DNA of 64,000 nt, taken from NCBI RefSeq assembly GCF_009914755.1, contig NC_060943.1, one strand, 5' to 3'. The notes under the pieces are model-generated. The model made no database searches and was not told where the DNA came from. It worked only from the letters and a program-made list of their open reading frames with translations. Below are positions 1 to 64,000 of the stretch, piece after piece; within the stretch, counting starts at the first letter, position 1; every line of letters begins with the position of its first letter. Source of the DNA: the human T2T-CHM13v2.0 reference genome, Homo sapiens. The position numbers and the translations under genes were made by a program.

Positions 1-117
<117 letters not shown>

Positions 118-121
118 TAGA

Positions 122-1440
122 GTCATCATGGAAATTAAACAACCTGCTTCCAAATGACTTTTGGGTAAAGACTGAAATTAAGGCAGAAATAAAAAAATTA
201 TTTGAAACTAATGAAAACAAACATACAACATCCCAGAATCTCTGGGACACAGCTACAACAGTGCTCAGAGGAAGTTTCTAGTGCTATATGGCTACATTAA
301 GAAGCTAGAAAGATCTCAAATGAACCGCCTAACATCACACCTAGAGGAATTAGAAAAACAAGAGCAAATCAACCCCAAAGCTAGCAGAAGAAAAAAAAAA
401 AAAAACAAAATCAGAGCTGAGCTGAATGAAATTGAGATGTAAAATACCATACAAAAGATCAATGAAACCCAAAGTTGATTTTTTAAAAAAATTATTTATT
501 TATTATTTATTCCATAAATTATTGGGGTACAGGTGGTATGTGGTTACATAAGCTCTTTAGTGGTGATTTGTGATTTTGGTGCACCCATCACCTGAGCAGT
601 ATACACTACCCCCTATTTGTTGTCTTTTATCCTTCGCCCTCGCCAACTCGTCCCCCTAAGTCCCCAAAGTCCATTGTATCATTCTTATGCCTTTGTGTCC
701 TCATAGCTTAGGTCCCACATATCAGTGAGAACATACGATGTTTGGTTTTCCATTCCTGAGTTACTTCACTTAGAATAATACTCTCCGGTCTCATCCAGGT
801 CACTGCAAATGCTGTTAATTCATACAAAGTTGATATTTTTGGAAGCATAAATAACATGGAAAGACCACTAGCTAGATTAATAAAGAAAAAAAGACAAGAT
901 CCAAATAAACACAATCAGAAATGACAGAGGTGACATTACCACTGACCCACAGACATACAAGAAACCCTGAGACTATTCCACATGCCTCTATGCACAAAAA
1001 CTAGAAAACTAGAAGAAATAGATAAATTCCTGGAAACATAAAACCTCTCAAGATTGAACCAGGAAGAAATGGAAACCCTGAACAAACCAACGATGAGTTC
1101 CAAAATTGAGTTAGTCATACAAGACCTACCAACCAGCGCAAAAAACCTTAGACTAGACGGATTCACAGTCGAATTCTACCAGATGTGTAAAGAAAAGCCG
1201 GCACCAATCCTACTGAAATTATTCCACACAATTGAGGAGGAGCAACTGCTCTCTAACTCATTCTATGAGGTCAGAGTCATTCTGATACCGAAACCTGGCA
1301 GAGACACAACGAAAAAAGGAAAATAGGTAAAGTAATACATATGTTAATGATCTTGATTTAGCCATTCTACGGTATATACATATTTCAAAACAATATGTAC
1401 ATGATAAATATGTACAATTTGTCAATTAAAAATATATAAA
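122..1440 (+). mobile_element. Degenerate L1 (L1MA-like): ORF2 fragment joined to a 3' terminus; repeated in each unit
   Basis: ORF 1054-1326 ([12 protein letters not shown]...DGFTVEFYQ...[28 protein letters not shown]) is L1 ORF2-like. Positions 1327-1440 resemble an L1MA 3' end, implying a large internal deletion. Confidence 0.88.
480..824 (-). mobile_element. 5'-truncated L1PB-like 3' UTR inserted antisense into the older L1; repeated in each unit
   Basis: TTATTGGGGTACAGGTGG...GGTGCACCCATCACCTGAGCAG...TCAGTGAGAACATACGATG. Flanked by the target-site duplication CAAAGTTGAT (470-479 and 825-834). Confidence 0.85.
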
Positions 1441-1541
1441 AGGAAGAGGAAAAAATTCAAATGGCGTAGAATTTGAAAGGAGAAGATACAGAACAAACTC
1501 CAGTGTCTTCTTTATTCAACTATATATACACACGTTCAATG

Positions 1542-1849
<308 letters not shown>

Positions 1850-2016
1850 GGATTTAATGAATGAATGATGAGACCGTTGGTGACATCTCCCACCTTCTCC
1901 CTCTCACTCCACTGCAGCCACACGGGGCTCCTCACTGTTCCCGTAGCAGCAGGCATGTGCCCCCACAGGGCCTCTGTACTGGCTGTTCCCACTGCCCGAA
2001 CACCCTCATGCACCAT

Positions 2017-2234
2017 CTGCACTGTCCAATACGGCCGCCTCTGGCCACACATGGCTACTGAGCAGTTGAACATGGCTGGTCCAAACCAAGATTTCCAAGA
2101 CGTCGTGTGGTAAAAAAAACAACATAAAATTTTGCAAAAATGTTTCTATTGATTATGTTAAAATTATGATGTTTTAGGTATATTAGGTTAAATCAGCTAT
2201 TTTATCAAAATGAATCTCGCCTGTTTGTTTTTGC
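2017..2234 (+). mobile_element. MER33-like hAT-Charlie DNA transposon fragment; repeated in each unit
   Basis: CTGCACTGTCCAATACGG...GCCACACATGGCTACTGAGCA...GATTTCCAAGAC...TATATTAGGTTAAAT...CCTGTTT follows the recalled MER33 consensus. Confidence 0.75.
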
Positions 2235-2545
2235 TTTTTTTTTTTTTTTTTTTTTTTTTGAGATGGAGTCTCGCTCTGTCGCCCAGGCTAGAGTACAATG
2301 GCGTGGTCTCAGCTCACTGCATCACTGCAACCTCTACCTCCCAGGTTCAAGCGATTCTCCTACCTCACCCTCCCAAGTGGCTGGGATTACAGGCGTGTGC
2401 CACCACACCCAGCTAATTTTTGTATTTTTGTAGAGACAGGGTTTCACCATGTTGGCCAGGCTGGTCTCGAACTGCTGACCTCGTGATCTACCTGCCTCGG
2501 CCTCCCAAAGTCCTGGGATTACAGGTGTGGGCCACTGCGCCGGCC
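2235..2545 (-). mobile_element. Full-length antisense AluS; repeated in each unit
   Basis: T-tail at 2235-2259 and both Alu arms. Confidence 0.92.
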
Positions 2546-2779
2546 ATGTTTCTCGACTTCTGCTGGCAAGCATGTTCCAGTATTTGCATGGCTCCTAGCC
2601 CTCATCTCCATTTCTGTGCACAGATGTTATCTTCCCCATGAGGTCTGCCTTATACATGAGGCGTGTATTATAAAGTGCAACTGCCAATTCGCCAACCCCG
2701 TTGTTTCTTCTGTCCAGAACACTAGGCACCATCTGATCTCCTATGCCTTTTCCTTATTGTCAGATACTGAACTCTCAGA

Positions 2780-2917
2780 TACAGTTCCCCTTCCTCCCTC
2801 CAGGGGGCGCCATGGAACGCAGGGCCCTCACTGGCCCTGGGGACTGGGTGACGTCAGGGGTGAGCCTCTGGTGATTGGCTCCCTCACCCTGCGTAAGATC
2901 AAAGGGCCTAAAGGTCA
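2780..2917 (+). promoter_or_regulatory. Upstream motif cassette of snaR (CTCF, CRE, CCAAT, TCF/LEF, NBRE); present in every unit
   Basis: TACAGTTCC (2780-2788) plus CCTCCAGGGGGCGC (2797-2810) for CTCF; TGACGTCA (2849-2856); TGATTGGCT (2872-2880); AGATCAAAGGG (2896-2906); AAAGGTCA (2910-2917). Other copies start at 8162, 13552, 18945, 24331, 29717, 35108, 40502 and 45888. These are motif matches only; binding is not shown. Confidence 0.7.
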
Positions 2918-2927
2918 GCCCCGACAC

Positions 2928-3046
2928 CCGGAGCCATTGTGGCTCCGGCCGGTTGCGCGGGCCCTCGGACCCTCAGAGAGGCGAGGGTTCGAGGGCACGA
3001 GTTCGAGGCCAACCTGGTCCACATGGGTTGAAAAAAAAATTTTTTT
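2928..3046 (+). ncRNA. SNAR-C: snaR (small NF90/ILF3-associated RNA), B/C type, Pol III; copy 1
   Basis: Reads CCGGAGCCATTGTGGCTCCGGCCGG...GAGTTCGAGGCCAACCTGGTCCACATGGGTTG-A9-T7. Has an A-box-like TGGCTCCGGCCGG (2940-2952), a B box AGTTCGAGGCC (3000-3010) and an oligo-T terminator (3040-3046). Matches the recalled snaR family sequence; the subtype call is from memory and gene numbers cannot be assigned. Confidence 0.92.
3040..3046 (+). terminator. Pol III oligo(dT) terminator of snaR (T7, in every unit)
   Basis: First run of 4 or more T after the B box, directly following A9. Confidence 0.85.
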
Positions 3047-3075
3047 ATCGTTCCCAATATAACAACAAAACATAA

Positions 3076-3603
<528 letters not shown>

Positions 3604-3899
3604 TGGAGCCAGAGTCTGTATAAAATAAAGTGTAAATAGTACCATAAATAAAGAATACATAGTACCATTTTATAGTAGTATAAAACGGACATTAGAAACT
3701 CTGGACTTAAAGTTTAAAAAAATACACAAAAGTAGTTCTCAAGTTCTAGAGACTTGGAGAATCCAGGAATCAACAATGTCGTGGAACTCCTACAGCCTTT
3801 CATAAAGAATGGCCCTCGAGGAAAGTGGAATTGTCAGTGGGCATTGTGTTCGTGCCTCAGCTAAACACGGCAGGAATTTATTTATAACCTAGTGTAACA

Positions 3900-4442
<543 letters not shown>

Positions 4443-4666
4443 GCTTCACACCTAGAGAAGAGAGTGAAAGAGAAGGGAGAGCCGTCCTTTTGGGCTGCCT
4501 TGAAATAAAGGTTGACCCATGGGTTCATGTATTGTCATTCATTCTCATTTTCTCTTCCTCTCTTTCTCTCTCTCCCCTGCCCCTTAAGTTAGCTTTTCTA
4601 CACCCTACCTGGATAAGGATAAGAAATAGAAGGAGGGGACACTTTAGGATGCTACAAAATAAAATA

Positions 4667-4714
4667 CAACAACAACAACAATAACAGCAGCAGCAACAAC
4701 AACAACAGCAACAA
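4667..4714 (+). repeat. Interrupted CAA/CAG trinucleotide repeat; repeated in each unit
   Basis: (CAA)5 TAA (CAG)3 (CAA)4 CAG (CAA)2. Confidence 0.95.
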
Positions 4715-4876
4715 AAGGGGAAGAAACAAATCTGGCCACTGCACATTCCTCCTTGGCAACAAAAAGCCGTGGATGCAAAAAGCTGCCCTTCACTGCATAG
4801 ACAGAACAGGGCGCGCTCGAGCTATGAATCTCGGAAATTACTCAAACCATCAGCCTCTGCAAGAAGCAAAGTGGAC

Positions 4877-5009
4877 GGCCGGGCGCGGTGGCTCACTCCT
4901 GGAATCCCAGCACTTTGGGAGCCCGAGGTGGGCGGATCACGAGGTCAGGAGATCGAGACTGTTCTGGCTAAGCCAGTGAAACCCCCTCTCTACTAAAAAA
5001 ATAACAAAA
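4877..5009 (+). mobile_element. Solitary Alu left arm (AluY/Sc-type diagnostics); repeated in each unit
   Basis: GGCCGGGCGCGGTGGCTCAC...GGATCACGAGGTCAGGAGATCGAGAC...CTCTACTAAAAAAATAACAAAA, followed by non-Alu sequence. Confidence 0.9.
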
Positions 5010-5286
5010 GCGAAGTGCATCTCCCATAAACGAGGTACTGCAGGAAGAAAGCAGAAAATGAGACCCGAGTACACACATGCACGCGGGCGTGCGCACACAC
5101 ACACCAGAAGAAATGAACCAAGAGGAAAGGAAATATTTTCAAGTAAGCATTTGGAGATGGGAAAAACACCTTGAAACAGAAATTCATAAAGTACACACAT
5201 GTTTTTTTTTTAAGTTAAAAGAGGAACAATAATAAACAGGCAGAAAATGAATAAAAAATAAAATGTCATATCAGAAGTGAAGATAA

Positions 5287-5505
<219 letters not shown>

Positions 5506-7048
5506 TAGAGTCATCATGGAAATTAAACAACCTGCTTCCAAATGACTTTTGGGTAAAGACTGAAATTAAGGCAGAAATAAAAAAATTATTTGAAACTAAT
5601 GAAAACAAACATACAACATCCCAGAATCTCTGGGACACAGCTAGAACAGTGCTCAGAGGAAGTTTCTAGTGCTATATGGCTACATTAAGAAGCTAGAAAG
5701 ATCTCAAATGAACCGCCTAACATCACACCTAGAGGAATTAGAAAAACAAGAGCAAATCAACCCCAAAGCTAGCAGAAGAAAAAAAAAAAAACAAAATCAG
5801 AGCTGAGCTGAATGAAATTGAGATGTAAAATACCATACAAAAGATCAATGAAACCCAAAGTTGATTTTTTAAAAAAATTATTTATTTATTATTTATTCCA
5901 TAAATTATTGGGGTACAGGTGGTATGTGGTTACATAAGCTCTTTAGTGGTGATTTGTGATTTTGGTGCACCCATCACCTGAGCAGTATACACTACCCCCT
6001 ATTTGTTGTCTTTTATCCCTCGCCCTCGCCAACTCGTCCCCCTAAGTCCCCAAAGTCCATTGTATCATTCTTATGCCTTTGTGTCCTCATAGCTTAGGTC
6101 CCACATATCAGTGAGAACATACGATGTTTGGTTTTCCATTCCTGAGTTACTTCACTTAGAATAATACTCTCCGGTCTCATCCAGGTCACTGCAAATGCTG
6201 TTAATTCATACAAAGTTGATATTTTTGGAAGCATAAATAACATGGAAAGACCACTAGCTAGATTAATAAAGAAAAAAAGACAAGATCCAAATAAACACAA
6301 TCAGAAATGACAGAGGTGACATTACCACTGACCCACAGACATACAAGAAACCCTGAGACTATTCCACATGCCTCTATGCACAAAAACTAGAAAACTAGAA
6401 GAAATAGAGAAATTCCTGGAAACATAAAACCTCTCAAGATTGAACCAGGAAGAAATGGAAACCCTGAACAAACCAACGATGAGTTCCAAAATTGAGTTAG
6501 TCATACAAGACCTACCAACCAGCGCAAAAAACCTTAGACTAGACGGATTCACAGTCGAATTCTACCAGATGTGTAAAGAAAAGCCGGCACCAATCCTACT
6601 GAAATTATTCCACACAATTGAGGAGGAGCAACTGCTCTCTAACTCATTCTATGAGGTCAGAGTCATTCTGATACCGAAACCTGGCAGAGACACAACGAAA
6701 AAAGGAAAATAGGTAAAGTAATACATATGTTAATGATCTTGATTTAGCCATTCTACGGTATATACATATTTCAAAACAATATGTACATGATAAATATGTA
6801 CAATTTGTCAATTAAAAATATATAAAAGGAAGAGGAAAAAATTCAAATGGCGTAGAATTTGAAAGGAGAAGATACAGAACAAACTCCAGTGTCTTCTTTA
6901 TTCAACTATATATACACACGTTCAATGGACCGGGAGCAGTGGCTCAAGCCTGTAATCACAGCACTTTGGGAGGTCAAGGCGGGCAGATCACCTGAGGTCG
7001 GGAGTTCGAGACCAGCCTGACCAACAGAGAGAAACCCCAGCTCTACTA

Positions 7049-7201
<153 letters not shown>

Positions 7202-8309
7202 TCAGTCTCAAAAAAAAAAAAAAAAAAAAAAAAAGGATTTAATGAATGAATGATGAGACCGTTGGTGACATCTCCCACCTTCTCCCTCTCACTCCACTGC
7301 AGCCACACGGGGCTCCTCACTGTTCCCGTAGCAGCAGGCATGTGCCCCCACAGGGCCTCTGTACTGGCTGTTCCCACTGCCCGAACACCCTCATGCACCA
7401 TCTGCACTGTCCAATACGGCCGCCTCTGGCCACACATGGCTACTGAGCAGTTGAACATGGCTGGTCCAAACCAACATTTCCAAGACGTCGTGTGGTAAAA
7501 AAAACAACATAAAGTTTTGCAAAAATGTTTCTATTGATTATGTTAAAATTATGATGTTTTAGGTATATTAGGTTAAATCAGCTATTTTATCAAAATGAAT
7601 CTCGCCTGTTTGTTTTTGCTTTTTTTTTTTTTTTTTTTTTTGAGATGGAGTCTCGCTCTGTCGCCCAGGCTAGAGTACAATGGCGTGGTCTCAGCTCACT
7701 GCATCACTGCAACCTCTACCTCCCAGGTTCAAGCGATTCTCCTACCTCACCCTCCCAAGTGGCTGGGATTACAGGCGTGTGCCACCACACCCAGCTAATT
7801 TTTGTATTTTTGTAGAGACAGGGTTTCACCATGTTGGCCAGGCTGGTCTCGAACTGCTGACCTCGTGATCTACCTGCCTCGGCCTCCCAAAGTCCTGGGA
7901 TTACAGGTGTGGGCCACTGCGCCGGCCATGTTTCTCGACTTCTGCTGGCAAGCATGTTCCAGTATTTGCATGGCTCCTAGCCCTCATCTCCATTTCTCTG
8001 CACAGATGTTATCTTCCCCATGAGGTCTGCCTTATACATGAGGCGTGTATTATAAAGTGCAACTGCCAATTCGCCAACCCCGTTGTTTCTTCTGTCCAGA
8101 ACACTAGGCACCATCTGATCTCCTATGCCTTTTCCTTATTGTCAGATACTGAACTCTCAGATACAGTTCCCCTTCCTCCCTCCAGGGGGCGCCATGGAAC
8201 GCAGGGCCCTCACTGGCCCTGGGGACTGGGTGACGTCAGGGGTGAGCCTCTGGTGATTGGCTCCCTCACCCTGCGTAAGATCAAAGGGCCTAAAGGTCAG
8301 CCCCGACAC

Positions 8310-8428
8310 CCGGAGCCATTGTGGCTCCGGCCGGTTGCGCGGGCCCTCGGACCCTCAGAGAGGCGAGGGTTCGAGGGCACGAGTTCGAGGCCAACCTGGT
8401 CCACATGGGTTGAAAAAAAAATTTTTTT
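8310..8428 (+). ncRNA. SNAR-C: snaR B/C type, copy 2
   Basis: Identical to copy 1 by eye, including the A9T7 end. Confidence 0.92.
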
Positions 8429-8497
8429 ATCGTTCCCAATATAACAACAAAACATAAAGGGAGGACGCCTTGATAGGAAGAAATGACATCTTCCTAA

Positions 8498-8701
<204 letters not shown>

Positions 8702-9388
8702 TGACCAGGCTGGTCTTGAACACCTGGCCTCAAATGATCCACTCGCCTTGGTCTCCCAAACTGGTAGGATGACAGGCGTGAGCCACCGCGCCCAGCCTCT
8801 TCTATTCTTTTAGAGACAGCGTCTCACTCTGTTGCCCAGGCTGGAGTGCATTGATGTGATGTGTGATCATAGCTCATTGCAGCCCTGACCATCCGAGCTC
8901 AAGCAATCCTTCTGCCTCAGCCTCCTGAGTAGCTGGGGCCGCAGATGTGCACCACTGCACCTGGCTAATTTTTAACATTTTTTGTGGAGCCAGAGTCTGT
9001 ATAAAATAAAGTGTAAATAGTACCATAAATAAAGAATACATAGTACCATTTTATAGTAGTATAAAACGGACATTAGAAACTCTGGACTTAAAGTTTAAAA
9101 AAATACACAAAAGTAGTTCTCAAGTTCTAGAGACTTGGAGAATCCAGGAATCAACAATGTCGTGGAACTCCTACAGCCTTTCATAAAGAATGGCCCTCGA
9201 GGAAAGTGGAATTGTCAGTGGGCATTGTGTTCGTGCCTCAGCTAAACACGGCAGGAATTTATTTATAACCTAGTGTAACATCCTCGAGGCACTGTTCAAT
9301 TAGTCAAGCAATTGTAAAATTCTCCCAGTCTTAGAAAAGATACAGGTGTGTGTCCCTCTGCTGTGGCTGTGCACTGACGCTTCAGTAA

Positions 9389-9574
<186 letters not shown>

Positions 9575-10671
9575 TGAACAGCTGGGATTACAGGCACCCG
9601 TCCCCATGCCCGGGTAATTTTTGTATATTTAGTAGAGATGGGGTTTCACCATGTTGGCCAGGCTGGTCTCGAACTCCTTACCTCAAGCGATCCATCCGCC
9701 TCAGCCTCCCAAAGTGCTGGGATTACAGGCGTGAGCCAGTGCGCCCGGCTTCTTGAATTAGTTTCTAGGAGAAGCCAAGAACCCCCCCGGGCTAAGCCTC
9801 AATTTTGGGGCTCGCCTGTGCTGCATCAGCTTCACACCTAGAGAAGAGAGTGAAAGAGAAGGGAGAGCCGTCCTTTTGGGCTGCCTTGAAATAAAGGTTG
9901 ACCCATGGGTTCATGTATTGTCATTCATTCTCATTTTCTCTTCCTCTCTTTCTCTCTCTCCCCTGCCCCTTAAGTTAGCTTTTCTACACCCTACCTGGAT
10001 AAGGATAAGAAATAGAAGGAGGGGACACTTTAGGATGCTACAAAATAAAATACAACAACAACAACAATAACAGCAGCAGCAACAACAACAACAGCAACAA
10101 AAGGGGAAGAAACAAATCTGGCCACTGCACATTCCTCCTTGCCAACAAAAAGCCGCGGATGCAAAAAGCTGCCCTTCACTGCATAGACAGAACAGGGCGC
10201 GCTCGAGCTATGAATCTCGGAAATTACTCAAACCATCAGCCTCTGCAAGAAGCAAAGTGGACGGCCGGGCGCGGTGGCTCACTCCTGGAATCCCAGCACT
10301 TTGGGAGCCCGAGGTGGGCGGATCACGAGGTCAGGAGATCGAGACTGTTCTGGCTAAGCCAGTGAAACCCCCTCTCTACTAAAAAAATAACAAAAGCGAA
10401 GTGCATCTCCCATAAACGAGGTACTGCAGGAAGAAAGCAGAAAATGAGACCCGAGTACACACATGCACGCGGGCGTGCGCACACACACACCAGAAGAAAT
10501 GAACCAAGAGGAAAGGAAATATTTTCAAGTAAGCATTTGGAGATGGGAAAAACACCTTGAAACAGAAATTCATAAAGTACACACATGTTTTTTTTTAAGT
10601 TAAAAGAGGAACAATAATAAACAGGCAGAAAATGAATAAAAAATAAAATGTCATATCAGAAGTGAAGATAA

Positions 10672-10890
<219 letters not shown>

Positions 10891-12433
10891 TAGAGTCATC
10901 ATGGAAATTAAACAACCTGCTTCCAAATGACTTTTGGGTAAAGACTGAAATTAAGGCAGAAATAAAAAAATTATTTGAAACTAATGAAAACAAACATACA
11001 ACATCCCAGAATCTCTGGGACACAGCTAGAACAGTGCTCAGAGGAAGTTTCTAGTGCTATATGGCTACATTAAGAAGCTAGAAAGATCTCAAATGAACCG
11101 CCTAACATCACACCTAGAGGAATTAGAAAAACAAGAGCAAATCAACCCCAAAGCTAGCAGAAGAAAAAAAAAAAAACAAAATCAGAGCTGAGCTGAATGA
11201 AATTGAGATGTAAAATACCATACAAAAGATCAATGAAACCCAAAGTTGATTTTTTAAAAAAATTATTTATTTATTATTTATTCCATAAATTATTGGGGTA
11301 CAGGTGGTATGTGGTTACATAAGCTCTTTAGTGGTGATTTGTGATTTTGGTGCACCCATCACCTGAGCAGTATACACTACCCCCTATTTGTTGTCTTTTA
11401 TCCCTCGCCCTCGCCAACTCGTCCCCCTAAGTCCCCAAAGTCCATTGTATCATTCTTATGCCTTTGTGTCCTCATAGCTTAGGTCCCACATATCAGTGAG
11501 AACATACGATGTTTGGTTTTCCATTCCTGAGTTACTTCACTTAGAATAATACTCTCCGGTCTCATCCAGGTCACTGCAAATGCTGTTAATTCATACAAAG
11601 TTGATATTTTTGGAAGCATAAATAACATGGAAAGACCACTAGCTAGATTAATAAAGAAAAAAAGACAAGATCCAAATAAACACAATCAGAAATGACAGAG
11701 GTGACATTACCACTGACCCACAGACATACAAGAAACCCTGAGACTATTCCACATGCCTCTATGCACAAAAACTAGAAAACTAGAAGAAATAGATAAATTC
11801 CTGGAAACATAAAACCTCTCAAGATTGAACCAGGAAGAAATGGAAACCCTGAACAAACCAACGATGAGTTCCAAAATTGAGTTAGTCATACAAGACCTAC
11901 CAACCAGCGCAAAAAACCTTAGACTAGACGGATTCACAGTCGAATTCTACCAGATGTGTAAAGAAAAGCCGGCACCAATCCTACTGAAATTATTCCACAC
12001 AATTGAGGAGGAGCAACTGCTCTCTAACTCATTCTATGAGGTCAGAGTCATTCTGATACCGAAACCTGGCAGAGACACAACGAAAAAAGGAAAATAGGTA
12101 AAGTAATACATATGTTAATGATCTTGATTTAGCCATTCTACGGTATATACATATTTCAAAACAATATGTACATGATAAATATGTACAATTTGTCAATTAA
12201 AAATATATAAAAGGAAGAGGAAAAAATTCAAATGGCGTAGAATTTGAAAGGAGAAGATACAGAACAAACTCCAGTGTCTTCTTTATTCAACTATATATAC
12301 ACACGTTCAATGGACCGGGAGCAGTGGCTCAAGCCTGTAATCACAGCACTTTGGGAGGTCAAGGCGGGCAGATCACCTGAGGTCGGGAGTTCGAGACCAG
12401 CCTGACCAACAGAGAGAAACCCCAGCTCTACTA

Positions 12434-12586
<153 letters not shown>

Positions 12587-12594
12587 TCAGTCTC

Positions 12595-12625
<31 letters not shown>

Positions 12626-13699
12626 TTAATGAATGAATGATGAGACCGTTGGTGACATCTCCCACCTTCTCCCTCTCACTCCACTGCAGCCACACGGGGC
12701 TCCTCACTGTTCCCGTAGCAGCAGGCATGTGCCCCCACAGGGCCTCTGTACTGGCTGTTCCCACTGCCCGAACACCCTCATGCACCATCTGCACTGTCCA
12801 ATACGGCCGCCTCTGGCCACACATGGCTACTGAGCAGTTGAACATGGCTGGTCCAAACCAACATTTCCAAGACGTCGTGTGGTAAAAAAAACAACATAAA
12901 ATTTTGCAAAAATGTTTCTATTGATTATGTTAAAATTATGATGTTTTAGGTATATTAGGTTAAATCAGCTATTTTATCAAAATGAATCTCGCCTGTTTGT
13001 TTTTGCTTTTTTTTTTTTTTTTTTTTTTTTTGAGATGGAGTCTCGCTCTGTCGCCCAGGCTAGAGTACAATGGCGTGGTCTCAGCTCACTGCATCACTGC
13101 AACCTCTACCTCCCAGGTTCAAGCGATTCTCCTACCTCACCCTCCCAAGTGGCTGGGATTACAGGCGTGTGCCACCACACCCAGCTAATTTTTGTATTTT
13201 TGTAGAGACAGGGTTTCACCATGTTGGCCAGGCTGGTCTCGAACTGCTGACCTCGTGATCTACCTGCCTCGGCCTCCCAAAGTCCTGGGATTACAGGTGT
13301 GGGCCACTGCGCCGGCCATGTTTCTCGACTTCTGCTGGCAAGCATGTTCCAGTATTTGCATGGCTCCTAGCCCTCATCTCCATTTCTCTGCACAGATGTT
13401 ATCTTCCCCATGAGGTCTGCCTTATACATGAGGCGTGTATTATAAAGTGCAACTGCCAATTCGCCAACCCCGTTGTTTCTTCTCTCCAGAACACTAGGCA
13501 CCATCTGATCTCCTATGCCTTTTCCTTATTGTCAGATACTGAACTCTCAGATACAGTTCCCCTTCCTCCCTCCAGGGGGCGCCATGGAACGCAGGGCCCT
13601 CACTGGCCCTGGGGACTGGGTGACGTCAGGGGTGAGCCTCTGGTGATTGGCTCCCTCACCCTGCGTAAGATCAAAGGGCCTAAAGGTCAGCCCCGACAC

Positions 13700-13818
13700 C
13701 CGGAGCCATTGTGGCTCCGGCCGGTTGCGCGGGCCCTCGGACCCTCAGAGAGGCGAGGGTTCGAGGGCACGAGTTCGAGGCCAACCTGGTCCACATGGGT
13801 TGAAAAAAAAATTTTTTT
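13700..13818 (+). ncRNA. SNAR-C: snaR B/C type, copy 3
   Basis: Identical to copy 1 by eye. Confidence 0.92.
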
Positions 13819-13847
13819 ATCGTTCCCAATATAACAACAAAACATAA

Positions 13848-14092
<245 letters not shown>

Positions 14093-14814
14093 TGACCAGG
14101 CTGGTCTTGAACACCTGGCCTCAAATGATCCACTCGCCTTGGTCTCCCAAAGTGGTAGGATGACAGGCGTGAGCCACCGCGCCCAGCCTCTTCTATTCTT
14201 TTAGAGACAGCGTCTCACTCTGTTGCCCAGGCTGGAGTGCATTGATGTGATGTGTGATCATAGCTCATTGCAGCCCTGACCATCCGAGCTCAAGCAATCC
14301 TTCTGCCTCAGCCTCCTGAGTAGCTGGGGCCGCAGATGTGCACCACTGCACCTGGCTAATTTTTAACATTTTTTGTGGAGCCAGAGTCTGTATAAAATAA
14401 AGTGTAAATAGTACCATAAATAAAGAATACATAGTACCATTTTATAGTAGTATAAAACGGACATTAGAAACTCTGGACTTAAAGTTTAAAAAAATACACA
14501 AAAGTAGTTCTCAAGTTCTAGAGACTTGGAGAATCCAGGAATCAACAATGTCGTGGAACTCCTACAGCCTTTCATAAAGAATGGCCCTCGAGGAAAGTGG
14601 AAATTGTCAGTGGGCATTGTGTTCGTGCCTCAGCTAAACACGGCAGGAATTTATTTATAACCTAGTGTAACATCCTCGAGGCACTGTTCAATTAGTCAAG
14701 CAATTGTAAAATTCTCCCAGTCTTAGAAAAGATACAGGTGTGTGTCCCTCTGCTGTGGCTGTGCACTGACGCTTCAGTAAAAGTTGCCGTCTAAAACCAC
14801 CGGCCTGCCCTTGA

Positions 14815-14961
<147 letters not shown>

Positions 14962-16069
14962 TGAACAGCTGGGATTACAGGCACCCGTCCCCATGCCCGG
15001 GTAATTTTTGTATATTTAGTAGAGATGGGGTTTTCAGCATGTTGGCCAGGCTGGTCTCGAACTCCTTACCTCAAGTGATCCATCCGCCTCAGCCTCCCAA
15101 AGTGCTGGGATTACAGGCGTGAGCCAGTGCGCCCGGCTTCTTGAATTAGTTTCTAGGAGAAGCCAAGAACCCCCCCGGGCTAAGCCTCAATTTTGGGGCT
15201 CGCCTGTGCTGCATCAGCTTCACACCTAGAGAAGAGAGTGAAAGAGAAGGGAGAGCCGTCCTTTTGGGCTGCCTTGAAATAAAGGTTGACCCATGGGTTC
15301 ATGTATTGTCATTCATTCTCATTTTCTCTTCCTCTCTTTCTCTCTCTCCCCTGCCCCTTAAGTTAGCTTTTCTACACCCTACCTGGATAAGGATAAGAAA
15401 TAGAAGGAGGGGACACTTTAGGATGCTACAAAATAAAATACAACAACAACAACAATAACAGCAGCAGCAACAACAACAACAGCAACAAAAGGGGAAGAAA
15501 CAAATCTGGCCACTGCACATTCCTCCTTGGCAACAAAAAGCCGTGGATGCAAAAAGCTGCCCTTCACTGCATAGACAGAACAGGGCGCGCTCGAGCTATG
15601 AATCTCGGAAATTACTCAAACCATCAGCCTCTGCAAGAAGCAAAGTGGACGGCCGGCCGGGCGCGGTGGCTCACTCCTGGAATCCCAGCACTTTGGGAGC
15701 CCGAGGTGGGCGGATCACGAGGTCAGGAGATCGAGACTGTTCTGGCTAAGCCAGTGAAACCCCCTCTCTACTAAAAAAATAACAAAAGCGAAGTGCATCT
15801 CCCATAAACGAGGTACTGCAGGAAGAAAGCAGAAAATGAGACCCGAGTACACACATGCACGCGGGCGTGCGCACACACACACCAGAAGAAATGAACCAAG
15901 AGGAAAGGAAATATTTTCAAGTAAGCATTTGGAGATGGGAAAAACACCTTGAAACAGAAATTCATAAAGTACACACATGTTTTTTTTTTAAGTTAAAAGA
16001 GGAACAATAATAAACAGGCAGAAAATGAATAAAAAATAAAATGTCATATCAGAAGTGAAGATAAATTAA

Positions 16070-16285
<216 letters not shown>

Positions 16286-17829
16286 TAGAGTCATCATGGA
16301 AATTAAACAACCTGCTTCCAAATGACTTTTGGGTAAAGACTGAAATTAAGGCAGAAATAAAAAAATTATTTGAAACTAATGAAAACAAACATACAACATC
16401 CCAGAATCTCTGGGACACAGCTAGAACAGTGCTCAGAGGAAGTTTCTAGTGCTATATGGCTACATTAAGAAGCTAGAAAGATCTCAAATGAACCGCCTAA
16501 CATCACACCTAGAGGAATTAGAAAAACAAGAGCAAATCAACCCCAAAGCTAGCAGAAGAAAAAAAAAAAAAACAAAATCAGAGCTGAGCTGAATGAAATT
16601 GAGATGTAAAATACCATACAAAAGATCAATGAAACCCAAAGTTGATTTTTTAAAAAAATTATTTATTTATTATTTATTCCATAAATTATTGGGGTACAGG
16701 TGGTATGTGGTTACATAAGCTCTTTAGTGGTGATTTGTGATTTTGGTGCACCCATCACCTGAGCAGTATACACTACCCCCTATTTGTTGTCTTTTATCCC
16801 TCGCCCTCGCCAACTCGTCCCCCTAAGTCCCCAAAGTCCATTGTATCATTCTTATGCCTTTGTGTCCTCATAGCTTAGGTCCCACATATCAGTGAGAACA
16901 TACGATGTTTGGTTTTCCATTCCTGAGTTACTTCACTTAGAATAATACTCTCCGGTCTCATCCAGGTCACTGCAAATGCTGTTAATTCATACAAAGTTGA
17001 TATTTTTGGAAGCATAAATAACATGGAAAGACCACTAGCTAGATTAATAAAGAAAAAAAGACAAGATCCAAATAAACACAATCAGAAATGACAGAGGTGA
17101 CATTACCACTGACCCACAGACATACAAGAAACCCTGAGACTATTCCACATGCCTCTATGCACAAAAACTAGAAAACTAGAAGAAATAGATAAATTCCTGG
17201 AAACATAAAACCTCTCAAGATTGAACCAGGAAGAAATGGAAACCCTGAACAAACCAACGATGAGTTCCAAAATTGAGTTAGTCATACAAGACCTACCAAC
17301 CAGCGCAAAAAACCTTAGACTAGACGGATTCACAGTCGAATTCTACCAGATGTGTAAAGAAAAGCCGGCACCAATCCTACTGAAATTATTCCACACAATT
17401 GAGGAGGAGCAACTGCTCTCTAACTCATTCTATGAGGTCAGAGTCATTCTGATACCGAAACCTGGCAGAGACACAACGAAAAAAGGAAAATAGGTAAAGT
17501 AATACATATGTTAATGATCTTGATTTAGCCATTCTACGGTATATACATATTTCAAAACAATATGTACATGATAAATATGTACAATTTGTCAATTAAAAAT
17601 ATATAAAAGGAAGAGGAAAAAATTCAAATGGCGTAGAATTTGAAAGGAGAAGATACAGAACAAACTCCAGTGTCTTCTTTATTCAACTATATATACACAC
17701 GTTCAATGGACCGGGAGCAGTGGCTCAAGCCTGTAATCACAGCACTTTGGGAGGTCAAGGCGGGCAGATCACCTGAGGTCGGGAGTTCGAGACCAGCCTG
17801 ACCAACAGAGAGAAACCCCAGCTCTACTA

Positions 17830-17982
<153 letters not shown>

Positions 17983-17990
17983 TCAGTCTC

Positions 17991-18021
<31 letters not shown>

Positions 18022-19092
18022 TTAATGAATGAATGATGAGACCGTTGGTGACATCTCCCACCTTCTCCCTCTCACTCCACTGCAGCCACACGGGGCTCCT
18101 CACTGTTCCCGTAGCAGCAGGCATGTGCCCCCACAGGGCCTCTGTACTGGCAGTTCCCACTGCCCGAACACCCTCATGCACCATCTGCACTGTCCAATAC
18201 GGCCGCCTCTGGCCACACATGGCTACTGAGCAGTTGAACATGGCTGATCCAAACCAAGATTTCCAAGACGTCGTGTGGTAAAAAAAACAACATAAAATTT
18301 TGCAAAAATGTTTCTATTGATTATGTTAAAATTATGATGTTTTAGGTATATTAGGTTAAATCAGCTATTTTATCAAAATGAATCTCGCCTGTTTGTTTTT
18401 GCTTTTTTTTTTTTTTTTTTTTTTGAGATGGAGTCTCGCTCTGTCGCCCAGGCTAGAGTACAATGGCGTGGTCTCAGCTCACTGCATCACTGCAACCTCT
18501 ACCTCCCAGGTTCAAGCGATTCTCCTACCTCACCCTCCCAAGTGGCTGGGATTACAGGCGTGTGCCACCACACCCAGCTAATTTTTGTATTTTTGTAGAG
18601 ACAGGGTTTCACCATGTTGGCCAGGCTGGTCTCGAACTGCTGACCTCGTGATCTACCTGCCTCGGCCTCCCAAAGTCCTGGGATTACAGGTGTGGGCCAC
18701 TGCGCCGGCCATGTTTCTCGACTTCTGCTGGCAAGCATGTTCCAGTATTTGCATGGCTCCTAGCCCTCATCTCCATTTCTCTGCACAGATGTTATCTTCC
18801 CCATGAGGTCTGCCTTATACATGAGGCGTGTATTATAAAGTGCAACTGCCAATTCGCCAACCCCGTTGTTTCTTCTCTCCAGAACACTAGGCACCATCTG
18901 ATCTCCTATGCCTTTTCCTTATTGTCAGATACTGAACTCTCAGATACAGTTCCCCTTCCTCCCTCCAGGGGGCGCCATGGAACGCAGGGCCCTCACTGGC
19001 CCTGGGGACTGGGTGACGTCAGGGGTGAGCCTCTGGTGATTGGCTCCCTCACCCTGCGTAAGATCAAAGGGCCTAAAGGTCAGCCCCGACAC

Positions 19093-19211
19093 CCGGAGCC
19101 ATTGTGGCTCCGGCCGGTTGCGCGGGCCCTCGGACCCTCAGAGAGGCGAGGGTTCGAGGGCACGAGTTCGAGGCCAACCTGGTCCACATGGGTTGAAAAA
19201 AAAATTTTTTT
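19093..19211 (+). ncRNA. SNAR-C: snaR B/C type, copy 4
   Basis: Identical to copy 1 by eye. Confidence 0.92.
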
Positions 19212-19280
19212 ATCGTTCCCAATATAACAACAAAACATAAAGGGAGGACGCCTTGATAGGAAGAAATGACATCTTCCTAA

Positions 19281-19484
<204 letters not shown>

Positions 19485-20205
19485 TGACCAGGCTGGTCTT
19501 GAACACCTGGCCTCAAATGATCCACTCGCCTTGGTCTCCCAAAGTGGTAGGATGACAGGCGTGAGCCACCGCGCCCAGCCTCTTCTATTCTTTTAGAGAC
19601 AGCGTCTCACTCTGTTGCCCAGGCTGGAGTGCATTGATGTGATGTGTGATCATAGCTCATTGCAGCCCTGACCATCCGAGCTCAAGCAATCCTTCTGCCT
19701 CAGCCTCCTGAGTAGCTGGGGCCGCAGATGTGCACCACTGCACCTGGCTAATTTTTAACATTTTTTGTGGAGCCAGAGTCTGTATAAAATAAAGTGTAAA
19801 TAGTACCATAAATAAAGAATACATAGTACCATTTTATAGTAGTATAAAACGGACATTAGAAACTCTGGACTTAAAGTTTAAAAAAATACACAAAAGTAGT
19901 TCTCAAGTTCTAGAGACTTGGAGAATCCAGGAATCAACAATGTCGTGGAACTCCTACAGCCTTTCATAAAGAATGGCCCTCGAGGAAAGTGGAATTGTCA
20001 GTGGGCATTGTGTTCGTGCCTCAGCTAAACACGGCAGGAATTTATTTATAACCTAGTGTAACATCCTCGAGGCACTGTTCAATTAGTCAAGCAATTGTAA
20101 AATTCTCCCAGTCTTAGAAAAGATACAGGTGTGTGTCCCTCTGCTGTGGCTGTGCACTGACGCTTCAGTAAAAGTTGCCGTCTAAAACCACCGGCCTGCC
20201 CTTGA

Positions 20206-20352
<147 letters not shown>

Positions 20353-21450
20353 TGAACAGCTGGGATTAAAGGCACCCGTCCCCATGCCCGGGTAATTTTT
20401 GTATATTTAGTAGAGATGGGGTTTCACCATGTTGGCCAGGCTGGTCTCGAACTCCTTACCTCAAGTGATCCATCCGCCTCAGCCTCCCAAAGTGCTGGGA
20501 TTACAGGCGTGAGCCAGTGCGCCCGGCTTCTTGAATTAGTTTCTAGGAGAAGCCAAGAACCCCCCCGGGCTAAGCCTCAATTTTGGGGCTCGCCTGTGCT
20601 GCATCAGCTTCACACCTAGAGAAGAGAGTGAAAGAGAAGGGAGAGCCGTCCTTTTGGGCTGCCTTGAAATAAAGGTTGACCCATGGGTTCATGTATTGTC
20701 ATTCATTCTCATTTTCTCTTCCTCTCTTTCTCTCTCTCCCCTGCCCCTTAAGTTAGCTTTTCTACACCCTACCTGGATAAGGATAAGAAATAGAAGGAGG
20801 GGACACTTTAGGATGCTACAAAATAAAATACAACAACAACAACAATAACAGCAGCAGCAACAACAACAACAGCAACAAAAGGGGAAGAAACAAATCTGGC
20901 CACTGCACATTCCTCCTTGGCAACAAAAAGCCGTGGATGCAAAAAGCTGCCCTTCACTGCATAGACAGAACAGGGCGCGCTCGAGCTATGAATCTCGGAA
21001 ATTACTCAAACCATCAGCCTCTGCAAGAAGCAAAGTGGACGGCCGGGCGCGGTGGCTCACTCCTGGAATCCCAGCACTTTGGGAGCCCGAGGTGGGCGGA
21101 TCACGAGGTCAGGAGATCGAGACTGTTCTGGCTAAGCCAGTGAAACCCCCTCTCTACTAAAAAAATAACAAAAGCGAAGTGCATCTCCCATAAACGAGGT
21201 ACTGCAGGAAGAAAGCAGAAAATGAGACCCGAGTACACACATGCACGCGGGCGTGCGCACACACACACCAGAAGAAATGAACCAAGAGGAAAGGAAATAT
21301 TTTCAAGTAAGCATTTGGAGATGGGAAAAACACCTTGAAACAGAAATTCATAAAGTACACACATGTTTTTTTTTTAAGTTAAAAGAGGAACAATAATAAA
21401 CAGGCAGAAAATGAATAAAAAATAAAATGTCATATCAGAAGTGAAGATAA

Positions 21451-21669
<219 letters not shown>

Positions 21670-23212
21670 TAGAGTCATCATGGAAATTAAACAACCTGCT
21701 TCCAAATGACTTTTGGGTAAAGACTGAAATTAAGGCAGAAATAAAAAAATTATTTGAAACTAATGAAAACAAACATACAACATCCCAGAATCTCTGGGAC
21801 ACAGCTAGAACAGTGCTCAGAGGAAGTTTCTAGTGCTATATGGCTACATTAAGAAGCTAGAAAGATCTCAAATGAACCGCCTAACATCACACCTAGAGGA
21901 ATTAGAAAAACAAGAGCAAATCAACCCCAAAGCTAGCAGAAGAAAAAAAAAAAAACAAAATCAGAGCTGAGCTGAATGAAATTGAGATGTAAAATACCAT
22001 ACAAAAGATCAATGAAACCCAAAGTTGATTTTTTAAAAAAATTATTTATTTATTATTTATTCCATAAATTATTGGGGTACAGGTGGTATGTGGTTACATA
22101 AGCTCTTTAGTGGTGATTTGTGATTTTGGTGCACCCATCACCTGAGCAGTATACACTACCCCCTATTTGTTGTCTTTTATCCCTCGCCCTCGCCAACTCG
22201 TCCCCCTAAGTCCCCAAAGTCCATTGTATCATTCTTATGCCTTTGTGTCCTCATAGCTTAGGTCCCACATATCAGTGAGAACATACGATGTTTGGTTTTC
22301 CATTCCTGAGTTACTTCACTTAGAATAATACTCTCCGGTCTCATCCAGGTCACTGCAAATGCTGTTAATTCATACAAAGTTGATATTTTTGGAAGCATAA
22401 ATAACATGGAAAGACCACTAGCTAGATTAATAAAGAAAAAAAGACAAGATCCAAATAAACACAATCAGAAATGACAGAGGTGACATTACCACTGACCCAC
22501 AGACATACAAGAAACCCTGAGACTATTCCACATGCCTCTATGCACAAAAACTAGAAAACTAGAAGAAATAGATAAATTCCTGGAAACATAAAACCTCTCA
22601 AGATTGAACCAGGAAGAAATGGAAACCCTGAACAAACCAACGATGAGTTCCAAAATTGAGTTAGTCATACAAGACCTACCAACCAGCGCAAAAAACCTTA
22701 GACTAGACGGATTCACAGTCGAATTCTACCAGATGTGTAAAGAAAAGCCGGCACCAATCCTACTGAAATTATTCCACACAATTGAGGAGGAGCAACTGCT
22801 CTCTAACTCATTCTATGAGGTCAGAGTCATTCTGATACCGAAACCTGGCAGAGACACAACGAAAAAAGGAAAATAGGTAAAGTAATACATATGTTAATGA
22901 TCTTGATTTAGCCATTCTACGGTATATACATATTTCAAAACAATATGTACATGATAAATATGTACAATTTGTCAATTAAAAATATATAAAAGGAAGAGGA
23001 AAAAATTCAAATGGCGTAGAATTTGAAAGGAGAAGATACAGAACAAACTCCAGTGTCTTCTTTATTCAACTATATATACACACGTTCAATGGACCGGGAG
23101 CAGTGGCTCAAGCCTGTAATCACAGCACTTTGGGAGGTCAAGGCGGGCAGATCACCTGAGGTCGGGAGTTCGAGACCAGCCTGACCAACAGAGAGAAACC
23201 CCAGCTCTACTA

Positions 23213-23365
<153 letters not shown>

Positions 23366-23373
23366 TCAGTCTC

Positions 23374-23404
<31 letters not shown>

Positions 23405-24478
23405 TTAATGAATGAATGATGAGACCGTTGGTGACATCTCCCACCTTCTCCCTCTCACTCCACTGCAGCCACACGGGGCTCCTCACTGTTCCCGTAGCAG
23501 CAGGCATGTGCCCCCACAGGGCCTCTGTACTGGCTGTTCCCACTGCCCGAACACCCTCATGCACCATCTGCACTGTCCAATACGGCCGCCTCTGGCCACA
23601 CATGGCTACTGAGCAGTTGAACATGGCTGGTCCAAACCAACATTTCCAAGACGTCGTGTGGTAAAAAAAACAACATAAAATTTTGCAAAAATGTTTCTAT
23701 TGATTATGTTAAAATTATGATGTTTTAGGTATATTAGGTTAAATCAGCTATTTTATCAAAATGAATCTCGCCTGTTTGTTTTTGCTTTTTTTTTTTTTTT
23801 TTTTTTTTTTGAGATGGAGTCTCGCTCTGTCGCCCAGGCTAGAGTACAATGGCGTGGTCTCAGCTCACTGCATCACTGCAACCTCTACCTCCCAGGTTCA
23901 AGCGATTCTCCTACCTCACCCTCCCAAGTGGCTGGGATTACAGGCGTGTGCCACCACACCCAGCTAATTTTTGTATTTTTGTAGAGACAGGGTTTCACCA
24001 TGTTGGCCAGGCTGGTCTCGAACTGCTGACCTCGTGATCTACCTGCCTCGGCCTCCCAAAGTCCTGGGATTACAGGTGTGGGCCACTGCGCCGGCCATGT
24101 TTCTCGACTTCTGCTGGCAAGCATGTTCCAGTATTTGCATGGCTCCTAGCCCTCATCTCCATTTCTCTGCACAGATGTTATCTTCCCCATGAGGTCTGCC
24201 TTATACATGAGGCGTGTATTATAAAGTGCAACTGCCAATTCGCCAACCCCGTTGTTTCTTCTCTCCAGAACACTAGGCACCATCTGATCTCCTATGCCTT
24301 TTCCTTATTGTCAGATACTGAACTCTCAGATACAGTTCCCCTTCCTCCCTCCAGGGGGCGCCATGGAACGCAGGGCCCTCACTGGCCCTGGGGACTGGGT
24401 GACGTCAGGGGTGAGCCTCTGGTGATTGGCTCCCTCACCCTGCGTAAGATCAAAGGGCCTAAAGGTCAGCCCCGACAC

Positions 24479-24597
24479 CCGGAGCCATTGTGGCTCCGGC
24501 CGGTTGCGCGGGCCCTCGGACCCTCAGAGAGGCGAGGGTTCGAGGGCACGAGTTCGAGGCCAACCTGGTCCACATGGGTTGAAAAAAAAATTTTTTT
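24479..24597 (+). ncRNA. SNAR-C: snaR B/C type, copy 5
   Basis: Identical to copy 1 by eye. Confidence 0.92.
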
Positions 24598-24626
24598 ATC
24601 GTTCCCAATATAACAACAAAACATAA

Positions 24627-24871
<245 letters not shown>

Positions 24872-25592
24872 TGACCAGGCTGGTCTTGAACACCTGGCCT
24901 CAAATGATCCACTCGCCTTGGTCTCCCAAAGTGGTAGGATGACAGGCGTGAGCCACCGCGCCCAGCCTCTTCTATTCTTTTAGAGACAGCGTCTCACTCT
25001 GTTGCCCAGGCTGGAGTGCATTGATGTGATGTGTGATCATAGCTCATTGCAGCCCTGACCATCCGAGCTCAAGCAATCCTTCTGCCTCAGCCTCCTGAGT
25101 AGCTGGGGCCGCAGATGTGCACCACTGCACCTGGCTAATTTTTAACATTTTTTGTGGAGCCAGAGTCTGTATAAAATAAAGTGTAAATAGTACCATAAAT
25201 AAAGAATACATAGTACCATTTTATAGTAGTATAAAACGGACATTAGAAACTCTGGACTTAAAGTTTAAAAAAATACACAAAAGTAGTTCTCAAGTTCTAG
25301 AGACTTGGAGAATCCAGGAATCAACAATGTCGTGGAACTCCTACAGCCTTTCATAAAGAATGGCCCTCGAGGAAAGTGGAATTGTCAGTGGGCATTGTGT
25401 TCGTGCCTCAGCTAAACACGGCAGGAATTTATTTATAACCTAGTGTAACATCCTCGAGGCACTGTTCAATTAGTCAAGCAATTGTAAAATTCTCCCAGTC
25501 TTAGAAAAGATACAGGTGTGTGTCCCTCTGCTGTGGCTGTGCACTGACGCTTCAGTAAAAGTTGCCGTCTAAAACCACCGGCCTGCCCTTGA

Positions 25593-25739
<147 letters not shown>

Positions 25740-26842
25740 TGAACAGCTGGGATTAAAGGCACCCGTCCCCATGCCCGGGTAATTTTTGTATATTTAGTAG
25801 AGATGGGGTTTCACCATGTTGGCCAGGCTGGTCTCGAACTCCTTACCTCAAGTGATCCATCCGCCTCAGCCTCCCAAAGTGCTGGGATTACAGGCGTGAG
25901 CCAGTGCGCCCGGCTTCTTGAATTAGTTTCTAGGAGAAGCCAAGAACCCCCCCGGGCTAAGCCTCAATTTTGGGGCTCGCCTGTGCTGCATCAGCTTCAC
26001 ACCTAGAGAAGAGAGTGAAAGAGAAGGGAGAGCCGTCCTTTTGGGCTGCCTTGAAATAAAGGTTGACCCATGGGTTCATGTATTGTCATTCATTCTCATT
26101 TTCTCTTCCTCTCTTTCTCTCTCTCCCCTGCCCCTTAAGTTAGCTTTTCTACACCCTACCTGGATAAGGATAAGAAATAGAAGGAGGGGACACTTTAGGA
26201 TGCTACAAAATAAAATACAACAACAACAACAATAACAGCAGCAGCAACAACAACAACAGCAACAAAAGGGGAAGAAACAAATCTGGCCACTGCACATTCC
26301 TCCTTGGCAACAAAAAGCCGTGGATGCAAAAAGCTGCCCTTCACTGCATAGACAGAACAGGGCGCGCTCGAGCTATGAATCTCGGAAATTACTCAAACCA
26401 TCAGCCTCTGCAAGAAGCAAAGTGGACGGCCGGGCGCGGTGGCTCACTCCTGGAATCCCAGCACTTTGGGAGCCCGAGGTGGGCGGATCACGAGGTCAGG
26501 AGATCGAGACTGTTCTGGCTAAACCAGTGAAACCCCCTCTCTACTAAAAAAATAACAAAAGCGAAGTGCATCTCCCATAAACGAGGTACTGCAGGAAGAA
26601 AGCAGAAAATGAGACCCGAGTACACACATGCACGCGGGCGTGCGCACACACACACCAGAAGAAATGAACCAAGAGGAAAGGAAATATTTTCAAGTAAGCA
26701 TTTGGAGATGGGAAAAACACCTTGAAACAGAAATTCATAAAGTACACACATGTTTTTTTTTTAAGTTAAAAGAGGAACAATAATAAACAGGCAGAAAATG
26801 AATAAAAAATAAAATGTCATATCAGAAGTGAAGATAAATTAA

Positions 26843-27055
<213 letters not shown>

Positions 27056-28598
27056 TAGAGTCATCATGGAAATTAAACAACCTGCTTCCAAATGACTTTT
27101 GGGTAAAGACTGAAATTAAGGCAGAAATAAAAAAATTATTTGAAACTAATGAAAACAAACATACAACATCCCAGAATCTCTGGGACACAGCTAGAACAGT
27201 GCTCAGAGGAAGTTTCTAGTGCTATATGGCTACATTAAGAAGCTAGAAAGATCTCAAATGAACCGCCTAACATCACACCTAGAGGAATTAGAAAAACAAG
27301 AGCAAATCAACCCCAAAGCTAGCAGAAGAAAAAAAAAAAAACAAAATCAGAGCTGAGCTGAATGAAATTGAGATGTAAAATACCATACAAAAGATCAATG
27401 AAACCCAAAGTTGATTTTTTAAAAAAATTATTTATTTATTATTTATTCCATAAATTATTGGGGTACAGGTGGTATGTGGTTACATAAGCTCTTTAGTGGT
27501 GATTTGTGATTTTGGTGCACCCATCACCTGAGCAGTATACACTACCCCCTATTTGTTGTCTTTTATCCCTCGCCCTCGCCAACTCGTCCCCCTAAGTCCC
27601 CAAAGTCCATTGTATCATTCTTATGCCTTTGTGTCCTCATAGCTTAGGTCCCACATATCAGTGAGAACATACGATGTTTGGTTTTCCATTCCTGAGTTAC
27701 TTCACTTAGAATAATACTCTCCGGTCTCATCCAGGTCACTGCAAATGCTGTTAATTCATACAAAGTTGATATTTTTGGAAGCATAAATAACATGGAAAGA
27801 CCACTAGCTAGATTAATAAAGAAAAAAAGACAAGATCCAAATAAACACAATCAGAAATGACAGAGGTGACATTACCACTGACCCACAGACATACAAGAAA
27901 CCCTGAGACTATTCCACATGCCTCTATGCACAAAAACTAGAAAACTAGAAGAAATAGAGAAATTCCTGGAAACATAAAACCTCTCAAGATTGAACCAGGA
28001 AGAAATGGAAACCCTGAACAAACCAACGATGAGTTCCAAAATTGAGTTAGTCATACAAGACCTACCAACCAGCGCAAAAAACCTTAGACTAGACGGATTC
28101 ACAGTCGAATTCTACCAGATGTGTAAAGAAAAGCCGGCACCAATCCTACTGAAATTATTCCACACAATTGAGGAGGAGCAACTGCTCTCTAACTCATTCT
28201 ATGAGGTCAGAGTCATTCTGATACCGAAACCTGGCAGAGACACAACGAAAAAAGGAAAATAGGTAAAGTAATACATATGTTAATGATCTTGATTTAGCCA
28301 TTCTACGGTATATACATATTTCAAAACAATATGTACATGATAAATATGTACAATTTGTCAATTAAAAATATATAAAAGGAAGAGGAAAAAATTCAAATGG
28401 CGTAGAATTTGAAAGGAGAAGATACAGAACAAACTCCAGTGTCTTCTTTATTCAACTATATATACACACGTTCAATGGACCGGGAGCAGTGGCTCAAGCC
28501 TGTAATCACAGCACTTTGGGAGGTCAAGGCGGGCAGATCACCTGAGGTCGGGAGTTCGAGACCAGCCTGACCAACAGAGAGAAACCCCAGCTCTACTA

Positions 28599-28751
<153 letters not shown>

Positions 28752-28759
28752 TCAGTCTC

Positions 28760-28790
<31 letters not shown>

Positions 28791-29864
28791 TTAATGAATG
28801 AATGATGAGACCGTTGGTGACATCTCCCACCTTCTCCCTCTCACTCCACTGCAGCCACACGGGGCTCCTCACTGTTCCCGTAGCAGCAGGCATGTGCCCC
28901 CACAGGGCCTCTGTACTGGCTGTTCCCACTGCCCGAACACCCTCATGCACCATCTGCACTGTCCAATACGGCCGCCTCTGGCCACACATGGCTACTGAGC
29001 AGTTGAACATGGCTGGTCCAAACCAAGATTTCCAAGACGTCGTGTGGTAAAAAAAACAACATAAAATTTTGCAAAAATGTTTCTATTGATTATGTTAAAA
29101 TTATGATGTTTTAGGTATATTAGGTTAAATCAGCTATTTTATCAAAATGAATCTCGCCTGTTTGTTTTTGCTTTTTTTTTTTTTTTTTTTTTTTTTGAGA
29201 TGGAGTCTCGCTCTGTCGCCCAGGCTAGAGTACAATGGCGTGGTCTCAGCTCACTGCATCACTGCAACCTCTACCTCCCAGGTTCAAGCGATTCTCCTAC
29301 CTCACCCTCCCAAGTGGCTGGGATTACAGGCGTGTGCCACCACACCCAGCTAATTTTTGTATTTTTGTAGAGACAGGGTTTCACCATGTTGGCCAGGCTG
29401 GTCTCGAACTGCTGACCTCGTGATCTACCTGCCTCGGCCTCCCAAAGTCCTGGGATTACAGGTGTGGGCCACTGCGCCGGCCATGTTTCTCGACTTCTGC
29501 TGGCAAGCATGTTCCAGTATTTGCATGGCTCCTAGCCCTCATCTCCATTTCTCTGCACAGATGTTATCTTCCCCATGAGGTCTGCCTTATACATGAGGCG
29601 TGTATTATAAAGTGCAACTGCCAATTCGCCAACCCCGTTGTTTCTTCTCTCCAGAACACTAGGCACCATCTGATCTCCTATGCCTTTTCCTTATTGTCAG
29701 ATACTGAACTCTCAGATACAGTTCCCCTTCCTCCCTCCAGGGGGCGCCATGGAACGCAGGGCCCTCACTGGCCCTGGGGACTGGGTGACGTCAGGGGTGA
29801 GCCTCTGGTGATTGGCTCCCTCACCCTGCGTAAGATCAAAGGGCCTAAAGGTCAGCCCCGACAC

Positions 29865-29983
29865 CCGGAGCCATTGTGGCTCCGGCCGGTTGCGCGGGCC
29901 CTCGGACCCTCAGAGAGGCGAGGGTTCGAGGGCACGAGTTCGAGGCCAACCTGGTCCACATGGGTTGAAAAAAAAATTTTTTT
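29865..29983 (+). ncRNA. SNAR-C: snaR B/C type, copy 6
   Basis: Identical to copy 1 by eye. Confidence 0.92.
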
Positions 29984-30052
29984 ATCGTTCCCAATATAAC
30001 AACAAAACATAAAGGGAGGACGCCTTGATAGGAAGAAATGACATCTTCCTAA

Positions 30053-30256
<204 letters not shown>

Positions 30257-30943
30257 TGACCAGGCTGGTCTTGAACACCTGGCCTCAAATGATCCACTCG
30301 CCTTGGTCTCCCAAACTGGTAGGATGACAGGCGTGAGCCACCGCGCCCAGCCTCTTCTATTCTTTTAGAGACAGCGTCTCACTCTGTTGCCCAGGCTGGA
30401 GTGCATTGATGTGATGTGTGATCATAGCTCATTGCAGCCCTGACCATCCGAGCTCAAGCAATCCTTCTGCCTCAGCCTCCTGAGTAGCTGGGGCCGCAGA
30501 TGTGCACCACTGCACCTGGCTAATTTTTAACATTTTTTGTGGAGCCAGAGTCTGTATAAAATAAAGTGTAAATAGTACCATAAATAAAGAATACATAGTA
30601 CCATTTTATAGTAGTATAAAACGGACATTAGAAACTCTGGACTTAAAGTTTAAAAAAATACACAAAAGTAGTTCTCAAGTTCTAGAGACTTGGAGAATCC
30701 AGGAATCAACAATGTCGTGGAACTCCTACAGCCTTTCATAAAGAATGGCCCTCGAGGAAAGTGGAATTGTCAGTGGGCATTGTGTTCGTGCCTCAGCTAA
30801 ACACGGCAGGAATTTATTTATAACCTAGTGTAACATCCTCGAGGCACTGTTCAATTAGTCAAGCAATTGTAAAATTCTCCCAGTCTTAGAAAAGATACAG
30901 GTGTGTGTCCCTCTGCTGTGGCTGTGCACTGACGCTTCAGTAA

Positions 30944-31129
<186 letters not shown>

Positions 31130-32227
31130 TGAACAGCTGGGATTACAGGCACCCGTCCCCATGCCCGGGTAATTTTTGTATATTTAGTAGAGATGGGGTT
31201 TCACCATGTTGGCCAGGCTGGTCTCGAACTCCTTACCTCAAGCGATCCATCCGCCTCAGCCTCCCAAAGTGCTGGGATTACAGGCGTGAGCCAGTGCGCC
31301 CGGCTTCTTGAATTAGTTTCTAGGAGAAGCCAAGAACCCCCCCGGGCTAAGCCTCAATTTTGGGGCTCGCCTGTGCTGCATCAGCTTCACACCTAGAGAA
31401 GAGAGTGAAAGAGAAGGGAGAGCCGTCCTTTTGGGCTGCCTTGAAATAAAGGTTGACCCATGGGTTCATGTATTGTCATTCATTCTCATTTTCTCTTCCT
31501 CTCTTTCTCTCTCTCCCCTGCCCCTTAAGTTAGCTTTTCTACACCCTACCTGGATAAGGATAAGAAATAGAAGGAGGGGACACTTTAGGATGCTACAAAA
31601 TAAAATACAACAACAACAACAATAACAGCAGCAGCAACAACAACAACAGCAACAAAAGGGGAAGAAACAAATCTGGCCACTGCACATTCCTCCTTGCCAA
31701 CAAAAAGCCGCGGATGCAAAAAGCTGCCCTTCACTGCATAGACAGAACAGGGCGCGCTCGAGCTATGAATCTCGGAAATTACTCAAACCATCAGCCTCTG
31801 CAAGAAGCAAAGTGGACGGCCGGGCGCGGTGGCTCACTCCTGGAATCCCAGCACTTTGGGAGCCCGAGGTGGGCGGATCACGAGGTCAGGAGATCGAGAC
31901 TGTTCTGGCTAAGCCAGTGAAACCCCCTCTCTACTAAAAAAATAACAAAAGCGAAGTGCATCTCCCATAAACGAGGTACTGCAGGAAGAAAGCAGAAAAT
32001 GAGACCCGAGTACACACATGCACGCGGGCGTGCGCACACACACACCAGAAGAAATGAACCAAGAGGAAAGGAAATATTTTCAAGTAAGCATTTGGAGATG
32101 GGAAAAACACCTTGAAACAGAAATTCATAAAGTACACACATGTTTTTTTTTTAAGTTAAAAGAGGAACAATAATAAACAGGCAGAAAATGAATAAAAAAT
32201 AAAATGTCATATCAGAAGTGAAGATAA

Positions 32228-32446
<219 letters not shown>

Positions 32447-33989
32447 TAGAGTCATCATGGAAATTAAACAACCTGCTTCCAAATGACTTTTGGGTAAAGA
32501 CTGAAATTAAGGCAGAAATAAAAAAATTATTTGAAACTAATGAAAACAAACATACAACATCCCAGAATCTCTGGGACACAGCTAGAACAGTGCTCAGAGG
32601 AAGTTTCTAGTGCTATATGGCTACATTAAGAAGCTAGAAAGATCTCAAATGAACCGCCTAACATCACACCTAGAGGAATTAGAAAAACAAGAGCAAATCA
32701 ACCCCAAAGCTAGCAGAAGAAAAAAAAAAAAACAAAATCAGAGCTGAGCTGAATGAAATTGAGATGTAAAATACCATACAAAAGATCAATGAAACCCAAA
32801 GTTGATTTTTTAAAAAAATTATTTATTTATTATTTATTCCATAAATTATTGGGGTACAGGTGGTATGTGGTTACATAAGCTCTTTAGTGGTGATTTGTGA
32901 TTTTGGTGCACCCATCACCTGAGCAGTATACACTACCCCCTATTTGTTGTCTTTTATCCCTCGCCCTCGCCAACTCGTCCCCCTAAGTCCCCAAAGTCCA
33001 TTGTATCATTCTTATGCCTTTGTGTCCTCATAGCTTAGGTCCCACATATCAGTGAGAACATACGATGTTTGGTTTTCCATTCCTGAGTTACTTCACTTAG
33101 AATAATACTCTCCGGTCTCATCCAGGTCACTGCAAATGCTGTTAATTCATACAAAGTTGATATTTTTGGAAGCATAAATAACATGGAAAGACCACTAGCT
33201 AGATTAATAAAGAAAAAAAGACAAGATCCAAATAAACACAATCAGAAATGACAGAGGTGACATTACCACTGACCCACAGACATACAAGAAACCCTGAGAC
33301 TATTCCACATGCCTCTATGCACAAAAACTAGAAAACTAGAAGAAATAGAGAAATTCCTGGAAACATAAAACCTCTCAAGATTGAACCAGGAAGAAATGGA
33401 AACCCTGAACAAACCAACGATGAGTTCCAAAATTGAGTTAGTCATACAAGACCTACCAACCAGCGCAAAAAACCTTAGACTAGACGGATTCACAGTCGAA
33501 TTCTACCAGATGTGTAAAGAAAAGCCGGCACCAATCCTACTGAAATTATTCCACACAATTGAGGAGGAGCAACTGCTCTCTAACTCATTCTATGAGGTCA
33601 GAGTCATTCTGATACCGAAACCTGGCAGAGACACAACGAAAAAAGGAAAATAGGTAAAGTAATACATATGTTAATGATCTTGATTTAGCCATTCTACGGT
33701 ATATACATATTTCAAAACAATATGTACATGATAAATATGTACAATTTGTCAATTAAAAATATATAAAAGGAAGAGGAAAAAATTCAAATGGCGTAGAATT
33801 TGAAAGGAGAAGATACAGAACAAACTCCAGTGTCTTCTTTATTCAACTATATATACACACGTTCAATGGACCGGGAGCAGTGGCTCAAGCCTGTAATCAC
33901 AGCACTTTGGGAGGTCAAGGCGGGCAGATCACCTGAGGTCGGGAGTTCGAGACCAGCCTGACCAACAGAGAGAAACCCCAGCTCTACTA

Positions 33990-34142
<153 letters not shown>

Positions 34143-34150
34143 TCAGTCTC

Positions 34151-34181
<31 letters not shown>

Positions 34182-35255
34182 TTAATGAATGAATGATGAG
34201 ACCGTTGGTGACATCTCCCACCTTCTCCCTCTCACTCCACTGCAGCCACACGGGGCTCCTCACTGTTCCCGTAGCAGCAGGCATGTGCCCCCACAGGGCC
34301 TCTGTACTGGCTGTTCCCACTGCCCGAACACCCTCATGCACCATCTGCACTGTCCAATACGGCCGCCTCTGGCCACACATGGCTACTGAGCAGTTGAACA
34401 TGGCTGGTCCAAACCAAGATTTCCAAGACGTCGTGTGGTAAAAAAAACAACATAAAATTTTGCAAAAATGTTTCTATTGATTATGTTAAAATTATGATGT
34501 TTTAGGTATATTAGGTTAAATCAGCTATTTTATCAAAATGAATCTCGCCTGTTTGTTTTTGCTTTTTTTTTTTTTTTTTTTTTTTTTGAGATGGAGTCTC
34601 GCTCTGTCGCCCAGGCTAGAGTACAATGGCGTGGTCTCAGCTCACTGCATCACTGCAACCTCTACCTCCCAGGTTCAAGCGATTCTCCTACCTCACCCTC
34701 CCAAGTGGCTGGGATTACAGGCGTGTGCCACCACACCCAGCTAATTTTTGTATTTTTGTAGAGACAGGGTTTCACCATGTTGGCCAGGCTGGTCTCGAAC
34801 TGCTGACCTCGTGATCTACCTGCCTCGGCCTCCCAAAGTCCTGGGATTACAGGTGTGGGCCACTGCGCCGGCCATGTTTCTCGACTTCTGCTGGCAAGCA
34901 TGTTCCAGTATTTGCATGGCTCCTAGCCCTCATCTCCATTTCTCTGCACAGATGTTATCTTCCCCATGAGGTCTGCCTTATACATGAGGCGTGTATTATA
35001 AAGTGCAACTGCCAATTCGCCAACCCCGTTGTTTCTTCTCTCCAGAACACTAGGCACCATCTGATCTCCTATGCCTTTTCCTTATTGTCAGATACTGAAC
35101 TCTCAGATACAGTTCCCCTTCCTCCCTCCAGGGGGCGCCATGGAACGCAGGGCCCTCACTGGCCCTGGGGACTGGGTGACGTCAGGGGTGAGCCTCTGGT
35201 GATTGGCTCCCTCACCCTGCGTAAGATCAAAGGGCCTAAAGGTCAGCCCCGACAC

Positions 35256-35374
35256 CCGGAGCCATTGTGGCTCCGGCCGGTTGCGCGGGCCCTCGGACCC
35301 TCAGAGAGGCGAGGGTTCGAGGGCACGAGTTCGAGGCCAACCTGGTCCACATGGGTTGAAAAAAAAATTTTTTT
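35256..35374 (+). ncRNA. SNAR-C: snaR B/C type, copy 7
   Basis: Identical to copy 1 by eye. Confidence 0.92.
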
Positions 35375-35403
35375 ATCGTTCCCAATATAACAACAAAACA
35401 TAA

Positions 35404-35648
<245 letters not shown>

Positions 35649-36370
35649 TGACCAGGCTGGTCTTGAACACCTGGCCTCAAATGATCCACTCGCCTTGGTC
35701 TCCCAAAGTGGTAGGATGACAGGCGTGAGCCACCGCGCCCAGCCTCTTCTATTCTTTTAGAGACAGCGTCTCACTCTGTTGCCCAGGCTGGAGTGCATTG
35801 ATGTGATGTGTGATCATAGCTCATTGCAGCCCTGACCATCCGAGCTCAAGCAATCCTTCTGCCTCAGCCTCCTGAGTAGCTGGGGCCGCAGATGTGCACC
35901 ACTGCACCTGGCTAATTTTTAACATTTTTTGTGGAGCCAGAGTCTGTATAAAATAAAGTGTAAATAGTACCATAAATAAAGAATACATAGTACCATTTTA
36001 TAGTAGTATAAAACGGACATTAGAAACTCTGGACTTAAAGTTTAAAAAAATACACAAAAGTAGTTCTCAAGTTCTAGAGACTTGGAGAATCCAGGAATCA
36101 ACAATGTCGTGGAACTCCTACAGCCTTTCATAAAGAATGGCCCTCGAGGAAAGTGGAAATTGTCAGTGGGCATTGTGTTCGTGCCTCAGCTAAACACGGC
36201 AGGAATTTATTTATAACCTAGTGTAACATCCTCGAGGCACTGTTCAATTAGTCAAGCAATTGTAAAATTCTCCCAGTCTTAGAAAAGATACAGGTGTGTG
36301 TCCCTCTGCTGTGGCTGTGCACTGACGCTTCAGTAAAAGTTGCCGTCTAAAACCACCGGCCTGCCCTTGA

Positions 36371-36517
<147 letters not shown>

Positions 36518-37624
36518 TGAACAGCTGGGATTACAGGCACCCGTCCCCATGCCCGGGTAATTTTTGTATATTTAGTAGAGATGGGGTTTCACCATGTTGG
36601 CCAGGCTGGTCTCGAACTCCTTACCTCAAGTGATCCATCCGCCTCAGCCTCCCAAAGTGCTGGGATTACAGGCGTGAGCCACTGCGCCCGGCTTCTTGAA
36701 TTAGTTTCTAGGAGAAGCCAAGAACCCCCCCGGGCTAAGCCTCAATTTTGGGGCTCGCCTGTGCTGCATCAGCTTCACACCTAGAGAAGAGAGTGAAAGA
36801 GAAGGGAGAGCCGTCCTTTTGGGCTGCCTTGAAATAAAGGTTGACCCATGGGTTCATGTATTGTCATTCATTCTCATTTTCTCTTCCTCTCTTTCTCTCT
36901 CTCCCCTGCCCCTTAAGTTAGCTTTTCTACACCCTACCTGGATAAGGATAAGAAATAGAAGGAGGGGACACTTTAGGATGCTACAAAATAAAATACAACA
37001 ACAACAACAATAACAGCAGCAGCAACAACAACAACAGCAACAAAAGGGGAAGAAACAAATCTGGCCACTGCACATTCCTCCTTGGCAACAAAAAGCCGTG
37101 GATGCAAAAAGCTGCCCTTCACTGCATAGACAGAACAGGGCGCGCTCGAGCTATGAATCTCGGAAATTACTCAAACCATCAGCCTCTGCAAGAAGCAAAG
37201 TGGACGGCCGGCCGGGCGCGGTGGCTCACTCCTGGAATCCCAGCACTTTGGGAGCCCGAGGTGGGCGGATCACGAGGTCAGGAGATCGAGACTGTTCTGG
37301 CTAAGCCAGTGAAACCCCCTCTCTACTAAAAAAATAACAAAAGCGAAGTGCATCTCCCATAAACGAGGTACTGCAGGAAGAAAGCAGAAAATGAGACCCG
37401 AGTACACACATGCACGCGGGCGTGCGCACACACACACCAGAAGAAATGAACCAAGAGGAAAGGAAATATTTTCAAGTAAGCATTTGGAGATGGGAAAAAC
37501 ACCTTGAAACAGAAATTCATAAAGTACACACATGTTTTTTTTTTAAGTTAAAAGAGGAACAATAATAAACAGGCAGAAAATGAATAAAAAATAAAATGTC
37601 ATATCAGAAGTGAAGATAAATTAA

Positions 37625-37840
<216 letters not shown>

Positions 37841-39383
37841 TAGAGTCATCATGGAAATTAAACAACCTGCTTCCAAATGACTTTTGGGTAAAGACTGAAA
37901 TTAAGGCAGAAATAAAAAAATTATTTGAAACTAATGAAAACAAACATACAACATCCCAGAATCTCTGGGACACAGCTACAACAGTGCTCAGAGGAAGTTT
38001 CTAGTGCTATATGGCTACATTAAGAAGCTAGAAAGATCTCAAATGAACCGCCTAACATCACACCTAGAGGAATTAGAAAAACAAGAGCAAATCAACCCCA
38101 AAGCTAGCAGAAGAAAAAAAAAAAAACAAAATCAGAGCTGAGCTGAATGAAATTGAGATGTAAAATACCATACAAAAGATCAATGAAACCCAAAGTTGAT
38201 TTTTTAAAAAAATTATTTATTTATTATTTATTCCATAAATTATTGGGGTACAGGTGGTATGTGGTTACATAAGCTCTTTAGTGGTGATTTGTGATTTTGG
38301 TGCACCCATCACCTGAGCAGTATACACTACCCCCTATTTGTTGTCTTTTATCCCTCGCCCTCGCCAACTCGTCCCCCTAAGTCCCCAAAGTCCATTGTAT
38401 CATTCTTATGCCTTTGTGTCCTCATAGCTTAGGTCCCACATATCAGTGAGAACATACGATGTTTGGTTTTCCATTCCTGAGTTACTTCACTTAGAATAAT
38501 ACTCTCCGGTCTCATCCAGGTCACTGCAAATGCTGTTAATTCATACAAAGTTGATATTTTTGGAAGCATAAATAACATGGAAAGACCACTAGCTAGATTA
38601 ATAAAGAAAAAAAGACAAGATCCAAATAAACACAATCAGAAATGACAGAGGTGACATTACCACTGACCCACAGACATACAAGAAACCCTGAGACTATTCC
38701 ACATGCCTCTATGCACAAAAACTAGAAAACTAGAAGAAATAGATAAATTCCTGGAAACATAAAACCTCTCAAGATTGAACCAGGAAGAAATGGAAACCCT
38801 GAACAAACCAACGATGAGTTCCAAAATTGAGTTAGTCATACAAGACCTACCAACCAGCGCAAAAAACCTTAGACTAGACGGATTCACAGTCGAATTCTAC
38901 CAGATGTGTAAAGAAAAGCCGGCACCAATCCTACTGAAATTATTCCACACAATTGAGGAGGAGCAACTGCTCTCTAACTCATTCTATGAGGTCAGAGTCA
39001 TTCTGATACCGAAACCTGGCAGAGACACAACGAAAAAAGGAAAATAGGTAAAGTAATACATATGTTAATGATCTTGATTTAGCCATTCTACGGTATATAC
39101 ATATTTCAAAACAATATGTACATGATAAATATGTACAATTTGTCAATTAAAAATATATAAAAGGAAGAGGAAAAAATTCAAATGGCGTAGAATTTGAAAG
39201 GAGAAGATACAGAACAAACTCCAGTGTCTTCTTTATTCAACTATATATACACACGTTCAATGGACCGGGAGCAGTGGCTCAAGCCTGTAATCACAGCACT
39301 TTGGGAGGTCAAGGCGGGCAGATCACCTGAGGTCGGGAGTTCGAGACCAGCCTGACCAACAGAGAGAAACCCCAGCTCTACTA

Positions 39384-39536
<153 letters not shown>

Positions 39537-39544
39537 TCAGTCTC

Positions 39545-39575
<31 letters not shown>

Positions 39576-40649
39576 TTAATGAATGAATGATGAGACCGTT
39601 GGTGACATCTCCCACCTTCTCCCTCTCACTCCACTGCAGCCACACGGGGCTCCTCACTGTTCCCGTAGCAGCAGGCATGTGCCCCCACAGGGCCTCTGTA
39701 CTGGCTGTTCCCACTGCCCGAACACCCTCATGCACCATCTGCACTGTCCAATACGGCCGCCTCTGGCCACACATGGCTACTGAGCAGTTGAACATGGCTG
39801 GTCCAAACCAACATTTCCAAGACGTCGTGTGGTAAAAAAAACAACATAAAATTTTGCAAAAATGTTTCTATTGATTATGTTAAAATTATGATGTTTTAGG
39901 TATATTAGGTTAAATCAGCTATTTTATCAAAATGAATCTCGCCTGTTTGTTTTTGCTTTTTTTTTTTTTTTTTTTTTTTTTGAGATGGAGTCTCGCTCTG
40001 TCGCCCAGGCTAGAGTACAATGGCGTGGTCTCAGCTCACTGCATCACTGCAACCTCTACCTCCCAGGTTCAAGCGATTCTCCTACCTCACCCTCCCAAGT
40101 GGCTGGGATTACAGGCGTGTGCCACCACACCCAGCTAATTTTTGTATTTTTGTAGAGACAGGGTTTCACCATGTTGGCCAGGCTGGTCTCGAACTGCTGA
40201 CCTCGTGATCTACCTGCCTCGGCCTCCCAAAGTCCTGGGATTACAGGTGTGGGCCACTGCGCCGGCCATGTTTCTCGACTTCTGCTGGCAAGCATGTTCC
40301 AGTATTTGCATGGCTCCTAGCCCTCATCTCCATTTCTCTGCACAGATGTTATCTTCCCCATGAGGTCTGCCTTATACATGAGGCGTGTATTATAAAGTGC
40401 AACTGCCAATTCGCCAACCCCGTTATTTCTTCTCTCCAGAACACTAGGCACCATCTGATCTCCTATGCCTTTTCCTTATTGTCAGATACTGAACTCTCAG
40501 ATACAGTTCCCCTTCCTCCCTCCAGGGGGCGCCATGGAACGCAGGGCCCTCACTGGCCCTGGGGACTGGGTGACGTCAGGGGTGAGCCTCTGGTGATTGG
40601 CTCCCTCACCCTGCGTAAGATCAAAGGGCCTAAAGGTCAGCCCCGACAC

Positions 40650-40768
40650 CCGGAGCCATTGTGGCTCCGGCCGGTTGCGCGGGCCCTCGGACCCTCAGAG
40701 AGGCGAGGGTTCGAGGGCACGAGTTCGAGGCCAACCTGGTCCACATGGGTTGAAAAAAAAATTTTTTT
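40650..40768 (+). ncRNA. SNAR-C: snaR B/C type, copy 8
   Basis: Identical to copy 1 by eye. Confidence 0.92.
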
Positions 40769-40797
40769 ATCGTTCCCAATATAACAACAAAACATAA

Positions 40798-41042
<245 letters not shown>

Positions 41043-41763
41043 TGACCAGGCTGGTCTTGAACACCTGGCCTCAAATGATCCACTCGCCTTGGTCTCCCAA
41101 AGTGGTAGGATGACAGGCGTGAGCCACCGCGCCCAGCCTCTTCTATTCTTTTAGAGACAGCGTCTCACTCTGTTGCCCAGGCTGGAGTGCATTGATGTGA
41201 TGTGTGATCATAGCTCATTGCAGCCCTGACCATCCGAGCTCAAGCAATCCTTCTGCCTCAGCCTCCTGAGTAGCTGGGGCCGCAGATGTGCACCACTGCA
41301 CCTGGCTAATTTTTAACATTTTTTGTGGAGCCAGAGTCTGTATAAAATAAAGTGTAAATAGTACCATAAATAAAGAATACATAGTACCATTTTATAGTAG
41401 TATAAAACGGACATTAGAAACTCTGGACTTAAAGTTTAAAAAAATACACAAAAGTAGTTCTCAAGTTCTAGAGACTTGGAGAATCCAGGAATCAACAATG
41501 TCGTGGAACTCCTACAGCCTTTCATAAAGAATGGCCCTCGAGGAAAGTGGAATTGTCAGTGGGCATTGTGTTCGTGCCTCAGCTAAACACGGCAGGAATT
41601 TATTTATAACCTAGTGTAACATCCTCGAGGCACTGTTCAATTAGTCAAGCAATTGTAAAATTCTCCCAGTCTTAGAAAAGATACAGGTGTGTGTCCCTCT
41701 GCTGTGGCTGTGCACTGACGCTTCAGTAAAAGTTGCCGTCTAAAACCACCGGCCTGCCCTTGA

Positions 41764-41910
<147 letters not shown>

Positions 41911-43013
41911 TGAACAGCTGGGATTACAGGCACCCGTCCCCATGCCCGGGTAATTTTTGTATATTTAGTAGAGATGGGGTTTCACCATGTTGGCCAGGCT
42001 GGTCTCGAACTCCTTACCTCAAGTGATCCATCCGCCTCAGCCTCCCAAAGTGCTGGGATTACAGGCGTGAGCCACTGCGCCCGGCTTCTTGAATTAGTTT
42101 CTAGGAGAAGCCAAGAACCCCCCCGGGCTAAGCCTCAATTTTGGGGCTCGCCTGTGCTGCATCAGCTTCACACCTAGAGAAGAGAGTGAAAGAGAAGGGA
42201 GAGCCGTCCTTTTGGGCTGCCTTGAAATAAAGGTTGACCCATGGGTTCATGTATTGTCATTCATTCTCATTTTCTCTTCCTCTCTTTCTCTCTCTCCCCT
42301 GCCCCTTAAGTTAGCTTTTCTACACCCTACCTGGATAAGGATAAGAAATAGAAGGAGGGGACACTTTAGGATGCTACAAAATAAAATACAACAACAACAA
42401 CAATAACAGCAGCAGCAACAACAACAACAGCAACAAAAGGGGAAGAAACAAATCTGGCCACTGCACATTCCTCCTTGGCAACAAAAAGCCGTGGATGCAA
42501 AAAGCTGCCCTTCACTGCATAGACAGAACAGGGCGCGCTCGAGCTATGAATCTCGGAAATTACTCAAACCATCAGCCTCTGCAAGAAGCAAAGTGGACGG
42601 CCGGGCGCGGTGGCTCACTCCTGGAATCCCAGCACTTTGGGAGCCCGAGGTGGGCGGATCACGAGGTCAGGAGATCGAGACTGTTCTGGCTAAACCAGTG
42701 AAACCCCCTCTCTACTAAAAAAATAACAAAAGCGAAGTGCATCTCCCATAAACGAGGTACTGCAGGAAGAAAGCAGAAAATGAGACCCGAGTACACACAT
42801 GCACGCGGGCGTGCGCACACACACACCAGAAGAAATGAACCAAGAGGAAAGGAAATATTTTCAAGTAAGCATTTGGAGATGGGAAAAACACCTTGAAACA
42901 GAAATTCATAAAGTACACACATGTTTTTTTTTTAAGTTAAAAGAGGAACAATAATAAACAGGCAGAAAATGAATAAAAAATAAAATGTCATATCAGAAGT
43001 GAAGATAAATTAA

Positions 43014-43229
<216 letters not shown>

Positions 43230-44772
43230 TAGAGTCATCATGGAAATTAAACAACCTGCTTCCAAATGACTTTTGGGTAAAGACTGAAATTAAGGCAGAA
43301 ATAAAAAAATTATTTGAAACTAATGAAAACAAACATACAACATCCCAGAATCTCTGGGACACAGCTACAACAGTGCTCAGAGGAAGTTTCTAGTGCTATA
43401 TGGCTACATTAAGAAGCTAGAAAGATCTCAAATGAACCGCCTAACATCACACCTAGAGGAATTAGAAAAACAAGAGCAAATCAACCCCAAAGCTAGCAGA
43501 AGAAAAAAAAAAAAACAAAATCAGAGCTGAGCTGAATGAAATTGAGATGTAAAATACCATACAAAAGATCAATGAAACCCAAAGTTGATTTTTTAAAAAA
43601 ATTATTTATTTATTATTTATTCCATAAATTATTGGGGTACAGGTGGTATGTGGTTACATAAGCTCTTTAGTGGTGATTTGTGATTTTGGTGCACCCATCA
43701 CCTGAGCAGTATACACTACCCCCTATTTGTTGTCTTTTATCCCTCGCCCTCGCCAACTCGTCCCCCTAAGTCCCCAAAGTCCATTGTATCATTCTTATGC
43801 CTTTGTGTCCTCATAGCTTAGGTCCCACATATCAGTGAGAACATACGATGTTTGGTTTTCCATTCCTGAGTTACTTCACTTAGAATAATACTCTCCGGTC
43901 TCATCCAGGTCACTGCAAATGCTGTTAATTCATACAAAGTTGATATTTTTGGAAGCATAAATAACATGGAAAGACCACTAGCTAGATTAATAAAGAAAAA
44001 AAGACAAGATCCAAATAAACACAATCAGAAATGACAGAGGTGACATTACCACTGACCCACAGACATACAAGAAACCCTGAGACTATTCCACATGCCTCTA
44101 TGCACAAAAACTAGAAAACTAGAAGAAATAGATAAATTCCTGGAAACATAAAACCTCTCAAGATTGAACCAGGAAGAAATGGAAACCCTGAACAAACCAA
44201 CGATGAGTTCCAAAATTGAGTTAGTCATACAAGACCTACCAACCAGCGCAAAAAACCTTAGACTAGACGGATTCACAGTCGAATTCTACCAGATGTGTAA
44301 AGAAAAGCCGGCACCAATCCTACTGAAATTATTCCACACAATTGAGGAGGAGCAACTGCTCTCTAACTCATTCTATGAGGTCAGAGTCATTCTGATACCG
44401 AAACCTGGCAGAGACACAACGAAAAAAGGAAAATAGGTAAAGTAATACATATGTTAATGATCTTGATTTAGCCATTCTACGGTATATACATATTTCAAAA
44501 CAATATGTACATGATAAATATGTACAATTTGTCAATTAAAAATATATAAAAGGAAGAGGAAAAAATTCAAATGGCGTAGAATTTGAAAGGAGAAGATACA
44601 GAACAAACTCCAGTGTCTTCTTTATTCAACTATATATACACACGTTCAATGGACCGGGAGCAGTGGCTCAAGCCTGTAATCACAGCACTTTGGGAGGTCA
44701 AGGCGGGCAGATCACCTGAGGTCGGGAGTTCGAGACCAGCCTGACCAACAGAGAGAAACCCCAGCTCTACTA

Positions 44773-44925
<153 letters not shown>

Positions 44926-44934
44926 TCAGTCTCA

Positions 44935-44965
<31 letters not shown>

Positions 44966-46035
44966 TTAATGAATGAATGATGAGACCGTTGGTGACATCT
45001 CCCACCTTCTCCCTCTCACTCCACTGCAGCCACACGGGGCTCCTCACTGTTCCCGTAGCAGCAGGCATGTGCCCCCACAGGGCCTCTGTACTGGCTGTTC
45101 CCACTGCCCGAACACCCTCATGCACCATCTGCACTGTCCAATACGGCCGCCTCTGGCCACACATGGCTACTGAGCAGTTGAACATGGCTGGTCCAAACCA
45201 AGATTTCCAAGACGTCGTGTGGTAAAAAAAACAACATAAAATTTTGCAAAAATGTTTCTATTGATTATGTTAAAATTATGATGTTTTAGGTATATTAGGT
45301 TAAATCAGCTATTTTATCAAAATGAATCTCGCCTGTTTGTTTTTGCTTTTTTTTTTTTTTTTTTTTTGAGATGGAGTCTCGCTCTGTCGCCCAGGCTAGA
45401 GTACAATGGCGTGGTCTCAGCTCACTGCATCACTGCAACCTCTACCTCCCAGGTTCAAGCGATTCTCCTACCTCACCCTCCCAAGTGGCTGGGATTACAG
45501 GCGTGTGCCACCACACCCAGCTAATTTTTGTATTTTTGTAGAGACAGGGTTTCACCATGTTGGCCAGGCTGGTCTCGAACTGCTGACCTCGTGATCTACC
45601 TGCCTCGGCCTCCCAAAGTCCTGGGATTACAGGTGTGGGCCACTGCGCCGGCCATGTTTCTCAACTTCTGCTGGCAAGCATGTTCCAGTATTTGCATGGC
45701 TCCTAGCCCTCATCTCCATTTCTCTGCACAGATGTTATCTTCCCCATGAGGTCTGCCTTATACATGAGGCGTGTATTATAAAGTGCAACTGCCAATTCGC
45801 CAACCCCGTTGTTTCTTCTCTCCAGAACACTAGGCACCATCTGATCTCCTATGCCTTTTCCTTATTGTCAGATACTGAACTCTCAGATACAGTTCCCCTT
45901 CCTCCCTCCAGGGGGCGCCATGGAACGCAGGGCCCTCACTGGCCCTGGGGACTGGGTGACGTCAGGGGTGAGCCTCTGGTGATTGGCTCCCTCACCCTGC
46001 GTAAGATCAAAGGGCCTAAAGGTCAGCCCCGACAC

Positions 46036-46154
46036 CCGGAGCCATTGTGGCTCCGGCCGGTTGCGCGGGCCCTCGGACCCTCAGAGAGGCGAGGGTTCGA
46101 GGGCACGAGTTCGAGGCCAACCTGGTCCACATGGGTTGAAAAAAAAATTTTTTT
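46036..46154 (+). ncRNA. SNAR-C: snaR B/C type, copy 9 (last in the array)
   Basis: Identical to copy 1 by eye. Confidence 0.92.
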
Positions 46155-46183
46155 ATCGTTCCCAATATAACAACAAAACATAA

Positions 46184-46428
<245 letters not shown>

Positions 46429-47149
46429 TGACCAGGCTGGTCTTGAACACCTGGCCTCAAATGATCCACTCGCCTTGGTCTCCCAAAGTGGTAGGATGAC
46501 AGGCGTGAGCCACCGCGCCCAGCCTCTTCTATTCTTTTAGAGACAGCGTCTCACTCTGTTGCCCAGGCTGGAGTGCATTGATGTGATGTGTGATCATAGC
46601 TCATTGCAGCCCTGACCATCCGAGCTCAAGCAATCCTTCTGCCTCAGCCTCCTGAGTAGCTGGGGCCGCAGATGTGCACCACTGCACCTGGCTAATTTTT
46701 AACATTTTTTGTGGAGCCAGAGTCTGTATAAAATAAAGTGTAAATAGTACCATAAATAAAGAATACATAGTACCATTTTATAGTAGTATAAAACGGACAT
46801 TAGAAACTCTGGACTTAAAGTTTAAAAAAATACACAAAAGTAGTTCTCAAGTTCTAGAGACTTGGAGAATCCAGGAATCAACAATGTCGTGGAACTCCTA
46901 CAGCCTTTCATAAAGAATGGCCCTCGAGGAAAGTGGAATTGTCAGTGGGCATTGTGTTCGTGCCTCAGCTAAACACGGCAGGAATTTATTTATAACCTAG
47001 TGTAACATCCTCGAGGCACTGTTCAATTAGTCAAGCAATTGTAAAATTCTCCCAGTCTTAGAAAAGATACAGGTGTGTGTCCCTCTGCTGTGGCTGTGCA
47101 CTGACGCTTCAGTAAAAGTTGCCGTCTAAAACCACCGGCCTGCCCTTGA

Positions 47150-47296
<147 letters not shown>

Positions 47297-48394
47297 TGAA
47301 CAGCTGGGATTACAGGCACCCGTCCCCATGCCCGGGTAATTTTTGTATATTTAGTAGAGATGGGGTTTCACCATGTTGGCCAGGCTGGTCTCGAACTCCT
47401 TACCTCAAGTGATCCATCCGCCTCAGCCTCCCAAAGTGCTGGGATTACAGGCGTGAGCCACTGCGCCCGGCTTCTTGAATTAGTTTCTAGGAGAAGCCAA
47501 GAACCCCCCCGGGCTAAGCCTCAATTTTGGGGCTCGCCTGTGCTGCATCAGCTTCACACCTAGAGAAGAGAGTGAAAGAGAAGGGAGAGCCGTCCTTTTG
47601 GGCTGCCTTGAAATAAAGGTTGACCCATGGGTTCATGTATTGTCATTCATTCTCATTTTCTCTTCCTCTCTTTCTCTCTCTCCCCTGCCCCTTAAGTTAG
47701 CTTTTCTACACCCTACCTGGATAAGGATAAGAAATAGAAGGAGGGGACACTTTAGGATGCTACAAAATAAAATACAACAACAACAACAATAACAGCAGCA
47801 GCAACAACAACAACAGCAACAAAAGGGGAAGAAACAAATCTGGCCACTGCACATTCCTCCTTGGCAACAAAAAGCCGTGGATGCAAAAAGCTGCCCTTCA
47901 CTGCATAGACAGAACAGGGCGCGCTCGAGCTATGAATCTCGGAAATTACTCAAACCATCAGCCTCTGCAAGAAGCAAAGTGGACGGCCGGGCGCGGTGGC
48001 TCACTCCTGGAATCCCAGCACTTTGGGAGCCCGAGGTGGGCGGATCACGAGGTCAGGAGATCGAGACTGTTCTGGCTAAACCAGTGAAACCCCCTCTCTA
48101 CTAAAAAAATAACAAAAGCGAAGTGCATCTCCCATAAACGAGGTACTGCAGGAAGAAAGCAGAAAATGAGACCCGAGTACACACATGCACGCGGGCGTGC
48201 GCACACACACACCAGAAGAAATGAACCAAGAGGAAAGGAAATATTTTCAAGTAAGCATTTGGAGATGGGAAAAACACCTTGAAACAGAAATTCATAAAGT
48301 ACACACATGTTTTTTTTTTAAGTTAAAAGAGGAACAATAATAAACAGGCAGAAAATGAATAAAAAATAAAATGTCATATCAGAAGTGAAGATAA

Positions 48395-48610
<216 letters not shown>

Positions 48611-50409
48611 TAGAGTCATCATGGAAATTAAACAACCTGCTTCCAAATGACTTTTGGGTAAAGACTGAAATTAAGGCAGAAATAAAAAAATTATTTGAAA
48701 CTAATGAAAACAAACATACAACATCCCAGAATCTCTGGGACACAGCTAGAACAGTGCTCAGAGGAAGTTTCTAGTGCTATATGGCTACATTAAGAAGCTA
48801 GAAAGATCTCAAATGAACCGCCTAACATCACACCTAGAGGAATTAGAAAAACAAGAGCAAATCAACCCCAAAGCTAGCAGAAGAAAAAAAAAAAAACAAA
48901 ATCAGAGCTGAGCTGAATGAAATTGAGATGTAAAATACCATACAAAAGATCAATGAAACCCAAAGTTGATTTTTTAAAAAAATTATTTATTTATTATTTA
49001 TTCCATAAATTATTGGGGTACAGGTGGTATGTGGTTACATAAGCTCTTTAGTGGTGATTTGTGATTTTGGTGCACCCATCACCTGAGCAGTATACACTAC
49101 CCCCTATTTGTTGTCTTTTATCCCTCGCCCTCGCCAACTCGTCCCCCTAAGTCCCCAAAGTCCATTGCATCATTCTTACGCCTTTGTGTCCTCATAGCTT
49201 AGGTCCCACATATCAGTGAGAATATACGATGTTTGGTTTTCCATTCCTGAGTTACTTCACTTAGAATAATACTCTCCGGTCTCATCCAGGTCACTGCAAA
49301 TGCTGTTAATTCATACAAAGTTGATATTTTTGGAAGCATAAATAACACGGAAAGACCACTAGCTAGATTAATAAAGAAAAAAAGACAAGATCCAAACAAA
49401 CACAATCAGAAATGACAAAGGTGACATTACCACTGACCCACAGACATACAAGAAACCCTGAGACTATTCCGCATGCCTCTATGCACACAAACTAGAAAAC
49501 TAGAAGAAATAGATAAATTCCTGGAAACATAAAACCTCTCAAGATTGAACCAGGAAGAAATGGAAACCCTGAACAAACCAACGATGAGTTCCAAAATTGA
49601 GTTAGTCATACAAAACCTACCAACCAGCACAAAAAACCTTAGACTAGACGGATTCACAGTCGAATCCTACCAGATGTGTAAAGAAAAGCCGGCACCAATC
49701 CTACTGAAATTATTCCACACAATTGAGGAAGAGCAACTGCTCTCTAACTCATTTTATGAGGTCAGAGTCATTCTGATACCGAAACCTGGCAGAGACACAA
49801 CGAAAAAAGAAAAATAGGTAAAGTAATACATATGTTAATGATCTTGATTTAGCCATTCTACGGTATATACATATTTCAAAACAATATGTACCTGATAAAT
49901 ATGTACAATTTGTCAATTAAAAATATATAAAAGGAATAGGAAAAAATTCAAATGGCGCAGAATTTGAAAGGAGAAGATACAGAACAAACTCCAGTGTCTT
50001 CTTTATTCAACTAACTGAAGCACTTATTTAAATAATTAACTTGTTTAATTTATTTTAATTAAGTTAATTATTTAAATTATTTAAACAAGTGTTGAATTGC
50101 TTTAGTTTCTGCTAATTGTTCTAAATAAACAGACATAGAATACAAAAATCACAAAATGTCAGAATAAAATTTCTTTTCACAAACATACAACAAAAACTTA
50201 GCAATAATTAATGTAGTAACATAGACTGGTTTGGTGTCTTACATGTGTGAAGAACTTGTGAACAGAATTTGATTCCTCAGTTGAATATTGTTTCTAGAAT
50301 TTGAGGATCATTATTCATTCTGAGCAATCAAAGTTTAACCTAAAATTAAACAGAAAAATATTTAACTTAAAGCTAGTCCCAGAATAGCACAGCTAACATC
50401 ACACTGAAC

Positions 50410-51460
<1,051 letters not shown>

Positions 51461-51548
51461 ACATTGAAATTTTCTAAAGGACAATTTTTTCAATTTCCAA
51501 CTTTTATGTGGTTTAACATTCGTAAGCAAGTTTGTGTTCTTTGAATCA

Positions 51549-51935
<387 letters not shown>

Positions 51936-52712
51936 TCATGGAGGAAGTCAGTTCTGTAGAATGACCCCACTGCAAGATGCTCTTCCAGTGCCAGGAAGTG
52001 GATTATGTTCTAGGAGCCATGAAGGAGAGTTTACAGAAGCCCATTCTCCGCTTCATCATCATTGTAACACAATGAAAGCTGATGACATGGCTGCTTGGCT
52101 ACACTGTGTTTATCAGCTTCTCCTGCATTTAGAATGGGGGCATGTAACTACACACTCTAAGTAGGTGCTTACCCAGGTCCAGAGTCTCCAGGAATAAGAT
52201 CAATGTAGAAGAGCAGCTACAGAAGGAGTCGGTTGACTTGAATGACATAAAAATAAATCATGGTAATTGCTTAAGCCTCAGCATTTTTTTTGTACTGTCC
52301 CATTTAGATAAATGAATAGAGTTTGACAACAGTCTTTCATGTCTTTGTTGGTGCCACCAAGCTCTGAAATTCCCAAGGAACATAATGTTTCTTCACGCGC
52401 TCCATTCTCGTAGGAGGCTAACTACGATGACGTGCAATGTGACTTTTCCCTATCTTAATAGCTGGGCCCAAGGGTCTGGGAACCGATGTGAGTCATACGC
52501 CTTTCTGAAAATATTTTTTTCAAACTGTATTACTCCTGGGCCCTGCGGAAATCATTGCAGAAAGTATTTGGTATCACACTGAGCTAACAGAGAAGTGAAC
52601 CTAACTCAGGACTCTGTCTCATGTTCCTATAATCTTCCACTCTAATCACTGGATATCAGTGGTATTCCTAGTCCTTGAAAACTAATCTTTGCTCAAAACC
52701 AGTATTCAGTAG

Positions 52713-53220
<508 letters not shown>

Positions 53221-53327
53221 TGAGTTGGTGAACTGTCTTGTGCCTGGAACTGGGAGAAAAGCCATGACTCTAGCGCGATGGTTCCAGTCTGGCTGTTATA
53301 CTGTGGATCTTCTGTGCAATGAACGTC

Positions 53328-53625
<298 letters not shown>

Positions 53626-54238
53626 ACAATGAATGTCTTTAAGTGAACTGTCAGTTGAATTCATTTCTGAAAAAAACCTATGATTATCACCACCAGATGT
53701 CGCTCTTGCACCAGCCATTCTCTATGATCTGATTAGTAATTATACCCTGTTGCCTGGTATCACTTTGCTTCTTAGGGATTAATTGCCACCACCTGGGCTC
53801 AATCACACCAGGCTCTGCCTGTCTCCACTGGAACCCTGAAGCTCACTTCAAAAAGCATGGCTTTCTGCTAGCATTCCTAGAGCGGAAAAGCAAGTCAGCC
53901 ATATTCTTTACAAAAGATTTCCTATGCTTTGTGAAAGATTAAGATGAGATTTATGGGTTCACAAAGACAATGTTTCCGTTTTTTTAACCATAATCTATAG
54001 AAAGAATAGACTTTAAAATATGAGCTGACTTCTATCTATCCATCATCTATATCTTTCTATTTAGGCATCCCTATCTATCTATACAATCTCTAAACCTTTT
54101 TAGAAATAACTCATGCCATACACATGAAACACTCTGTGTTTTTCCATCCACGTTTGCAGTATTTTTAATTTAAACAATGCTGGTTGTGCTTTGATAAATG
54201 GAAGATTATGACTCACCATTTGAAAAGAGCTGGCCTAA

Positions 54239-54596
<358 letters not shown>

Positions 54597-54646
54597 CTAA
54601 GTGTTTTCTAACATAAGCATGGATAGGTTTAAGAGTGGAGGGTGGG

Positions 54647-54649
<3 letters not shown>

Positions 54650-54697
<48 letters not shown>

Positions 54698-54698
54698 G
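54650..54698. repeat. (TG)n microsatellite
   Basis: Interrupted TG run. Confidence 0.95.
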
Positions 54699-54877
54699 GT
54701 CACAGGGCCTCTGGACATTGCCATCCCCCTTCACCTCTGCACCTGCCTAATTGTCATTAAACTATCGGGACCCAGCCTGGTTGTTGTCCCTTGTCCCTTC
54801 CTAGAAGTGATCCCTGATCCTGCAGGCTGAGCAAGGGTCCCGTTCTCTGGCCTCCTCTTACCCCTGGAGTCTCTGGT

Positions 54878-56111
<1,234 letters not shown>

Positions 56112-56119
56112 CATCAGCT

Positions 56120-56230
56120 TATTTTAGATTCACAAAGACCTATGAGACTTCTATCTCCACTTTACAGATGAGGAAACTGAGTCTTAAGAGAGATCAAGAA
56201 ACTTGCCCTTCATCAATGATGCAGCCTGGA
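56120..56230 (-). mobile_element. MIR fragment
   Basis: Core motif TTTACAGATGAGGAAACTGAG...ACTTGCCC. Confidence 0.7.
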
Positions 56231-56276
56231 TAGCAAACATATCCTTTGTCCTGTTGCTCAAAGAATACTCAAGAAA

Positions 56277-56592
<316 letters not shown>

Positions 56593-56926
56593 CTTAAGGA
56601 AGCTCACAAAGCTCATAGGTGTTTAGAAAATAAACGTCCTCTGCCACGTTAAAAAAAAAAAAAAAAGGTATACTGGCAGCTGGAGTAGGAGACAACCTGC
56701 AGGGGAAGTACCTGAGCATACTGTTCTCTTCTTGGGATGTACGAATGGGGTCGATCAAGGGGACTCGAGCTGGGGTGCACACTGAGGTCCCCAGGGGAGC
56801 TTTATTTAGAAGGTGTGATGCCTGGGCGCCACCCTAGGACTTTCTGAATGAATTGATATGGGCAGCATACCGGCCATGGAGACTTTTTAAAGTTCTACAG
56901 TTGAATGTAAACTAGATCAAAGTTCA

Positions 56927-57262
<336 letters not shown>

Positions 57263-57329
57263 CTAGGGCTCAAGAGACCAGGCATTTCATTTCTTTCTTT
57301 CTTTTTTTGACTCAATGGATGTTTAATGA

Positions 57330-57672
57330 TTTAAAATTTAATTTAACTTAATTTTAGATTCAGGGGATACGTGTGCAGGTTTGTGACATAGATATATTGC
57401 ATGATGCTGAGATTTGGGCTTCAATGGATGCCGTCACCCAAATAGTGAACATAGCACCCCACAGGTAATTTTTCAACCCCTTCCTCGCACCTTCCCCCCG
57501 CTTTTGGGGTCCCCTGTGTCTATTGTTCCCATCTTTTATGTTCATGAGGTTTGTTTAGCAACCTCTTATAAGTGAAAACACGCAGTATTTGGTTTTCTGT
57601 TTCTGCATTAATTCACTTAGATGGCCTCCAGCTGCAATTATGTTGCTGCAAAGGATACGATTTCATTCTTTG
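57330..57672 (-). mobile_element. Old L1PA 3' UTR fragment
   Basis: GATTCAGGGGATACGTGTGCAGGTTTG...CTTATAAGTGAAAACACGCAGTATTTGGTTTTCTGTTTCTGCATT. Confidence 0.8.
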
Positions 57673-57734
57673 TTATAGGAGACTGGCCATTTCTAGTAAG
57701 CTGCATGCTGCTGTCTTCTTTCTCCTTTGTCTTC

Positions 57735-58139
57735 TGTATTAGTTTGCTGGGGCTGCCATAAAAAAGTAACACAGATGGGGTGGCTTAAACGACAGAGATT
57801 TATTTTCTCACTGTTCTGGAGGGTAGAAGTACAGGATCAAGGTGACATCAAGGTTGGTTTCCTCAAAGCGTCTCTCCTTGCCTTGCAGATGGCCACCCCC
57901 TTAGTCCTCACAAGGGCTCCCCTCTGTGCACACACATCCCTGGCATCTCTCTGTCTGTCCAAATTTTCTCTTCTTATAAGGACACCAGTCATATTGGATT
58001 AGTGCCTACTCTGAATACCTCATCTTAGCTTAATTGCCTCTCTAAACACCCTTTCTCCAAAAACAGTTGCATTCCGAGGTCCTGGGGGTTGGGGCTTCAA
58101 CATATGAATTTTGGAAAGGACACAGTTCAGCCCATAACA
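57735..58139 (-). mobile_element. MLT1 (MaLR) solo LTR
   Basis: TGTATTAGTTTGCTGGGGCTGCCATAA...GGTGGCTTAAAC...CTTCAACATATGAATTTT...CAGCCCATAACA. Confidence 0.82.
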
Positions 58140-58395
58140 ACATCTCTAGCCAATTCTGAGGTATTGTTTGAACATTACAGCCTACTTCCATCTGTGTTGC
58201 TAGGAAATAGAAGTTATATGTCAACCCATAGAAAGGATATTGAAGGGGAAGTCACTGATTCCTGTGGCCACCATGTTGGTAGGAACCACAGTGAATGTGA
58301 GGTGCCCGAAGGAAGATGCATCTTAGTGGATGGATGCCTGGACTCTGATGTCCACTCATCACTCTCCCTGCAAAGATTTCCCTTTTGCTAGAAAT

Positions 58396-58559
58396 GCTGG
58401 AGAAAAAGAGTTTTATTTTATTAAGAAAATTGGGGGTTACTGTATATCAGACCATTCTGACCTGCTGAAGAATCCATGGCTTTCAGGAAGAAGATTATTA
58501 CTGCTGGATGCATCAATCATGTTTTGTCTGTATCTGATAGCCAGCAGATGCAAGCAAAC
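58396..58559 (-). other. BSPH1: Non-coding 3'-terminal exon of a minus-strand gene, probably BSPH1 (binder of sperm protein homolog 1)
   Basis: Minus strand shows a pyrimidine-rich acceptor CTGATTTCTGCTTCTGTTCTTTGGGTTAG|GTTTGC at 58560/58559 and overlapping AATAAATAAA signals (58412-58421), in unique sequence. The gene identity rests on recalled synteny (BSPH1 lies on the minus strand just distal to this SNAR cluster). No BSPH1 coding sequence is in the window, and the 3' end is approximate. Confidence 0.6.
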
Positions 58560-58563
58560 CTAA

Positions 58564-59367
<804 letters not shown>

Positions 59368-59379
59368 GAAATCACTGAC

Positions 59380-59840
59380 GGCTGCCTGGAGGGTGGATTT
59401 TAGGAGGATGTGAGTGGTAACAGTAAAAGTAGCCTGGAGACTATTGTTGTTGGGGCTGGTGCTGGTGACACCAGTGCACCTGCAGACAAGTAGATGGATT
59501 TGGCACGTTTTTTGAAGACAGTCTTGGTAAAACTTGTAAATTAGTTGGACGTGGTAGACATGGGAAAGAGAAGAGTAAAAACAGACTCTTAGGTTTGGGG
59601 CTGGGCAAATGGGTGGATGGTCATGAGATGGGAAGATTATCAGAGTTCCTGGCCTGGGGATATGAAGCAGAATTGAGATTCTATTTTGTTTTGCATGATT
59701 ATTCAACATCCAAGTAAACAGATCCTTTATCCAGTTTGATATATGCTTTTGGGGTTTAGGAGATAACTCAGGACTGGAAATAGAAATTTGTGCGTCAATG
59801 ATGTATGGGGAATATTCAAGTCATGAGGCTTTATAAGATT
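59380..59840 (-). mobile_element. L2 fragment
   Basis: AGTAGATGGATTTG...GGTTTGGGGCTGGGCAAATGGGTGGATGG...ACATCCAAGT resembles L2 in antisense. Confidence 0.55.
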
Positions 59841-60027
59841 CCTGTGTCATTCAGGATTCAGTCAGGAGACAGAAACGACACCTGTAATTCAAATGGAGAA
59901 AAATGTAATATAAGGATATATTATAAATGGTGAAAGGGTATTAACTAGAAGGGATAAAGAGAATCTTAAGAACCCTAAGGAACAGCAGATTGTAGGAAGA
60001 AGCCACTACCTGTAAGGCAGGGAGAGG

Positions 60028-60692
<665 letters not shown>

Positions 60693-60979
60693 ACTTTAGA
60701 ATTTATGAGACCAGTGTCTTATTCTTCTCTTTTTCAGATATGTGGGTTGGTTGTTGTTATCCTATTTCTGTCCCAACATTGTATCATGATATGTTGGGGA
60801 AAAGGACTAAAATGTGTATTTTTAGTTCAGAAGTCTCCAAATAAGGATAGTACAAAGGTTGACTTGATGCGGATCGCAAGATCCTAATGCTGTGTCCCGA
60901 TGAGATTTGGGCACTCTTGGGATGTTGGCTAGATTGACTTGCATGTGGAATAAACATGAATAATAGTGATGAACAGGTG

Positions 60980-61355
60980 GGCTGTGATTATTTTGGTTAT
61001 TGTTTACCAAATACCCTTCTCCTCTTCCTACCATGAGCAGAATTTACTTCCCTGTCCTATTAATAGTGGACCTGTTCATGTGCCGTGATGTGGCAATGGG
61101 ATGTTAGCAGGATGGATACAAGCGGTCATTTTAAATGTGTTTCTTCAGTCTTTGTGCTTCTGCCTTTAGTCATGAGAAGAGGATGGCTCAGGTAGTCGCT
61201 CCTTATGGGAGGATGAAAAATCTGCATCTCAGAGCCGAACTAAGCCTAAATCAGACAAATCCTAGCTGACCCATGAATGCATGGTTACAAAAATAATGCT
61301 TATTATTTTGAGGGTGGTTTGTTATGCAGCAGCATTGTGAATAGCTAACTGATAC
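60980..61355 (+). mobile_element. Old MLT1 (MaLR) LTR
   Basis: 3' end GTGGTTTGTTATGCAGCA..ATAGCTAACTGATACA. Boundaries are approximate. Confidence 0.6.
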
Positions 61356-61529
61356 AGGGAGAAAAATATGGTGGTGGCACCAATGGATTCAGCAGTGGCA
61401 ACTTCCTGACTTCTGAACCACAGCCATGGTGTTGGGATCTCTAAAGCATTATCACTGGGACCGTCCCTGCTTTGGCTCTTCCTACCTTTCCAGCGATTTT
61501 GTGAGCCACTAATTCTCTGTATTTTATCG

Positions 61530-61838
61530 TTTAATTAATTAATTAATTATTTTTGAGATGGGGTCTTGCTCTATCTTCCAGGCTGGAGTGCAGTGGCATG
61601 ATCTCTCGGCTCACTGCAACTTCCGCCTTTTGGGTTCGAGCGATTCTCCTGCCTCAGCCTCCGGAGTAGCTGGGATTACAGGCGCATGCCACCAAGCCCA
61701 GCTAGTTTTCGTATTTTTAGTAGAGATGGGGTTTCACCATGTTGGCCAGGCTGGTCTCGAATTTCTGACCTCAGGTGATCTGCCCGCCTCGGCCTCCCAA
61801 AGTGCTGGGATGACAGGCGTGAGGCACCGCACCCAGCC
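61530..61838 (-). mobile_element. Antisense AluS
   Basis: Both arms. Confidence 0.9.
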
Positions 61839-62616
61839 TGTATTCTGTCTTTTAAAATAAAGAGATTTTATTGTCTGCACAGACTCATCAAAGGTCTTCT
61901 TTGACCGAATCCCTCTCATTTTTTATAGTATAGCCATATTTCTCTTGTTCTAGTCCTCAATATGCCACACCTGTTCCTGCATTAGGAACTTTGACTTGAT
62001 GTTCTCACTGTCCCCAGATAACCTTTCACTGGATCTTCACATAGCTGGCCTACCAATCTGAAACAGACTGTCTGTCACTTAATATTTTATTGCCCTAATT
62101 TTTAGCATAGCATCCATTCATACTAAATTCCTTCTTTATTAATTGAGAGCACTCCTAAGAACACGCGTCTTGTTTTATTGTGCAAGAAGGAGATTTATAA
62201 TAACATTAATATCTGTTACCAATGTGTCTTGTTCATTGTCAAAGCCTTGGAAATATAATTTGAATAAAAAGGTTTTGGAATACTGAAAAGTCTTTAGAAA
62301 TTTTTGTTCTGTCCTATGTTCATAGTCTTTGAAGAAAAAGTTATCATTCTGACTGTTTTTCATACTTGTTCATCTGCTTCGCTGGTTGTAATTGATGTCT
62401 CTGCATTCCTAAACAAGATAAATACCTGGGGTTTGCTCTATTAAATCGGAAGATAATTGGCACTTTCCTCGTCTTCAACATGTGTAAACGGTGAGTGGAA
62501 TCTAAAATCTGCTAGATTTCACAATTTAACAAGGGAGTGGTGTTGAAAGTCTTACCTCATTGAGGTTGGCAGACTGAATGCTTGATTCCAGTTGTCCCAT
62601 GCTAACCTTGATGTTC

Positions 62617-62908
62617 TTTTTTTTTTTTTTTTTTTAACTTTTAGGTTCAGGATACATGTGCAGGTTTATTATACAGGTAAATTGTGTGTCACAGGGCTTT
62701 GGCGCACATATTATTTCATCACCAACATAATAAACATAGTGCTTTATAGGTAATTTTTGTATCATCTCCCTCCTCCCACTCTCCACCATCCAGTGGGCCC
62801 TGGTGTCTGTTGTCCTTTTCTTTTCTCCATGTGTTCTCAATGCTCAGCTCCCACTTATAAGTGACAGCATGCAGTATTTGGTATTCTGTTCCTGCATTAG
62901 TTTGCTTA
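62617..62908 (-). mobile_element. Old L1PA 3' end, antisense
   Basis: T-tail followed by TTAGGTTCAGGATACATGTGCAGGTTT...CTCCCACTTATAAGTGA. Flanked by TAACCTTGAT repeats (near 62604 and 62909). Confidence 0.82.
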
Positions 62909-63272
62909 TAACCTTGATATAGTTACGTGAACCAAATATCTTACTGTATTCTTTAAGGTAGTTATATAGAGCTGGATTTTAAATAGAAATTGGAAATAGA
63001 AAATTCTTCACCATGGTTACCTCGGATGTGTGGAATTAGAATATTGAAGCTGAGGTGGAGAGAGTGTTTATTTTAATATATTAAAATAGCATAGTATTTC
63101 TTTTTAATGTAATTTTTAAAAAATTAAAAAATTCCCAGTTTTATTTCCTTCCTATATATGCGTGTGTGTGTGTGTGTATACCCACACACACATCCCCACC
63201 CCCACCCCCACACGTACGTAATTGAGAGCATATCCAGATTTGGTAAATAAGTCTTCCTATAATAATGTAGGC

Positions 63273-63675
<403 letters not shown>

Positions 63676-64000
63676 TCACTTCTAGGGAACAGTCTCCTGT
63701 CATTTTATTGGTACCATCTCATCAATCACCAGCACGCTCAATTAATTCATTTTAGGACAACTCATCCATCTCTGTGGTCCTTCCACCTCCATGGGGATCC
63801 ATATGTGTGCACACAAACACATACACTTTTCATTCATAACGACAATAAAAAGTACAGCTCCCATTTTATTCTGCAAATATTTTGAGGTTAAGAGAAAGGG
63901 GAAGCTGGTTGAAATTCTGGTTCAACATTTGAGAGTTGCTGGTTGCTACAACAGTTGGTTGTTGAGAGATTGGACCCTTCCTTTCAGCCAGAAAAGAAAG

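What the first reader, a model, noticed from the sequence alone, without database searches (positions are those of the whole stretch)
2849..2917. A dense Pol II-type signalling cassette (CRE, NF-Y, TCF/LEF, NR4A) sits directly upstream of every Pol III snaR gene
Seen: within 80 bp upstream of each snaR start lie a palindromic CRE TGACGTCA (-79), a reverse CCAAT box TGATTGGCT (-56), AGATCAAAGGG (-32 to -22) and AAAGGTCA (-18 to -11), unchanged in all 9 copies. Known: AGATCAAAGGG is the optimal TCF/LEF Wnt response element, AAAGGTCA is the NR4A monomer site (NBRE), and TFIIIB contacts DNA around -30. There is no TATA box at that position. Inference: the array may act as a multimerised Wnt/cAMP-responsive Pol III locus, which could help explain the restricted testis, placenta and tumour expression reported for snaRs. 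I am not aware of this combination being described, but I cannot check the literature. Invariance across copies reflects homogenisation, not proof of selection.
Basis: partly seen in the sequence, partly recalled or inferred. Interest (0 to 1): 0.8.

Follow-up and report, generated by a model that had tools for sequence, protein, structure and literature searches.

The report
Inherited upstream flank of snaR genes
The four motifs are really there upstream of all nine snaR-C genes in this window, but only two of them are old and widely shared among snaR copies, so this looks like an ordinary inherited promoter flank rather than a Wnt- and NR4A-responsive cassette.

Summary
TGACGTCA (-79), TGATTGGCT (-56), AGATCAAAGGG (-32/-22) and AAAGGTCA (-18/-11) precede all 9 snaR genes in the window. 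The 9 units are near-identical recent duplicates (2 variable columns of 371), so this counts as one event.

A census of the same genome found 75 flank-bearing snaR copies:
- All four motifs together: 22 of 75, all snaR-C-type.
- CCAAT box: 75 of 75, and also in two older parental-locus repeats.
- AGATCAAAGGG: 74 of 75. It is missing at snaR-G2, which is still testis-expressed.
- Palindromic CRE: 36 of 75.
- NBRE: 22 of 75. It is a single C-lineage base change in the most variable patch.

All 36 snaR-A-type genes, the dominant expressed species, lack the full CRE and the NBRE.

AGATCAAAGGG is the most AT-rich stretch of the flank. It sits at -30/-24, where type 2-hybrid Pol III promoters carry their TATA-like box.

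The same about 86 bp separates snaR-G1/G2 from the divergent CGB1/CGB2 genes.

Best reading: an inherited CCAAT/CRE promoter flank that helps Pol III. A Wnt/NR4A role is unsupported. Nothing on binding could be tested here.

The parts
2849..2856 (.). Palindromic CRE TGACGTCA, -79/-72 of snaR unit 1
   Evidence: Present in 36 of 75 snaR flanks genome-wide. It reads TGACGACA in the other 39, including all 36 snaR-A-type copies, and TGATGTCA in parental repeats 2 and 3.
2872..2880 (-). Inverted CCAAT box (AGCCAATCA on the minus strand), -56/-48
   Evidence: Present in 75 of 75 flanks. GTGATTGGCT is intact in both older parental repeats, although the surrounding -74..-35 segment is only 57% identical between repeats 1 and 3.
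2896..2906 (+). AGATCAAAGGG, -32/-22: a TCF/LEF-consensus match that coincides with the TATA-like box position
   Evidence: Present in 74 of 75 flanks. Absent at snaR-G2 and in parental repeats 2 and 3. TAAGATCAAA (-34/-25) has 20% GC in a flank of 64% GC. TATA-like boxes of type 2 genes lie at -30/-24 (PMC7279448 Table 1).
2910..2917 (+). AAAGGTCA (NBRE match), -18/-11
   Evidence: Present in only 22 of 75 flanks. Elsewhere it reads AAAGGACA, ACAGGACA, AAATGTCA, AAAGGATG or AAAGGAGA.
2841..2847 (-). Initiator-like CCAGTCC on the minus strand, with its A at snaR -83
   Evidence: Read from the sequence against the recalled consensus YYANWYY. It lies in the block CTGGGGACTGGGTGA, which is invariant in all 11 aligned paralogues. 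The CGB1 5' end is reported 86 nt upstream of snaR-G1 (PMC2094060). This is an inference, not a mapped start site.
2928..3046 (+). snaR-C gene, unit 1 (Pol III, internal promoter, T-run terminator)
   Evidence: Rfam RF02556 hit at 2928-3042, 109.3 bits against a gathering score of 98. The sequence is identical to the annotated SNAR-C3 and SNAR-C1 units.
8231..8299 (+). Cassette, unit 2
13621..13689 (+). Cassette, unit 3
19014..19082 (+). Cassette, unit 4
24400..24468 (+). Cassette, unit 5
29786..29854 (+). Cassette, unit 6
35177..35245 (+). Cassette, unit 7
40571..40639 (+). Cassette, unit 8 (upstream of the annotated SNAR-C3)
   Evidence: and the hub annotation.
45957..46025 (+). Cassette, unit 9 (upstream of the annotated SNAR-C1)
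   Evidence: and the hub annotation.

Best explanation
The 69-bp stretch is part of the roughly 150-bp 5' flank that every segmentally duplicated snaR gene carried along from one parental chr19 locus. It is not a purpose-built four-part signalling cassette.

My reading of its parts:
1. The AT-rich -34/-24 segment (TAAGATCAAAG) is the TATA-like region. TFIIIC bound to the internal A and B boxes would place TFIIIB there.
2. The inverted CCAAT box at about -50 and the CRE at -79 are ancestral Pol II-type elements. By analogy with the 'type 2-hybrid' genes (7SL, vault, EBER, 4.5SH/4.5SI), they modestly raise or gate Pol III transcription. They are not required for it.
3. The same about 86 bp also acts as a divergent Pol II proximal promoter, as it does for CGB1/CGB2 next to snaR-G1/G2.
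4. The NBRE match is a chance, C-lineage-specific point change.

Shown here: the motif positions, the copy census, the ancestry of each motif, the AT-rich -30 position, and the head-to-head CGB arrangement.
Inferred: every statement about factor binding and about effects on transcription.
For: Census of 75 flank-bearing copies (hand tally): CCAAT 75 of 75, AGATCAAAGGG 74 of 75, TGACGTCA 36 of 75, AAAGGTCA 22 of 75. The exact 69-mer occurs 22 times, all in chr19 array 1.

Older parental repeats 2 and 3 keep GTGATTGGCT and carry TGATGTCA. They lack the TCF and NBRE matches.

The lowest GC of the flank is at -34/-25. Published TATA-like boxes of type 2 genes lie at -30/-24 with two or three G/C, for example vault TCAAGAAA. 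The same paper lists CRE or C/EBP sites near -50 and Sp1 sites at -90/-60, with 1.4- to 3-fold effects on mutation (PMC7279448, passages and Table 1).

Both snaR-G copies lie head-to-head with CGB-type genes (Pfam Cys_knot, E 2e-18 and 7e-12). snaR-G1 is 86 nt from the CGB1 5' end (PMC2094060). The G-duplicon replaced the CGB proximal promoter and shifted expression towards testis (PMC3337139).

Parrott et al. themselves speculated that the conserved flank exerts tissue-specific control (PMC3045588).
Against: No binding, methylation or expression data could be examined here.

snaR-A was transcribed in HeLa nuclear extract from constructs with less or no upstream sequence (PMC2094060; qualitative, and with the snaR-A flank).

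The CRE sits at -79, not at the roughly -50 position typical of type 2-hybrid genes.

Among 13 flank haplotypes, CRE+CCAAT+TCF columns vary in 3 of 28 against 10 of 44 non-motif columns (Fisher p=0.23). There is therefore no significant sign of constraint.

Between old parental repeats, the -75..+1 stretch is less conserved (57-67%) than the upstream part of the repeat, most of which is 85-95% identical. The cassette is not a conservation peak.

A 2023 review files snaR as plain type 2, not hybrid (PMC10498592).
Confidence: 0.5

Rival explanations
1. The array is a multimerised Wnt (TCF/LEF), cAMP (CREB), NF-Y and NR4A-responsive Pol III locus. These four inputs together set the testis, placenta and tumour restriction of snaR expression.
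For: All four consensus matches are exact and present in 9 of 9 units. AGATCAAAGGG is kept in 74 of 75 copies genome-wide. From recall, it matches the optimal TCF/LEF site used in reporter constructs. snaR-C, which has all four motifs, is the most testis-restricted species measured (PMC3045588).
Against: The NBRE is in only 22 of 75 copies and lies in the most variable patch. All 36 snaR-A-type genes lack the NBRE and the palindromic CRE, yet snaR-A is more abundant than snaR-C and peaks in testis. snaR-G2 lacks the TCF match and still peaks in testis. A gene identical to snaR-C also occurs behind a flank without the CRE palindrome or NBRE (L014). The TCF match overlaps the expected TFIIIB footprint. 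No paper linking snaR to TCF, CREB or NF-Y sites turned up.
Confidence: 0.07
2. The flank is essentially a Pol II promoter into which the Alu-derived element once inserted. The CCAAT box, the CRE and an initiator-like element drive divergent Pol II transcription, as at CGB1/2. They have no meaningful effect on Pol III, which relies on the internal A and B boxes alone.
For: The most conserved block is CTGGGGACTGGGTGA, which is invariant in 11 of 11 aligned paralogues. The CCAAT box is equally kept. The block contains an initiator-like CCAGTCC on the minus strand, close to the reported CGB1 5' end. Upstream sequence is dispensable for snaR-A transcription in vitro. Hallast et al. predicted CRE/ATF, SF-1 and ERE-type sites in the homologous CGB1/2 insert and treated it as a Pol II promoter (PMC2599907).
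Against: In the A/B/C duplicons, homology to the parental flank ends at about -148. The CGB1/2 first exon and its splice donor are therefore not carried along. No Pol II gene is annotated upstream of the units in the window (hub table). Other 7SL-derived and type 2 genes do use CRE-type upstream sites for Pol III.
Confidence: 0.2
3. Neutral passenger. Apart from providing a tolerable AT-rich -30 region, the motif matches in the A/B/C arrays have no function. Restricted expression comes from chromatin state or DNA methylation of the arrays and from Pol III (POLR3G) availability.
For: Conservation tests give no significant constraint. Identity among the 9 units only reflects the recent duplication. 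snaR-A activity tracks POLR3G level and chromatin accessibility (PMC9151912). Tissue-restricted Pol III genes are reported enriched in lamina-associated domains, an enrichment that mirrors that of DNA methylation (PMC12424700). SNAR-D, which Parrott 2007 reports to lack the 5' flank, is listed as co-upregulated with other SNARs in liver tumours (PMC7863452). Array cross-hybridisation could explain that last result.
Against: The CCAAT 10-mer survives intact in a segment that is otherwise 57% identical between old repeats. AGATCAAAGGG is kept in 74 of 75 copies, while the adjacent -21/-10 stretch varies freely.
Confidence: 0.2

Closest known systems
Type 2-hybrid Pol III promoters (7SL, vault RNAs, EBER1/2, 4.5SH/4.5SI, BC200, nc886)
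   Same: Internal A and B boxes combined with a non-canonical AT-rich TATA-like box at -30/-24 and Pol II-type factor sites further upstream. Examples are TGACGTCA in 7SL-1 and a C/EBP site at -51/-42 in 4.5SI. The snaR flank has an AT-rich -34/-24 segment, a CCAAT box at about -50 and a CRE in the -90/-60 zone. snaR, like BC200 and 4.5SH, descends from 7SL/Alu.
   Different: In those genes the CRE lies at about -50 and the -90/-60 element is Sp1. In snaR the -50 element is an NF-Y-type CCAAT box and the CRE is at -79. No functional test exists for snaR. The review I read files snaR as plain type 2. snaR-A transcription in HeLa extract did not need upstream DNA.
The snaR-G1/CGB1 and snaR-G2/CGB2 divergent promoter (G-duplicon)
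   Same: It is the paralogous copy of the same flank. CRE and CCAAT are present in both copies, and AGATCAAAGGG in G1. The Pol III gene and the Pol II gene lie head-to-head, about 86 bp apart. CRE/ATF and nuclear-receptor half-site predictions for this insert were published in 2007.
   Different: In the window no Pol II gene lies upstream, and homology to the G-duplicon ends at about -148. G1 and G2 lack the NBRE, and G2 lacks the TCF match.
TCF/LEF Wnt-response elements and NR4A NBRE sites (consensus recalled, not from a call)
   Same: Exact string matches to AGATCAAAGG(G) and AAAGGTCA.
   Different: There is no evidence of occupancy or response. The NBRE is not shared by paralogues. The TCF match overlaps the TFIIIB position of a Pol III gene, which is not a context described for Wnt enhancers in anything I read.

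Membership tests
Type 2-hybrid Pol III promoter | Pol III gene with internal A and B boxes and an oligo-T terminator | tested here: met
   Rfam snaR-A model hits at all 9 genes and a T7 run at the 3' end. Pol III transcription from an intragenic promoter is from PMC2094060 and was not re-tested.
Type 2-hybrid Pol III promoter | TATA-like, G/C-poor box at about -30/-24 | tested here: met
   ATCAAAG at -30/-24 has 2 G/C of 7. The GC minimum of the flank is at -34/-25. The criterion is taken from PMC7279448.
Type 2-hybrid Pol III promoter | ATF/CRE (or C/EBP) site near -50 | tested here: not met
   The CRE is at -79/-72. The -56/-48 position holds an inverted CCAAT box instead.
Type 2-hybrid Pol III promoter | Upstream elements measurably contribute to Pol III transcription | not testable with these tools
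   The only published data I saw are qualitative: snaR-A was made in HeLa extract with less or no upstream DNA.
TCF/LEF Wnt-response element | Core consensus match | tested here: met
   AGATCAAAGGG in 9 of 9 window units and 74 of 75 copies genome-wide. The consensus itself is recalled.
TCF/LEF Wnt-response element | Retained wherever the regulated expression pattern is retained | tested here: not met
   snaR-G2 reads AGGTCAAAAGG yet is most abundant in testis. The older parental repeats also lack the match.
TCF/LEF Wnt-response element | TCF/LEF and beta-catenin occupancy, and Wnt responsiveness | not testable with these tools
   No ChIP or expression data are available here. Literature searches found nothing relevant.
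NR4A NBRE | AAAGGTCA present and shared among related copies | tested here: not met
   Present in 22 of 75 copies. 5 of 8 NBRE columns vary among 13 haplotypes against 13 of 72 elsewhere (p=0.012).
CREB/ATF CRE | Palindromic TGACGTCA or a TGACG half-site | tested here: met
   Palindrome in 36 of 75 copies and the half-site form TGACGACA in 39 of 75. The older repeats read TGATGTCA.
NF-Y CCAAT box | CCAAT pentamer with favourable flanks, conserved among copies | tested here: met
   AGCCAATCA is in 75 of 75 copies and in both older repeats. The flank preference RRCCAATSR is recalled.
Divergent Pol II / Pol III promoter (CGB1/2-snaR-G type) | A Pol II gene head-to-head within about 100 bp | tested here: not met
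   Met at G1 and G2. In the window no gene is annotated upstream, and homology to the parental flank ends at about -148 (and the hub table).

The most novel reading that the evidence does not exclude
The perfect HMG-box site AGATCAAAGGG, kept in 74 of 75 snaR copies exactly where TFIIIB must land, is a real docking site for a DNA-bending TCF/LEF or SOX-type factor. That factor either substitutes for a TATA box or competes with TFIIIB. Together with a methylation-sensitive CRE and an NF-Y box, this would make the roughly 70-copy snaR arrays a Pol III gene family switched by Pol II-type germline or tumour signalling.
Probability: 0.1. Interest if true: 0.65.

Novelty: new member of a known kind. 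Interest (0 to 1): 0.3.

Why it matters
snaR-A is one of the most strongly tumour- and testis-restricted Pol III products, and what restricts it is unsettled. If the CCAAT/CRE flank and the AT-rich -30 element contribute, snaR would move from the plain type 2 class to the type 2-hybrid class. It would also be a recent, copy-amplified example of a Pol II promoter lending elements to a Pol III gene.

The genome provides a ready allelic series. Identical or near-identical snaR genes sit behind flanks that differ only at the CRE or at the -21/-10 patch (L001, L014, L023), and snaR-G2 supplies a flank without the -30 element. This makes the question cheap to test.

As it stands, the finding is a correct motif description of a flank that was already known to be conserved.

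Tried and rejected
- Shuffle statistics for the motifs. Rejected as evidence, because the 9 hits are one duplicated event.
- Test for fewer substitutions in motif columns among 13 flank haplotypes. CRE+CCAAT+TCF varied in 3 of 28 columns against 10 of 44 elsewhere, p=0.23, not significant.
- Test for a conservation peak among the three old parental repeats. None was found: identity falls from most windows at 85-95% upstream of -75 to 57-67% from -75 onward (repeat 1 against repeat 3). Repeats 1 and 2 are 100% identical from about -1400 to -400, so they are not independent there.
- Orthologue comparison with apes and monkeys. No primate genome is held. The supplementary alignments of PMC3045588 are in .doc and .pdf files that cannot be read here. 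They may show the motif states in gorilla, chimpanzee, orangutan and macaque.
- The Mol Cell Biol 2011 paper on CGB1/2 expression (PMC3019977) is not held. It may contain start-site or promoter mapping for the homologous flank.
- Literature searches for a prior description of snaR upstream motifs: plus passages. None describes CRE, CCAAT, TCF or NBRE sites upstream of snaR Pol III genes. The nearest are the flank-control speculation in PMC3045588 and the in-silico site predictions for the CGB1/2 insert in PMC2599907.

Full report
**1. The observation**

The window holds nine tandem units about 5.39 kb apart. Each carries a snaR gene, found by Rfam RF02556 at 109.3 bits with starts at 2928, 8310, 13700, 19093, 24479, 29865, 35256, 40650 and 46036. 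The last two are the annotated SNAR-C3 and SNAR-C1.

Each of the four strings occurs exactly nine times, once per unit. There is no canonical TATA box.

An alignment of -228..+143 from all nine units differs in only 2 of 371 columns, both far upstream. The motifs are therefore no better kept than their surroundings. The nine occurrences are one event, so the shuffle statistics say nothing about selection.

**2. The same flank elsewhere in the genome**

The window's own genome is held. A pattern anchored on the block just 5' of the CRE and on the snaR 5' end found 75 flank-bearing copies: 40 in chr19 array 1, 29 in array 2, and six others on chr19, chr1, chr2 and chr3. The control pattern gave 0 hits.

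My hand tally of the 75 printed rows:

| Motif | Copies |
|---|---|
| TGATTGGCT | 75 of 75 |
| AGATCAAAGGG | 74 of 75 |
| TGACGTCA | 36 of 75 (the other 39 read TGACGACA) |
| AAAGGTCA | 22 of 75 |

The exact 69-mer occurs 22 times, all in array 1. Eleven of these precede the window's snaR-C sequence, and eleven precede a variant with one change at +8 (covering the 44 loci L001-L044).

All 36 copies that start like snaR-A (GGCTCAGGCC) carry TGACGACA and AAAGGACA. A gene identical to the window's snaR-C also exists behind a flank with TGACGACA and AAATGTCA (L014). The four retrocopies that I read (chr19 at 49.66 Mb, chr12, chr21, chr7) have no such flank at all.

**3. Age of each motif**

I aligned the flanks of the C, A, B-like, F, G1, G2, H and I copies. 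I added the two older tandem repeats of the parental locus next to snaR-F, which carry the shorter CAS-like element.

- GTGATTGGCT is intact in all 11 sequences. So is the block CTGGGGACTGGGTGA just upstream of the CRE.
- The CRE is TGACGTCA in C, B-like, F, G1, G2, H and I. It is TGACGACA in A and TGATGTCA in both older repeats.
- AGATCAAAGGG is in every snaR-bearing lineage except G2 (AGGTCAAAAGG). It is absent from the older repeats (AGACCAAAGGA and AGGTGAAATGG).
- AAAGGTCA is unique to the C type.

I identified G2 and G1 because the published snaR-G2 and snaR-G1 primers match the L048 and L049 copies respectively.

Among 13 flank haplotypes, 18 of 80 columns (-89..-10) vary. By segment: CRE 1 of 8, CCAAT 0 of 9, TCF 2 of 11, NBRE 5 of 8, and the rest 10 of 44. 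The NBRE patch is more variable than the remainder (p=0.012). The other three motifs are not significantly less variable (p=0.23).

Between the old repeats the cassette is not a conservation peak. Repeat 1 against repeat 3 is 85-95% identical in most windows upstream of -75 and only 57-67% from -75 to +1. [quoted passage not shown]

**4. What the literature says**

I saw passages of the papers below through text searches, plus the sections I name.

- Parrott and Mathews 2007 (PMC2094060). Nearly all snaRs share about 150 bp of 5' flank. snaR-A is made by Pol III in HeLa extract from constructs with less or no upstream DNA. snaR-G1 lies 86 nt from the divergent CGB1 5' end.
- Parrott et al. 2011 (PMC3045588; sections 15, 19 and 25). 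They trace the flank to a 1.9-kb parental locus shared with macaque. They speculate that the flank 'exerts tissue-specific transcriptional control'. They report abundance in the order snaR-A, then snaR-C, then snaR-G2, all highest in testis.
- Hallast et al. 2007 (PMC2599907; section 14). They predicted CRE/ATF, SF-1, ERE-type and other sites in the homologous CGB1/2 insert.
- A 2023 review (PMC10498592). It files 7SL, BC200, vault and nc886 as 'type 2-hybrid' and snaR as plain type 2.
- Stasenko et al. 2020 (PMC7279448). They tabulate TATA-like boxes at -30/-24 with two or three G/C, CRE or C/EBP sites near -50, and Sp1 sites at -90/-60, with modest mutational effects. snaR is not in their table.

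Seven literature searches found no paper that describes these motifs upstream of snaR Pol III genes.

**5. Anatomy in that light**

The flank is 64% G+C. Its only AT-rich stretch apart from the far 5' edge is -36/-23, with a minimum of 20% G+C at TAAGATCAAA, -34/-25. The 'TCF/LEF site' therefore lies exactly where TFIIIB is placed and where related genes have a TATA-like box. The vault box TCAAGAAA is similar. The CCAAT box occupies the '-50 element' position and the CRE the '-90/-60' zone.

On the other strand, the invariant block contains CCAGTCC with its A at -83. This fits the recalled initiator consensus and lies next to the reported CGB1 start.

I confirmed that both snaR-G copies are head-to-head with CGB-type genes. 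Stop-to-stop frames upstream of each give Pfam Cys_knot hits at E 2e-18 and 7e-12.

**6. Verdict on mechanism**

The reading I favour (about 0.5) is an inherited promoter flank with these parts:
- an AT-rich TFIIIB landing region;
- an NF-Y-type CCAAT box and a CRE that assist or gate Pol III, as in type 2-hybrid genes;
- a divergent Pol II promoter formed by the same DNA, demonstrably at CGB1/2;
- an NBRE match that arose by chance.

The comparative data speak directly against the NBRE. They also speak against the idea that the four-motif combination explains testis or tumour restriction. snaR-A (two of four motifs) and snaR-G2 (two of four motifs) show the same testis maximum. They do not exclude real TCF/LEF or other HMG-box binding at -30, which remains the boldest open reading.

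**7. Limits**

No ChIP, methylation, CAGE or expression data and no non-human primate genome were available. The supplements of PMC3045588, and PMC3019977, which may bear on orthologue states and on CGB1/2 start-site mapping, could not be read. All consensus definitions (TCF/LEF, NBRE, NF-Y flanks, initiator, CTCF) are recalled and come from no call.

Noticed in passing
window 2797-2811 (-131/-117) and the same offset in each of the 9 units: CCTCCAGGGGGCGCC matches 14 of 15 positions of the recalled CTCF core consensus. The stretch is identical in all 9 snaR-bearing flanks aligned and is degraded in the two older parental repeats.
   Followed up: partly
window 2928, 8310, 13700, 19093, 24479, 29865, 35256: Seven of the nine identical snaR-C genes in the window have no row in the supplied RefSeq table, which names only SNAR-C3 and SNAR-C1. 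Rfam scores all nine equally.
   Followed up: yes
G000:C1:33363484-33363590 (minus strand): A flank-bearing snaR copy on chromosome 1. It shares the snaR-H-type change in the gene's 5' end and has its own -21/-19 variant. The 2007 and 2010 papers that I read list copies on chromosomes 2, 3, 12, 19 and 21 only. The genome total of 75 flank-bearing copies compares with the roughly 30 genes reported then.
   Followed up: no
L045/L046 (G000:C19:53692112-53697872), parental locus next to snaR-F: Tandem repeats 1 and 2 of the 1.9-kb parental locus are 100% identical from about -1400 to -400 relative to snaR-F, but only 80-97% identical nearer the gene. This suggests recent gene conversion that stops short of the snaR/CAS element.
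   Followed up: partly
L014 (G000:C19:50824387) compared with window unit 1; also L023, L025 and L026: Identical or near-identical snaR-C genes sit behind flanks that differ only at the CRE and the -21/-10 patch. This is a natural allelic series for testing the motifs.
   Followed up: partly
each ~5.4-kb unit, about 1.8 kb downstream of each snaR gene (not located by me): Conti et al. (PMC4333407) report a second Pol III unit, an AluYa5 left-monomer fusion called 'Ya5-lm'. They found 11 and 10 copies in the two snaR clusters, spaced about 5.3 kb apart. I did not check it in the window.
   Followed up: no
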